Source of the DNA: an uncultured Thermoleophilia bacterium
GTDB taxonomy: Bacteria > Actinomycetota > Thermoleophilia > UBA2241
Assembly: GCA_963715985.1 (NCBI GenBank)
Contig: CAVQSP010000011.1
Location: 576,001 to 640,000 of the forward strand
DNA length: 64,000 bases
Direction: 5' to 3'
The notes beneath the pieces were generated by a model that saw only the letters and a program-made list of their open reading frames with translations, made no database searches and had not been told where the DNA came from. The position numbers were made by a program, and so were the translations under genes. Positions 1 through 64,000 of the stretch are shown in pieces. Positions within the stretch are counted from its first letter, which is position 1, and every line of letters begins with the position of its first letter.

Positions 1-1111
1 ACGACCATCTCGGGCGCACAGGTGAGTCCGAAATCCAGGTAGCCGATGTCGTGGTTGAGGTTCGAGCCTGCCTGCATCGAGAGCAGGGTGACCTGCGCGG
101 CGTCGATGCCCGCCTGGGTGTCCACGCACTGCGCGTCGCTGGTGCCGGCGAAGTTCCAGTTGGGGATGTCAAGCCACTTGGCCATCTCGATGATGCCGAG
201 GTCGGTGGTGTACCGCTCGGCCGCGTTGTACAGCGTCTGCAGGGTGACCATGTCGAGCTTGCCCGACGCCGACCCGAAGATGAACGGCGCCCCGGGGCGC
301 CTGAGCTGATGGACGACGAGCCCGAACAGCGATTCCGCCGTTCCCTGTGCGATCTGCCCGGCGTGCGTGATCGGCGACGTGGCGCCGGCAATCGGAGCCG
401 GCGCGTAGATCAGCGGGATGCCCCGGTCGGCGCAGAAGAGCAGCTTGTCGAGGACCTCGACGGGATGCACGAGCGGGCTCACGGGCTCGCCGTACTGGAT
501 GAAGTACGGCTTGGCGCGCAGCTCAGCAGCGCCGCCGCGCAGTGCGCAGGCGATCTGCCACATGACCTCGAGGTCCTCGACGCCCTCGGCCGTCATCACC
601 ATGGGCTTGGTGGTGTTCGTCACCATCGCGCGGAAGCTCTCGAGGTAGGCGGCGCGCGCGTCTACGTCGTGCGGGTAGGCGCTGGACATCACGAAGTCGA
701 TGTTGGGGAGGCCGTCGCACAGGCGCGCCATGCGGGCGACGTCGGCGAGAACACTGAGGCGGCGCTCGCCGGACTCCAGGTCGTAGGTGTTCATGAGGTC
801 CGAGCCGGTGCCGAAGTAGGCGTTGCGGCCGCCGAGCTCCATGGCGGGCTCGCCGCCGCGGTCGTACACCGGGATCGAGGCCGGGACCGTGCGCCGCGCC
901 TCCGCGACGAGCTCGCGCGGGATGCGCACGAGGTCACCGCTCACCACGCGAGGCGCCGGCGTCCACGAGCAGCCGGCGCGCCGTTCTCCTGCGGCACCGT
1001 CATTCCCACGTCCGCGATGACCGTGAGCGCGGCGTCGTAGATGGCCCGGCACTTCTCGTCGGTGAGCACGGCCATCCGGCCGCTGAGCCCCGGGGCGTGC
1101 GACTCGATCAT
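1..1111 (-). CDS. Trimethylamine methyltransferase (MttB) family protein, non-pyrrolysine; runs off the window edge, one indel near 960-990
   Basis: Manual translation: MIESHAPGLSGRMAVLTDEKCRAIYDAALTVIADVG...FGTGSD...LCDGLPNIDFVMS...EPVSPLVHP...APIAGATSPITHAG...FAGTSDAQCVDTQAG...HDIGYLDFG; GAAGGAG RBS; ATG overlaps the upstream stop (ATGA). Confidence 0.85.
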
Positions 1112-2584
1112 GCTGTCTCCTTCTCTGGGCCGGCGGCGCCGGCGACACGTACACCCAGGCGCCGCAGCGTCTCCGCGACGTCCTCGCCGGTCGTGCGCGG
1201 GTTGATGGTGCAGAGGCGCAGCACCGGCTGATCGCGCACCCAGGTCGTGGTGAGGTGCGCGAAGCCGGCCGCGGCCAGCGCGTCGGCGCGGCGCTTGTGC
1301 TCCTCGTGCTCCGCGCCGCGCAGGGCGAACGTGACGATGCCGAGCCGCGCGGGTGTCACGACCTGCCAGCGCGGCGTCGCCGGCCACGAGGCGCTCGGCC
1401 TGCTCGGCGAGGCCGATGCCGTGCGCCACGGCCTCGCGCAAGCGAGCCACGCCGTGGATGCGAAAGGTCAGCCAGAGCTTGAGGCCGCGCGCGCGCCGCG
1501 TGAGCTCCAGACTGCGGTCACGCATGTCGACCTCTTCCCCGGCGCCGGTGACGTCGGCAAGGTAGTCCGGGCTCATGTGGAAGGCCCGCGCGAGAGCCCC
1601 GGGCCGGCGCACCAGCAGGCAGCCGAGGTCGTAGGGCTGGAAGAGCCACTTGTGCGGGTCGACGACGAGTGAGTCGGCCTGCTCGATGCCCTGCAAGGCG
1701 CGGCGGCCCGGCTCGCAGAGCGCCGCCGCCGCGCCGTACGCGCCGTCCACGTGGAACCACAGACCCTCGGCCAGGCACAGCTCGGCGATGCCGGGGAGCG
1801 GGTCCACGGCGCCGGTGTTGGTGGTGCCGGCGTTGGCGATCACCAGGGCCGGGCGCCGGCCGGCCGCGCGGTCTTCGCGGACCGCGGCCGCCAGCGCCTC
1901 CAACGGCAGACGCAGCTGCTCGTCCGTCGGCAGGGTTCGCACCTGCTCCGGCGCGAAACCCAAAGCCGGGAGGCCGCGCGTGATCGAGGCGTGTGCCTGG
2001 TCGGAGAGGTAGCACACGCCCGGCCCCACGCTGACGCGCGCCGCGGCGACGGCGGTGATGTTGGCCATCGACCCGCCGCTCAGCATCACCCCTTCAGTGC
2101 CCTCCGGCATGCCCAACAGCGTGCGCAGCCAGTCGAGCGCCACCAGCTCCACCGTAGCGGGGCCGGAGCCGCCGCCCCACGAAGCGGCGATGGCGTTGAA
2201 GCCGGTACCGAGCCAGTCGCCGAGCACGCCGGCGAAGGACGACGGCCCCGGGACCCGCGCGAAGTTGCGGGGGTGGTCGCCGTGCTGCATGTTGGCGAGC
2301 GCGACGCCGGTCAGGGCCTCGAGCGCCGCCAGCGGGTCGCCGCCGTGTTCCGGCGGCGGGCCACCCAGGGCGGCGCGGAGATCCGCCGGCGCGCCCGTCG
2401 TGATGGACGGCCCGTCGGCGACGCCCTCGAAGTGCTCGACGACGCGGTCCACGACCCAGTAGCCCAGCTCGCGCATCTGGGCGGCGTCGAGACCCAGCGT
2501 GTCCGCGGCCCGCGGCAGCGGGACGCGACGGTCGCCCGGATCACTTCCCTGACGCCGATCCTTGCCTTCGCCCGCTGCGCTCAC
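1108..2584 (-). CDS. Group II PLP-dependent amino acid decarboxylase (indel near 1365)
   Basis: Motifs SGGSMAN, AGTTNTGAVD, HVDGAYG, DPHKWLFQPY (PLP lysine); C-terminus LRLCTINPRTT in ORF 1108..1359. Confidence 0.9.
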
Positions 2585-2711
2585 GCGTTCCTCCCCTGTG
2601 TCGCTCTCGCCGCGGCGATACTAGCCCTTCGGACCACCCCTGGGCATACTCCCCGCGCGAGCCGCACGAGGGTCGGATGGCGCGCGAGCGGCCTCCGGCT
2701 GCGTTGCTCCG

Positions 2712-3430
2712 CTACGGCCGCACGAGCGCGGCGATCGCGGCGGCCAGCTCCCGGCACACGAGCCGCTGGCCGGCGGCGTTGGGGTGGATGCCGTCGAGCA
2801 GCAGGTCGCCGACGGATCGCCCCGGTCCGGCGCCGTACTCCTCGAAGGCACGGTGCACGTCCACGAGCGGCACGCGCTCCTGCCCCGCCACATCGCGGGC
2901 ATCCTGGGCGTAGAGGTCGAGCAGCGCGCTGAGACCGCGCTCACTCCCCGTGTCCAGGAGCCCCGGCGCCCGCTGGAACACGTCCACGTAGTACGGGTCC
3001 GCCCAGCGCATCGGGTTGGGAGACATGAGCACCACCAGGGCGCCGCCGTCCTTGAGCGCCCGCACCAGACGGCGCAGGTTCTCGCGATACTCGTCGCGGG
3101 TGAGCCGCGGCTCGCGGCGCCCCTCGTCGGCGTCTATCCAGGAGTCGTTGATGCCGAACTGGATCGACCACCAGGTCCGGGGAGTACGCGCCCACGTCGC
3201 GGTCGAGCCGCTCCAGCGCGTCGCGCGTCGTGGTGCCGCCGATGCCGGCGTTGACGACCCGAGCCCTGAGGCCGAAGGCGGCCAGGGCCTCCGGCAGCAG
3301 CTCCGGGTACACCGCGACGTCCTGCCCGCTCCAGTCGTCGACGGCGGTGGTCGAGTCGCCCAGCGCGACGATGGTCAGCGCCGCGCGCGTCGTCGTCGCC
3401 GTCTGGCCGGCGGTCCTCCCGGTCTGCCAC
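2712..3430 (-). CDS. SGNH/GDSL hydrolase (indels)
   Basis: LGDS block I, NAGIGG block II, QFGIND block III, DGIHPN block V spread over frames; GGAGGAGG RBS before GTG at 3430. Confidence 0.85.
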
Positions 3431-3479
3431 GAAGTGCCTCCTCCAACGGCCGTCTCGGCACCGCCGGCCCCGGACACGG

Positions 3480-3663
3480 CGCGCCGACGATACCACTCCA
3501 CGGTGCGCTGAAGACCCACGTCCATCGGTGTCGCCGTGGGTCCGAGCTCGCGCTCGATGCGGCTCGAGTCCACGACGAACGGGCGCGTGGACTCGTCCAT
3601 CATCTCCAGAGAGGACCCGAGCTCCTTGAGCGCGATGATGCGGTTCAGGCGCGGCAGCTGGTC
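3480..3663 (-). pseudogene. Chimeric remnant: MerR-type HTH fragment joined to the C-terminus of an NAD-dependent epimerase
   Basis: [20 protein letters not shown] (MerR-like) runs in frame into [41 protein letters not shown] (epimerase tail-like). Confidence 0.5.
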
Positions 3664-3823
3664 GAGCTCGATGTCATCAGCGAGGAGTCCGCCCACCCCG
3701 ACGCGGGCATCCAGCTCCGGACCCCGCTGGATTGGCTCGGGTGAAGAAGGGAAGGCTAGTGCCAACGCGAAGGGCTGCGCCAACACGGGACACGACGGCG
3801 AGAGCCGGCAGGAGGGCAGGGCG

Positions 3824-4082
3824 ATGGCAAACGGGGCACAAGGCACACAGTCCAAGGGGAACAACGGCTTCCTGATCGGCGGCGGCATCCTTCTCGCGCT
3901 GCTGCTGATCTTCATCTTCCAGAACACGGCGGACACGCAGTTCAAGTTCCTGTTCTGGTCGTTCACGCTGCCGCTGTGGCTGGTGCTCGCTCATCACGGC
4001 GCTCGTGGCGTTCGTGATCGGGCAGTTCGCGCTGATGTGGCGGCGGCACAAGCGTCGCCAGGCGCGCCGCGACGCCAGGTAG
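3824..4082 (+). CDS. LapA/DUF1049-like small membrane protein (indel near 3990)
   Basis: [10 protein letters not shown]...[24 protein letters not shown] followed by a basic tail; RBS GGAGG. Confidence 0.75.
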
Positions 4083-4112
4083 ACAACCGGCCGCCGGGCC
4101 GCCGGTGCACAG

Positions 4113-4162
4113 GACGAGACCGGGCGGGGCCGCCCTTGCGGGCGGCCCCGCCCGGTCTCGTC
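4113..4162. terminator. Perfect 23-bp stem hairpin with TTGC loop
   Basis: GACGAGACCGGGCGGGGCCGCCC-TTGC-GGGCGGCCCCGCCCGGTCTCGTC just after the stop at 4082. Confidence 0.7.
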
Positions 4163-4282
4163 TGCCGGTGCGCCGGCGGCAGGATTGCCGACGACCCCGC
4201 GGAAGGGAGCGATGACTACTTGAGGCGTCCGGCGGGTAGTCCGCTCAGTCAGAAACACTCTTCCTCACAAGGGGGCACTCTC

Positions 4283-5031
4283 ATGAACACCGGCAAAGCC
4301 GCCGTGGCCGAGTTCTTCGGCACCTTCTGGCTCGTCTTCGGCGGCACCGGCGCCGCCGTGCTCGCCGCCTCGGTGGGCTCAAGTGGCATCGGCTGGCTCG
4401 GCGTCGCTCTCGCCTTCGGGCTCACCGTCGTGACCATGGCCTACGCCGTCGGCCACATCAGCGGCGGCCACTTCAACCCCGCCGTCACGCTCGGCCTCTG
4501 GGCCGGCGGCCGCTTCCCGGGAGGCAAGGTCCTCATCTACATCGTCGCCCAGGTGCTCGGTGCGATCTGCGCCTCCGCCGTGCTCTACGTGATCGCCTCC
4601 GGCAAGGCGGGCTTCAGCCTCTCCGACGGCTTCGCCGCCAACGGCTACGGCGAGCACTCACCGGCCGGCTACTCGCTGCTCGCGGCGATCGTCATCGAGC
4701 TGCTCCTCACCTTCGCCTTCCTGCTCGTCATCCACGGGGTCACCGACCGCAGGGCCCCGGCCGGTCTGGCTCCGCTCGCCATCGGCCTCACCCTGACCCT
4801 CATCCACCTGATCGCCATCCCCGTCGACAACACGAGCGTGAACCCGGCGCGCTCCCTCGCCCCGGCGCTCTTCGTCGGCGGCTGGGCGCTGGCCCAGCTC
4901 TGGGTCTTCATCCTCTTCCCCATCATCGGCGGCCTCGTCGGCGGGCTCGCTCTACCGCTACCTGCTGGAGGTCCCGGAGAGTGCCCGCGACAAGGTCGAA
5001 GGGCCCGGGCGAGGCGACGGAAGAGAGCTGA
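4283..5031 (+). CDS. aqpZ: Aquaporin Z (indel near 4950)
   Basis: [43 protein letters not shown] (two NPA motifs). Confidence 0.95.
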
Positions 5032-5057
5032 GCGCTCGCGACCTGCGCCCGAGCCTG

Positions 5058-5103
5058 AGGGCCGGCCGGCGCTCCCCTCGTCAGGGGGCGCGCGGCCGGC
5101 CCT
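5058..5103. terminator. Hairpin between convergent genes
   Basis: AGGGCCGGCCG/CGGCCGGCCCT outer stem plus inner GCGC(T)CCCCT/AGGGGGCGC. Confidence 0.55.
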
Positions 5104-5119
5104 TCTGCCGGCAGGGTCG

Positions 5120-5668
5120 TCAGACGTGCCGAGCCCGCTGCTCCAGGACCTCGACCACCGACGCGTATTTCTCGTGGATCATCGTCCGGTCGAACTCCCG
5201 GTAGCGGACGAGCAGGTCCTGGTCCTCGTCGTCCGTGAAGTAGGCCCTGGCGACGGCGAAGAACGCCTTGTCCTCTTTGGCGATGTGCACAGGGTAGAAG
5301 TCGCACAGCGTCCTGATCCGAGCGCCGATGTCGGACAGGGCGGACTCGCCGCCGTGGCGGTAACGCTCCCCGGCGCGGACGAGTCCGGCCGTTTCTCGAC
5401 GAGCGAACTCGTGGTCCGCGATCAGCTCCTCCATCGCCCGCCGATCGGCTGCGGAGAGCGGCCGCGCGCCCAGCTCCGCGAAGAGGATGTCCTCCTCCTT
5501 GCCGTGGTGGGTCCGGTCGGCGTAGGTGCGGATGAAATCCACGGCCGCGTCGATCACCGGGGGATCGATGCGTCGTGCCGACTCGATCTCTGCCAGTACC
5601 GTCTCCAGCGACGAAAGCATCCGCTCGATCAGGCGATGCTCCTTCATGAGAGGAGCGCGTGACTGCAT
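5120..5668 (-). CDS. Hemerythrin (HHE) domain protein
   Basis: [10 protein letters not shown]...[15 protein letters not shown]...DHEFAR...[10 protein letters not shown]; AAGGAGG RBS. Confidence 0.9.
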
Positions 5669-6335
5669 GCCTGCCTCCTTTGCAGGAGGGCGCCGGTGAC
5701 CGTCAGACGGAGTCCGGCGCCGTGTCGTGGTCCGGGCCCCGCCCCGATGGCGCCGGCGGCGAACCCGAACAGCGTGTCGATGCACTGCCGCGCGACGACG
5801 TCCGGGTCCTCCCCCTCCAGGCCTACACCGGCGGTGAGCATCGGCTGGACGGACGCGAGGCCCATGAGCGCCGCGCCCAGCACCATCGCCACGACGCGCG
5901 GGTCCGCGCCCTCGGTCGCCGCCCCTTGCATCGTCGAGCCAGCTCGGCGAGCAGGGCGAGCGGACGCAGGGGGGACCCGCCGAGCAGCCGCTCGGGGGCG
6001 AGCCCGTCGATCTCCGCCCGTAGCATGAGGAGCAGCGAAGTGCGGCCTTCCGTCAGGGTGTACATGAAGATCTCGCCCAGCGCCGCCAGCGACGTGACGG
6101 TGTCGGCCTCGGGCCGGGCCATGGAACTCATCGCCCGAGCCTCGTTCTCCAGGATCTCCGCGACCATGTCGCTCTTCGTGCCGAAGTAGCGGTGGACGAG
6201 CGCGTGGTTCACGCCGGCGGCGGCGGCGATCTGCCGCACGCTGACGTTGTGGACGCCGCGCGTGGCGAAGAGGTCGCGCGCGGCCGCGAGGATCACCTGC
6301 CGCGTGACGGTGGAATCGCCGCGAGGCGCACCCAT
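5644..6335 (-). CDS. TetR/AcrR family regulator (indel near 5930; 3' end uncertain)
   Basis: [40 protein letters not shown]. Confidence 0.85.
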
Positions 6336-6442
6336 GGACCGCTCCTCTCCTCTTCTGGCCTCTCGTCGTGACCGGCGTCGCGCTGGTGTGGCCGGCGTCG
6401 CGCGGCCCGACCCAGCACCCGGAACGACGCATTTGTGCGTGT

Positions 6443-6475
6443 ATCACCGGTAGGTTACAGTCACCGCAGGGTGAC
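6443..6475. promoter_or_regulatory. Tandem palindromic operator boxes (probable TetR sites)
   Basis: ATCACC-GGTA-GGTTAC and GTCACC-GCAG-GGTGAC, 17-bp period, between the divergent TetR and hydrolase genes. Confidence 0.5.
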
Positions 6476-6495
6476 GTTCAACAGAGGGGGGACCT

Positions 6496-7851
6496 ATGGA
6501 CCTGACTCGCAAGCAGTTCCTCGCGGCGTCCGGCGTAGCAGCAGGCGGCCTGGTGGCGGCCAACGCGATGGGCGTGCCGGGCTTCGGCGGCCCGAACCAG
6601 GCGATGGCGGCGGGCAAGGCCTTCGACCCGGTGGCGCCGCCCGGCAGCCCGACGCTGCCCGAGATCGCCGACAAGCTCATGCACAACAACTGGTACATCC
6701 CCGTCGAGCCGCTGGCGGAGGACGAGATCCGCGTGTCGTTCATGGGCACGGCCTTCGTCCCCCGCATCGCCCAGGCCGCCAACAGCGTCTTCATCGAGGT
6801 CGGCACCGGGCAGAGCTTCGTCTTCGACCTGGGCATGGGCACCCTGACCAAGTATCAGGCCATGGGCGTCCCGTACACGCGCATGCAGCACCTCTTCATC
6901 ACGCACCTCCACGCCGACCACATGAGCGACCTGACCGCTCTGTACTGCTTCGGGCCTCCGCACGGGCGCGTGACGCCGATGCACGTGTACGGGCCCAGCG
7001 GGCCGAGGCTGAACGGCGCCGTGTACGAGAAGGAGGGCACCAAGGCCTTCTGTGAGGCGCTCTACGCGATGTGCGCCTGGCACCGGGAGGCCTTCAGCTT
7101 CCTGCCCACCGACCTCAAGCCCACAGCGGACGACCCGGATCCCGGCGGCGGCTACGACATCGTCGCGCACGAGTTCGACTACCGCGCCGAGGGCGCCGAC
7201 GCCGTCGCCTACCAGGACGACGACGTCACCATCACCCACTTCCCCGCCGCCCACGACCGCGACGGGTCGGTGAGCTACAAGCTCGAGTTCAAGGGCCAGA
7301 GCGTGGTGTTCAGCGGCGACACCAAGCCCACCACCTGGCTGCCCAAGTACAGCAAGGGCGTGGACGTGCTCATCCACGAGATGGCTCTCACCCCGCAGAC
7401 CTGGGTGGAGCACCAGTCGGACCTCTACCCCGGCGACGAGGGCTACTCCACGAACCTCGCCGGGTCCATGGAAGTGCAGGCCAACTCGCACACCCCCGAG
7501 AAGGCGTTCGGCCAGATCATGGCCAAGTGCCGGCCGCGCCTCGCCGTGATCACGCACTGCCACTTCAACCAGGACTGCTTCATCCCGGCGATGGACAAGG
7601 TGCGCAAGTCCTACGACGGCCCGGTGGCGTGGGCCATCGACGGCATGGTGATCAACCTGCGGCCCGGCAAGGACATCAGGCAGCGCATGTCCCTCATGCC
7701 CGACTTCGCCTGGGACCTCATGATCGCGCAGTACGGCTCCGACCAGCTGGAGCCGGCCAAGTACAAGGGGCCGTTCGCGCAGTACAGCGACTTCACCATG
7801 GACCACATCCCGGCCGAGTGGAAGAAGTGGCCCAGCGACAACGCGGAGTGA
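6496..7851 (+). CDS. Tat-exported MBL-fold hydrolase (RNase Z/arylsulfatase AtsA/GntH-like)
   Basis: N-terminal TRKQFL Tat-like signal; THLHADHMSD, FSGDT, LIHE, SHT, THC motifs. Confidence 0.85.
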   Translation: MDLTRKQFLAASGVAAGGLVAANAMGVPGFGGPNQAMAAGKAFDPVAPPGSPTLPEIADKLMHNNWYIPVEPLAEDEIRVSFMGTAFVPRIAQAANSVFIEVGTGQSFVFDLGMGTLTKYQAMGVPYTRMQHLFITHLHADHMSDLTALYCFGPPHGRVTPMHVYGPSGPRLNGAVYEKEGTKAFCEALYAMCAWHREAFSFLPTDLKPTADDPDPGGGYDIVAHEFDYRAEGADAVAYQDDDVTITHFPAAHDRDGSVSYKLEFKGQSVVFSGDTKPTTWLPKYSKGVDVLIHEMALTPQTWVEHQSDLYPGDEGYSTNLAGSMEVQANSHTPEKAFGQIMAKCRPRLAVITHCHFNQDCFIPAMDKVRKSYDGPVAWAIDGMVINLRPGKDIRQRMSLMPDFAWDLMIAQYGSDQLEPAKYKGPFAQYSDFTMDHIPAEWKKWPSDNAE

Positions 7852-7881
7852 CGCCGGCGGCTCACGCGGCGTGATCCGGAT

Positions 7882-7919
7882 CGGCGGCGGAGCGTGACGG
7901 AGGGGACGCTCCGCCGCCG
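7882..7919. terminator. 14-bp stem hairpin between convergent genes
   Basis: CGGCGGCGGAGCGT...ACGCTCCGCCGCCG. Confidence 0.65.
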
Positions 7920-7924
7920 GCCGG

Positions 7925-8467
7925 CTACGCGCTCTCCAGCGCGAACGTCGCCTCTACCGGGACTCCCTCCCGCAACGTGCTGAGCACCACGCAGTAGCGC
8001 TCGGCACTGCGCAGCAGCCGCTCGGCGCGCGCTCCCCGCTCGTCCCCGCGCACCACCACGCGCGTGTGGGCGCGCACGCCGGTCAGCCCGATGGGGAACT
8101 CCCGGCCCATCGCCAGCGTGCCCCGCGGGTCCCAGTCGCCCTCGACCGTGACCTCCAGCTCCTCGAGGCCGATGCCCATGTTCGCGGCGACCATGCGCAC
8201 CGTGGTCTCCTGGCAGGCGGCCAGGGCTGCGAGCAGCAGGTCGGCGGAACACGGCACGTCGCCGTCGCCGCCGACCGACGGATGCGCACCGGAGCGGAAG
8301 GCCGCCTCCGGCACGGAGTCCGGCGTCACGACGCAGTGCAGGGGATCTGCAAGGTCGGACGTGCCACCCCGCACGCGCAGCACCTGCGGGGCGCTGCCGG
8401 GGTCGTCCGTATACTGCTGCCGCAGCGGGGCCTGCCGCGCGCGGATGTCCACCTTCGACATCGGCAT
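7925..8467 (-). CDS. OsmC family protein
   Basis: DLLLAALAACQE...VEGDWDPRG...AERYCVVLSTL. Confidence 0.9.
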   Translation of the reverse strand: MPMSKVDIRARQAPLRQQYTDDPGSAPQVLRVRGGTSDLADPLHCVVTPDSVPEAAFRSGAHPSVGGDGDVPCSADLLLAALAACQETTVRMVAANMGIGLEELEVTVEGDWDPRGTLAMGREFPIGLTGVRAHTRVVVRGDERGARAERLLRSAERYCVVLSTLREGVPVEATFALESA

Positions 8468-8482
8468 CAGGTCTCTCCGGGC

Positions 8483-8872
8483 TCAGAGCAACGGGTTCGG
8501 GTCGGCAGCGTACTCCTCCTGGCTGAGGCGCCGCACCAGGATCATGGAGCGCACGTACCGCGCGGGCTTGACCTTGCGGGGGTCGACCTTCTCGTCCTTC
8601 TCGCGGAAGTACACGTGCTCACGCTCCACGACCTTGAACGGCGTGAGCGTGCCGCCCCAGGCGAAAGCCTGCGCCTTCGTGTCCCCGGTCACGTTCGTCG
8701 GGAGAAGGATGAGATCTCCGACCTGGGCGAGCGGAGGATCCGGAGGCAGGTATTCCAGCGGGCCGTGGAAGCTGAACGGCGGCCGCCCCTCGCCGGGTTC
8801 GAGCAGCCACACCTCGACCGGCTCGCCTGCCGTCCTCTTGTCGGCCTTCCTGTCGGCCTTCTTGTCGGCCAT
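8483..8872 (-). CDS. Hypothetical protein
   Basis: Clean high-GC3 ORF with GAGGAGGAG RBS. Confidence 0.7.
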   Translation of the reverse strand: MADKKADRKADKRTAGEPVEVWLLEPGEGRPPFSFHGPLEYLPPDPPLAQVGDLILLPTNVTGDTKAQAFAWGGTLTPFKVVEREHVYFREKDEKVDPRKVKPARYVRSMILVRRLSQEEYAADPNPLL

Positions 8873-9016
8873 GAGCTCCTCCTCAGTGGTGCGTGCGCGT
8901 TGCGGGGACCGCACGTGGGGCGACCCCTCTTCTCAGCGCTACACTCCCCATCCGGAGCCGTGCTCACTCACGGCGTCCGCTCCCCGACACCGGCCGGCGT
9001 ACCGCCCCAGAGCTCC

Positions 9017-9109
9017 TCAGTCGCGCGGCGGCGCGACCTGCGCCTCCGCCTCCCTCAAGTACTGCTGCACGAAGGCGATGGCCATGCTTCCCTCGCCGAC
9101 GGCGGCGGC
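9017..9109 (-). pseudogene. Orphan 3' tail of a thioredoxin-reductase-like FAD oxidoreductase
   Basis: AAAVGEGSMAIAFVQQYLREAEAQVAPPRD* matches the AVGEGSMA...HQYL terminal motif; no upstream gene body. Confidence 0.65.
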
Positions 9110-9133
9110 AGGACCGGAGGGGCCTGCGACCCG

Positions 9134-9898
9134 TCACGCCGGCCTGGTGACGAACACGACGGCGCGCTCGTGCGGCCGCAGCCGCTGGGCCGCCGCCGGC
9201 ATCCTGTCGGCGATCGTCGGTACCCGCTCGAAGAGCTCGGACCGCGCGATGGCGGCGAGAGCGTGGGGGTTCACGTAGACGATCGCGACCCGTCTGGGCC
9301 GTTCTCTGAGGCTCGTCTCGAGGTTCGCGACGACGCGCTCGAGCACCGCGCCCGGGAACGGATTGTAGAGATAGATCAGCAGCGGCTCGCCCGGGAACTC
9401 GAAGTCCTCCGCCTCCTGGACCAGGAGCTCGACGCGGGACGGATCGATCTTCTCGGGCCCGTAACGGGCCATGTTCCGCCCGGCCACGGCGACACACGCC
9501 GGCGAGATGTCCACTCCGATCAGCCTGCGAAAGGGATAGGTGGCGGCGACCATCAGGGGCTTGCCCTTGCCGCAGCCCAGGTCGACGAAGACGTAGCCGG
9601 AGAAGTCGAAGGCGAGACCGTCGAGGGGCATCCTGATCGCCGCCTCGCTGGTCGTCTCGTAGTGGACGACCAGGTGACCGCCGCGAGTGACGGCCGGCCC
9701 GAGCTCACGCCCGACGAGGACGGCGGCCGTGTCGGTGCCGTGCGCCGCGTCGAAGCCGTCCCGCGAGAGCTCCTCCAGCTTGCGCTGCTTGAGCCGGCGC
9801 ATCGTGCGGGGCCAGAGCACGTACCGCGGAAGCTCACGGAGCGTCGCCCCGAGCCCGAGGTCCCTGACGGAGGCGGAGAGGCGTCTGAGCGTCCTCAT
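9134..9898 (-). CDS. Class I SAM-dependent methyltransferase
   Basis: FVDLGCGKGK, IGVDIS, YLYNPF. Confidence 0.85.
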   Translation of the reverse strand: MRTLRRLSASVRDLGLGATLRELPRYVLWPRTMRRLKQRKLEELSRDGFDAAHGTDTAAVLVGRELGPAVTRGGHLVVHYETTSEAAIRMPLDGLAFDFSGYVFVDLGCGKGKPLMVAATYPFRRLIGVDISPACVAVAGRNMARYGPEKIDPSRVELLVQEAEDFEFPGEPLLIYLYNPFPGAVLERVVANLETSLRERPRRVAIVYVNPHALAAIARSELFERVPTIADRMPAAAQRLRPHERAVVFVTRPA

Positions 9899-9953
9899 GT
9901 CGGCCTCATCCTACGCGAGACCGTGCCTGCGCCGTCGCCCCGCCGGCGGCCGG

Positions 9954-10289
9954 CTACCCCTCCGTGAGCTTGAGGGAGACGTCCCTGGCGAGCGCGAGGT
10001 TGGTGATGACGTACATGGCCTTGACCGCGCCCGCCGGCACCACGCAGGCCTCGCAGCAGCCCGTCGTGCGCAGCAGCTCGCTCGCCAGCGCGAGCACGGG
10101 GTTCTCGTCGGGGCTCAGCGTCTGGATCGCGTCGACCGGCTCGATGTCCTTGAGCCGCTTGTCGAACTCGGCGATGAGGTCGCAGTCACACTCGAACGCG
10201 AACGTGACGTTGCGGGCATCGCCGGTCTCGGCCGTGACGACCACAGGGTAGCCGCACACGCCGGGATTGATCTCTTCTCGGAGTTCCAT
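9954..10289 (-). CDS. DUF6951-like Cys-containing protein
   Basis: INPGVCG...ECDC...ACVVPAGAVKA...LALARDVSLK pattern. Confidence 0.65.
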   Translation of the reverse strand: MELREEINPGVCGYPVVVTAETGDARNVTFAFECDCDLIAEFDKRLKDIEPVDAIQTLSPDENPVLALASELLRTTGCCEACVVPAGAVKAMYVITNLALARDVSLKLTEG

Positions 10290-10343
10290 CGGTCTCTCTC
10301 TCAGTCTGGGGAGTGCAACGTCGAGGTGTGGTGCCGGAGCGCG

Positions 10344-11349
10344 TCACGCGTCAGCGCGCCGGCTGCCGTGCGGAACGTAGCAGTCGCCGGCGACCGCGCC
10401 CATGACCAAGGTCAAGCCGGCGCGGCCGGATCGGAGCAGTGGCCGCTTCAGTCGGGGTCGGCGGACGCACGCTTGCGGAGGAACCGTACCGCGTGCAAAG
10501 CCGCCACCTGACCCTCGCCCACGGCCTTGGCCGTCTGATAGGGCTCTCCCGTACAGTCGCCCGCCGCGAAGACTCCGGGGATCGCGGTCTCCATGGCGTC
10601 TGTCGACGGTCACGTGGCGGCCGTCGGAGGCCAGGCCGTCGAGGAGGGTGTGGGGAGCGACGCTGTTCTTGTAGATGAACACCGCGTCGACCTGCAGGTC
10701 CTCACCGGGCAAGCGACACGAGCATGTGACCGTCCACCCGCGCCAGCCGCGTCGGTCGCGCGCCGGGCAGCACCCTCACGCCCTCGGGGAGGCGGTAGTC
10801 GCCCTTGTAGAGGGGCAGGAAGGTGACGTCGACGCCGAAGTCCTCGGCCAGCGCCGAGGCCTCCTCCTCGCCCTGAGGGGAGTAGCTGACGAAGGCCGCC
10901 CGGCGCCCGGCGAACAGCCTGCCGTCGCAGGTGACGCAGTAGCTCACGCCCTGGCCCACGAGCTCCTCTTCACCCTCGATCCCGGGCTCGCGGTACACGC
11001 CCGTGGCGAGCACGACGGCGCCGGCGCGGTACATCTCGCGTTCGCTGAACACGACGAACCCGTCCTCGTCGGGGATGATCTTGCCGACCTTCTCCCCGAT
11101 GAGAGGCACGCCGAACTCCTCGAGGTGGCGCATGAACGACGCCGCCAGCTCCTCTCCGCTCGCCGAGATGAAGCCGAGGTAGTTCTCGATGGAGGGCGCC
11201 TTGCGGATGCGGCCACACGGCGCCTGGCCGTCCATCACGGCCACCGTGCGTCTGCGGCCGGCCACGTTGACGGCGGCCGAGATGCCCGCCGGCCCCGACC
11301 CCACGACGATGACGTCGTAGTCTGACGACCTCTCTGCGGGTTGTTCCAT
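10344..11349 (-). CDS. Thioredoxin-reductase-like NAD(P)/FAD oxidoreductase (indels)
   Basis: VVGSGPAG, IENYLGF, VLATG, GVSYCVTCDG, GVFAAGDCTG. Confidence 0.85.
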
Positions 11350-11446
11350 GAGGATCCTTCTTCCGCTGCTGTGAGCCCCACCCATCGGGGCCCGCCGCAA
11401 CGAGAGATACCCCCGGGGGGCACCCCGGGAAACGGCCCGCGGCAGG

Positions 11447-12410
11447 TCACACGGTGATGACCACGTTCCCCGTCTTCTGCCCCGTCTCCACGTACTCGAA
11501 GGCCTCGACGGTGCGCTCCAGCGGGTACCGCCGGTCGATGACCGCCTTGTACCGGCCGGCCTCGACGAGCTGCTTGAAGAAGAGCACGTTCTCCTTGCTC
11601 ACCTTGGGGATCGGGAACCTGATCCTCTTGCCGCCGATCCCGGGGGTCCACAACGACAGCAGGGGGTTCTGAGCAAGGAAGCCGAGCTCCGACGAGATGT
11701 AGACGCCACCGTCGTCCAGCAGGTCCTGGCACCGCCGGAACGAGCTCTTGCCGACCGCGTCGTACACGGCGTCGTACCGCCGCCCGACCCTGGTGAAGTC
11801 CTCTCGCGTGTAGTCGATGACCGTAGCGGCGCCCAAGGACCTCAGCAGCTCCATGTTCTGCCCCCGGCACACCGCCGTCACGTCCGCCCCGTAGTAGCCG
11901 GCGAGCTGCACGGCGGCGGAACCGATGGAGCCGTCGGCGCCGTTGACGAGGATCCGCAGTCCGTCCCGGCGCGGCGTCCTGCGGATGAAGGCGATGGCGA
12001 GCATCGCCCCGTCGCAGACGACGGCGGCCTCCTCGTAGTCCATGGCCGCCGGCTTCGTCGTGATGGGAGCGTCCTCCGGCAGGCACACGTACTCGGCGTG
12101 AGCGCCGAAGTGCAGACCGGTCAGCCCGAAGACCTGGTCGCCCGGCGCGAACGACGTGACCCCCTTGCCTGCCGCCTCCACCTCGCCGGCCAGCTCGCTG
12201 CCCAGGATCGTCGCCTTGGGCTTGAGGGGGCCGCTGACCGCCCTGGCGAAGAAGGGTTCACCGCGGAGGAAGCCGCAGTCGGTGCGGTTCACGGTGGTCG
12301 CGCGGACGCGGATCAGCACCTCATCGTCTTTCGGGAACCGGCTTTGCCACGTCCGTGAACCGAAGAATGCCCGGTGGGCCGTATCTGGTGTGCACGATCG
12401 CCTTCATCAT
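11447..12410 (-). CDS. MDR-family NAD(P)-dependent alcohol dehydrogenase/quinone reductase (indel near 12330)
   Basis: MKAIVHTRYGPP...VLIRVRATTVN...GSELAGEV...YDAVGK...GQKTGNVVI. Confidence 0.9.
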
Positions 12411-12503
12411 GGCTCCAAGCCTGAGTCGCCTGGGACGAGTCTACCTTGGAGCCCGTCGCTCACGCACGAGCACCTCTCGGCAGGGCGACCGGCGCGCGCC
12501 GAA

Positions 12504-14956
12504 TCAGTACTCCTGCTCGGCGAACGCCCCTTCGACCATGCCTTCGAGGTCGCCGTCCAAGGCGGGCTCTTCCCCAGTGGGCCCTGACGCCTCGCCCTCG
12601 TCTCTCCCCAGCAGCGCCGACCTGCCACGTATCATCGCATCGAACGCCTTGACCTTGAGGCGGGTGCGCGTCGCTTCGATGCGGCTGCGCATCTCCGCTT
12701 GATCGATCGTGTCGCCGGCCCGCACCCTGGGCTCTGTCGGCGCGGCGGACGCTTCGGTGGCGAGCTCGTCCGCGGAGGGCTCTTCGGCTCCGATCGTGGC
12801 GTTCCGCGGTGTCCGGCGGCACGCTTGCCTCGACAGGCGGTCCGCCCGCGCCTCGCCCTCGGCGCCGCCAGGGTGCCGCTCCTGCTCGTCTCCCATGGCC
12901 GGGTCGCCGGCTCGCTGCCTCGACGCCAGGAGGTCGGCATCGGCGGCGGCGGCCAATCCACTCGCGTCGGGTGCGTCCTCGGGGTAGGTGGCGATGCCGA
13001 AGCCTGACGCGAGATCGGGACTTGTTCGCCTGTCTCCGTCACATAGGGCGTCTCTGCGAGCGCCGCGCAGAGCTCCTCGGCGAACAGGGCCGCCTGAGCG
13101 GCCGTGGCCTCGGCCAGGATCAGGAGGAACTTGTCGCCCGCCCAGCGGCCGACGACATCATCGGCTCCCGTCCGCTCCGACAGCAGCGCGGCGACCAGCC
13201 GCAGCACTTCGTCGCCGGCGGGGTGGCCGTAGGTGTCGTTGAGGGATTTGAGGCCGTCGAGGCCGAGCATGACCGCGCTGAAGTGGCTGCCCTGGTCTTC
13301 GGCCCGGGCCTGCTCGAGGGCGAGGGACTCGTGGAGCTCGCGATGGCTGGCGAGGCCCGTCATCGCGTCGGCCTCGTTCAGGCGGCCCAGACGACGCAGA
13401 AGCCTGGCGCCGGCCACCGCCTCACCGGCCAGCCCGGCCAGCGCGCTCGCCACAGCCAGATCCTCTTCCGGGAACGCTCGCTCCCGCTCCGCGTCCCCGA
13501 AGACCAGCAGGCCCACCGGCCCGTCGGTGGACGGCATGGGGACGGTCAGACGGCTCTTCTCGCCCCGACTGTCCAGATCCGCGCGGACGGCCGGATCCAG
13601 CTCGCGGTCGGAGAGGAGTTCGAGCAGGGAGCGACCCGATTCGAGCACGGTGTGGCCCATCGGATCCTCTGCCAGCGGCAAGGGCTCCCCCGACCGGTCG
13701 CAGCCGCCGGGCGTCCTCTCCCACCTCGCCCGCATGACGATGGCCTCGAGCTCGAGGTCATGTTCGTACGCCACGCACTCGGAGACCCCGAGTGCTTCAC
13801 CGGCGCAGCGCGTGACGACGGCGAGCGCCTCCTCCAGGCTCGCGCCGACGGCGACCGCGCGACTCGACTCGTCCAATGAGGCCAGCCTGCGGTCGCCTTC
13901 TTGCTGCGCCCGCATGATGTCCGCGTCGTGGAGCGCAATGGCGATGAGCCTGCAGACCGAGACGACGGTCGAGACCTGCTCGGGCGTGATCGCACGGCCC
14001 TCGCGGGTCTCACTGATCTCGACCAGGCCGATGGCCTCGCCCCTGGCGACGAGCGGCACGATGAGCATCGCCTGCTCCCGCCACGCGCGCATCTCCTCGC
14101 GCTCCACCGCGCCGAGGCGCGGATCGGCGGGTGATGCGATGAGGACCGGCTCCTTCGTGAGCACCGCCTTCGCGTCGATGGCCCACACGTCCTGCTCCGG
14201 GCGAAGGCCCAGGTAGTCGGGGTGGGGCTCGTGGTCGTAGAGGCTCGCCAGACAGACGAGGCCGCCGCCCTCGGTCAGGCGATAGAGGTCGCAGTCGGGG
14301 AGATCTGCGACCTCACTCAGATGCCGGGCGATGGACGACCAGAGCTCGTCCGGATCCGCGGCGGAGGCAAGCTCCGCGCCGATGGCGTTCACCGCGGCGC
14401 GGACCCGCCGCAAGGCCACCCGGCTGAGCTGCAGTCTGGTCGAGAGCCATGCCAGCAGCTCGCCGACCACGAGGCAGGCCAAGCCGACGTACAGCGCGGA
14501 GGCCAGGGCGGGACCCGAGAGCTGACCCGCGGAGACAAGGGGCAGCAAGTACGCGACCGCGAACAGTGGTAGTGCCATCAGCGCCGTCCCCCGCGGGAAC
14601 GCGACGCCGATCCCGGCGAAGAGCAGGACGAACAAGACGCTGTAGAGGCGGACGTCGGGGCTCGCGAACGCGATCTGGAGCGCGACCAACGCGAGCCCCA
14701 CCGGGACCAGGAACAGCCCGGCCCAGCGAGGCCATCTGTTCCACGGCAGGAGCCAAGTCAGCAGGCCCGCGCCCGCGGCGACCGCGGCGGCGACGTAGGC
14801 GAGACCCGGCTGGTCCCCGGGAGTCGCGGGCCACACGAGACCGACGAGGCTGGAGACTCCGCAGAGCCAGAAGAGGACGGCGGCCGCTCGCCCCGCCAGG
14901 ATCCTGGACGGCCATGCGCCGGCCAGACCGTCTTCTCCGGCGTCGCCCTGCCGCAT
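12504..14956 (-). CDS. Membrane sensor with two GAF domains and a degenerate GGDEF domain (indel near 13010)
   Basis: Several TM helices, LIVPLVARGEAIGLVEI GAF motif, SLNDTYGHPAGDEVL, RWAGDKF. Confidence 0.85.
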
Positions 14957-15043
14957 ACCCTCACGCCACTGCGCCAGCAGTGCACCCACCAAACGCCCTC
15001 CCCTGCGGTCGGTCACAAACGCCGCAGCCTCTGCTGACAACAC

Positions 15044-15071
15044 TCATCGGCCGCCTCACGGAGCGCCTTGA
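15044..15071 (-). promoter_or_regulatory. Sigma-28 (FliA/WhiG)-like promoter
   Basis: TCAA-N16-GCCGATGA on the minus strand. Confidence 0.5.
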
Positions 15072-15296
15072 ATCCAAGCGCCGGGCGTGCGCTGAGAGCA
15101 ACGAATCGGCAGTCCGCAGGTCCGACGTGTGGCGAGGGAGGTGCCCCCGCCGGTCAGTCGCCCTTGGGATGAGGGAACGCGAACCCAGCCAATAGTTGCG
15201 CCGCGATGCCCCACGCACGTGCCGAGCGCCACCGGTTGGCCCCGGTCGCGAAGATGGGTCACAGGGCGCGGGCGAGGCGGCAACGTCCCGCCGCGC

Positions 15297-15323
15297 TCAA
15301 GGGGCGTCGCAACTGGTCGATAG
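15297..15323 (+). promoter_or_regulatory. Sigma-28 (FliA/WhiG)-like promoter
   Basis: TCAA-N15-GTCGATAG, 10 bp before the ATG. Confidence 0.45.
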
Positions 15324-15332
15324 ACGCAGGAG

Positions 15333-16959
15333 ATGCTGATGCAGCTCCACTACACGCCCTTCATCGTGCCGCTCGCGGTCTCGGCGCTCTTCTGCCTCGC
15401 CATGCTCGCCGTCGCCTGGCTCAACCGCAGGGAAGCGGTGGCGCCGTGGTTCGCGGCCACGCTGCTCGCCCTGCTCGCCTGGACGGTCGGCTACATCTTC
15501 GAGCTCATGGCCCGCGGCCTGCAGGCGAAGATCGCCTGGGCGAACCTCGAGTACGTCGCCACCATCGCCCTGCCCGTGTTCTGGCTCCAGGTCGTGCTCG
15601 TCTACACGCGGCATCGCGGCCTCTCGCGGCGCAGCTGGCTGGTGCTGGGCCTGCTCGGAGCCGCCCTCCTTCTCGGCATCTTCCTCAATCCCGCCGGGCT
15701 CTTCCGCGACCGCACCAGCGCTCGCCAGGCACGGCTCGCTCACGGCTCTGCACCCTGAATACGGCCCCCTCTGGAGCCTTGGCTGGGTTCCCTTCGCCTA
15801 CGGCCTCCTGCTCGTCGCCGCCTTCCTGCTCGTGCGCGCCCTGCGCCACTCGCAGGGCTTCCAGGTGCGGCAGTCGCTCGCCCTGCTCGCCGCCTCGCTG
15901 CTGCCCCTCGCCGCCGGCACCGTCTACGCCCTCGGCCTCTCACCGTGGCCCGACTACAACCCGGCGATGGCGGTGCTCAGCGCCTCCGGCCTGCTGATGG
16001 CCTACGCCCTCTTCTCCTCGCGCCTCTTCGCGCTGGCGCCGCTCGCCCGCGATGCCGTGGTCGAATGCCTGGCCGACGGCGTCCTCGTCGTCGACCGCCG
16101 CGGCCGGCTGGTCGACGCGAACCCCGCGGCGCGGGCCGCCTTCCCCGAGCTTGCCGGCGCGCGCCTCGGCGAGCCCCTGGCCGCGCTCCTGGGCGGGCGC
16201 GAGGACGTCCTGCGCATCGTCGCTGAAGCGCTCGCCGCCCTCGAGCACGACCCCTGCGAGCGGCCCCGTGCACTGGGCCTCGTGGAGGTCGAGATCAGGT
16301 TGGCCAGCTCGAGCGCCGCCGCCGCGCGCATCTACAGCTCGGTCGTGACCCAGGTGCGCGGCGGCTCCGGCCGGCCCCTCGGGCTCGCCCTCGTGCTGCG
16401 CGACGTCTCCGAGCGCGTCGGGCTCCTCGACGAGGCGCGACGCCTGGCCACGACCGACGCCCTGACCGGCGTGCTCACGCGGCGCCGTCTGCTCGAGCTC
16501 GGCGCACAGGCGGTGCAGCAGGCGGCGCGGCGCGGGCTCCCCTTGAGCGTGCTCGTCGTCGACGTCGATCACTTGAAGCAGGTGAACGACAGCCAGGGTC
16601 ATGCCCGAGGCGACCGCCTGCTGACGGCGGTCGCCGCCGCCAGCCGCAGCGTGCTGCGCGAGGGCGACCTGCTCGGTCGCCTGGGCGGCGATGAGTTCTG
16701 CGTGCTCCTGCCCGGCGCCGACGGCGAAGAAGCGCGGGGCATCGCCGAGCGCGTCCGCTTCGCCACGAGCGTCTCCTGGGAGGCGGGCGCGGCGAGCCCG
16801 CGGCATGCGAGCGTGAGCATCGGGGTCGCCACCTGCGACGAGGTGGCCGCGAACGACTTCGCGGGCCTCCTGGAGGCCGCCGACCGCGCCCTCTACGCCG
16901 CGAAGGACGGCGGACGCGACCGGGTCGCGGTGACCGCCGTGGCGGGGACGCCGCGCTAA
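15333..16959 (+). CDS. HisKA_7TM-PAS-GGDEF diguanylate cyclase (indels near 15720-15790)
   Basis: 7TM N-terminus, APLARDAVVE..DGVLVVD PAS, DVDHLKQVND, GRLGGDEF. Confidence 0.9.
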
Positions 16960-17317
16960 GTCGGCCTCGGGGCCACCGGACCTACGTGCGGCGGGCAGGG
17001 GCAGCGTGGGCAGCATGGCTCCCGCGCACCTGACCACGCTCCTTTCCGCTCCCCAAGTTCTTGAAGCCGCCCTTGGTACGCGCTCATGATGAGTGCGGAG
17101 GAGGAGCAGGAGGTGGAGCGCCACGAGCGCGGCGAGGCCTCCGACCAGACGGGAATGGCGCATCTTGTTGCCTTCTTTCGTGACCGGGCGCTGTCGCCTG
17201 GTCTCGAGGTGGGCGCCTTGATGACGCCGCGGCAGCTGGACTCTGGAGAGACCCAGGGGCGCAGCCGCTCAGGTGTGGGGATCCCGTCGGCGCCAGAAGG
17301 CACGCCCGGAGGCGTTC

Positions 17318-17530
17318 CTAGCGGAGCAGCTCGAGCTCATCCCATGCGGACTCAGGCACGGTCACGAGGCGGCTTGGCGCGCCGCTCTTCGCGGGGATGC
17401 TGACGACGACAGATGCCTGCTCATCGGCATGCCCCTCGACGATGCGTCCCTCTTCGCCCTTGTAGCGGACGTGCCGGCCGATCAGGTCCTCAAGCCTCAC
17501 ATGGCCTCCGTTGGCGTGAAAGGAGCCCAC
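17318..17530 (-). CDS. Small hypothetical protein
   Basis: VRLEDLIGRHVRYKGEEGRIVEG...WDELELLR; GGAGG RBS before the internal GTG, so the real start is probably near 17500. Confidence 0.55.
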   Translation of the reverse strand: MGSFHANGGHVRLEDLIGRHVRYKGEEGRIVEGHADEQASVVVSIPAKSGAPSRLVTVPESAWDELELLR

Positions 17531-17664
17531 CAGTTCGGGCGGCCGGCGGCGGCACAGCGGTGAGCGTCCTGCTTCTCAGGGTAGCACCGCTGAGCCCCAA
17601 CGCCGCGTCTCGTCGGCAGAACCTCGCGACGAAGTTCGACGCGTGCTCGAGCGTCGACCGGACA

Positions 17665-19512
17665 TCAGAGGCTGCGCCATCCCGCGGCGAGCCGTGGGAA
17701 CCGGGTCTGCGCCGCCGCGACTGCCCGGAGCGCCTCCTGGAGGTTGGCGCGGGTGAGGGGTCGCAGGGCGCCCGTGTCGATGGTGTTGTCGGGCGGGTGC
17801 CCCTCGCGAACTGCGTCGGCGTGGTGCTCCAGCTGCAGCTGTTTGATCGTCAGGTACGCCTCACGCAGCGTGCGCACGCACTCGGCACTCTCCGCGTCGA
17901 GGTCGCGGGTCGCGGCCAGACGGTCCAGGGTCGCCTGGATCGTGATGCCGCGCGACAAGGCGTGGTAGCGCGCCAGGTTCTGGATGGGCAGGAGGCCACC
18001 CTTCTTGATGTCGACCAAGGGGTCCAGCTTCTTCCGGAACCCCCCGATGGAGGGGGAGAAGTCCGAGCCGAGGCGCGAGAGCCAGTGCAGGAACTGGCGG
18101 TGCTCGGGTGCCTCACGCATGACGTCGCTCAGCGCCTGCTCCACGTACAGCCGGCCGGCCGCCTGGCGGTAGTCGAAGCACACGCTGGCGCTCATCACAC
18201 GCTTGACGTCGTTGCCTTCCAGGCAGCTCGAGAAGACCTTCCTCCAGCCGGAGAGCGTCCTGCGCCACAGCTTGACGCTGGCCAGGACGGCGTGGGAGTC
18301 GGGCTCGAAGCCGCAGCGGGTGAGGCCGCCGTTGACGTCCTCGGCCACGCGGCCGAAGTACTCATCGACGGCGGGGTCGTCGGTGTCGGCGTAGGCGAGC
18401 CCGTTGTCCTGGTCCGAGGCGAGCGTGAGCTCGTTGCGTGCGGCGCTGCCGAAGACGAGCCAGGCGTAGTCCAGCGGCGGCGCGCCGTGGCGTGCGAAGG
18501 CCAGCTCGAGGAGGCGCACGGTCAGGGAGTCGTGGAGGATCGTGAGCACCCGGCAGATCAGCGGCGCGTCGAGGCGGGCGTCGAGAAGGTCGACGAACAG
18601 CTGGGGGATGTCGGCAGCCGCCGCGACGAGCTCGTCCTCGTCGCGGGCCCGGTGCAGGGCGCGGCGCAGGGCGAACGGGTTGCGCGCCTCGAGGCTCATG
18701 AGGTCGCCGGCGGAGACCATGCCGACCACGGTGCCGTCGGGGGCGAGCACCGGCAGGTGGTTCACGCCGAAGGTCAGCATCGTGATGCCGGCCTCGGCGG
18801 CGAGGGTCTCGGCGCCGATCGTGTGCACCGGAGTCGACATGATGGCGCTCACCGGCGCCTCGCGGGAGACGCCGCCGGCGACGACCTTCTCGCGCAGGTC
18901 GACGTCGGTGACGATGCCGAGCCCCTCCCGCGTGCGCACAAGGACGGCCGAGCGGCCGTCGGCGCTCATCATCGTGGCGGCCGCGCTGATCGTGGTCTCC
19001 GGGTCGCACATCTGCGCTGCGCCGCGCACCATGGCGGTCACGGGCAGCGTCTGCACCTCCGGCAGCGGGCTCAGGGAGCGCGCCGCGTAGAGCAGCGCGT
19101 CGCGCTGGGTCGTCGCCAGCCAGCGCACCCCGTCCTCCCGGCTGAGCAGCTCGAGGCCGAGCTCGCCGGGGATGCAGTAGAGCGTGCACTCGGCGCGCGC
19201 CCGCACCGTGAAGGCCGGCGCGGTGCGCGTGAGCAGGCTGGCGTAGCCGAGGAGCTCGCCGCTCGTCATCACGGTGACCAGGTGGTCCCTGCGGAGGAGG
19301 TCGAGGGCGCCGTCGCGCAGCACCCAGAGCTGCGTGCTGGGATGGCCGCCCTCGACGATCATCGTCTCGCCGGCAGCGAGCTCGCGGTGCGTCACCGCGG
19401 CCGCGACCCGCGCGAGCTGCTCGCTGTCCAGCGTCCTGAACGCCTCGACGCCGGACAGGAAGGTCGCGATGTCCTCGAGGCTCTCGCCCTGGTCGACCGG
19501 TCTCTCGCTCAT
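17665..19512 (-). CDS. cNMP-binding/CBS/nucleotidyltransferase (DUF294) signalling protein
   Basis: cNMP domain, CBS pair (GIVTDVDLR), FGSAARNELTLASDQDNGL, DIKKGGLLPI. Confidence 0.9.
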   Translation of the reverse strand: MSERPVDQGESLEDIATFLSGVEAFRTLDSEQLARVAAAVTHRELAAGETMIVEGGHPSTQLWVLRDGALDLLRRDHLVTVMTSGELLGYASLLTRTAPAFTVRARAECTLYCIPGELGLELLSREDGVRWLATTQRDALLYAARSLSPLPEVQTLPVTAMVRGAAQMCDPETTISAAATMMSADGRSAVLVRTREGLGIVTDVDLREKVVAGGVSREAPVSAIMSTPVHTIGAETLAAEAGITMLTFGVNHLPVLAPDGTVVGMVSAGDLMSLEARNPFALRRALHRARDEDELVAAAADIPQLFVDLLDARLDAPLICRVLTILHDSLTVRLLELAFARHGAPPLDYAWLVFGSAARNELTLASDQDNGLAYADTDDPAVDEYFGRVAEDVNGGLTRCGFEPDSHAVLASVKLWRRTLSGWRKVFSSCLEGNDVKRVMSASVCFDYRQAAGRLYVEQALSDVMREAPEHRQFLHWLSRLGSDFSPSIGGFRKKLDPLVDIKKGGLLPIQNLARYHALSRGITIQATLDRLAATRDLDAESAECVRTLREAYLTIKQLQLEHHADAVREGHPPDNTIDTGALRPLTRANLQEALRAVAAAQTRFPRLAAGWRSL

Positions 19513-19830
19513 GGACGCACCGCCCAGTGCTGCGTCGCGCCGGATGCCTCCACCATGCCCTGCGGCCTTCGTCTCACGGCTTCCTCCCTGAGGATCCCTG
19601 GAACAGCTTCGTCCACGCCAGCTCCGCGTGGAACGATAGTACTCCCAGCAATGGACCACGGGGGATCGCTCAGATGGGGGTCTCCCGTCAGATGGGGGGT
19701 CTGCGCCCTCCCCACGCGCTCGACTCCTCGAGGGGATGGCGACGCAAGCGGCTGTGACGAGGCGTCCTGTCGGCAGTGCGCCGGCAGCGGATCGCGCCCC
19801 GTGCGATGGCGGCGCGCCAAGACTCTCGCC

Positions 19831-21714
19831 TCACATCTCGGAGGTCATGATTGGGGCCGCTGCTTGTCCACTCGCCCCACCCGCGGCCTTCACCTCGAGC
19901 GAGAGCCGCTCCTCCAGCGCGGTGAGCAGCTCCACGGCCTCCGCGCTGAGGCCCGGCTGCCTCGCGCGCCCGCGGATGACGGCGAGCAGGTCGTTGAGGG
20001 CGGCCAGGCGGTCCGCGCTCCCCGGTGTCCGTAGGGCGAAGGCGACGATGCCGTCGAGCACGCGGGGGTGGACCAGGTCCGGCCCGAGGGTGGCGAGGAC
20101 GCCGGCGCGCTCGAGCAGGTCCCGCGTGTCTGGGCGCAGGCCGCACAGCCACAGCTCGATGGCTTCACCGGCAAGACGCTGCCGCAGGTCGTCGAGGGCG
20201 TCGACCACGGGCACGTCGGCTTCCGGCGTCAGCCCCAGGTCGAGCAGGACGACCGACGGGCGCGGGTCGGCCCCCGCGACGGCCTCGACGATCTCGTCGC
20301 GCACCGCAGCGACGTTGGCGAAGAAGAGCATCTCGTCGGGACGCACGATGAGCAGGCCCGGGATCGCCGCCTCCGGCGCCGTGCGCAGATCGACCGGCTC
20401 GAGGCCGCCGCGGGCCCGGCCGAGGAAGGTGAGGCGCGGCTGGCTCGATCGCCAGACCAGCATCAGCAGCGAGACGACGACGGCGATCGCCAGCGCCGGC
20501 AGGGTAGGCATCACGAGCACGCCGGCGAGGGCGATCAGCGCCAGCCAGAAGTCGGCGCGCCGCAGCCGCCACAGCTGGCGCATCTTGCCGACCTTCATCA
20601 TCCCCGCCACGGCGACGATGACGATGGCGCCGAGCGTCGCCTCGGGGAGTGGTTCGAACAGCGGCGTCAGGAACAGGGCCACCAGGGCGGTGGCCGCCGC
20701 GGCCGTGATCAGCGAGGCGGGCGTCTTGGCTCCCGCGCGATCGTTGGCGGCCGACTTGGAGAGCGACGAGCCGATCGGAAAGCCGGAGAAGAGGCCGGCG
20801 CCCGTGTTGGCGGCGCCGAGGGCGATCAGCTCCCGGTTCGGGTCGACCTTGCCGCCGTGCAGGCGCGCGAACTCGTTGGCCGGCCCGATCGCCTCCGCGA
20901 ACGCGACCAGGGCGATCCCCAGCGCCCCGCCGAGCAACTGGGGCACGGCATCCAGGCCGACGCCCGGCAGCGAGGGGCCGGCGAGGCCGGCGGGCAGCGG
21001 GCCGACCACCGTGACGCCGTGCGCCTCGAGGCCCACCGCGACCGAGACGGCGATCGAGCCGAGGAGGACGAGCAGCGCCGCCGGGAGCTTGGGCAGCCGC
21101 CGCTCGAGCACGATCATCGCCAAGATGCAGGCCGCGCCCACCGCCAGCGTCAGCAAGTCGGCTTCCTTGACGTGCGGCAGCATGTCCCGGATCAGAGCGA
21201 TCGCGGTGTCGCCATGGGCCTCGATGCCGAGGATCTTGGGGATCTGCTTGATGGTGATCAGCAAGGCGAGCCCGAACACGAAGCCGACGAGCACCGACTG
21301 CGAGAAGAACTGGGCGATGCGCCCGAGCCTGAGGACCCCGAACGCGATAGAGACGAGGCCGGCCAGCACCGCCAGAGCGGCGGTGAGGGCGATGTACTCG
21401 GCGCTGCCGGCGGTCGCGAGCTCCGAGATCGTCGCGGCCGACATGATCGCGACGGCCGAGGAGACGGCCACCACCAGCTGGCGCGAGCTGCCCAGCACCG
21501 CGTAGGCGAGCAGCCCGATCGGCGCCGCGTAGAACGCGTACTCCGGGGGGACGCCGGCCAGCTGCGCGTACGCCATGCCCTCCGGGACGAGGATGCCGCA
21601 CACGGTGAGCCCGGCGATGACATCGAAGCGCAGCCAGCTCCGCTTGTAGCCGGGCACCCACTGGAGGATCGGCCAGGTATGCCGCGTCGCTCGCCGTGCT
21701 GAAGGCTCTGTCAT
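19831..21714 (-). CDS. SulP family anion permease with STAS domain
   Basis: DVIAGLTV..ILVPEGMAYAQLAG, DPNRELIALG, SLSKSA, LFFANV. Confidence 0.95.
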   Translation of the reverse strand: MTEPSARRATRHTWPILQWVPGYKRSWLRFDVIAGLTVCGILVPEGMAYAQLAGVPPEYAFYAAPIGLLAYAVLGSSRQLVVAVSSAVAIMSAATISELATAGSAEYIALTAALAVLAGLVSIAFGVLRLGRIAQFFSQSVLVGFVFGLALLITIKQIPKILGIEAHGDTAIALIRDMLPHVKEADLLTLAVGAACILAMIVLERRLPKLPAALLVLLGSIAVSVAVGLEAHGVTVVGPLPAGLAGPSLPGVGLDAVPQLLGGALGIALVAFAEAIGPANEFARLHGGKVDPNRELIALGAANTGAGLFSGFPIGSSLSKSAANDRAGAKTPASLITAAAATALVALFLTPLFEPLPEATLGAIVIVAVAGMMKVGKMRQLWRLRRADFWLALIALAGVLVMPTLPALAIAVVVSLLMLVWRSSQPRLTFLGRARGGLEPVDLRTAPEAAIPGLLIVRPDEMLFFANVAAVRDEIVEAVAGADPRPSVVLLDLGLTPEADVPVVDALDDLRQRLAGEAIELWLCGLRPDTRDLLERAGVLATLGPDLVHPRVLDGIVAFALRTPGSADRLAALNDLLAVIRGRARQPGLSAEAVELLTALEERLSLEVKAAGGASGQAAAPIMTSEM

Positions 21715-22561
21715 CGTCGTCTCCGATCGCCCGCCGGGCTCCCGGCGTGTCCTCGTCTCAGGATCGACAGCAGGAACGAATCGATCGGCCGCCAGGTGAT
21801 GAGCAGCGAGAGCACCCCGTACGTGAACAGCAGGCTGCAGAGCGCCGTGACCAGGGGCAGGAACCCGGCGATCACGGCGGCGAGCGTGAAGACGAGGACG
21901 ACCAGCGCGATGGGAATGCCGATTGACTCGGCCCGCTCCACATCGGCGTTCTCCACCTCGGTGAGGTCGTTGGACGATTGCGAGTACCCGGTCATGTAGG
22001 CCTCGATCGCCGCCGAAGCCACAGCATCCTTGACCAGTCCTGCAGTTCGGCCGAGCGGTCGGCGCGCTGCCGGTCGTCGCCGTTCAGGCCCATCGTGGCG
22101 TAGGCCGCCGTCTTGTCCTTGGAGGTCTGGCTCTCCGCCCCGACGTCGAGCGGGCTGACCACGGCCACGACCCAGGTCTTCTTCTTGACGGCCTTGACGA
22201 CGCGGTCGATCGCGTCCTTGTACTCCTTGTCGGTGACCTTCAGCCCGTCCGAGGCGAAGACGATGATGTCCTGCTCGGCGCCGGCCGCCGTGAAGTCCGA
22301 CTGGATGATGTCGGTGACCTTGGCCGAGTCAGACCCGGTGACGCTGTAGTCGGGGGCGGACAGGTTCTTGGTAGGGTGCGGCGTGGAGAGCAAGGCCAGC
22401 ACGAGCAGCACGACCCAGAAGCCCAGCACCCACCACTTGTGACGGGCGACCCACCTGCCCCATCTCATCGAGAACGTCGGTCGTGAGCGATGAGGCGGGC
22501 GTCCCCGGTCCGGGGTCGCGTGGGTCGGCTCTGCGTTGTCGCGCGGCTGGTCCTCAGGCAC
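21711..22561 (-). pseudogene. MMPL/RND transporter, 3'-truncated (~280 aa)
   Basis: WGRWVARHKWWVLGFW...GSDS...ADVERAESIGIPIALVVLVFTLAAVIAGFLPL; stops far short of a full MMPL. Confidence 0.7.
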
Positions 22562-22676
22562 CGTTCCCTCCCCGACGGCGTCCCACCGCAGATGGGCCGC
22601 AATGCAGCCCCTCCAGCGGCCCTATCGAAACAGTGGTTCTCGCCCTTCAGGGCGCGAATGCGCGAGCTCCGTTCTG

Positions 22677-23291
22677 TCACTCATGAAAGGCCAGCCTCGC
22701 GACATCGCGCAGGACCTCGACCATGGCCGCCTCGACGCGGTCGTCGGGCTCGGTGTCCAGGCCGACGCCGTGCCGGATGTACCGGCCGAGCAGCGCATAG
22801 CCCACGGTGGCCGAGCTGAGGCAGGCGACGATGATGCGGGGGTCGTGCCGCCCGCGGACGGCCCCGCTCTTGAGCTCCGAGCGAAACCGCTCCAAAAGCC
22901 CGGCCATTGCCGGACTCGTGGCCGGGAGCTCGTCGAACACGCCGTCCAGTGTCGCGCGCGCGAGCGCGGCGATGAACTCCCGCTCCTGGAGCGTGGCGTG
23001 TACGACGGCCGCCGCTCCTTCGACCACGTCCGGGATCTCCTCCACGGTGGCGGCCACATGGCGTTGCGCCCGTTCCATGGCGGCGCGCATCAGATCGTGC
23101 TTCGAGCCGAAGTAGCGGTGGACGAGGGTCGGGTTCACATCGGCCTTGGCGGCGATGTCGCGCACCGTGACACGGCCGGAAGGGCGCTCGGCGAAGAGCG
23201 CCGCCGCCGCGTCGATCAGGGCCTGGCTGACATCCTCGCGCGACCGCCGCGGTCGCCTGCGGCGGGCGGCCGCGTCTTCCCCTGGCTCCAT
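22677..23291 (-). CDS. TetR/AcrR family regulator
   Basis: LIDAAAALFAER..VTVRDIAAKADVNPTLVHRYFGSK. Confidence 0.9.
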   Translation of the reverse strand: MEPGEDAAARRRRPRRSREDVSQALIDAAAALFAERPSGRVTVRDIAAKADVNPTLVHRYFGSKHDLMRAAMERAQRHVAATVEEIPDVVEGAAAVVHATLQEREFIAALARATLDGVFDELPATSPAMAGLLERFRSELKSGAVRGRHDPRIIVACLSSATVGYALLGRYIRHGVGLDTEPDDRVEAAMVEVLRDVARLAFHE

Positions 23292-23597
23292 CGTCTGCTC
23301 CGGCTCCGTCGCGTCGGCAGAAACGAAACGCCCGTCAACGTTGGCATGGTACCACCGTACGGCATAATGTAGTCGTTCGTGTACTTCTCCCGACGCGACC
23401 GCCGTGCGCGCTCGGAGAAGCGCTTCGTGACCGCGGGGGCGAGGTCCCATCGGTGTCGAGGCTGAAGCGACCGGGTGTCTGCTGAAGCGCGGGTCATCGG
23501 CGTCGGCCGTGCACGCGGTGACCAGGTCTTCGCAGGCCTGCCTGGTCACGCCTGGACCGGGCGAGCGCGGGCGCTTCTGAGACGAAGGAGTCTGCAC

Positions 23598-24477
23598 ATG
23601 AAGGACGACGCAACTCTCCCCAGCTGGAACGACGGACCCGCACAGGCCGCCATCCTCGAGTTCGTCCGCTCCGTGACGACACCCGGAGTCTCCTTCGTAC
23701 CTCCTCCCGAACGCATCGCGACGTTCGACAACGACGGCACCCTCTGGTGCGAGAAGCCCCTCTACATCCAAGCCGATTTCGTCTTCCGTCGCTTTATGGA
23801 GATGGTCGCGCGAGGACCCCGAGCGGGCGAACGAGCAGCCGTACAAGGCCGTGGTCGAGGGCGACCGCGAGTGGCTCATGGACATCTACGCGCACGTCCC
23901 CGAGTTGCTCAAGGGCGTGACCGAGGCCTACAAGGGCATCACCGTCGAAGCCTTCGAGGCAGCCGTCTGCGACTTCTTCGAGTCCGCACGCCACCCGACC
24001 CTACAGGTGCCCTACACCCAGGTGACGTACCGGCCGATGCGCGAGCTGATCGCCTTGCTGGCGGCCCACGACTTCCAGGTCTATGTCTGCTCGGCCGGCG
24101 GCCGCGACTTCGTGCGACCGGTGTCGGAACAGCTCTACGGTATCCCGCGGGAGCGCGTCATCGGCTCGGCGACCACACTCGAGTACCGCGACGGCGACCT
24201 GTATCGGGCGGCCGGCGTGGAGCAGCCCATCGACGACGGGCCCGGGAAGCCGGTGCACATCTGGACGCGTACCGGACGCAAGCCGCTGCTCGCCGGCGGC
24301 AACGCCGACGGCGACGTCGCGATGCTGGAGACCGCTCGCTTCGCGCTCCTCGTGCACCACGACGACGAGGAGCGCGAGTTCGCCTACGACGAGGGCGCCG
24401 AGCAGGCGCTCGCCGCCGCCAAAGCTCATGGCTGGACCGTGGTCAGTGTGAAGGAGGACTTCAGGACGGTCTTCTGA
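23598..24477 (+). CDS. HAD-family hydrolase (nonspecific acid phosphatase type; indel near 23810)
   Basis: LPSWNDG...ATFDNDGTLWCEKP...GNADGDVAML...HDDEEREFAY. Confidence 0.9.
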
Positions 24478-24542
24478 CCGACCTGAGCGGTATGGCCGCA
24501 GGAGACCAGCAGCGCACACGAGGACAGGAGGAGTGATGGGAC

Positions 24543-26905
24543 ATGGGTGAGCCATTCAAGGGAGTCATCAACGTCGACATCCGCGACTCGACGCCGGACT
24601 GGGCGCCGTTCGAATCGCCGAAGGCGCCGGACGGGGCGCCCAACGTCGTCTACATCGTGCTCGACGACGTCGGCTTCTCGGCGATGTCGTGCTACGGCGG
24701 CCCGATCCCGACGCCCAACATCGACAAGATCGCCGCCGAGGGCGTGCGCTACACGCAGTGGCACACCACAGCGCTCTGCTCGCCGACCCGCTCCTGCCTG
24801 CTGACCGGGCGCAACCACAGCCGCAACAGCATGGCCTGCATCACCGAGGGCGCGATCGGGTTCCCGAACGGCAGCGGCACGATCCCGCCCGAGAACGGCA
24901 TGCTCTCGGAGATCCTCGGCGAGCTGGGCTGGAACACCTACATGGTCGGCAAGTGGCACCTCTGCCCCACGCACGAGATGAACCTGGCCGCGCCGCGCCG
25001 CAACTGGCCGTCAGCGGCCGCGGCTTCGAGCGCTGGTACGGCTTCCTCGGCGCCGAGACCAACCAGTGGTATCCCGAGCTCGTCTACGACAACCACCCGG
25101 TCGACCAGCCGAAGTCGCCGGAGGAGGGCTACCACCTCACCGAGGACATCACCGACAAGGCGCTCGAGTTCATCAAGGACGCCAAGGCGATCGCCCCGGA
25201 CAAGCCCTTCTTCCTCTACTACGCGCCCGGCGCCTGCCACGCGCCGCACCACGCGCCCCGGGAGTGGATCGACAAGTTCAAGGGCCAGTTCGACATGGGC
25301 TACGAGGCGATGCGCGAGCAGACCCTCGCCCGCCAGAAGGAGATGGGCCTGGTCCCGCCCGACACCGAGCTGCCGCCGGTGAACCCGATCGGCACACCGG
25401 CGACGCACAGGGGACCGAAGGGACAGCCGTTCGCGCAGTACGACGAGACGAAGCCATGGGACACGCTGTCGGAGGGTGAGAAGCGGCTCTTCTCGCGCAT
25501 GGCCGAGGTCTACGCGGGCTTCCTCGCCCACACGGACTACCACATCGGAAGGCTGATCGACTACTTGGAGGAGACCGGGCAGCGCGAGAACACCATCGTC
25601 CTCCTGGTCTCCGACAACGGCGCCAGCGGCGAGGGCGGCCCCGTCGGATCGGTGAACGAGAGCCTGCTCTTCAACGGCATGCCCGACGATCTCGAGACAC
25701 AACCTGGCGATGCTGGACGAGCTGGGCGGCGCCAAGACCTACGGCCACTACCCCAACGGCTGGGCAATGGCCTTCAACACGCCGTTCAAGCTGTGGAAGC
25801 GCTACAACTTCAACGGCGGCACCGCCGACCCGTGCCTCATCTCGTGGCCGGCGGGCATGAAGGCGAAGGGCGAGATCAGGGAGCAGTACCACCACGCGAT
25901 CGACATCGTGCCGACGATCCTCGACTGCCTCGGCGTCGAGGCTCCGGAGACCATCAAGGGCCACGTGCAGAGCCACTTCGACGGCGTCAGCATGCGCTAC
26001 AGCTTCGACGACGCCGACGCGTGAGGGGGCGCGGAAGACGCAGTTCTACTCGATGCTCGGCCAGCGCGGCATCTGGCACGAGGGCTGGAAGGCCGTCACC
26101 ACCCATCCGCCGCTCAGCGGCTGGGGCGAGTTCAACGCCGACGAGTGGGAGCTCTACCACACCGACGTCGACCGCGCGGAGCTGCACGAACCTGGCGGCC
26201 GAGCAGCCCGACAAGGTCCGCGAGCTGGTGAACCTCTGGTTCGCCGAGGCCGGGCGGAACGATGCCTTCCCGCTGGACGACCGCGTCCTGCTCGAGATCG
26301 CGCTCACGGAGCGGCCGCAGCTCTCGGCGCCGCGCGAGAAGTACATCTACTACCCGGACATCGCCGAGGTCCCCGAGAAGCAGTCCGTCAACATCCGCAA
26401 CCGCTCCTACTCCCTCGGCGCGCTCGTCGATATCCCGGCGCCGGGTGCGGAGGGGGTGCTGTTCGCCCACGGCGCGCGCTTCGGCGGGCACGCCCTCTAC
26501 GTGAAGGACGACAGGCTGCACTACGTCTACAGCTTCGTGGGCCTGATGGAGCAGAAGATCGACGCCCTCGAGGACATCCCCACGGGCGAGAATGTGATCC
26601 TGGCCGCGTCCTTCGAGAAAGACGGCGAGGATCCGCCCGGCGTCGCCACCGGCATCCTGTCGCTCTACTACGGCGACAGAAAGGTCGGCGAGGGTCGCAT
26701 CAAGACCCAGCCTGGGGAGTTCGCCATCGCCGGTGAGGGGCTCTGCGTGGGGCGGGACAGCGGCGCCCCCGTCACCGACGACTACCCCGGCGAGTCCCCC
26801 TACCGATTCACCGGGGGCGCCATCAAGCAGGTAAGAGTCAACGTCAGCGGTAAGCCGTACTTCGATCTGGAGCGTGAGGCGCAGGCGATGCTGATGCGCG
26901 AGTGA
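24543..26905 (+). CDS. Cys-type arylsulfatase (several indels)
   Basis: LDDVGF, LCSPTRSCLLTGRN formylglycine motif, GKWHL, SDNGASGEG. Confidence 0.92.
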
Positions 26906-27142
26906 ACGATGTGGAGGGGACGGTAGGCGACGATGTGGTCAGGACAGGAGACACAGACCGTACTCGTGACGTGGCAAGGAAATCGAAGGGCTGAAGTCGC
27001 TCGACCCGTCCAAGTCGAACGCCCAGGAGGACGCCCACGCGCATCGATTGGCGCCGGGCCCACACCGGCTAGGGAAGCGCGGGCCTGTGGGCGCCGCGTC
27101 ACGAGGCCGCCCTGAGCGGCAGAAGACTGGAGGAGGAGGACC

Positions 27143-28255
27143 ATGCACCTCGGTCACACCCACACCGAACCGGCCCACCTGGCTATCCGCCCCGAGGACT
27201 ACACGCGCTTCAAGATCGCCCGGGGCGATATCCAGCCGCACGAGGATGGCCTGCGTCTCGACCCCGCCCCGCCGAGCGAGGAGTGGTGGTACTTCGACTC
27301 GCTCCTGGATGACGGCGCCAAGCTGGCCATCATCTTCTGCACCAAGGAAGGCTCCAGCTCCAAACAGCCCCTGGAGCCGCTCATCGAGATCGACCTTGAC
27401 CTGCCCGACGGGCGCCGGCTGATGAAGTACGGCAAGTTCAAGGCCGACGAGTTCGAGGCCGCCGTGGAGGGCTGCGACACGCGCATCGGGGAGTACTGCT
27501 TCTCCGGCGACCTGCACGAGTATCACATCACGGCCAAGGCCGAGGACGTCTCGGCCGAGGTCCGGCTCGAGGCGACGACGGAGCCTTGGCGCCCGGAGAC
27601 GGGGCACCTCGTCTTCGGCGACGACGAGGAAGCGTTCCTCGCCTGGCTGGTAGCGGTGCCCATGGGCAAGGTGACGGCCACCTACCGGATCGGCTCGGAG
27701 GTCCACGAGAGCACGGGCATGGGCTATCACGACCACAACTGGCTGAACCGGGCCTACTGCGACATGGCGCACATCATCGACCACTGGTACTGGGGACGAG
27801 GGCGCGTGGGTCCCTACTCGTTCGTCTCGGCCTACATCACGTCTGCGAAGAAGTACGGCTACACGACCATCCCGTGGTACATGCTCGCCCGCGACGGCAA
27901 GGTGATCGCTGACGACGGCGCCAAAGTCACTTTCTCGAAGACCGAAAGCGAGACCGACGAACACACCGGCAAGCCGATCCCGGACACGCTGCGCTTCGAG
28001 TACCGCGACGGGGACACGCGCTACGTCCTGTCCTTCACGCGTGAGCGCACGCTCGTGAGTCAGACCCTCATCGACTTCACGACAGGGGTGAAGAAGGTGA
28101 TGGCCGAGATGATCCGGTACCCCGGCGGCTACCTTCGCTTCTCAGGCCCTGTGAAGCTGGACTGTTACGAGGGGGACGAGGTCGTCGAGCACTACGAGGA
28201 GCCCGGATCGTTCGAAGAGACCTACTTCGCGCACCATCTCCACGGCGAACAGTAG
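27143..28255 (+). CDS. CrtC/AttH lipocalin-like protein (carotenoid 1,2-hydratase/Diels-Alderase-like fold)
   Basis: EDGLR..EEWWYFD, GYHDHNW, WYWGRG. Confidence 0.8.
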   Translation: MHLGHTHTEPAHLAIRPEDYTRFKIARGDIQPHEDGLRLDPAPPSEEWWYFDSLLDDGAKLAIIFCTKEGSSSKQPLEPLIEIDLDLPDGRRLMKYGKFKADEFEAAVEGCDTRIGEYCFSGDLHEYHITAKAEDVSAEVRLEATTEPWRPETGHLVFGDDEEAFLAWLVAVPMGKVTATYRIGSEVHESTGMGYHDHNWLNRAYCDMAHIIDHWYWGRGRVGPYSFVSAYITSAKKYGYTTIPWYMLARDGKVIADDGAKVTFSKTESETDEHTGKPIPDTLRFEYRDGDTRYVLSFTRERTLVSQTLIDFTTGVKKVMAEMIRYPGGYLRFSGPVKLDCYEGDEVVEHYEEPGSFEETYFAHHLHGEQ

Positions 28256-28325
28256 GCGCGTATTCGGACCACACGGGCGCTGCGCCGGAGGCTCTCATCC
28301 CGCGGCGACAGAGAGGAGTGAACCC

Positions 28326-29042
28326 ATGGGACGTGCAGGCGAGGCTCACGGCTGGAAGTTCACGCGCAAGGCGGAGCACCACGCGGGCACGCTGACCGCC
28401 GGCTGCATCGCCGGGATGATCTTCGCCGTCCTGTTCGGCATCTGTGCGATCCTCAACCGCACCAGCGTGGGCAGTACCTCGGACAGCAGCGGCGCCTGGC
28501 TGGCCGAGGGCCGGGGGCAGGTGGAGGTCGCCCTCGCACTGCTCCCCTTCGCGGGGATCTTCTTCCTCTGGTTCATCGCCGTGTCCCGGCAGCGCCTCGG
28601 GCGCTACGAGGACCGCTTCATCTCGACGCTCGTCCTCGGCAGCGGGCTGCTGTTCCTCGGGATGGTCTTCGTCGCCGCCGCCCTCGGCGCGGCGATCCTC
28701 GCCAACTACTCGAAGTCGGCCGCCTTTGCCGGCAGCCAGACGTACGTGTACGTCCAGCTCGCGTACTCGCAGCTCTTCGGCGTGTACGCGCTGCGCATGG
28801 CGGCGGTGTTCCTCGTCTGCCAGGCGACGGCGTGGCTGCGGCACGGGCTCATGCCGAAGTGGCTGGCGCTGCCGACCTACGTCGTCGCCCTGGTCCTGCT
28901 GTTCGTCGTGGGCGTGGAGGCGTGGGCCATCCTGATCTTCCCCGTCTGGGTCTTCCTCGTGAGCGCGTATCTGCTCGCGGTCACCGGCCGTGGCGGGGTC
29001 GACGAGGCGGGGGGCACGGAGGCCGTGGGTCCCGACGCCTGA
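28326..29042 (+). CDS. Hypothetical membrane protein
   Basis: About 6 hydrophobic helices, LPFAGIFFLWFI..RLGRYEDRF; GAGGAG RBS. Confidence 0.8.
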   Translation: MGRAGEAHGWKFTRKAEHHAGTLTAGCIAGMIFAVLFGICAILNRTSVGSTSDSSGAWLAEGRGQVEVALALLPFAGIFFLWFIAVSRQRLGRYEDRFISTLVLGSGLLFLGMVFVAAALGAAILANYSKSAAFAGSQTYVYVQLAYSQLFGVYALRMAAVFLVCQATAWLRHGLMPKWLALPTYVVALVLLFVVGVEAWAILIFPVWVFLVSAYLLAVTGRGGVDEAGGTEAVGPDA

Positions 29043-29142
29043 CAGTCCCGCGCGGTCTCAGCCGGCGGGCTGTGTGATGGGCGCGGCGCCCGTCGGCGCT
29101 GCCTCAGGCCAAACAAGGGATCACGACAAGGAGGTAACCCCA

Positions 29143-30256
29143 ATGACCACCGAACCGGCCCGCCAGGCCGACAGGCCCGAGGACTACGCGCACTGGAATC
29201 TCGAGAGACGCCATCATCAACCGTGGGAGGACGGCATACGCATCGACACCGGCGCGCCCAACCTGGAATGGTGGTACATGCGACGCGGATTTGGACAACG
29301 GCACGGGGCTCGCGATGATCTTCGCCACGAAGGATGGCAGCCGGCTTCACCAGCCTTTCCAGCCGCAACTCGAAGATCGACCTGACCCAGCCCGACGGCA
29401 CGAGACTGGTAAGGTCCTGGTACGCCAAGCCCGAAGAGTTCAGCGCATCCAAGGACGGCTGCGACGTCCGGATGGGAGACTATCGCTTCACCGGCGACCT
29501 GCACGAGTACAGGATCACGGCCGGGGCCGATGAGCTCTCGGCCGACATCCGGCTCGAAGGGATCACGGAGTCATGGCGTCCGGAGAGCGGCATTCTGCTC
29601 TTCGGGCCCAATGACGAGCACTTCTTCGGCTGGACGCCGTTCGTGCCCTTCGGCAAGGTGAGGGCCACCTACAGGATCGGCGACGAAGTCCATGAGGCCA
29701 CGGGCCGGGGCTATCACGATCACAACTGGACGAACACCGATCATCGGGCACCTCATCGACCACTGGTGGTGGGCGCGAGGGGAGGTCGGTCCGTACACGT
29801 TCCTCGCGGCGCACATCGTGGCCACGGAGAAGTACGGCTACAAGCCGTTCCACTGGTACATGCTGGCCCGCGACGGCAAGGTGATCGCGGACGACGGGTC
29901 CAAGATGACCTTCACGACGCACGGAGCAGAGATCAACGAGAAGACCGGGAAGCCCGAGCCGGATTCGATCTGCTTCGACTATCAGGACGGAGACACGCGC
30001 TACGAGCTGACCCTCACGCGCCAGAAGACGCTCGTAGCCTACACGTGGGTCGATTTCGCCAAGGGATGGCGAGAAGGAGATGATCAAGCTCATCCGCTAC
30101 CCAGGTGGCTACATGCGTTTCTCGGCGGCCACGAGCTTGAACTGTTACCGGGAAGGCAAGCTCGTCGAGCATCACGAGAAGACGGGGGCGTTCGAGCAGA
30201 TCTTCTACAAGCGTGAGATCCACGAGGAATCGCTGGAGCACGACGCGGCCCGCTAG
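29143..30256 (+). CDS. Second CrtC/AttH-like paralog (indels)
   Basis: WEDGIR..LEWWY, GYHDHNW, WYMLARDGKVIADDG shared with 27143..28255. Confidence 0.8.
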
Positions 30257-30414
30257 CGTTCCCGAGTACCGCCGGCGCGTGGCCGAACACGTATCCATCA
30301 CGCGCCGACGGGAGCCACGACGGCATGGACGGTCCGGAACCGCACCACGCCCTACCGGGGGCATGTTGGCGGCATGTCGGCAGAATGCCAGCCCTTCTGC
30401 CGATTCGGAAGCGA

Positions 30415-30500
30415 TGCTGCCGAACGCCCCAGCACGAAAGCGCCCTGTGCAGCACAGAAGTGGTGCCCCCGGGCTGGATCGAACAGCCGACACCAGGTTT
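30415..30500 (-). repeat. att direct repeat: 40 nt of the tRNA-Arg 3' end plus 46 nt of downstream flank
   Basis: Identical to 37257..37342. Confidence 0.92.
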
Positions 30501-31015
30501 GGGAGACGTGTCGTGCCGCTGGAAACGGCCCCATGCAGCCGCTCCAATGAGCAAGCCGACGCACCGCCGACCAGAGACCTCCGCCTGCCGCCGCGACGCT
30601 CCCGCCCGGCTTGGACCAACGAGCACGGTCCGGCCGCGTACCATCGCCGCTTGGCCTTCACGTCACCAGACAGCTCGCAGTCACCACTGCCAGACGGCTT
30701 TGGCACCATGCAGACGTCAACGCCGCTCCGTGACCGTGAGCTCATCAGCTCCTGACAGACGCCTGGGAGCCTAGGCCGGCAGATGTGGCGTGCACAGCGG
30801 CGTTGGTCGCAATCCGGCGTCGCGTTGCCGGGAGGCTGGCCGTCGAGCCATCCCGACCAGCGGCAACGACGGCGGCGCTTGATACCAGCTTGCCGGGCGC
30901 CATCTGACGAGGGCTTCGCCCCCGGTCCGCCCACCAATCATCGATGCCGAGGTGCGGCATGCACTACGCGGGTGACATCGACGCGCACAACTACGGCCTC
31001 ACGCTCGAGGATCTC

Positions 31016-31870
31016 ATGCTCGAGTCACGGCCCGAGGGCGCCGGCAAGAGGAGTCACCTCCCCGGCGACTACCACGTCCATACCACCTTCTCGGACGGCA
31101 GCGGCAGCGTGGCCGAATGCATCGAGCAGGCGATCGCCGAGGGGCTGCCCGAGATCGGCATCTCCGACCACGTCTCACCGGCGCAGCCGTCGCCGTGGGC
31201 GATGCCCACGATCCCATTTGCGCGGCTCGAGGACTACGTCGCCAAAGTGCGAGATGCCGCAAGCCGCTACGACGAGATCACCGTGCTTCTCGGCGTCGAG
31301 GCCGACCACGCGCCGGAACACGAGGCACAGCTACAGGCGCTGCTCGACGCTTGGCCGTTCGACTACGTCGTCGGCGGCGTGCACGCGGTCGAGGGCTTCG
31401 ACTTCGACGACCCCGACCGAAGGCAAGATCCCCGCTGGTCGGACGCGGATGCACTCCATGGCGCCTACTACCAGGCGGTGCGCCGGGCTGCGGAGTTCGG
31501 GGGCTTCGACGTCATCGCACATCTCGACTACATCGGCTTGTGGGGACACGCGCCCGGTCCCGCCGTGGGCGACGTCATCAGCTCGGCCTTGGACGCGATC
31601 GCCGCCTCGGGCGCCGCCATCGAGCTCAACACAGACAAGTTCAGTGACCCGGCCGGCGTCATGTATCCATCGGACGAGCTGCTCCGTGCCGCGAACCGGC
31701 GGCGAATCCCGCTCGTCATCAGCTCGGACGCGCACGCCGCGGTGCAGGTCGGCCGACTGTGGAACGAGGCCCAGGAGCGCGCCGTCAGAGCTGGATTCCG
31801 CGGGACTCTTCGCCTCTCGGACCGCACGCTCGTGCAACTGCCCCAAGGGCCGCGGCGGGTGACCGGATGA
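31016..31870 (+). CDS. PHP-family histidinol phosphatase (HisJ-like)
   Basis: DYHVHTTFSDG, ISDH, LGVEAD, FDYVVGGVH, AHLD, SSDAH. Confidence 0.9.
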   Translation: MLESRPEGAGKRSHLPGDYHVHTTFSDGSGSVAECIEQAIAEGLPEIGISDHVSPAQPSPWAMPTIPFARLEDYVAKVRDAASRYDEITVLLGVEADHAPEHEAQLQALLDAWPFDYVVGGVHAVEGFDFDDPDRRQDPRWSDADALHGAYYQAVRRAAEFGGFDVIAHLDYIGLWGHAPGPAVGDVISSALDAIAASGAAIELNTDKFSDPAGVMYPSDELLRAANRRRIPLVISSDAHAAVQVGRLWNEAQERAVRAGFRGTLRLSDRTLVQLPQGPRRVTG

Positions 31871-32068
31871 GACAGGGGGTCGACGCTGCCTCGAGCGCGC
31901 AGGGCCCGGACATGGGATGTGCGCACGCCGGGTACCCTACAGCAACGGCGTCAGGGAAGGGACGGAGTCGATGTTGCACGACGCAGCGCATACCTGGCGA
32001 CGGACCGATGCATGGCATCTGGCCTCCCCGGCGACGACTGCCTTCGCTCGCCCCACTCCGTCCCCTCC

Positions 32069-32554
32069 GTGATAGCCCACCTGACAGGCGCGGTCCGTCC
32101 GCACGGCTCTGGCCGGCGCAGCGACGCCGTTCACGCCTGCGCGCACGGCCGCATCTGCGCCGAGGCTGACTGCGACACGCGGCTCTCCATCTACAATCGC
32201 TCGCCCTTCTGTTCGCTCCACGCGGCCGGTCACGAAGACGCGCGGCCCAAGCCGGCCAGCCATCGACCGCTTGAAGAGCACGCCTGTGAGAGGTGCGGCG
32301 ACCTGTTCATGACGAGTAACCCGAAGCGCAGGTACTGCAGCGATCCATGCCGCATGAAGGCGTGGGCGCTCCGCGCGCGAGCCACCGATCGCATCGTCGA
32401 CGAGATGACGGCGAGTCACGAAACCTGTGTCGGCAAGCGGGGCCGGCGAGAGGCCGTCGCTCCGCTGCCGGGAGCACACTGCGACGATCTCTCCCAGTCG
32501 CCTACAGCAGCTGCAGCACGTAGACCCCGCTCAGCACGAGCGCGTACCCGATGA
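32069..32554 (+). CDS. Cys-rich putative zinc-finger protein
   Basis: C-x4-C-x11-C-x2-H followed by CERC...YCSDPCR; start uncertain. Confidence 0.55.
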   Translation: MIAHLTGAVRPHGSGRRSDAVHACAHGRICAEADCDTRLSIYNRSPFCSLHAAGHEDARPKPASHRPLEEHACERCGDLFMTSNPKRRYCSDPCRMKAWALRARATDRIVDEMTASHETCVGKRGRREAVAPLPGAHCDDLSQSPTAAAARRPRSARARTR

Positions 32555-33150
32555 CGGCGTAGAACCAGCGCCCGCCGAGCTTGGGCGTCGCGATCGGAGC
32601 CACGTTGAGGGCGGCGAGCACCATCAAAGCAATGTAGAGGACGATGGCGAAGAACGTCACGCCAACGACGGCTCGAAGACGAAGAGGAGCGCGAGGAGGA
32701 GGACGTCGATGTCGAGCGGCAAGCCCCGATAGGTCCATCGCATCGAGCAGGCCGAAGACGTTGAAGTAGCTCAGCCGGATGGCCCCCGTGGCGAGAATCA
32801 CGAAGGCGCCGGGGACGAAACCAGGGGCTGAAGCGCCCGACGCTCAGGAGCAGCAGCGCGGGCGCGACGCTGAAGCTGACGATATCGATGAGGGAGTCGA
32901 GCTGCGCGCCGAAGGCCCGCTGATCGGCCGTGCGTCCTTTCATGCGCCGCGCGATGAGCCCGTCGCTCCAGTCGCAGACGACCGCCCAGAGCAGCGCTAT
33001 CATGGCCGCCGGGTAGACGCCGCGGATCGCGAAGTAGAGCCCGAGCAGCGCCGCGAGGAGCCCGGCCAGCGAGCACACGTTGGGCAGGTCCCGGGCGAAG
33101 GAGAGCATGGGCTCGGGACCCGACGCCGGACGCGAGACACTCCGGCTCAC
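32502..33150 (-). CDS. CDP-alcohol phosphatidyltransferase (indels)
   Basis: DWSDGLIARR...FGAQLDSLIDIVSFSVAP, RLSYFN. Confidence 0.9.
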
Positions 33151-33974
33151 CCCGCGCCCTCGGGGCTCTGGCCGCGCCGCTCGGACCCTCCCACAAGATG
33201 GGCGTGCCTGGGGAAGACCAGCTCGGCCGCGGCCAGATCGGCTGGCGTATCGACCTCGTACCAGCGGCGGCGGGGAAGATCACCGCCGAAAGGGCCAGGA
33301 CGCCGTCGGCGGCCATCTCCTCGAACACGGACTCGTAGAAGGAGCCGGTGCTGGCCGGCCGCCACACGCCGGTCGAGTCGCTCGCAGACCTCACTCCAGG
33401 TCGCGCGCGCGAGGCTGTAGATGTTGAGCGCCATGAAGTGGTCTGCGTCGGTGCAATGCCTACCGTGGACGCCCGGGGGCGGCGGGTAGAAGGCCTTGAC
33501 GTGGCCGTCCCCGTCGAGCGTGACCGTGGTGCCGTCCATCCACGGCAGCTGCCGGGAGACGGCGATCCGGTCGGGCTCAAGCAGCGGCGCCAGCAGCGGC
33601 TCGTCGAAGACGAGATCGCTCTCGACCAAGAGGAACGGTTCGTCGATCAGGTGGCGCGCCAGCCACAGCGAGTAGATGTTGTTGGTGGTCGCGAACAGCG
33701 GGCTGACGATGTATTCGACGGCGATGCCGCCGAAGCGCTCGCCGAGGTAGTCGCGTATCGTCTCGGCCCTGTAGCCCGTGACGATGACCAGGCGCTCGAA
33801 GCGGTGACTGTCGAGAGCACGGACCAGCCGCTCGAGGATCGGCAGTCCGCTGACGGAGACGAGGCACTTCGGCAGCGCTTCGGTCAGCGGCGCCAACCGA
33901 CAACCCAAGCCGGCGGCGAGCAGCAGTGCGGTCCGTACCGGTGCGCGAGCGGTGCTGCGGTCGTGGCACTCCAT
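33147..33974 (-). CDS. LicC-like sugar/choline-phosphate cytidylyltransferase (indels)
   Basis: LLAAGLGCRL..LPKCL, TTNNIYSLWLA, VESDLVF, WYEVDTPADL. Confidence 0.88.
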   Translation of the reverse strand: MECHDRSTARAPVRTALLLAAGLGCRLAPLTEALPKCLVSVSGLPILERLVRALDSHRFERLVIVTGYRAETIRDYLGERFGGIAVEYIVSPLFATTNNIYSLWLARHLIDEPFLLVESDLVFDEPLLAPLLEPDRIAVSRQLPWMDGTTVTLDGDGHVKAFYPPPPGVHGRHCTDADHFMALNIYSLARATWSEVCERLDRRVAAGQHRLLLRVRVRGDGRRRRPGPFGGDLPRRRWYEVDTPADLAAAELVFPRHAHLVGGSERRGQSPEGAG

Positions 33975-34381
33975 ATGCGTGCCTCGCTTCTCAAGAGCCC
34001 GGCAGTCCGACCCCTCGGGTGGGATACCGAGTCGATGGCGACGGCGTGATGGGGCCGCCAGGGGAGCGACTGCCAGTGCCGGCAACGCCCCGACCGTCGC
34101 CGGCAAGAGGAGCACAGCTAGCCGCTGCGATGCGCTTCCCGGCGGCTGATGCCGGTCACCCAGGTCATCGGCCTGGTGCACATGACGCGGCGAGATCCGC
34201 CCGAGACGCGCAGACAGGACGGCAGCGGCTGCTCTGCGGTCGTGCGCAGCTTATCTGTCTTGCGGGCGCGCGTCACGAGTTTGGCCGCGCCCGACTCGGC
34301 TCAGGGAAGCTCAGACTTCTGCTGCTGTTACTTGGGCCTGCCCCGCTTTGACAGACACTTTCCTTAGGCTGCCTGGTCCTC

Positions 34382-34474
34382 CATGCGACCGTCTCGATCA
34401 CACTCGACACCTACTCGCGCGCGATCCCCGCCATGCAGGAGGAGGCCGCGGCGTTGATCGCGTATCTGGTGTTC
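34382..34474 (+). pseudogene. Tyrosine integrase 3' tail remnant 1
   Basis: HATVSITLDTYSRAIPAMQEEAAALIAYLVF; 78/93 nt identical to 35882..35974. Confidence 0.8.
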
Positions 34475-34493
34475 GCGCAGGCGTGGAGCGGGC

Positions 34494-35606
<1,113 letters not shown>

Positions 35607-35806
35607 GCGCCCTCCGCCGCCCTTCGCTACGAGGTTCGCCTGATCGTGTCGATGGCGCGCCGGCGCCGGCCGGTGCGAAGGGCAGCATGCCCTCCTCCCA
35701 CCAGGGGGCGGCCACAGGGACGCGCCAGAGAACTGCTCCCGATACTAACACCCGGGGCTGCCAGGGGAGGCGCTCGCGCGAGCACTTCGAGTGGGGCCGG
35801 CGGTCA

Positions 35807-35995
35807 GATCTGCGCCACACTCACGCCACCCTCGCGCTCCAGGCCGGCATCCACCCCAAGGTCGTCTCAGAGCGCCTTGGGCACGCCACCGTCTCGATCA
35901 CCCTCGACACCTACTCGCATGCCATCCCGGCGATGCAGGAGGAGGAGGCGGCGCTGATTGCGGGGCTGGTGTTCTCGACGGAACAGGCGAGCTGA
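35807..35995 (+). pseudogene. Tyrosine integrase 3' tail remnant 2
   Basis: DLRHTHATLALQAGIHPKVVSERLGHATVSITLDTYSHAIP (catalytic R, H and Y). Confidence 0.88.
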
Positions 35996-35999
35996 AGCA

Positions 36000-37091
36000 C
36001 TACTCCCTGCTTGCGTCAGCAATCCGACCTATGGCTCCAATCCAGGCTCGTTCAGACCTCGCTTTCGTTACCTCACAGACCTCCATCACTGCGCCGACTG
36101 CTGCCCCAACAGCCCCGCCGACTACGGGTGCGCCGAGCGCGAGGCCAATCGTTGCGTATCCAGTTCCTACGCCCACCAGCATGTTGACGAGCGCGTGTCC
36201 CGCGATGGATCTCACGCCGCCCCCAGCCAGTGCAGCCTTACGCAGCCTCTTGCTGTAGGCGTCGCGCACGGCGGTCTCGATGTCGTCCCCCGACGCCAAG
36301 GACGCAACCTCGTCCTCAACGTCCCGCAATTCGGCCCTGAGGCGCGTCAGCGCAGGGAGTCTCCGCAGCCGCCCAACGTCCTCCCAATTGAGGCGCTCCA
36401 CGCGAGGCACCAAGATCGGCAGCGCGAACCCTCGGCTCTTCACGTTGGCGTCCGCAGCAAACCGCGCCGCAATCACGCGACCGTGATAGCGATCGACACT
36501 CGTGTCCCAGCCCGCGCACGCGCCCGCGGCCAAGTCATCCGCGATATGGCCGATGAGCGCTGAGCGCACCAGCTGCTCTGGCACGAGCCGTCGAAGGGCG
36601 TCGTTTTCAGCGTCGCGCTCCTTCCAGACCTCCGCTACCCGCTTCACTTCCGAACTGGACGAATCCAGCGACCCGAAGGAGATCCAGTCACAGGCCTTGG
36701 GGAACTCGAACGCAAACGGCTCCAGGGTCGCGTCCCAGCACATCGTGGTTGCGGAGCGGAAAACCTCCTGCATGGGCTCAGGCGACGGTACACCTGGCGC
36801 CTTTGCAGGCCCCATCGCCAACTTGAAGGGGCCAGCCTGGGCGGTATGGCGGTGGCGAGCAGTCTCCCAAGACGGCGATTGCCCTGTCGTATATGGCATG
36901 CGCAGGACGAGTGATGCCTCAGGGCCAGCCGTAATGAGACGGCGCCCCGTCTCGATCAGCACCTCTTCATACAGCAAACTCGCGACCTTGAGCCGAGCGC
37001 GGACACTCTCGACGGGAGCCCCAGCGACCAAGGCGTGAGCGTTCGAAGCCACCGGGAAGAAGCAGCACTCTGAGGCACGTGTGTCTGTCAT
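36000..37091 (-). CDS. Hypothetical protein with C-terminal Gly-rich membrane helices
   Basis: 363-aa ORF with atypical codon usage; LVGVGTGYATIGLALGAPVVGGAVGAAVGAV. Confidence 0.7.
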   Translation of the reverse strand: MTDTRASECCFFPVASNAHALVAGAPVESVRARLKVASLLYEEVLIETGRRLITAGPEASLVLRMPYTTGQSPSWETARHRHTAQAGPFKLAMGPAKAPGVPSPEPMQEVFRSATTMCWDATLEPFAFEFPKACDWISFGSLDSSSSEVKRVAEVWKERDAENDALRRLVPEQLVRSALIGHIADDLAAGACAGWDTSVDRYHGRVIAARFAADANVKSRGFALPILVPRVERLNWEDVGRLRRLPALTRLRAELRDVEDEVASLASGDDIETAVRDAYSKRLRKAALAGGGVRSIAGHALVNMLVGVGTGYATIGLALGAPVVGGAVGAAVGAVMEVCEVTKARSERAWIGAIGRIADASRE

Positions 37092-37256
37092 CGGCTTGAG
37101 AGACTCGGCGCAGATGGCACGCACTGAAGACCGGGTCAGCTCAAGGCTATCAGCATCGAGAACCAGGAGAGGCGGCGCCTCGTGCTGGCCAGTGCCGTTG
37201 CGTACCCGGGAGTCTCGGCAGCAACATGTCGGCAATTTTAGCGACGTGGACAAGTT

Positions 37257-37342
37257 TGCTGCCGAACGCCCCAGCACGAAAGCGCCCTGTGCAGCACAGA
37301 AGTGGTGCCCCCGGGCTGGATCGAACAGCCGACACCAGGTTT
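37257..37342 (-). repeat. att direct repeat overlapping the tRNA 3' half
   Basis: Identical to 30415..30500. Confidence 0.92.
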
Positions 37343-37378
37343 AGGAAACCTGTGCTCTATCCACTGAGCTACGAGGGC
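37303..37378 (-). tRNA. tRNA-Arg(CCT)
   Basis: GCCCTCGTAGCTCAGTGGATAGAGCACAGGTTTCCTAAACCTGGTGTCGGCTGTTCGATCCAGCCCGGGGGCACCA: cloverleaf, anticodon CCT, encoded CCA. Confidence 0.97.
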
Positions 37379-37543
37379 ATTGTGCCGATTTGCAGGTACT
37401 TTGTGTTCCTGCGGCCCGGCAAGAATACCACGAGTTGCTAGGAAGTTGCCAAATCTGCATGAAACCTGCGGCGGCGCGCCTGCAAGCGGCTCATGTGACG
37501 TCGTTCGCCGCGCTCCGACGAGCGACTTCGGCCGGCTGATCGG

Positions 37544-37858
37544 TCATCCGCGACCGTCGATGCGCTCGAGCATCTGCGCTTCGCTCGGGTGGGCGTCGAT
37601 TCCCGCACCGGGGACCAGGTAACGCCGTCAGCCCATCGACCCGAGCGGGATCTCCGTGTCGGGCTCGAGGTCGCGCCCGTCGATCAGGATCGTCGGCGAG
37701 CCGCGGAAGCCGCTGGCGACCGCAGTCGCCTCGTCTTCGATGACCACGTCGCTGACGCCGACGTCGTCCCGGGCGCCGGCGATCCCGGAGGCGATGGCGA
37801 GGGCGGCGGCCCCGCCGCCACAGCCGGGGACGTGGAGTACGGTGATCGTGTGAGGCAT
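37544..37858 (-). CDS. Thioredoxin-like DF/DUF2703-family selenoprotein (UGA at 37628-37630 read as Sec)
   Basis: HVPGC...GFRGSPTILIDGRD...SMG-UGA-RRYLVPGAGIDAHPSEAQM; UGA sits at the family's C-R-x-Y cysteine; hairpin follows; GGAGGAG RBS. Confidence 0.8.
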
Positions 37859-37976
37859 CTGCTCTCCTCCTGCCGACGCGGGACCCGCGCTTCGTCTGAC
37901 GGGAGGATACCGCCCCGGGCACCCGTTCACGCATCTCGGCCGACGCTCACGCCCCGCCTGGGACGGGGCCGGAGTC

Positions 37977-38286
37977 CTACCGCCTGCGGCTTGCGAGCGC
38001 CACGACGTTGTCGCGGCGCGGCTGAGCGTCCTCGAAGATCTGCTCCTCGGCGCACTCCAATGCGGCCCTCGTGACCTCGTCGAGGCCGGCCTTGGCCTTC
38101 GCCCGCGCGGCGGTGGTGAGGCGCACGTAGCGGCGCAGGGTGGTCGCCGGGCCGGAGTGGCCTAGCCACTCCTGCGCCTGCTTCACGCCGTACTCCTCGC
38201 AAACCGAGGTCCCGAACGAGTCGCGCAGGCCGTGGATCGGCAGGTGCGGGTCGATCCTCTGGCGCGCGACCCGATTCCACCACAGA
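37977..38286 (-). pseudogene. C-terminal remnant of a tyrosine recombinase (not IntI-like)
   Basis: LPIHGLRDSFGTSVCEEYGVKQAQEWLGHSGPATTLRRYVRL (HxxR, LGH, Y). Confidence 0.75.
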
Positions 38287-38304
38287 CGGGGCCGTCTGCG
38301 TTTG

Positions 38305-38339
38305 GTGCTTACGCGGACCGTCTGATCCTTGTTAGCGGT
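38305..38339 (+). other. attI-like integron recombination site
   Basis: TTACGCGGACCGTCTGATCCTTGTTAGCGG: R box GTTAGCG preceded by a degenerate L box GTCTGAT; no attC hairpin upstream. Confidence 0.5.
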
Positions 38340-38410
38340 ACACCGGTCGTGAGGCCAATGTCCACCACTCGGGTGTTGCGCCCGCCGGGCGCACGGGGGA
38401 GACTGTCGAC

Positions 38411-38641
38411 ATGCGCACCACCGATCTCGAGATCGCCAAGCTCTCCCTCGCTGAGCGCATCCAGCTCGCCGAGGACCTCTGGGACAGCGTCGCCGCCGAG
38501 ACCGGTGGGTTGCCGCTCACCGAGGCGCAGACGACGGAGCTCGACCACCGCCTCGCCCAGCTCGCCCGCGATCCTGAGGCCGGCGACCCCTGGGAGGTCG
38601 TGCGCGGGCGCATCCAGGAGCGCCTCGACAAGGCCGGATGA
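38411..38641 (+). CDS. Addiction-module antitoxin (TIGR02574-like)
   Basis: LSLAERIQLAEDLWDSV...ELDHRL...PWEVVR. Confidence 0.9.
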   Translation: MRTTDLEIAKLSLAERIQLAEDLWDSVAAETGGLPLTEAQTTELDHRLAQLARDPEAGDPWEVVRGRIQERLDKAG

Positions 38642-38940
38642 CCCTGCGCCTCGTCGTCCGCGCGGCCGCCGAGGCGGACGTCCTCGAAGCGGCACTCTGG
38701 TACGAACAGCGCTCCCCAGGTCTCGGCACAGAGTTCCTGCGCGCCGTCGACGTCACCCTCGCCGAGATCGCGCGCATGCCCGAACGCTTCCCGCTCGTCT
38801 ACTGCGAGTCGCGCCGTGCGCTGCTGCGCCGCTTCCCGTATGCCGTCTTCTTCGTCGCCGCTCCCGATCTGGTCAGCGTGGTCGCCTTCATGCACGCGCG
38901 CCGCGACCCACGCCGCTGGGAGGAGCGCGTCGGTGGATGA
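38638..38940 (+). CDS. RelE/ParE family toxin
   Basis: AEADVLEAALWYEQRSPGLGTEF...RRALLRRFPYAVFF...VAFMHARRDP. Confidence 0.9.
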   Translation: MTLRLVVRAAAEADVLEAALWYEQRSPGLGTEFLRAVDVTLAEIARMPERFPLVYCESRRALLRRFPYAVFFVAAPDLVSVVAFMHARRDPRRWEERVGG

Positions 38941-38941
38941 C

Positions 38942-39028
38942 CGCTAACAAGCGCATCGAGCAGAACGCCACAACGTCTGCCGTGAACCGGCAGGTCAGTC
39001 GCGTCTGCTCATGCACCGGGCGTTAGCG
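38942..39028 (+). other. attC site 1
   Basis: R'' CGCTAAC; L'' CATCGAGC pairs with L' GCTCATG leaving one extrahelical C; R' GTTAGCG. Confidence 0.85.
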
Positions 39029-39047
39029 CCACAGTCCGGAATCGTGC

Positions 39048-39076
39048 TTGTTGCCCAAGCGGAGCTGGGATATACT
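39048..39076 (+). promoter_or_regulatory. Cassette-internal sigma-70 promoter of mazEF
   Basis: TTGTTG-N17-TATACT overlapped by the imperfect palindrome GGATATAC-TTC-GGATAGCC. Confidence 0.55.
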
Positions 39077-39102
39077 TCGGATAGCCTCAGGAGGTGAACC
39101 CG

Positions 39103-39351
39103 ATGATTACCAGAATCCAGAAGTGGGGCAACAGCCAAGGTCTTCGTGTGAGCAAGGAGCTGCTTGCCGATGCCGAGATCGGCGTCGGCGATGCCGTCGA
39201 CGTGGCCGTGCGTGACGGCGCTCTTGTCGTGACGCCGGTCCGTCGCGTACGTGGCGCGCTCGACCTCGCGCAGCTCGTCGCTTCCATTCCCAAGGGCTAC
39301 GAGCCCGGCGAGCTCGACTGGGGACAGCCTGCCGGCCGAGAGGTCTGGTAG
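39103..39351 (+). CDS. mazE: AbrB/MazE family antitoxin
   Basis: IQKWGNSQGLRV...ELDWGQPAGREVW. Confidence 0.92.
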   Translation: MITRIQKWGNSQGLRVSKELLADAEIGVGDAVDVAVRDGALVVTPVRRVRGALDLAQLVASIPKGYEPGELDWGQPAGREVW

Positions 39352-39687
39352 GTGGCGGCCTACGTTCCCCGCAGGGGGGACTTCGTCGCTCTGACCTTCG
39401 ATCCCCAGTCGGGTCACGAGCAGCGTGGGCGCCGACCGGCACTGGTGGTCAGCAACGACCTCTTCAACAAGCACACGGGGTTGTGCATCGCCTGCCCGGT
39501 GACCAATGCCCGGCGCGACTACCCATTCCATGTCTCGGTTCCCGAAGGCTGCGAGGTGACCGGCGTGGTCATGGTCGAGCAGGTCAAGTCGATCGACTTT
39601 CGCGCCCGCAGCGTGAAGCGCATCGCACCGGCTCCGGAGTCGGTTCTGCAGGAGGCGCTGTCGCTGCTCGACGCATGTATCTATTGA
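39352..39687 (+). CDS. mazF: PemK/MazF family toxin
   Basis: YVPRRGD..FDPQSGHEQRGRRPALVVS..FN...CPVT...QVKSIDFRAR. Confidence 0.93.
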   Translation: MAAYVPRRGDFVALTFDPQSGHEQRGRRPALVVSNDLFNKHTGLCIACPVTNARRDYPFHVSVPEGCEVTGVVMVEQVKSIDFRARSVKRIAPAPESVLQEALSLLDACIY

Positions 39688-39688
39688 G

Positions 39689-39748
39689 CGCCAACAAGCA
39701 CATCGAGCAGATGCGCTTCGCGCACGGCTCATGTGCCAGCCGTTGGGC
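39689..39748 (+). other. attC site 2
   Basis: R'' CGCCAAC; GCACAT(C)GAGC pairs with GCTCATGTGC; terminal TGCGC-TTC-GCGCA; R' GTTGGGC. Confidence 0.85.
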
Positions 39749-39774
39749 CCTGGAAGTGCAGAGAGGAGAGCACG

Positions 39775-40119
39775 ATGAGCAACGAACAGCCGGCACCTGA
39801 GACGAAAGGTGTCACGGCGAAGTTGCTGGCGACGGTCGACCTCGGCCCGGAGATCGAGGGCATGGCGGGACGCCAGCTTCGCATGCGCATGGTGACCTTC
39901 GAGCCTGGAGGCGTCTTCGGCCCGGTCCACGACCACAAGGGCAGGCCAGGCACCGTCTACATCCTGCAAGGAACGATCACCGACCATCGAGACGGAGTCG
40001 CTACGGACTACGGGCCGGGAGTGGGCTGGCCCGAGGACAGGAACACCACACACTGGCTTGAGAACAGAGGAACGACTCCGGCGGTGGAGATCTCGGTCGA
40101 CATAGTCGGGCACGAGTAA
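39775..40119 (+). CDS. Cupin domain protein (third cassette)
   Basis: FEPGGVFGPVHDHKGRPGTVYILQG...HWLENRG. Confidence 0.88.
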   Translation: MSNEQPAPETKGVTAKLLATVDLGPEIEGMAGRQLRMRMVTFEPGGVFGPVHDHKGRPGTVYILQGTITDHRDGVATDYGPGVGWPEDRNTTHWLENRGTTPAVEISVDIVGHE

Positions 40120-40217
40120 GCTCAGGCCCGACGTCAAGGGTGGTCGGGGGACGTCGATCTGCTCCTCCGGCGAAATCGTAGCACAGGGGCCGGCGGCCGG
40201 CGGCGGTGGCCGCCGCC

Positions 40218-41459
40218 TCAAGCCCACAGGGTGCTGATGGGGAGTGCCGACAGCCGGTCACCCAGCGCGTACGGCCGTGGTCCGGTGTGCAGGACGACGC
40301 CGGCGATGAAGCGGTCTCCGAGCTCGTCGCGAAGCCACGCGAGATGGCGCGCGCTGCGCACGGTCGGAGCCGCCTCAGCCTTCACCTCGACGCCGATGAC
40401 CCGACCGTCTGCGGCCTCCAGGACAATGTCCATCTCGTGCCGACCCTGCTGCTGCCGCAGGTGATACGCGCGGAGCCGGGACGCGCTCACCGAGATCTCA
40501 CCTCGGATTTGCGCCATGACGAAGGAATCCAGGATCCGCCCGAGCAGATCCCCGTCGCGCATCACCCCGTCGGTGTCCACCCGAAGCGCAGCGCTCACCA
40601 GGCCCGGGTCGACGACGTAGCGTTTGGGCGAGCGAGCCAGGCGCTTCAACCGATTGGTCATCCACGCAGGAACAGCCTCCACGACGAACAGATTCGTGAA
40701 CAGCCGGTCGTAGGCCGCCGCGGTCCTGGCGTTGATGCCTGCGGCATCGTAGAGCGTCTTGTCCTCCACGACTCCGGCCGTGTTCGAGGCCAGCGCTTCG
40801 AAGTAGCGCCGCAGCCGCACGGGGTCGCGGTCGCCCGCGACCTGGGAGGCATCGCGCGTCAGGATCTGGTCGAGGTAGCCGTCCAGCCAGCGGCGCCTGG
40901 CAGTAGCGCGCAGGTGTAAGACCGGACTCGGGAACGACCCGGCGAGCGCCATCTCCACGTAGCCCCGTAAGTCAGGCGGGTCGGCCGGAGTCCGCGCAGC
41001 CGCTTCGACGCCCTCGGCCGCGATCCGCTCGAAGAGCCCGGGTCCGTCAACGCTGCCGAGGACCTCGCGCCCAACCAGCCCGGACAAGGCGACTCTGGTC
41101 AGGCGGCCCGTGCCCGGCCACGTCTCAGCCTCGAGGTCGGCGCGGACCGAGCCGGTCAGCAAGTAGCGGCCGGGCCGCGGATCGTCGTCCACCGCCCTCT
41201 TGAGCGCGCCGAGGACCGAGGGCACGGCCTGCCACTCGTCCAGGAGGACGGGCTCCGGCAGGCCGCGCAGAGCGACGTCCGGATCGGCGCGGAAGGCGGC
41301 CGCCTCCGCATCGCGGTCGAGGCGAATGACCGTCCGGGCGAATCGCCGGGCCGTGGTGGTCTTGCCCACGGCTCGCGGACCCACGATCAGGATCGCCGGC
41401 AGTTCCTGAAGGAGCTCGGCCAGAAGAGCATCGAGGAGTCTGTCTCGATACGAGACCAT
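40218..41459 (-). CDS. AAA_14/DUF4143 ATP-binding protein
   Basis: GPRAVGKTT, LLDEWQ, LLTGS, PKRYVVDPG, HEMDIVLE..IGVEVKA. Confidence 0.92.
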   Translation of the reverse strand: MVSYRDRLLDALLAELLQELPAILIVGPRAVGKTTTARRFARTVIRLDRDAEAAAFRADPDVALRGLPEPVLLDEWQAVPSVLGALKRAVDDDPRPGRYLLTGSVRADLEAETWPGTGRLTRVALSGLVGREVLGSVDGPGLFERIAAEGVEAAARTPADPPDLRGYVEMALAGSFPSPVLHLRATARRRWLDGYLDQILTRDASQVAGDRDPVRLRRYFEALASNTAGVVEDKTLYDAAGINARTAAAYDRLFTNLFVVEAVPAWMTNRLKRLARSPKRYVVDPGLVSAALRVDTDGVMRDGDLLGRILDSFVMAQIRGEISVSASRLRAYHLRQQQGRHEMDIVLEAADGRVIGVEVKAEAAPTVRSARHLAWLRDELGDRFIAGVVLHTGPRPYALGDRLSALPISTLWA

Positions 41460-41469
41460 GGAGGCATGA

Positions 41470-41531
41470 TACCAATATGCCGCAGGTCTGACTACCAACA
41501 TTCCGCAGCACATGGTACCAATGCTCCGCAG
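41470..41531. repeat. Three 16-bp direct repeats with exact 23-bp period
   Basis: TACCAATATGCCGCAG (41470), TACCAACATTCCGCAG (41493), TACCAATGCTCCGCAG (41516). Confidence 0.85.
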
Positions 41532-41750
41532 TCGCGGAGGCGCCGACTTGAGCTCTCCATCGACCCGTTCGTCGACGCGGTCTCCTGGAAGAAGCGCGAC
41601 CCGGAGGCCTACCGGGCGCTCGTGCTCCGGGTGCGTATTCCGCGCCAAGCAGAACAGTCATTCTGGAGTTGACCCGCCTTCGTGGACACATGGGCGATCG
41701 GTGGGCCCCTCCGAGTGGCCGGCGATGGGACGCCCCTTCTCCCCCGCCTG

Positions 41751-42439
41751 CTACGCCGTCAGCAAGGATGCGCTGTCGCGCGCGAAGCGGGCGAAGGTGA
41801 TCGCCGGGCGACCGAGCAGCCGCGGCAGCTCGTCGGTGATGCGTCCTGCCATGTGCAGGCGGCAGACCAGGTAGATGCCGCGCATGACGCGGATGTAGTC
41901 GGGCGGGAACCCCTGCGCCGCCATGTGGCGGGCGAACTCGCGGCCGCTGGGGCGCGTGTACACGATGCGCCGGCCGCCGGCCTCGCTGAGCACGGCGGCG
42001 CACTCGTCATAAGTGAGGGCCTCTCCACCGGTGATGGAGTAGGCCTTGCCGACGTGCCCGTCCTCGGCGAGCGTGAGCGCCGCCACGGCGCCGATGTCGC
42101 GTACGTCGATGAAGCTCGTGCGACCGTTGCCGGCGGGCACGACGATGCGGGCGGCGCGCATCGCGGCGATGAAGGGATCGAAGGCCGCCGCCTCCGCCAT
42201 CTGCGGCGGCCGCATGAGGAACACGCGGTCGACGCCGTCGAGGGCCGCGGCGTAGCGTCTCGGGGCGCGCGAAGTCGAAGGGCACCCAGGGGACGCCGCC
42301 GGGGACGGCTGCGGCGTCCCGCTCGTCGAGCGCCGCGGCCCGCAGCAGCACGCCGCGGCGCAGCAGCTCGGCGCAGACCTCGCGGCCGATCGTTGCCGCC
42401 CGCGCCGGTGACGAGCACGATGCCGGAGCCGGCACTCAC
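41751..42439 (-). pseudogene. NmrA-like atypical SDR with an internal deletion and indels
   Basis: VLVTGA..., ALDGVDRVFLMRPP, then AAMRAA joins directly to RIVVPAGNGRTSFIDVRDIG. Confidence 0.65.
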
Positions 42440-42790
42440 AAGTGAGCCTCGCCGGCGTCGTCTCCGCGCTCGAGAGCATCCGAAACGCGAGCGAGGAGGT
42501 CGATGAGGAGGAGCTGGTCGGAGGCGTCGAGGGCTCCCAGCGCGGCGGCGGAGACGCGGGACGAAGCGAGCCTTAGCGCAGGCAGTGACTCAGCGGCCTT
42601 CGCCGTGAGTCCCAGCACGCGGGAGCGGCCGTCGCTCGGGTGCGGGCACGACTCGATCCAGCCGTCACGTTCGAGCCTGCGTGAGACGCCACTGAACGTC
42701 GGCCGGTCCATGCCGAGGCGCTCGGTGAGACGATTCCCTTGAAGGAGCGTGACCCGATGCCGTCCCGATGCGGTCCCATCGGCATCGGAC
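42436..42790 (-). pseudogene. MarR family regulator, 5'-truncated
   Basis: LTERLGMDRPTFSGVSRRLERDGWI...DGRSRVLGLT. Confidence 0.65.
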
Positions 42791-42821
42791 CGGATTCGAT
42801 CCCGTATGCGTGGGACGGGCC

Positions 42822-43379
42822 TCAGGACGCGCCGAAGTCGACGTCCTTGGTCTCGACCGTCCCGGCCGTCCGGCCCGGCGCCTTCTGGTCGCTCCAGTAC
42901 AGGTTCGTGTGCGCGATCACCTGGTCCGGCGGCGGCGCCCCCCACGCCGTCTGGTCCTCCGTCGTGTGGGCGTCGCCGACGAGGATCGCGTCGTACCCCC
43001 TGACGAAGGCGCCGTGGAGCGTGGAGCGGATGCACGCGTCGGTCTGCGCGCCGACGACCGTGAGTCGCCCGACCCCGAGGCCCGACAGCACGGTCTCGAG
43101 GTCGGTGTCCTCGAAGGCGTCGCCGTAGGTCTTCTCGACCAGCGGCTCGGCGTCGCCCGGAGTCAGCTCGGGGACGATGCGCCAGGCGTCGCTCCCGCGC
43201 ACAAGCTGCTCATCGGAGTGCCGGACCCAGACAACGGGGACCCGTTCCCTACGCGCCTTCTCGACGAGGCTGCCGATGTTGGCGACGACCCTGTCGCGAT
43301 CGTGCGCCCCCTCGACGACGCCGTTCTGCACGTCGACGACGAGGAGTGCGGTGTTCGGCCGGTTCTGGAGTGTGGTCAT
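42822..43379 (-). CDS. Isochorismatase/cysteine hydrolase family protein
   Basis: ALLVVDVQ, EKTYGDAF, GAQTDACIRST, DAHTT. Confidence 0.92.
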   Translation of the reverse strand: MTTLQNRPNTALLVVDVQNGVVEGAHDRDRVVANIGSLVEKARRERVPVVWVRHSDEQLVRGSDAWRIVPELTPGDAEPLVEKTYGDAFEDTDLETVLSGLGVGRLTVVGAQTDACIRSTLHGAFVRGYDAILVGDAHTTEDQTAWGAPPPDQVIAHTNLYWSDQKAPGRTAGTVETKDVDFGAS

Positions 43380-43618
43380 GGTCTCCCCCTGCTCGCGCTG
43401 TGCTCGTGTGTGCGACTGGAGGAGAGCTTACCCACCGACAGCGGGCCGGAACGGACCTGCGATCGCCCCGGGCCGCTCCGCCTCGCGCCCCTCCGGGCCC
43501 GCCGCTCGTGCCGGCGTAGACGAACGTACCCCCCGCCCACTCCGCGGTGACGCGGAGCTACCCCTTGTGCCGCAGGCCGAAAGTGCCGACAACAGGCAGC
43601 GAGTTGGCCTCCGAAATC

Positions 43619-45978
43619 ATGACAACTGCGGAGCCGGCGGGCAAGGAGAGGGCAGACACGGTGCACACCTGGCGCTCGCTGCCGTGGGTGACGATCGCCT
43701 TCCTGGTCACGGGAGGGTCGGTAGCGCTCGCGGCCGCGGCCGGACTGTTCGGCCCCTACGAATCCGCGGCCATCTTCGGCATCGCGAGCGCGACGCTGAC
43801 CGCCCTCGTCGTCTCGACGTGGGTGCGCAAGCCGTCGCGCGTGTGGCCGTGGGCCTGCATCGCCGCGTCGTTCGCGCTCTTCCTGGCCGGAGGCGTGGTC
43901 CGCGCCTACCTGCAGACGGTCGGCGACCTCACCACAAGCCGCTCCATCATTCCCGATCTCATCGTCCTCCCCGGGTACGCCCTGCTCGGGGCGGGCCTGC
44001 TCGGCTTCTGGAGGCGCGGCGCCCGGGGGTCCCTGCGCCGGTCCAGCGTCTTCCTCGACGGCCTCATCGCGGCGCTCGCCCTCGCCGCGGTCTCCTGGGT
44101 GTTCGTGGTCGAGCCCGTGCTCGCTCAGGGCGACGTGCCGCTCTCGCGTGAAGCTGATCATGATCGCCTACCCCTCCATGTCCATCTTCCTGGTCGTGCG
44201 TCGCGCTGCGCATCGCCCTGAACCCGGAGCGGTCGCCGGTGCCGGCCTTCTGGCTGCTGCTGGCCGCCATGATGTCGCTGTTCGTCGGCGACGCGCTGTA
44301 CCTGCTCGCCGACCTCAGCCTGGTCGAGATACCCGCACAGCTGCTCGACCTGCCCTACGCGTTCGCCTACCTGTTCGCCGGAGCCGGCGCCCTGCACCCG
44401 TCTATGCGCTCGCTCACGGAGCCCGGGCATGGCCAGCGCATGACGGAGTCGCGGCTGCGCATCGCCGTCGTCGGGGTGGCCCTCCTCATCCCCGCGGTGC
44501 TCACGCTCGCGTACACCAGCGACGTGCCGCGCGACCGGGCCGTCCTGAGCATGCTCATGATCGTCCTGACCGGGGCGGCCGTCCTGCGCATCGTGCAGGC
44601 GCTCCAGACCGCGGAGCGTTCCGAGGCGCGCCTCGTCTTCCAGGCGCACCACGACAGCCTCACCGGCCTGCCCAACCGCAGGATGATGGAGGAGCACCTC
44701 AGCCCGCCTCCTCGCAGAAGACCCCCGTGGACCGCACCCACGTCGCGCTCCTGTACCTTGACCTCGACCGCTTCAAGCTGGTCAACGACACGCTGGGGCA
44801 CACACGGGGCGACGAGCTCCTCGATCGAGGTGGCCGAGCGCCTGCGCGCAGCGCGTGAGGCCGACAGACCTCGTGACCCGCATCGGCGGCGACGAGTTCA
44901 TGATCGTGCTCAATCAGGGTGGTCAACGTGTCGCAGGCGGTGGACCTCGCCAACCGCCTGCGCGACAGTCTCACGGCGCCGTTCATCGTCAAAGGGCATG
45001 ACGTTCTACCTCTCGGCGAGCATCGGCCTGGCGTTCGCCTCCGGTGACGACCCATCCGCAACGGCGGAGGCGCTGGTCCGCGACGCCGACACGGCCATGT
45101 ACCAGGCCAAGGACGCCGGCCGAGACGCCGTCGCCGTGTTCGACCAGTCCATGCGCGACAAGGTCGAGGAGCGCGTGGAGCTCGAGCGCGACCTGCACTT
45201 CGCCGTCTCGATGGCCCAGTTGCATCTCGTATACCAGCCCATCGTGCGGCTGCCGCACGGCAGCGTCGCCGGCATGGAGGCGCTGGTCCGCTGGGCGCAC
45301 CCGACTCACGGCGTCATCACGCCCGCCAAGTTCATCCGCTCTTGCCGAGGAGGCCGGCCTCATCTCGGAGATCGGCGACTGGGTGCTGGAGGAGTCCGTG
45401 CGGCAGTTCGCGGCCTGGCGCCGCCAGGTCCCGTGGATGGCCGATCTGTACATCTCCGTCAATCTCTCCGGGCGCGCAGCTGCACGACGACCACCTCGTC
45501 CAGCGCGTGGCGGACATCCTCACCCTCCACGGGCTCGACGGCTCGTCTCTCTGCCTCGAGCTCACCGAGTCGGTCGTCATGCAGGATCCCGTCTCTGCCG
45601 CGGCCACGCTCGGCGGAGCTCCGCGGCCTCGGCGTACAACTCGCCATCGACGACTTCGGCTCCGAGTACTCGTCCCTCGCTTACCTCAAGCGGTTCCCGG
45701 TCTCGGTGCTCAAGATCGACAAGTCCTTCGTGGTCAGCCTGGCGCACAAGGACAGCGCCGACGCCACGCTCATCGCGACCATCGTCGCCATGGCGCGGGC
45801 GCTGGGGATCACCACGGTGGCGGAGGGCGTCGAGACGCGCTCCCAGGCCGACCATCTGACGACGCTGGGCTGCGACTCCGCGCAGGGCTTCATGTACTCG
45901 CGTCCGGTCGGCCCGGACCGCCTGGTAGAGGTGGTGTCCTCGCTGGGCACCCACCGTCTCCACCTCGTCCGCGATTGA
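43619..45978 (+). CDS. Membrane GGDEF-EAL protein (multiple indels)
   Basis: TM region, HDSLTGLPNR, RIGGDEF, YQPIV..EALVRW, IDDFG, KIDKSF, VAEGVET. Confidence 0.9.
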
Positions 45979-45992
45979 CCACCGAAGGCGAG

Positions 45993-46134
45993 TCAACGAG
46001 GGGGGCGCCGTGAGGCGCACCGCTCAATGAGCGGCGAAGCGGGCTCAACGAGGGGGGCGCCGGGAGGCGCACCCCTCAATGAGCGGCGAAGCGGCTCGAC
46101 GAGGGGGGCGCCGGAGGCGCACCGCACACTGAGC
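45993..46134. repeat. ~52-bp palindromic tandem repeat, ~2.7 copies (REP/BIME-like)
   Basis: Units start at 45993, 46045 and 46096: TCAACGAGGGGGGCGCCGTGAGGCGCACCGCTCAATGAGCGGCGAAGCGGGC. Confidence 0.85.
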
Positions 46135-46138
46135 CGCC

Positions 46139-46959
46139 TCAGCCGGCCGCCTGCTCGCTCCTCCGGACTTCCAGGTCGTCGACGTCGCTGAGGTCGACTG
46201 TGCGCAGCGCCGGCTCGAGACCCTCGCCCAACTCGAGGATGGCGTACAGGTCCGGGTCCTCTTTCGGCCAGCTTCCGCTCGGCCTCAGCGAGCGCACCAG
46301 GCGGGGATGCGGCCGCCGAGCCCAGGTAGGCCGCGCGGGGCAAGGCCATCGAAGCCCGCGAAGATGAGGCGGAGCTTCCAGCGCAGAGCCTGAAGTACCG
46401 GCATGTCGAAGATCGCCACGAACCACTCCACCCCACAGCGAAAGGCGGCCATGATGAGGCTCTGGTACAGCCCCATGGTCACGAGGCCGCGGGCCGCCTT
46501 TGCCGCGATACTCCGGGGCGACGGCCAGGGTGGCGATGTCCCAGGTCTTGGCCCGGTCGATCTCGAGCCCGGCACGCTCGATGACGGCGCGGCGGACTCG
46601 CCCCACACCGTCTCGATGTCGTTGAGGCTCTTGAAGCCATGCGGCGAGGGCACCGATCACCCGCATCATGCCGGCCGGGAGTTGCCGCAGATGGTCGAGG
46701 ATGCAGAAGAAGAAGCTGCTGTGACTCGTAGTCCCCGTACTCCTGGGACAAGGCCTCGGGGGAGTCACCGAACGTCTCGCACAGCACGACGGTCTCGACG
46801 GAGCGCGCGAGCCCGGCTGCCCCGAACTGTCCGGTGCGGAACACGTAGGCGCCGAAGGGCTCCGGCGCGCCGGGCGCCATCACCTGAGCCACGAGCCGGC
46901 GCATCTCGTCGTCGTCGAGCACCTGGGGCAGGGCATAGCTCGGGTCCCGAGGTGGTCAC
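46139..46959 (-). CDS. Hypothetical GNAT-like acyltransferase (indels)
   Basis: LARSVETVV..ETFG, AGMMRVI, WDIATLAVAPEYRG; GAAGGAG RBS. Confidence 0.6.
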
Positions 46960-47277
46960 AGGACGACTCCTTCATGGGCAGGCGGCGGGCACGAGCTCGA
47001 GGCGCCCGCTTCGCGTCCGGCCGCGGCGGGCGCAGAACCCTTACCGCAGCCGGCCGGCGGCGGCGGCTGGCGAGAATCGCGAGGACGCCGGAACCGCTTA
47101 GCAGTACGCGCGCGGCGCCGGAACCCGCCGCGCTCGTACGACGGGGTCGCGGAGGACGCGAGGGGCCGCAGGCGCCCGAGGCGCCGCCGCGAAGCGGCCG
47201 GGGCCGGGGCGCCCTCGCGCCCCGGCCCCGGCCGCTGACTCACAGAACGGCCCGCAGGTGCGGGCCGCGAAAACGTC

Positions 47278-47428
47278 TTACTTGCTCTTGCCGATCTTGA
47301 ACATCTTGGTGCCGCACTCCGGGCAGATGCCCTGGGTGGCGGGCTTGCCGTTCTTCATCGTGACGGCCTGCTCGTCCTTCATCGGTACGCTTGGTGCGGC
47401 ACTTCACGCAGTATGCCTCAGTCGCCAT
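47278..47428 (-). CDS. DUF5679 small zinc-ribbon protein (indel)
   Basis: EAYCVKCRTKR.MKDEQAVTMKNGKPATQGICPECGTKMFKIG. Confidence 0.85.
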
Positions 47429-47784
47429 GCCGTCTCCTTTCGGGAACTTCGCGGGCCCCTTGCCCGCCCCCCAAATGTCCCGCGGAGCATACTCTGTGCG
47501 TCAGGGCTACGCAACGCTGTATGTTCGAGGCTGGCGCAGGCTCGACGCAGGCTCGAAACCGACCGGGCGAAATGGACTGCTCCAAGCGGCATCGTTCGGC
47601 CTCCCGGGCGGCCTCCCGGGCGGCCCCCGAAGGGGGCCGCGAACGCCGGTCCGGGGCCCGTGAGGGACAGACATGCGGAAGCCCCGCACTGGTGCCACGG
47701 GGCTCATGCTGGGATACACTTGGCTCTCCGCCAAACAAGCGGCGCCCGCGACCGGGCGCCACGCGCCAGAGGTATGGAGCCGTG

Positions 47785-48510
47785 ATGCTCGCCGACCACC
47801 TCACAGAGTGGATCCATACAGAGGTCTCCGCCGCCGGCGGAGCCGGCGCGGTGTTCGGCCTCTCCGGCGGCATCGACTCGGCGGTCGTCGCAGCGCTCGC
47901 CAAGCGCGCCTTCCCGCACCACACGCTGGGCGTCATCATGCCGTGCTACAGCGACCCTCGCGACGCCGCGGACGGTGCGCTGGTGGCGCACCACTTCGGC
48001 GTCGCCTCGGCCACGGTGGATCTCGGTCCCGTCTACGACGCTCTCCTCGCCCAGCTGGGCGCCTGCAGCGCCGACATGCCGGAGAGCCGCCTCGCCACCG
48101 CCAACCTCAAGCCGCGCCTGCGCATGACCACGCTGTACGCCTTCGCCAACCAGCTCAACTACCGCGTGCTGGGTAGCAGCAATCGCGCCGAGCTCACCGT
48201 CGGCTACTTCACCAAGCACGGCGATGGTGGCGCGGACCTGCTGCCCCTGGGCAGCCTCGTCAAGGGCGAGGTCCGTGACCTCGCCCGCGAGCTGGGCATG
48301 CCCGAGAGCATCATCGCCAAGCCCCCGTCGGCCGGCCTGTGGGCCGACCAGACCGACGAGGGCGAGATGGGCCTCACGTACGAGGAGCTCGATGCCTACT
48401 TGCTCACGCGCCAGGCGTCGCCCGCCGTCAAGGCCAGGGTCGACGCCATGAACGCCGCCAGCGAGCACAAGCGCGCGCTCCCCCGCATCGCCCCCAAGCC
48501 CGGCGCCTGA
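47785..48510 (+). CDS. nadE: NH3-dependent NAD+ synthetase
   Basis: [35 protein letters not shown]. Confidence 0.95.
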
Positions 48511-48614
48511 GGAGGCAGCCGCCTTCGGCGGCCGATCCGCGGCGGGTTCGCGCACGGCCTTCCCCCGGCCCCGTCTGTTACACTCTTACGCCGTCTTTTC
48601 GCGGAGGTATTGCT

Positions 48615-49867
<1,253 letters not shown>

Positions 49868-49868
<1 letters not shown>

Positions 49869-50887
49869 TGGCCGCCCGGGAGTACACCGTCGCCGTCGCC
49901 GGCGCCACCGGCGTGGTGGGCGGCACCGTGCGCCGCATCCTCGAGGAGCGCGGCTACCCCGTCGGCGAGCTGCGTCTGCTCGCCAGCGCCCGCTCCGCCG
50001 GCCGCCGGCTGCCGTTCAAGGGGGCCGAGGTCGAAGTACAGGAGCTCGGCCCCGGCTCGTTCGACGGCGTCGACCTCGTCTTCTTCGCCGCCGGCGGCTC
50101 GGTGAGCACCGAGTTCGTGCCGCAGGCGGTGGCCGCAGGGGCCACCGTCATCGACAAGTCGAGCGTGTTCCGCCAGGACCCCGGCGTCCCGCTCGTGGTG
50201 CCCGAGGTCAACGCCGACCACCTGGCTTCACACACCGGCATCATCGCCACGCCCAACTGCTCCACCATCCAGATGGTCGTGGCGCTCAAGCCCCTCTACG
50301 ACGCCGCCGGCATCAAGCGCGTCGTCGTCAGCACCTACCAGGCAGTGTCGGGCAGCGGGCAGGGCGGCATCGCCGCGCTGGACGCGCAGGCCCGCCAGTG
50401 GGCGGCAGGCGAGCCGGTGGAGCAGCAGTTCTACCCGTACCAGATCGCCTTCAACGCGCTGCCGCACATCGACGGCTTCCTGCCCTCCGGCGCCACCAAG
50501 GAGGAGCAGAAGATGGTCGACGAGACCACCAAGATCTTCGCCGACCCGGAGCTCAAGGTGACGGCCACCTGCGTGCGCGTGCCCGTGTTCGGCGCGCACA
50601 GCGAGGCCGTCAACGTGCAGACGTGGAAGAAGCTCACGGCGGCCGAGGCCCGTGAGCTGCTCGCCGCGGCCCCCGGCATCGAGGTCGTCGACGACCCGGC
50701 GGAGCTCCGCTACCCCATGCCGCTCGACGCCGAGGGCAAGGACCCGGTGTACGTGGGCCGCATCCGCGAGGACGTCACGCTGAAGAACGGCCTCGACATG
50801 TGGGTGGTGGCGGACAACCTGCGCAAGGGCGCGGCGCTCAACGCGGTGCAGATCGCGGAGGAGCTCGTGCGCCGGGGTCTGCTGTGA
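49868..50887 (+). CDS. asd: Aspartate-semialdehyde dehydrogenase
   Basis: GATGVVG, PNCST, YQAVSGSG, DNLRKGAALNAVQIAE. Confidence 0.97.
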
Positions 50888-50938
50888 CGGGCCGCGGGTA
50901 TACTCACGCCGTCATGACCCCCCGACAAGGATCGTCCA

Positions 50939-51937
50939 GTGCCTGAACCAGACACCTCCGTCCACGACGTCGTCATCGTCGGCGCGGGCCCCGCGGGCCT
51001 CACCGCCGGCATCTACGCGAGTCGTGGGCGCCTCGACACCGTGATCCTCGAGCGCAACATGGCCGGCGGCCAGATCGCGCTCACCGAGCTCGTGGAGAAC
51101 TACCCGGGCTTTCCGGAGGGCATCTCCGGCTTCGACCTCTCCGAGAAGATGAAGGAGCAGGCGATCAAGTTCGGCGCCGACCTGCGCGAGATCCAGGCCG
51201 TCACCGGCCTCGAGCGCGACGAGGCAGCCGGCTGCTGGGCGGTGCTCACCGACGGCGGCCCCGTGCGCGGCCGGTCGGTCATCCTCGCCCCCGGCAGGGA
51301 GCCGCGCCGTTCGGGCATCCCCGGCGAGGCCGAGTTCATCGGCCGCGGCGTGAGCTGGTGTGCCACCTGCGACGGCGCCCTGTACAGGGGCCGCACCGTG
51401 GCCGTCGTCGGCGGCGGCGATTCCGCCGTCGAGGAGGGCATGTTCCTCACCAAGTTCGCCGACAAGGTCTACCTTGTGCACAGGCGGGACGAGCTGCGCG
51501 CCGCCGCCATCGCCCAGGAGCGCTGCTTCGCCAACGAGAAGTTCGAGATCGTGTGGGACTCCGTGCCGCGCAGGATCGACGGCAGCGAGATGGTGGACGC
51601 GCTGGAGGTGGAGAACGTCAAGACCGGCGAGATGCGCACCCTGCCGGTGAACGGCGTCTTCATGTACATCGGGCAGATCCCCAACACCCAGTGGCTCAAG
51701 AGCGTCGTGGACCTCGACGAGTCGGGCTACATCGTCATCGACGAGCTCATGCGCACGAGCCGGGCGGGCGTGTACGCCTGCGGCGACGCCAGCGTGAGCC
51801 CGCTGAAGCAGATCACCATGGCCACCGGCCAGGGTGCACTGGCGGCCGTCCAGGCGGAGAGGTACCTGGACCTGCTCGCGTGCGCCATCCCGGGCACCGG
51901 GAGCGCGGCCGGCGGCAGCGCCGCCGCGCAAGTCTGA
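50939..51937 (+). CDS. trxB: Thioredoxin reductase
   Basis: GAGPAG, VENYPGF, CATCDG, VGGGDSA. Confidence 0.95.
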   Translation: MPEPDTSVHDVVIVGAGPAGLTAGIYASRGRLDTVILERNMAGGQIALTELVENYPGFPEGISGFDLSEKMKEQAIKFGADLREIQAVTGLERDEAAGCWAVLTDGGPVRGRSVILAPGREPRRSGIPGEAEFIGRGVSWCATCDGALYRGRTVAVVGGGDSAVEEGMFLTKFADKVYLVHRRDELRAAAIAQERCFANEKFEIVWDSVPRRIDGSEMVDALEVENVKTGEMRTLPVNGVFMYIGQIPNTQWLKSVVDLDESGYIVIDELMRTSRAGVYACGDASVSPLKQITMATGQGALAAVQAERYLDLLACAIPGTGSAAGGSAAAQV

Positions 51938-51961
51938 CCGATCCAACGAGGAGGCACCCCC

Positions 51962-52276
51962 ATGGACGCTGTCTCACAAGACGATTTCGAGGCTCAGGTC
52001 ATCAAGGCGCCCGGCAAGGTGCTGGTGGACTTCTGGGCCGAGTGGTGCGGCCCGTGCCGCATGATCGGGCCGGTGCTCGAGGAGATGTCGGGCGACCACC
52101 CGGACGTCACGTTCCTCAAGCTCAACGTGGACGAGGCCCCGGCCGTCGCGCAGCAGTTCAACGTGATGAACATCCCCTCCATCCTCGCCTTCGAGGCCGG
52201 GGAGCTGAAGCAGCGCGTCGTGGGCGCCATGCCCAAGGCCAAGCTCGCCGAGGAGCTGGAGGCGTTCCTGGGCTGA
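51962..52276 (+). CDS. trxA: Thioredoxin
   Basis: DFWAEWCGPCR. Confidence 0.96.
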   Translation: MDAVSQDDFEAQVIKAPGKVLVDFWAEWCGPCRMIGPVLEEMSGDHPDVTFLKLNVDEAPAVAQQFNVMNIPSILAFEAGELKQRVVGAMPKAKLAEELEAFLG

Positions 52277-52328
52277 GAGAGCGGGCGCGGGCGTCCGCCC
52301 GCTTGGGCAGGGCGAGCGGCGGCGGCGG

Positions 52329-53706
52329 TCAGAGCAGGCCGCCCGCCTCCAGCAGCCTGCCGACGCTCACGGGTTCCAGGCCCCTGGCGCGCAGGCCCTT
52401 GACGATGGCCGGGATGGCCTTCTGCGTGTTCCACTCCGTGTGCATGCAGATGATGCTGCCCGGCCCTGCGCCGCCCACCGCGCGGCGCGCCACCACCGCC
52501 GGCGAGGCGCCGGTCCAGTCGCCGGTGTCCACGTCCCAGTTGACGACGAACGGGTAGCCGGCGCTGCCGGCCGCCTTGAGGGTCGTCGCGTCGTACGCCC
52601 CGTAGGGCGGCCGGAAGAGCGGCGCCGGTATCGCCCGGCAGGCCTCCCACCACATGTCGGCGTTGTCGAGCAGCTGCCGGCGTGCCTCCTCGTAGGTGAT
52701 GGTGGTGAAGTCGGGGTGATCGTAGGAGTGATTGCCGATCTCCATGCCGAGGCTGCAGCGCCTCGCGCGCGACCTGGGGGTACTTGTTCACGCTCACGCC
52801 GGTACAGAAGAAGGTGCCCGTGGCGTCCAGCTTGTCCAGAGTGCGCATGATGTGTCGCCACGCGTAGCCGGAACCTCCGTCGAAGCTGAGGGCGACCAGC
52901 TTGCCGGCCTTGGGGACGCTCCGGATGAGCTTGGCCGCGCGGGGAGCGTCACAGGCGATGTGGACCGTGGCGCTCGTCTTGTTGCCGGCCGCGTCGGCGG
53001 CGGTGACCACGAAGCGATAGGTGCCCGGGAAGAGGGCGCCGCCCGACTGCGTCCTCGCCGCCCATGTCACGGTCTCGGGGCCGACCGCAGCGTGCGGCGA
53101 GCCCTGCTCGCCGGTCTCGCGGCCGAGCGAGTCGACGACGGCCCACGTCACCGTGACGCCCTTCTCCGCCGCCACGTCGTACGCCAGTATCAGGTCTTTG
53201 GGGCCGCTGATACGGGCCGGCCGCGCTGTGATCCAGGTGATGTCCGGCGCGGCGGTGTCCACCTGCACCGTGTACTTGACCACCGGCCCGCCGCCGGCGG
53301 CCCGGACCTCCATCACGTGGGCGCCGTCGTTGCCGTGGTCGGCCGGCGCCTTGACGAAGGCGATCCTGCCTTTGTGCCAGGGCCCGCCGTCCACGCGCCA
53401 CTGGGCCACGGCGGGCTGCCCCTGCCCGGTGGTGAAGCGCACGAGGACCTTGCCGTCGTGGCGGGACGTGTCCGAGCCGTCGATGCGGATACCCGAGACG
53501 GTGACCCCGTGCGTGCTCGTGCCGGAGGCCGTGCCGGCGCCGGGCCACGGCAGGCCGAGGTGGCCGAACCACGGGACCGCGGCCAGGACGGCCAGGAGGA
53601 CGACGGCGAAGACGGCGACGAGCGCGACCACGGGCCAGATTCCGCGACGCCCGCGGCGCCTCCGCGGCGGGCCCGCCGGCGGCGGTTCCGCGCGGTAGTA
53701 GTTCAT
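52329..53706 (-). CDS. Membrane-anchored polysaccharide deacetylase with Ig-like domains (indel near 52760)
   Basis: N-terminal TM, ALSFDGG, EIGNHSYDH, FRPPYG, WDVDTGDW, ICMH. Confidence 0.88.
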
Positions 53707-53762
53707 GTCGCGGAGCGGTGTCCCTGCGGCGCCCCGCTCGATGGTCCGCCTGCGGCGGCCAT

Positions 53763-54506
53763 TCAAGCACGCTCCAGGCGCAGACCGAGGACGTCGTAGC
53801 TGAACGACACCGAGCGGTCGGAGAACGCGATGTCCATCTGCGCCTGCACCGCCACCGGCAGCTCCTGGAGGCGGCCGCGGATGAGGGCGGCCTTGGCGGC
53901 CGGCACCGCCGCGGCCTGCAGCCAGTAGTCGAGGTCGATGGTGCGGCGGACGCTGCCGCGGCGCGCGACCTTCAGCCCTGCGCCGGCGGCGATCTCCTCG
54001 ATCTGCTCCGGCCGGTAGTGCCGGCGATGTGCCGGCTCGCGCAGCCGCGCGAGGTCGTTGAACGACTTGTCCGTGACCTCGTCCACCACGGGATCGACGA
54101 TCACGATGCGGCCGCCGGCGCTCGTCACCCGCAGGAGGTCGGCGAGCGCCGCTCCCGGCTCCGGGAGGAGATGGAAGGCGTTGCGGCACAACACCAGGGT
54201 GAAAGCGCCGTCCGCGTAGGGCAGCGCGTACAGGTCGACCAGTGTGAAGGCGACGTTCCAGAGGGCCAGCTCCTCGGCAAGACGGCGGCCCTCGTCGAGC
54301 ATGTCGGGCAGCTCATCGGCGACCTCCACCGTGCGCACGTCGGGCGCGACGGCGAAGCCGGCGATGCCGGCGCCGGAGGAGTAGTCGAGCACTGCGTCGT
54401 GCGACGTGGGCTGCGCAAGGTCGACGAGCAGCTCGAGTGAAGCGTCGCGCATCTCTTCCACGTCGTCTCCCTTCGTCGCCGGACCCGCGAGGGGCCGGTC
54501 TGGCAT
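53763..54506 (-). CDS. Class I SAM-dependent methyltransferase
   Basis: VLDYSSGAG, LPYADGAF, CRNAFH. Confidence 0.85.
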   Translation of the reverse strand: MPDRPLAGPATKGDDVEEMRDASLELLVDLAQPTSHDAVLDYSSGAGIAGFAVAPDVRTVEVADELPDMLDEGRRLAEELALWNVAFTLVDLYALPYADGAFTLVLCRNAFHLLPEPGAALADLLRVTSAGGRIVIVDPVVDEVTDKSFNDLARLREPAHRRHYRPEQIEEIAAGAGLKVARRGSVRRTIDLDYWLQAAAVPAAKAALIRGRLQELPVAVQAQMDIAFSDRSVSFSYDVLGLRLERA

Positions 54507-57500
54507 TCAGCCGGAGGTGCCGGAGAAGATGGTACCCGTCACGGCGATGCCGATGCCGATGTCCTGCCCTTCGAGGCGGGCCGTCTCGCGATGCTCGCCC
54601 GCCGCCTCCGCCATGACCAGCTCGCCGGCGAGCGTCTCGGCGCGGATCGTCTCCGCGTGGCGCTCGACCACCGGGACGAGCTCGGCAGGGACGGCCAGCC
54701 ACAGCTTGATGGTATCTTCGATGCGCAGGCCCGCGTTCTTGCGCGCGAGCTGCACGGCGTGCACGAGCTCGCGCGCCACGCCCTCTTCGCGCAGGGCGTC
54801 GTCCACGTCCGTCCTGAGGGCCACCGTGCGGCCGCCTTCGGACTCCACCTGATAGCCGTCCGGCGAGCCGGTCTCGATGAGGAGGTCCTCCTCGGTGAGC
54901 CAGAGCTCGCCGTCGCCGGCCTTCAGGGCCACGGCGCCGGAGGCGCGGAGCTCGGCGACCAGGGCGGCGGCGTCCGTCTCCTTGAGCGCCGCCTGCAGCG
55001 CGCCCAGCCGCTTGCCGAGCCGGGGGCCCAGGACCTTGAGGTTGGGCTTCACGGTGTAGGCGACCAGCTCGCTCTCGTCGCCGGCCACCCGCAGGTCCTT
55101 GACGTTGAGCTCGTCCAGGAGCACGTCGCGCAGGTCTTCCACGGAGCTGCCGTTCGGCCTCGGGCAGCGCCACGACCACCTCGGCCAGCGGCTGGCGCGT
55201 CTTGACCGCCGCGGCGTTGCGCGCGGCGCGGCCCATCTCGACCACGCGCCGCGCCGCCGCCATGTCGAACGACACGCCGGCGTCGATGGCCTGCTCGTCG
55301 ACCACGGGCCAGGCGCACAGGTGCACGCTCTCCGGGGCCGCCGGGTCCACGCCGCGCACGAGGTTCTGGTACAGCTCCTCGGCCACGAACGGCGTGAACG
55401 GCGCCAGCAGCTTGCACGCCGTCACCAGCGCCTCGTAGAGCGTCTGGTAGGCGGCCAGCTTGTCGGTGTCGCTCTCGCTCTTCCAGAAGCGGCGCCGGCT
55501 GCGGCGCACGTACCAGTTGCTGAGGTCGTCCACGAACTCCTGGACGGCGCGGCAGGTGCCGGTGGCGTCGTAGGCCTCGAGGCCGTCGGTGACGGCCTGC
55601 ACCAGCGTGTTGAGCTCGCCGATGAGCCAGCGGTCGAGCAGCGGCCGCTCCTCGAGCGGCACCGGCTCGGCGAGCGGATCGAAGCGGTCGATGTTGGCGT
55701 ACACCGTGAAGAAGCTGTAGGTGTTCCACAGCGTGAGCAGGAACTTGCGCACCACCTCGTCGACCATGTCGGCGCTGAAGCGCCGCGGGCTCCACGGCTG
55801 CTGGCTCGAGAACATGAACCAGCGGAAGGCGTCCGCGCCCTGGTGGTCGAGGATGTCGTCGGGCTGCACCACGTTGCCCTTGCTCTTGCTCATCTTCTGG
55901 CCGTCGCCGTCGAGGATGTGCCCCAGGCAGAGGACGCGCTTGTACGAGCTGCGGCCCTCCACCAGCGTGGCCACGGCGAGAAGGCTGTAGAACCAGCCCC
56001 GCGTCTGGTCGATGGCCTCGGCGATGAAGTCGGCCGGGAAGCGCTCGCGGAACGTGTCCTCGTGCTCGAACGGGTAGTGCCACTGGGCGAACGGCATGGA
56101 GCCGGAGTCGAACCAGGCGTCGATGACCTCCGGGACGCGGCGCATCTCGCCGCCACACTCGGGGCAGGTCGAGGACGACGTCGTCGACGTAGGGACGGTG
56201 GAGTTCCAGATCCTCCGGGACGGGACCGGCCGCCAGCTCGCGCAGCTCCGCGATGGAGCCCAGGCAGTGCAGGTGACCGTGCCCGCAACGCCACACCGGC
56301 AGGGGCGTGCCCCAGTAGCGGTCGCGGCTCAGGGCCCAGTCCACGTTGTTGGCGAGCCACTCGCCGAAGCGCCCTGTCTTGATGTGCTCCGGGTGCCAGA
56401 CGACGGCCTCGTTGGCCTTGAGGAGCTCGTCCTTGACGGCCGTGGTGCGGATGTACCACGTCTCCTTGGCGTAGTAGAGCAGGGCCGTGTCGCAGCGCCA
56501 GCAGAACGGGTAGCTGTGCTCGTAGGGCTCCACGCCGAGCAGCAGGCCGCGCTCCTTGAGGTCCTCGGTGATGGCCGGGTCCGCGTCTTTGACGAAGACG
56601 CCGGCCCACGGCGTGACCTCGGCGATGAAGCGGCCGTCCAGGTCCACGGCATTGACCACCGGCAGGTCGTTCTCGAGGCCCACACGCATGTCATCCTCGC
56701 CGAAGGCGGGGGCCATGTGCACGATGCCGGTGCCGTCCGTGGTGGTGACGAAGTCGGCGCCGACCACGAAGTGGGCGCGCTTCTCCGGAGTCATGAAGGC
56801 GAACGGTGCCTCGTACGCCAGGCCGAGCAACTCGGCGCCGGGAAGCTCGCGCTCGACCACGGCGTGCTTGCCGAGCACCTTGTCCACGAGGTCGCGGGCG
56901 AGAATGAAGCGCTCGCCGCGGCTCTCCACCAGGGCGTACACCACGTCGGGGCGGACCGCGGTGGCCACGTTGCTGATCAGCGTCCACGGAGTGGTGGTCC
57001 ACACGGCCAGCGAGACGGGCACGCCGGGAGGCGCGCCGAGCCTGTAGGCGGCTTCGTCAGTCGAGCCGGAAGCGCACGTAGATGGAATCCTCGGTGACGT
57101 CCTTGTACCCCTGCGCCACCTCGTGGCTGCTGATCGCCGTACCGCAGCGCGGGCAGTACGGGACCACCTTGTGGCCCTCGTAGAGCAGGTCCTTGTCCCA
57201 GATCTGCCGCAGCAGCCACCACACCGATTCGATGTACTCGTTGGTGTACGTGTAGTAGGCGTCCTCCATGTCCACCCAGAAGCCGATGCGCTCGGTGAAG
57301 CGCTCCCACTCCTCCAGGTAGGTGGTGACGCTCTCCCTGCAGAGCTTGTTGAACTCGGCCACGCCGTAGTCCTCGATCTGCTGCTTGCCGTCGATGCCGA
57401 GGCGGCGCTCCACCTCGAGCTCCACGGGCAGGCCGTGGGTGTCCCAGCCGGCCTTGCGCGGCACGCGGTAGCCGCGCATCGTCTTGTAGCGCGGGAAGAG

Positions 57501-57716
57501 GTCCTTGAAGATGCGCGAGACGATGTGGTGGGAGCCCGGGCGCCCGTTAGCCGTGGGCGGACCCTCGTAGAAGACGAAGACGGGGGCGTCCTCCCGCCCC
57601 ACGAGGCTCTTCTCGAAGATGCTGCGGTCCTTCCAGAAGGCGAGGATGCGCGCGTCCAGCGCCGGGAAGTCGACGCGCGCGGACACCTCCTGGAAGCGTG
57701 GCTGCTTGTCGCTCAC
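54507..57716 (-). CDS. ileS: Isoleucine--tRNA ligase, type 2 (three indels near 57060, 56170, 55145)
   Basis: [51 protein letters not shown]. Confidence 0.96.
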
Positions 57717-58041
57717 GTGACTCGCTTTCGTCGGGCGGCGGGCCGAAGGGCCGGGTGGCCGGAAGGCCGATTCTACCAGACGGCCACGAGGCGGGCCGGA
57801 CCGCATGGGGTCCCGGCCGATGGGCGAGGTCGAGGACAAGCGGTGCCTCTCGCAGCCACAAGCATCTGGCGCGACGAGCTGGAAGGCGAGCCGATCACGT
57901 CGCGCCCGATCATGACGCTGAGCGCGGCGAGCGCCCTCCCGCCGTTGTTCCAACGCCCCATGGGTCGTCACGAGCCCGACCAGGGCCCGGCCCCGACGGG
58001 GTATAGTCAGGTGTGGAATCGATCGAGAGGTCGCAGCGCTC

Positions 58042-58365
58042 ATGAAGACGGACGCGGCATCAGCGCTTCAGGGACTGAAGATCAGGCTGGTCGCACTGTT
58101 TGGCCCTGAAGTGGAGCTCAGGGTCTTTGGCTCGGTCGCGCGCGGTGATGACCGCGAGTCCTCCGATATCGACGTCCTCGTACTGCTTCCCGGGCCGATA
58201 GATCACGCCACCGAAGAGCGGGTGTTCGACGCCGCGTACGACCTGGAGCTGGAACACGGCGTCGTCTTCGGCGTCGTCGTGTACGAGAAGGCATTCTGGG
58301 ATTCCGATCTGGCAGCCGGCATGTTCCTCCATCGCAACATCGAGCGCGAAGGGCTGACCGTGTGA
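58042..58365 (+). CDS. Minimal nucleotidyltransferase (MNT) antitoxin-like
   Basis: [21 protein letters not shown]. Confidence 0.9.
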
Positions 58366-58781
58366 ACGAGCGTCTCATTCGCTTTCGCAGAGACAGAGCG
58401 AGAGAGACCTTGGCCGACGCCCGCGTGCTGATGCGCGATGGCAGTCCCGCGTCAGCGCTCAACCGCATCTACTACGCCATGTTCTATGAAGTACTGGCCC
58501 TGCTCCACACGCAGGACCTGGCGTCAGCGAAGCACTCGGGAGTCCGCGCGCTCTTCAACGAGCACTTCGTCAAAGCCGGCATCGTGCCGGTGGAACAGGG
58601 GCGCCTGTTCGCGCGCATGTATGACTTCAGGCAGAAGAGCGACTACGGCGACTTCGTGCAGATCCAGCCTGACAAGGTCGCCGATTGGCTGGAGCAGGCG
58701 GTGACGTTCATCGATGGACTCGACCAGACCGTTGAGGCCATCATGGCAGGCCACGGCCGAGAACCTCGCCCTCGGCCCTGA
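58362..58781 (+). CDS. HEPN domain protein (UPF0332-like)
   Basis: NRIYYAMFY...KHSGV..LFNEHFVK...RQKSDYG. Confidence 0.9.
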   Translation: MNERLIRFRRDRARETLADARVLMRDGSPASALNRIYYAMFYEVLALLHTQDLASAKHSGVRALFNEHFVKAGIVPVEQGRLFARMYDFRQKSDYGDFVQIQPDKVADWLEQAVTFIDGLDQTVEAIMAGHGREPRPRP

Positions 58782-58791
58782 CGCCGAGCGA

Positions 58792-59940
58792 CTACAGCTC
58801 GTAGTCCCAGGGAGCGTCGATCTCGCGCAAGGGGAGCACTCGGACATTCTCCGCCAGCCGATAGGACGTGCGGCCGGGATAGACGACCCAGAGAGCGGCC
58901 AGCTCAAGGTCCTCCAGGGCCACCCTCATAGACCGGGTCAGGCGCGGAGCATCCTGGTACTTGAACTCCACGCCCCACGTGCGCCCGCCCCACTGCCAGA
59001 ACAGATCCAGCTCGGCTCCGGCGTGGGTGCGCCAGAAGGAGAGCTCCTCTGCCTCCCGATCAAGGGCCTGACAGGTGCACTCCAGGGCGAATCCCTCCCA
59101 TGACGCGCCCAGTCTGGGCGAGGACTGCAGCTGCTCCATCGATTCCACCGACAGGAGGGCATGCAGCACGCCGCTGTCTCGGAGAAAGAGCTTCGGCCTG
59201 CGAACCACCCGCTTGCCGATGTTCGTCGCCCAGGGCGCCAGGAGACGGACCATGAAGGCGCCCTCGAGGATCTCGCAGTACCTCCGCACCGTCATGTCGG
59301 AGACCCCGAACGATCGCCCCAGCTCGGAGTAGTTCAGGATCTGTCCGTGGTAGTGACTGAGCATGGTCCAGAAGCGCCGCAGGGTGCGCGCCGGGATGGT
59401 GATGCCGAGCTGGGGAATGTCCCGCTCGAGAAACGTGGAGATGTACTGCCGACGCCAGACGAGGCTTGCTTCCTCAGTCTCCGCAAGGAAGGAGCGTGGC
59501 AACCCACCACGCAGCCACAGCGCCGCCGCGTTCTCCGCGCCGATGTCACTCAAGCGAAAACCACCCAGCTGATGGAAGGCGATGCGACCGGCGAGCGTCT
59601 CCGACCCCTGGCGGATCAGATCGCGCGAGGCACTTCCGAGGATGAGGTACTTCTGATCCGCCCCGCGATCCACAAGGTAGCGCAGCAGGGGGAAGAGGTC
59701 CGGCTGGCGCTGGATCTCGTCGATGACTATGAGCCCCTTGAGATCCTCGAGAGCCAGTTGCGGCTGCTCCAGCCGCGCAGCAGCCCGAGGGTCCTCCAAG
59801 TCGAACGAATGGTCCGCGGCGAACGCCTGGGCCAGGGTGGTCTTGCCGCACTGGCGCGGCCCCAGGATGGCCGTGACGGGAAACGCCGCCAGTAGTCTGC
59901 CAACGGCCTCGATGTCCCGCTTTCGTGCGACGAGATCCAT
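58792..59940 (-). CDS. AAA_14/DUF4143 ATP-binding protein
   Basis: GPRQCGKTT, IDEIQ, ILGSAS, RGGLP, PKLFLRDSG, AELDL..GVEFK. Confidence 0.93.
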   Translation of the reverse strand: MDLVARKRDIEAVGRLLAAFPVTAILGPRQCGKTTLAQAFAADHSFDLEDPRAAARLEQPQLALEDLKGLIVIDEIQRQPDLFPLLRYLVDRGADQKYLILGSASRDLIRQGSETLAGRIAFHQLGGFRLSDIGAENAAALWLRGGLPRSFLAETEEASLVWRRQYISTFLERDIPQLGITIPARTLRRFWTMLSHYHGQILNYSELGRSFGVSDMTVRRYCEILEGAFMVRLLAPWATNIGKRVVRRPKLFLRDSGVLHALLSVESMEQLQSSPRLGASWEGFALECTCQALDREAEELSFWRTHAGAELDLFWQWGGRTWGVEFKYQDAPRLTRSMRVALEDLELAALWVVYPGRTSYRLAENVRVLPLREIDAPWDYEL

Positions 59941-59957
59941 GTCGAGACGCTACGCTC

Positions 59958-60002
59958 TCATCATTGAAATATCAAGGCCAATACATGAGTTTTCAATGAT
60001 GA
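59958..60002. promoter_or_regulatory. AT-rich 12-bp perfect inverted repeat upstream of the ATPase
   Basis: TCATCATTGAAA-N21-TTTCAATGATGA. Confidence 0.7.
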
Positions 60003-60057
60003 CCGGGAGCGCCTTTCCGGTGTCGTTCGCCGCGGGCTGCTCGACCGCCACGTCGCC

Positions 60058-60110
60058 CTCGACTACGACGGCACGCTCACCACCCACGAGTGCAGCGAGG
60101 TCGTCCTGCG
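60058..60110 (+). pseudogene. Diverged copy of the 5' end of the downstream HAD gene
   Basis: LDYDGTLTTHECSEVVL versus LDYDGTITTHECNEIAL at 60775. Confidence 0.75.
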
Positions 60111-60197
60111 GCTGAGAGGGCGGCGAGTGGCGACCGCTCGAGGACGACGCCTGCCGCGTCCGGCGGAGGCGCACCGGGCCCGTCGCCTCTGACTGTC

Positions 60198-60389
60198 TCA
60201 ACCGGCGAACAGCCGCTCGAAGAGCGCTTCCCGCGACAGGCCGAAGTGATCGGCGACCTCTGCGAGGATGCCGGCGACTGTGCCCACACGGAGAGGGGCG
60301 TGGCGCGGGATCGTGATGTGGTGCTCGCCGCCGAGAGCCGACAGAGAGCGCGCGAGCTCCTCCCCCGAGAGGTCCCGCGGAAGCCTCAT
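60198..60389 (-). pseudogene. HicA-family toxin with an internal in-frame deletion
   Basis: MRLPRDLSGEELARSLSALG|GEHHITIPRHAPLRVGTVAGIL; the GSH hairpin segment is absent. Confidence 0.7.
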
Positions 60390-60595
60390 ACCGCGATCAG
60401 TCGATCCCGCACGAAGTGGAGTCGGATCACGCGGGGACGGAGTGCTTCGCCCTCGAAATGGCAGTGCACTGCGTCGCGCACCTGCGTCTGCAGCGCCTCC
60501 AGATCGTCGGCCTCAGCGAAGATGGACGCGCCCAGTGCGTGCGCGGAATACCCACCTTCGGGCGCTTCCTCGACTACGAAGATGATCTCGTCCAC
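60386..60595 (-). CDS. Short HicB-like antitoxin
   Basis: EIIFVVEEAPEGGYSAHALGASIFAEADD...VRDAVHCHF. Confidence 0.85.
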   Translation of the reverse strand: MDEIIFVVEEAPEGGYSAHALGASIFAEADDLEALQTQVRDAVHCHFEGEALRPRVIRLHFVRDRLIAV

Positions 60596-60762
60596 GTGAA
60601 GACCTCGGGGTTGGCAGGGGTGGGCAGCAACATTGTACTCGCGGCAACTGGGCTCCGGTACGCCCCGGTGGCCGAGAGGCCGATGACGCCTGAGGCGCGG
60701 CCGGGCGACGAGCGGCGCGACCGGCCCCGGGGCCGCCCACCGCCCTCATGTAGACTCACGGC

Positions 60763-61425
60763 ATGCTCGCCTTTCTCGACTACGACGGCACCATCACCAC
60801 GCACGAGTGCAACGAGATCGCGCTGCAGCGCTTCGTCGGCGACGCCTGGCGGCCCATCGAAGACGAGATCAAGGCCGACCGGCTCGGGCACGCGGAGGGG
60901 TTCGAGCGCCAGATCGGCCTCGTGCAGGCGCCGCGGGCGGAGCTCCTCGGCGCCCTCGTGGACGCCGCCGTCCCCTCGCCGGGCCTGCACGGCTTCCTGG
61001 GTGAACTGGAGGACCGCGGCGGCCGGGCGGTCCTGGTCAGCGCCGGCCTCCGCGAGGCCATCGAGGCCGTCTGGCGCCGCGAGGGCCTGCCACCCGTGGA
61101 GCTGTACGCCAGCGAGCTCATCGGCGGCGGCCCGGACGGCGGACCGCCGTTCCATCTGGAGTTCAACGCGGCGCTGGGCGACTGCCCCCGCTGCGGACCC
61201 GGAGTGTGCAAGGGCGCACTCCTGCGCGCGCTGCGACACGCGGACGAGACGGTGCTCGTCTTCGGCGACGGCGCCAGCGACGTGTGCCCGGCGCGAGAGG
61301 CCGACCTGACCTTCGCCCGCGACCATCTCGCCGAGCGCTGCGCCGAAGAAGGTATGGAGTGGCGCCCGCTCCCCGATTACACCGCCGTGTGGGACGAGGT
61401 CGACGCGTGGGCGAGACGCCGCTGA
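60763..61425 (+). CDS. HAD-IB phosphatase (MtnX-like)
   Basis: DYDGTIT, LVSAG, C-x2-C...CK, GDGASDVCPA. Confidence 0.9.
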   Translation: MLAFLDYDGTITTHECNEIALQRFVGDAWRPIEDEIKADRLGHAEGFERQIGLVQAPRAELLGALVDAAVPSPGLHGFLGELEDRGGRAVLVSAGLREAIEAVWRREGLPPVELYASELIGGGPDGGPPFHLEFNAALGDCPRCGPGVCKGALLRALRHADETVLVFGDGASDVCPAREADLTFARDHLAERCAEEGMEWRPLPDYTAVWDEVDAWARRR

Positions 61426-62759
61426 GCGACGCCGGCCCGGGGCTCGTTGCCGGCGCTCCGGCGGCGGGTCCGGCGCGGGCACCGCTCCCGGCTCGCCCGG
61501 CGAGCGAGACGGCGCTCCTCATCGCCGCCGCCGTCGCCCTGCAGGCCCTCGTCTGGGCCGTGCTCGTCGTCCTGCTCTACCAGCTGCGGATCGGCTACAG
61601 CTTCCACGACCTCTCGGACTCGCTGTGGTACATCCACTACGCGGACCTGGTCGCCCGCGGACAGCGCGTGTACCGCGACTTCTCCTTCGAGTACCCGCCG
61701 CTCGCCCTGCCCCTCCTCCTGCTGCCGCCGCACTCCAGCGTTGCCGCCTACGAACGCTGGTTCAGCATCGAGATGATCGTGCTCTGCTCGGCCGCCGCCG
61801 CACTCACGGCGGCGGCCGCGGCTTCGCTGTGGCGCGGGCTCGGCCGCCCGCTGGCGGCGGCGGTCGCCTTCGCCGCCGCCGTAGCGGCCGCCGGCGCCGT
61901 GACCGCCCATCGCTACGACGCGGCGGTGGCCCTCACGCTGGCCGCCTGCGCCCTGTTCCTCGCGCGCCGGCACACCACGGCCGCCGCCGGGGCGCTCGGC
62001 GCCGGCTTCGCGCTCAAGCTCACGCCGGCCATGCTCCTGCCCCTGGTGCTCATCCTCGCTGAGGGCCGGCGCCGCGTGCTGTGGGCTGTCCTGGCGTTCG
62101 CGGTCGTGGCCGCCCTGCCGTTCGTCCCGTTTCTCGGCGACGTGGCCGGGCTCGCGACGATGGTCTCCTACCACGCCGACCGCCCGCTGCAGCTCGAGAG
62201 CGTGCCCGGCACGCCCTACCTGGTGGCCGGCGCTCTGGGCTCTACGCGCGTGAGCACAGGCAGCGCCTACGGCTCGCAGTTCCTGGCGGGGCCCGGGGCG
62301 ACCGCCGTGGCGGCCGTCGCCCCCTGGCTGGGCGTCGTGCTCGTCGCCGGCGTGTACGTGCTCGTGTGGCGCCGCCGGGCGCTGCTGCGCGCGGCGCCCC
62401 AGTACGTCCCGCTCGCCGCCCTCACCTGCGTGCTCGTCTTCACCGCCTGCAACAAGGTGCTCTCTCCCCAGTTCCTCGTGTGGACCTTCCCCCTGCTGGC
62501 GCTGGTGCTCGCCGGCGAGGGCCGGGGGCAGCGCGCGTGCGGCCTCCTCACGCTGGCGGCGATCGCGCTCACGCAGGTGGAGTTCCCGGCCCTGTACTGG
62601 AACGTGGTGGCGCTGCACCCCGCGCCCGTGGCCGTGGTGGTGGCCCGCAACGCCGTGCTCGTGGGCGCCGCAGCCGTCGCAGCCCTGACCCTGTGGCGCC
62701 TGCCGCGCCGCCTGTCGCCCGCAGGCGCGCCGCCGCAGGCCCGCGCGCCGGGTTTCTGA
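61407..62759 (+). CDS. GT87/DUF2029-like GT-C glycosyltransferase
   Basis: YRDFSFEYPPLA, RYD, LKLTP, RPLQLES, NKVLSPQFLVW; start uncertain. Confidence 0.85.
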   Translation: MGETPLSDAGPGLVAGAPAAGPARAPLPARPASETALLIAAAVALQALVWAVLVVLLYQLRIGYSFHDLSDSLWYIHYADLVARGQRVYRDFSFEYPPLALPLLLLPPHSSVAAYERWFSIEMIVLCSAAAALTAAAAASLWRGLGRPLAAAVAFAAAVAAAGAVTAHRYDAAVALTLAACALFLARRHTTAAAGALGAGFALKLTPAMLLPLVLILAEGRRRVLWAVLAFAVVAALPFVPFLGDVAGLATMVSYHADRPLQLESVPGTPYLVAGALGSTRVSTGSAYGSQFLAGPGATAVAAVAPWLGVVLVAGVYVLVWRRRALLRAAPQYVPLAALTCVLVFTACNKVLSPQFLVWTFPLLALVLAGEGRGQRACGLLTLAAIALTQVEFPALYWNVVALHPAPVAVVVARNAVLVGAAAVAALTLWRLPRRLSPAGAPPQARAPGF

Positions 62760-62853
62760 GCCGCCGCCGGTCACATATCATGGCGGCGGCCCAGCGGCCG
62801 CGCGGCCGGCGTCGCGCCGCGCACCTCCCGCTCCCGCGCCACACCGAGGACGA

Positions 62854-63273
62854 GTGGACGACAGCCTGAAGCGCAGCCTCATCCAATTCGTGAAGTTCTG
62901 CTTCGTGGGCGGCAGCGGCGTCATCGTGAACCTCGCGGTGTTCAACCTCACCCTGTTCGCCTGGGACGCGGCCTTCGGCGACACGCCCACCGCCGCCAAG
63001 TACCTCGGCAACGCCCTCGGCTTCGTCGTCTCCGTGCTCACCAACTACTACCTCAACCGGCGCTGGACCTTTCGCTCCTCGGGCGCCGTCTCGAGCGAGC
63101 TGCCCAAGTTCTTCATCGTCAGCGTCGTGGCCTATCTGGCCAACGTCGGCGTGTTCACCGTGTGCCTCTCGGTGCTGGGCTTGGGCCCCAACCTCAGCCA
63201 GCTCATCGCCATCGCCTGCGTGATGCCCATCAACTTCGTGCTCAACAAGCTCTGGAGCTTCCGCCACGCATGA
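62854..63273 (+). CDS. GtrA family protein
   Basis: QFVKFCFVGGSG..VN, NYYLNRRWTF, NFVLNKLWSF. Confidence 0.93.
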   Translation: MDDSLKRSLIQFVKFCFVGGSGVIVNLAVFNLTLFAWDAAFGDTPTAAKYLGNALGFVVSVLTNYYLNRRWTFRSSGAVSSELPKFFIVSVVAYLANVGVFTVCLSVLGLGPNLSQLIAIACVMPINFVLNKLWSFRHA

Positions 63274-64000
63274 GCGCCGCGGCCGACACCCGCCGCACGC
63301 ACCACGTCAACGTCCCGGCGGCGCTGCTCGTCACGCTCGCCCTCACGACGCTGGTCCTGGTCGTGCTGCTGCCGAACCTCTGGTACCGGCTGCACGACGT
63401 CAGCGACATCCCGGTGTACCAGGGCTACTCCCTGCGCCTGTCACAGGGCGAGCGGCCCTTCACGCCCTCGTTCGAGATCGAGTACCCGCCGCTGGCCGTG
63501 CCGCTGTTCCGGCTGCCCGGCCACGCCGCCGACCCGCTCGCGTACCAGCGCTGGTTCACCATCGACATGGGCGTGCTGACCCTGCTCACGGCGGCGGTCA
63601 CGGCGCTCGCGGCCTGCCGCTTCTGGCCGCGCGGCGGGCGCGCCTACGTGACGGCGGTCCTCTTCCCCGTCTCCGTCGCGCTCATCGGGGCGATCATCGT
63701 CAACCGCTATGACGTGGCCGTCGCCCTGCTCATCGCCGCCTTCATCCTCTGCCTGTCCGCCGGCTGGCACACCGCTGCCGCGTTCCTGCTCGGCATGGGC
63801 TTCGCCCTCAAGTTCACGCCCGCCGCGATGTTGCCGCTCGTGCTCATCATGGCCGGCAGGCCCAGGCGCTGGCTGTGGCCCATCGTCGCCTTCGCGGCGG
63901 CGGCCGCGGCACCGTTCGTGCCGTACCTGTTCTCCTCGCCGCGCGGCCTCTGGTACGTCTTCCAATACCACCTGGAACGGCCGCTGCAGATCGAGAGCGT
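63270..64000 (+). CDS. Second GT87-like glycosyltransferase (runs off the window edge)
   Basis: SDIPVY...EIEYPPLA...NRYD...LKFTP...RPLQIES. Confidence 0.85.
   Translation, partial: MSAAADTRRTHHVNVPAALLVTLALTTLVLVVLLPNLWYRLHDVSDIPVYQGYSLRLSQGERPFTPSFEIEYPPLAVPLFRLPGHAADPLAYQRWFTIDMGVLTLLTAAVTALAACRFWPRGGRAYVTAVLFPVSVALIGAIIVNRYDVAVALLIAAFILCLSAGWHTAAAFLLGMGFALKFTPAAMLPLVLIMAGRPRRWLWPIVAFAAAAAAPFVPYLFSSPRGLWYVFQYHLERPLQIES

Follow-up and report, generated by a model that had tools for sequence, protein, structure and literature searches.

A probable integrase-less integron remnant in an uncultured high-GC actinobacterium with a full integron elsewhere in its genome

The question raised by this locus is whether three small co-oriented gene units, lying beside a tRNA-Arg gene in a 64,000-nucleotide stretch of DNA (hereafter the window) from an uncultured Thermoleophilia bacterium, are the cassettes of an integron, and whether such a system belongs to Actinomycetota at all. 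No complete actinobacterial integron appears in surveys based on complete genomes (PMC9024848, PMC4889954), whose supplementary tables may list actinobacterial integrons beyond those in the main texts. A permafrost study of 2026 still emphasizes the "virtual absence" of integrons from Actinomycetota (PMC13323075), and the published taxon-specific attC models cover no actinobacterial group (PMC9176274). An initial annotation of this DNA had proposed an integron or CALIN system in a little-described lineage, and each of the tests by which it could have been refuted came out in its favor. We conclude that the locus is very probably an integrase-less integron remnant and that the same uncultured high-GC actinobacterium carries a full integron elsewhere.

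Layout of the locus

The features of the locus, in window coordinates, are as follows.

37303 to 37378, minus strand: tRNA-Arg(CCT) gene (ARAGORN; Rfam tRNA 62.3 bits), given for context only
37977 to 38283, minus strand: island-type tyrosine recombinase, C-terminal fragment of about 100 amino acids (PF00589 and translation)
38284 to 38330, plus strand: putative attI remnant, the 47 crossover-proximal bases (40/47 match to locus L084)
38331 to 39028, plus strand: cassette 1, predicted Unstab_antitox antitoxin and ParE/RelE-fold toxin (Pfam; copy on contig C14; homologues in the genus)
38941 to 39028, plus strand: attC1 (bottom-strand fold; models R1 and R2), with R'' at 38942-38948, L'' at 38953-38964, L' at 39004-39014 and R' (GTTAGCG) at 39022-39028
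39023 to 39748, plus strand: cassette 2, predicted MazE and MazF/PemK (Pfam; homologues in the genus; metagenome breakpoints)
39688 to 39748, plus strand: attC2, a short form (bottom-strand fold; models R1 and R2), with R'' at 39689-39695, L'' at 39698-39708, L' at 39727-39736 and R' (GTTGGGC) at 39742-39748
39743 to 40150, plus strand: cupin unit, gene at 39775-40119 (Pfam Cupin_2, 42.2 bits, over the cut-off)
40218 to 41648, minus strand: AAA_14/DUF4143 ATPase gene, the right flank, outside the array (Pfam 118.9 and 49.4 bits)

The GTT cores, read directly at GTTAGCGGT (from 38331), GTTAGCGCC (from 39022) and GTTGGGCC (from 39742), bear out the three co-oriented units described initially, and Pfam agrees, over its cut-offs throughout, with the earlier gene calls of an antitoxin with RelE/ParE, MazE with MazF, and a cupin. 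Cassette 1 contains the antitoxin gene at 38411-38641 (Unstab_antitox, 58.4 bits) and the toxin gene at 38638-38940 (ParE, 25.2 bits). Cassette 2 contains MazE at 39103-39351 (26.4 bits; the open reading frame list has a GTG at 39094) and MazF/PemK at 39352-39687 (95.8 bits), and a TATACT -10-like hexamer lies within it at about 39072. Each pair consists of small adjacent genes that overlap or abut, and all four genes match family profiles, by which the pairs are predicted to be type II toxin-antitoxin (TA) systems, ParE/RelE with Unstab_antitox in the one and MazEF in the other. The TA cassettes had also been credited with promoters of their own; this was not borne out, as a promoter and terminator scan of 38250-40250 found nothing and no sigma-70-type site.

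Cassette borders fall precisely at G|TT, and the same cassettes occur at other places and in other genomes. The crossover of cassette 1 lies at 38331/38332. Of 53 further genomes in the genus, at least 13 have homologues of this cassette, beginning at window positions 38331-38336, and at least 6 have homologues of cassette 2. The arrays of this uncultured actinobacterial genus are real, and their cassettes shuffle between species. Metagenome contigs, which are fragmentary and none of which spans the whole stretch, break exactly at 39022 (runs X2 and X4) and at 39749 (runs X2 and X3). In one contig from run X2, a back-joint connects 40910 to 38950.

To the left of the array, the translation of the recombinase fragment contains HGLRDSF...GH...RRY, and its N-terminal part is missing. 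The fragment scores 25.5 bits with PF00589, under the cut-off of 27.1, and is not IntI. Its match to the multi-copy integrases of relatives stops at query position 984 (38283 in window coordinates), and in the relatives such integrase matches share contigs with tRNA and partial-tRNA repeats. In related genomes the tRNA-Arg spot is a hotspot, with copies of island-type integrases after it. On the right side, homologues of the AAA_14/DUF4143 gene lie in relatives on contigs other than that of the cupin. On the contig that carries the window, TIGR02249 has a single match, a weak one (29 bits) about 450 kb from the array. The two attC sites are co-oriented and 747 bases apart, with cassette open reading frames between them; with at least two close attC sites and no integron integrase nearby, the locus is a CALIN by the usual definition.

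Structure and covariance of the attC sites

Both attC sites start within 1-2 bases of the preceding stop codon, which is 38938-38940 for ParE and 39685-39687 for MazF. Each has R''/L''...L'/R' repeats, a 5'-GTT crossover and a bottom strand that forms a long hairpin stem with one extrahelical base, a bulged G opposite the top-strand C at 38957 (attC1) or 39704 (attC2). Folding of the bottom strands as attC had been named as a check by the initial annotation, and it yielded z -4.60 for attC1, with none of 200 shuffles as good, and z -2.91 for attC2, with 3 of 200 as good. The R'' matches reported there were also recovered by direct reading. ACCGCTAAC (38940-38948) is complementary to GTTAGCGGT at 9/9 positions, and GCGCCAAC (39688-39695) fits the start of cassette 2 at 7/8 positions, against 6/8 for the downstream R'. 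Among 94 cassettes from 14 sources, R'' fitted the R' half at the start of its own cassette better than the following R' in 61 and less well in 7, with 26 ties, so that 61 of the 68 informative cases favor the cassette's own start. Cassette 2 of the window scored 5 (own start) against 4 in this test.

A screen of AAC...GTT hairpins by energy alone failed to tell attC sites apart from the remaining GC-rich hairpins, and covariance models were adopted in its place. The R''/R' filter of the energy-only screen missed attC2, and loose motif searches for sites proved too unspecific. Model R2 comprises 77 training sites, taken from 12 genomes other than this one. Over the whole 64-kb window, with filters off, it gave attC1 78.3 bits (E 8.5e-19) and attC2 41.5 bits (E 6e-9), the next best among the 24 listed window matches having 13.5 bits (E 0.19), and because of these scores a chance origin of the two sites is excluded. 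Model R1 scored attC1 at 95.4 bits and attC2 at 54.8 bits; the training sites of R2 were gathered with R1, which held both window sites, so the models are not fully independent. An alignment of 109 sites showed pairing in 89.4% of cells, where shuffles gave 77.4 +/- 0.5 and slid controls 26-42%; 14 of 20 pairs changed on both sides. Sites of the attC1 type (81-92% identity) occur on other cassettes in the arrays of 8 relatives. An Rfam search of 36000-42000 with E up to 10 matched no family to the attC sites, and Rfam therefore supplies no independent attC test.

The full integron, the left junction and the cupin unit

Two further checks put forward initially, a genome-wide search for similar sites and a search for an intI with the IntI-specific insertion, both led to contig C14, where an intI heads a row of attC sites detected with the covariance model. 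Of 22 matches to R2 in the genome, 18 lie at C14:332543-350426, all on the plus strand, and form an array of about 18 sites downstream of intI and on its strand. The intI gene (330296-331242, plus strand), the one integron integrase gene of the genome, scores 272.7 bits with TIGR02249 against a cut-off of 265 from its C-terminal piece alone, intact orthologues in relatives scoring 435-475 bits, and its extra-domain motif ...LPDALARKYPRAPAEWRWQWVFPQ...RHHVH... aligns with the intact relatives. The gene stands in three frames, with two single-base frameshifts, and may be a pseudogene, in which case the cassettes have no mover now. The ileS gene in the window (55168-57686) is likewise split by two frameshifts, which makes assembly indels in this draft genome (88.8% complete, 7.3% contamination, 22 contigs) an equally good reading of the broken intI. 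At least three TA-type cassettes are among the scanned open reading frames of the C14 array, and in this genome, as in two relatives, a brnTA pair separates intI from attI. The first C14 cassette and cassette 1 of the window agree at 614 of 615 bases, from CTT|GTT onward, and this shared cassette speaks for the integron reading of the locus. Against that reading, the two copies of cassette 1 carry different attC sites, which integrase-mediated copying could not produce.

The window itself retains what appears to be part of an attI site. An ungapped alignment of positions 38284-38330 to L084:7016-7062 has 40 identities in 47; that stretch of locus L084 sits between the intI stop codon and the GTT of the first cassette. 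The same attI-region architecture recurs in 14 integron loci, in which about 95 bases 5' of the first GTT are conserved; the window keeps the last 47 of these, without the promoter-like part and without intI. From their position and conservation we infer that the 47 bases are the remnant of an attI site, and their presence would make the locus a decayed integron (CALIN), a platform with its attI remnant, and neither a random genomic insertion nor just loose cassettes.

The initial annotation's third unit stands as a cassette by virtue of the relatives, in one of which the model finds an attC-like site after the cupin gene, and not by the window, where the unit has no attC of its own (no model match at 40100-40300). 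Cupin orthologues with 85-93% identity lie near tRNA-Arg in at least 17 of the same 53 genomes, and the orthologue at locus L114 is followed by an attC-like site of 20.5 bits (E 0.0014). Decayed versions of this site were read by eye after the cupin in L113 and L111; apart from L114, three relatives gave no model detection at that place. The window diverges from its relatives past about 40150. Judged by comparison with relatives only, the cupin unit is an old cassette whose attC was lost in this genome. No clear attI was seen on the upstream side of the relatives' cupin genes; a candidate decayed attI there was rejected for its spacing, with 7 bases instead of 10.

Window positions 38284-40150 are thus very probably the residue of an integron platform, composed of an attI remnant, two TA cassettes with their attC sites and an older cupin cassette. 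The two TA cassettes, adjoining the attI remnant, would be the latest arrivals. A rearrangement would have joined the array to the island-integrase fragment beside tRNA-Arg, with loss of intI and the distal half of attI. The IntI of C14, acting in trans, could bind attC1 and attC2 as folded bottom strands and excise or re-insert the two TA cassettes, and the TA pairs, as addiction modules, might hinder loss of the array.

Competing explanations, host phylum and known integrons

An arrangement like this could in principle arise if IntI had put two TA cassettes into an ordinary attG site in the island integrase gene, at a place that was never a platform. Such genomic cassette insertion has been shown, and many two-cassette CALINs are argued to have that origin (Loot et al., 10.1101/2022.09.11.507474); here, the minus-strand frame of the recombinase fragment is open up to the junction. 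However, the island-integrase homology ends at 38283, the next 47 bases are attI-like (40/47) in the expected register where an attG site calls for ordinary genomic sequence, and the missing N-terminal half of the integrase was not found beyond the far side of the array. We consider this origin unlikely and dropped it because the attI-like 47-mer was found. A recent segmental duplication, in which homologous recombination or another mobile element and not the integrase carried part of the C14 integron to the window, is a very unlikely source of the array. In its favor, the two copies of cassette 1 differ at one base in 615, while orthologues in other species are 80-89% identical. Against it, the identity runs no further than the stop codon, the two copies have different attC sites, the attI remnant is of a type unlike the C14 attI, and neither cassette 2 nor the cupin has a copy on C14. 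Gene conversion between two older copies of cassette 1 fits better than a segmental copy.

Stable hairpins abound in high-GC genomes, and both sites are unremarkable in the genome-wide AAC...GTT screen by energy alone, so ordinary terminators or repeats after short operons might resemble integron sites by chance. This idea, whose probability is now negligible, is refuted as far as computation can go by the covariance scores, the compensatory changes and the register-shifted R''/R' match, together with the clustering beside intI and the cassette homologues that begin exactly at the G of GTT. That the contig is not actinobacterial, through a binning error that would make the taxonomic surprise false, is highly improbable. 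The 7.3% contamination of the genome leaves some room for it, as do a Deltaproteobacteria label on one close IntI locus and the lack of WhiB in all 41 genomes sampled from the genus and class, this one included. Against it, the window's contig (C11, 698 kb) carries rpoB, rpoC and ileS, and the cassettes, cupin synteny and IntI recur within the same genus. WhiB was found in 84 of 150 sampled Actinomycetota genomes and, among 14 controls, only in Corynebacterium; the other closest IntI loci are labeled Thermoleophilia or Actinomycetota, and 31 of the 34 IntI loci with attC matches carry actinobacterial labels. The host phylum is Actinomycetota, and the doubt that the initial annotation had raised on this point is settled in its favor by the WhiB survey and the labels of the closest IntI loci.

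The array shares with CALINs co-oriented attC sites, cassette open reading frames and the lack of a nearby intI (Cury et al. 2016, PMC4889954). It differs in its attached attI remnant, in the complete integron of the same genome that shares one cassette, and in a host phylum with only "a few CALIN" reported (PMC9024848). It likewise resembles attG SALINs and small CALINs as small integrase-less cassette groups off a main integron (Loot et al., 10.1101/2022.09.11.507474), but its left junction is attI-like and not an unrelated genomic site. The C14 integron and its relatives are inverted-integrase integrons, intI being followed by an array on the same strand, in the same direction, in C14 and 34 related loci. 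Treponema denticola is the type example of this group. Here, in contrast, the host belongs to Actinomycetota, many attC sites have GAC and not AAC in R'', and the brnTA pair intervenes between intI and attI. The group is one of three broad integron groups (PMC3575428). Interspersed TA cassettes and a genus-wide chromosomal array are shared with the sedentary chromosomal integrons of Vibrio (10.1101/2024.07.02.601686), whereas the arrays here are far smaller (about 18 sites), with opposite integrase orientation, high G+C and a different attC family.

What is new here is the attI remnant in the locus and the attC-like site kept by a relative's cupin orthologue; one genome also exemplifies the decay of a platform into an integrase-less array. 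On a reading to which we lean slightly, inverted-integrase integrons are native to several Actinomycetota families, long kept and still active, with an attC type of their own, whose R'' often has GAC, and with a conserved attI that has three motif copies of about 11 bases and a built-in promoter. If so, the textbook view that high-GC Gram-positives lack integrons would be an artifact of sampling cultured genomes, and this genome would show two platform generations, one intact in layout and one decaying. The IntI, attI and attC provide material to ask whether integron machinery works in high-GC Gram-positives, and which factor, if any, keeps integrons out of the cultured part of the phylum.

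The initial statement that native integrons are rare or absent in Actinomycetota accords with the literature (PMC9024848, PMC13323075) but is too strong, since a sample of 400 other genomes from the phylum has IntI in 24. Within the genus, 15 of 24 other genomes had IntI. Among 80 IntI loci, 34 had attC matches, and all 159 of these matches are downstream of intI and on its strand. The next-nearest IntI proteins, with 64-69% identity, carry Planctomycetes, Chlorobi/Ignavibacteria and Desulfo- labels.

An attC-bounded cassette array in the window

The locus in the window is a CALIN (a cluster of attC sites without an integron integrase), namely the stump of a decayed integron made up of a probable attI remnant, two toxin-antitoxin (TA) cassettes and a cupin cassette without an attC. 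The same actinobacterial genome also has a full inverted-integrase integron, located on contig C14. The initial annotation's claim of an integron- or CALIN-type array in an actinobacterial genome is supported. GTT cores at 38331, 39022 and 39742, as that annotation had read them directly in the sequence, mark out two pairs of genes and a gene on its own.

Features of the window locus
37977-38283, minus strand: C-terminal end of a tyrosine recombinase of the island type, distinct from IntI
38411-38641 and 38638-38940: Unstab_antitox / ParE pair (Pfam, both over cut-off)
38942-39028: attC1, with R'' CGCTAAC 38942-38948, L'' 38953-38964, L' 39004-39014 and R' GTTAGCG 39022-39028
39103-39351 and 39352-39687: MazE / MazF pair (Pfam, both over cut-off)
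39689-39748: attC2, with R'' 39689-39695, L'' 39698-39708, L' 39727-39736 and R' GTTGGGC 39742-39748
39775-40119: Cupin_2 gene (Pfam, over cut-off)

Each toxin stop codon is followed directly by an inverted repeat that is imperfect and has its boxes in the classical order. One base of each L'' is unpaired (38957 in attC1, 39704 in attC2), seen on the bottom strand as a bulged G, and the bottom strands fold with z values of -4.60 (attC1) and -2.91 (attC2). The hairpins with R''/L''/L'/R' boxes and an extrahelical base that had been claimed are present. The complementarity noted between each R'' and its own cassette start was likewise read correctly, at 9/9 for cassette 1 (the antitoxin/ParE pair ending in attC1) and 7/8, versus 6/8 for the downstream R', for cassette 2 (MazE/MazF ending in attC2).

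Since Rfam contained no family matching the attC sites, we built covariance models. The R1 model, trained on the two window sites and three C14 sites, had 21 matches with E up to 1 when run over the 4.35-Mb genome; 16 of them form one co-oriented row (C14:332543-348821), two are the window sites and three are singles. To avoid circularity, the R2 model was trained exclusively on other genomes (77 sites, 12 integron loci), although it is only partly independent as its sites were gathered using R1. Run unfiltered across the full window, R2 gave 78.3 bits for attC1 (E 8.5e-19) and 41.5 bits for attC2 (E 6e-9), the next-best match scoring 13.5 bits. The genome-wide covariance search that the initial annotation had proposed gave, with R2, 22 matches, including a row of 18 on C14 (C14:332543-350426, + strand). 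In an alignment of 109 attC sites, which was fitted to the model and so biases the pairing count towards structure, 89.4% of cells pair versus 77.4 +/- 0.5 in shuffles. Both-side changes occur in 14 of 20 pairs and in 258 cells versus 92.7 +/- 7.5 when shuffled, a count attained by 0 of 500 shuffles; sliding the partner by 1-3 columns gave 26-42% pairing.

Many attC sites of the lineage end R'' in GAC in place of the canonical AAC, for example GCCTGAC in the C14 array (L010:2543-11874; L010 is the extracted C14 locus), where R' reads GTC in several sites. R2 also matched solitary attC-like sites off any array, at C20:254000-254094 (+; 45.8 bits), with a degenerate R' without GTT, and at C14:179295-179389 (-; 38.6 bits).

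The probable attI remnant and the C14 integron

At the left end, the homology of the recombinase fragment to multi-copy integrases of relatives stops at 38283. The next 47 bases (38284-38330), up to the GTT, are identical at 40 of 47 ungapped positions to L084:7016-7062, which in that related locus lie between the intI stop codon and the first-cassette GTT. Side-by-side alignment of 14 integron loci (L084:6963-7066, L010:1840-1943 and 12 more) revealed a common attI architecture: an approximately 11-base motif close to TAYRCAGACTG that occurs once inverted and twice in direct orientation, a TGnTAnnnT element pointing into the array and resembling an extended -10, and ten bases from the last motif to the GTT. 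The motif copies are candidate IntI-binding sites and TGnTAnnnT is a candidate cassette promoter. The window remnant retains, in register, the proximal motif along with some of the middle one, and is without the promoter-like element and everything beyond. Cassette insertion at a non-classical genomic site (10.1101/2022.09.11.507474) was considered as an explanation and was displaced by the attI-like 47 bases. Because the attI type differs from that of C14, we regard the window locus as the stump of a second integron platform.

The nearby tRNA-Arg looks like a hotspot, since relatives have island integrases in tandem at this place, together with repeats of part of the tRNA. In the window its other side carries a 425-aa ORF without a Pfam match (36000-37277, -) and a second C-terminal tyrosine-recombinase fragment (35791-35995, +).

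On C14, intI, brnTA, a conserved attI-like stretch and the cassettes follow one another on one strand. The initial annotation had suggested looking for an intI with the IntI-specific insertion, and one is present: the TIGR02249 match at C14:330296-331242 falls in two pieces, of which the C-terminal piece alone scores 272.7 bits (cut-off 265), and the translation has the IntI-specific extra domain and catalytic boxes and is 78-83% identical to intact orthologues. The gene (L010:284-1260) runs over three frames, with one base missing near L010:695 and a second shift near L010:1210. These shifts cannot be called decay because ileS in the window is likewise split, while rpoB and rpoC, on the same contig as the window, are each one open frame. 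The TIGR00392 match to ileS (55168-57686, -) is broken into three pieces that occupy separate open frames, one of them containing an internal TGA, with single-base shifts near 56165-56175 and 57013-57042. Such a split points to assembly indel errors or to a broken essential gene; given the two frameshifts, we take the draft assembly to contain indel errors.

The brnT-like toxin gene beside intI (L010:1306-1590) has one frameshift and the brnA-like gene (L010:1577-1813) is intact; the pair sits between intI and attI in C14 and two relatives (L024, L028). Among the ORFs scanned in the C14 array, TA-type cassettes number three or more, counting two antitoxin/ParE pairs and one Phd/YefM-type antitoxin; the other products are a methyltransferase, RibD_C, SnoaL-like, dienelactone hydrolase and zinc alcohol dehydrogenase proteins and several unknowns. 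From what is known of the integrase and TA families, IntI might act in trans on the window cassettes, and the TA pairs may behave as addiction modules.

Signs of cassette mobility

The excised-circle signature claimed earlier was evaluated on 94 cassettes from 14 sources, a cassette being adjacent sites at most 2.5 kb apart, by scoring Watson-Crick pairing at the six variable R''/R' positions. In 61 cassettes R'' paired better with the R' half that opens the cassette itself than with the following R', in 7 the reverse held and 26 were ties (sign test 3.7e-12), which bears the claim out. Mean pairing of six was 5.30 for the own start, 4.28 for the following R' and 4.07 +/- 0.09 for a random partner; window cassette 2 scored 5 versus 4. 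We interpret this register preference as the footprint of units recombining at G/TT. Among the matches listed, beyond which there are 86 more, 13 other genomes of the genus have cassette-1 homologues that begin at window 38331-38336, some in intI-adjoining arrays (e.g. G009, G006), and cassette 2 occurs in 6 genomes of the genus. At a likeness of 95% or above, contigs from four wetland metagenome runs pass into unrelated sequence exactly at 39022 (runs X2, X4), 39749 (X2, X3) and 39747 (X3, X4); these contigs are fragmentary and come from related organisms.

Window 38328-38942 and C14:331932-332546 are identical at 614 of 615 bases, the identity opening at CTT/GTTAGCGG and closing at the stop codon, and the two copies of cassette 1 carry attC sites of different types. 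Orthologous cassettes of other species are 80-89% identical to cassette 1, and the attC1 type recurs at 81-92% identity behind other cassettes in arrays of 8 relatives. The integrase cannot produce the same cassette with two attC types; since the attC would travel along in integrase-mediated copying, our guess is that the near-identity reflects gene conversion between two older copies.

The cupin unit begins at the R' of attC2, and no attC lies behind it in the window. Among the matches listed, 17 of the 53 other genomes of the genus have an orthologue (85-93% identity), on several contigs a few to tens of kb from tRNA-Arg and island integrases. Behind the orthologue in the related locus L114 comes an attC-like site (R'' GCCCGAC, thus ending in GAC, bulged L''/L', R' GTTGGGC) of 20.5 bits (E 0.0014, filters off); the corresponding sites in L113 and L111 are visibly decayed and receive no score from the covariance model. 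The window parts from all cupin-orthologue sequences after about 40150, and the upstream flanks in relatives contain no convincing attI. That the cupin is an old, fixed cassette is moderately supported by these comparisons. Summed contig depth in the four wetland runs rises to about 4600 over 39656-40151, the neighbouring cassettes being far lower, which fits a gene common to many related organisms.

Host phylum and distribution of IntI

Of 150 genomes in the phylum sample (a tally including unpublished genomes G152, G070, G114, G146, G207, G086 and G181), 84 have one or more genes for WhiB (PF02467), which among 14 controls is confined to Corynebacterium, and this distribution identifies the phylum. 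WhiB was found in none of the 41 genomes sampled from the genus and class to which the window belongs, its own genome among them. IntI at E 1e-30 or better was found in 15 of 24 further members of the genus, 12 being over cut-off, in 0 of 16 genomes from six other families of the class, and in 24 of 400 other genomes drawn evenly from the phylum, including unpublished G146 and G207. These are concentrated in few families (f16, 6/10; f18, 7/21), both WhiB-positive. Around 80 IntI loci, R1 at E 0.001 or better detected 159 sites in 34 loci, all downstream of intI and on its strand.

No complete integron in Actinobacteria is reported by two complete-genome surveys, Cury et al. 2016 (PMC4889954, excerpts) and PMC9024848, the latter mentioning 'a few CALIN' in the phylum, and a 2026 permafrost study emphasises the 'virtual absence' of integrons from Actinomycetota (PMC13323075). 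Excerpts of a 2021 review list Actinobacteriota among phyla with integrons detected (PMC8618304), and the taxon-specific attC models, as far as excerpted, cover no actinobacterial group (PMC9176274). Our literature search, which covered main article texts, found no published description of these arrays. One same-genus IntI is 100% identical to that of a public record titled 'uncultured Thermoleophilia bacterium', and IntI loci at 72% identity or more are nearly all labelled Thermoleophilia, Actinomycetota or Actinomycetes. The next-nearest IntI proteins (64-69% identity) are in records labelled Planctomycetes, Chlorobi/Ignavibacteria, Desulfo- lineages and candidate phyla, the same company as that of the inverted-integrase group in the excerpted account (PMC3575428).
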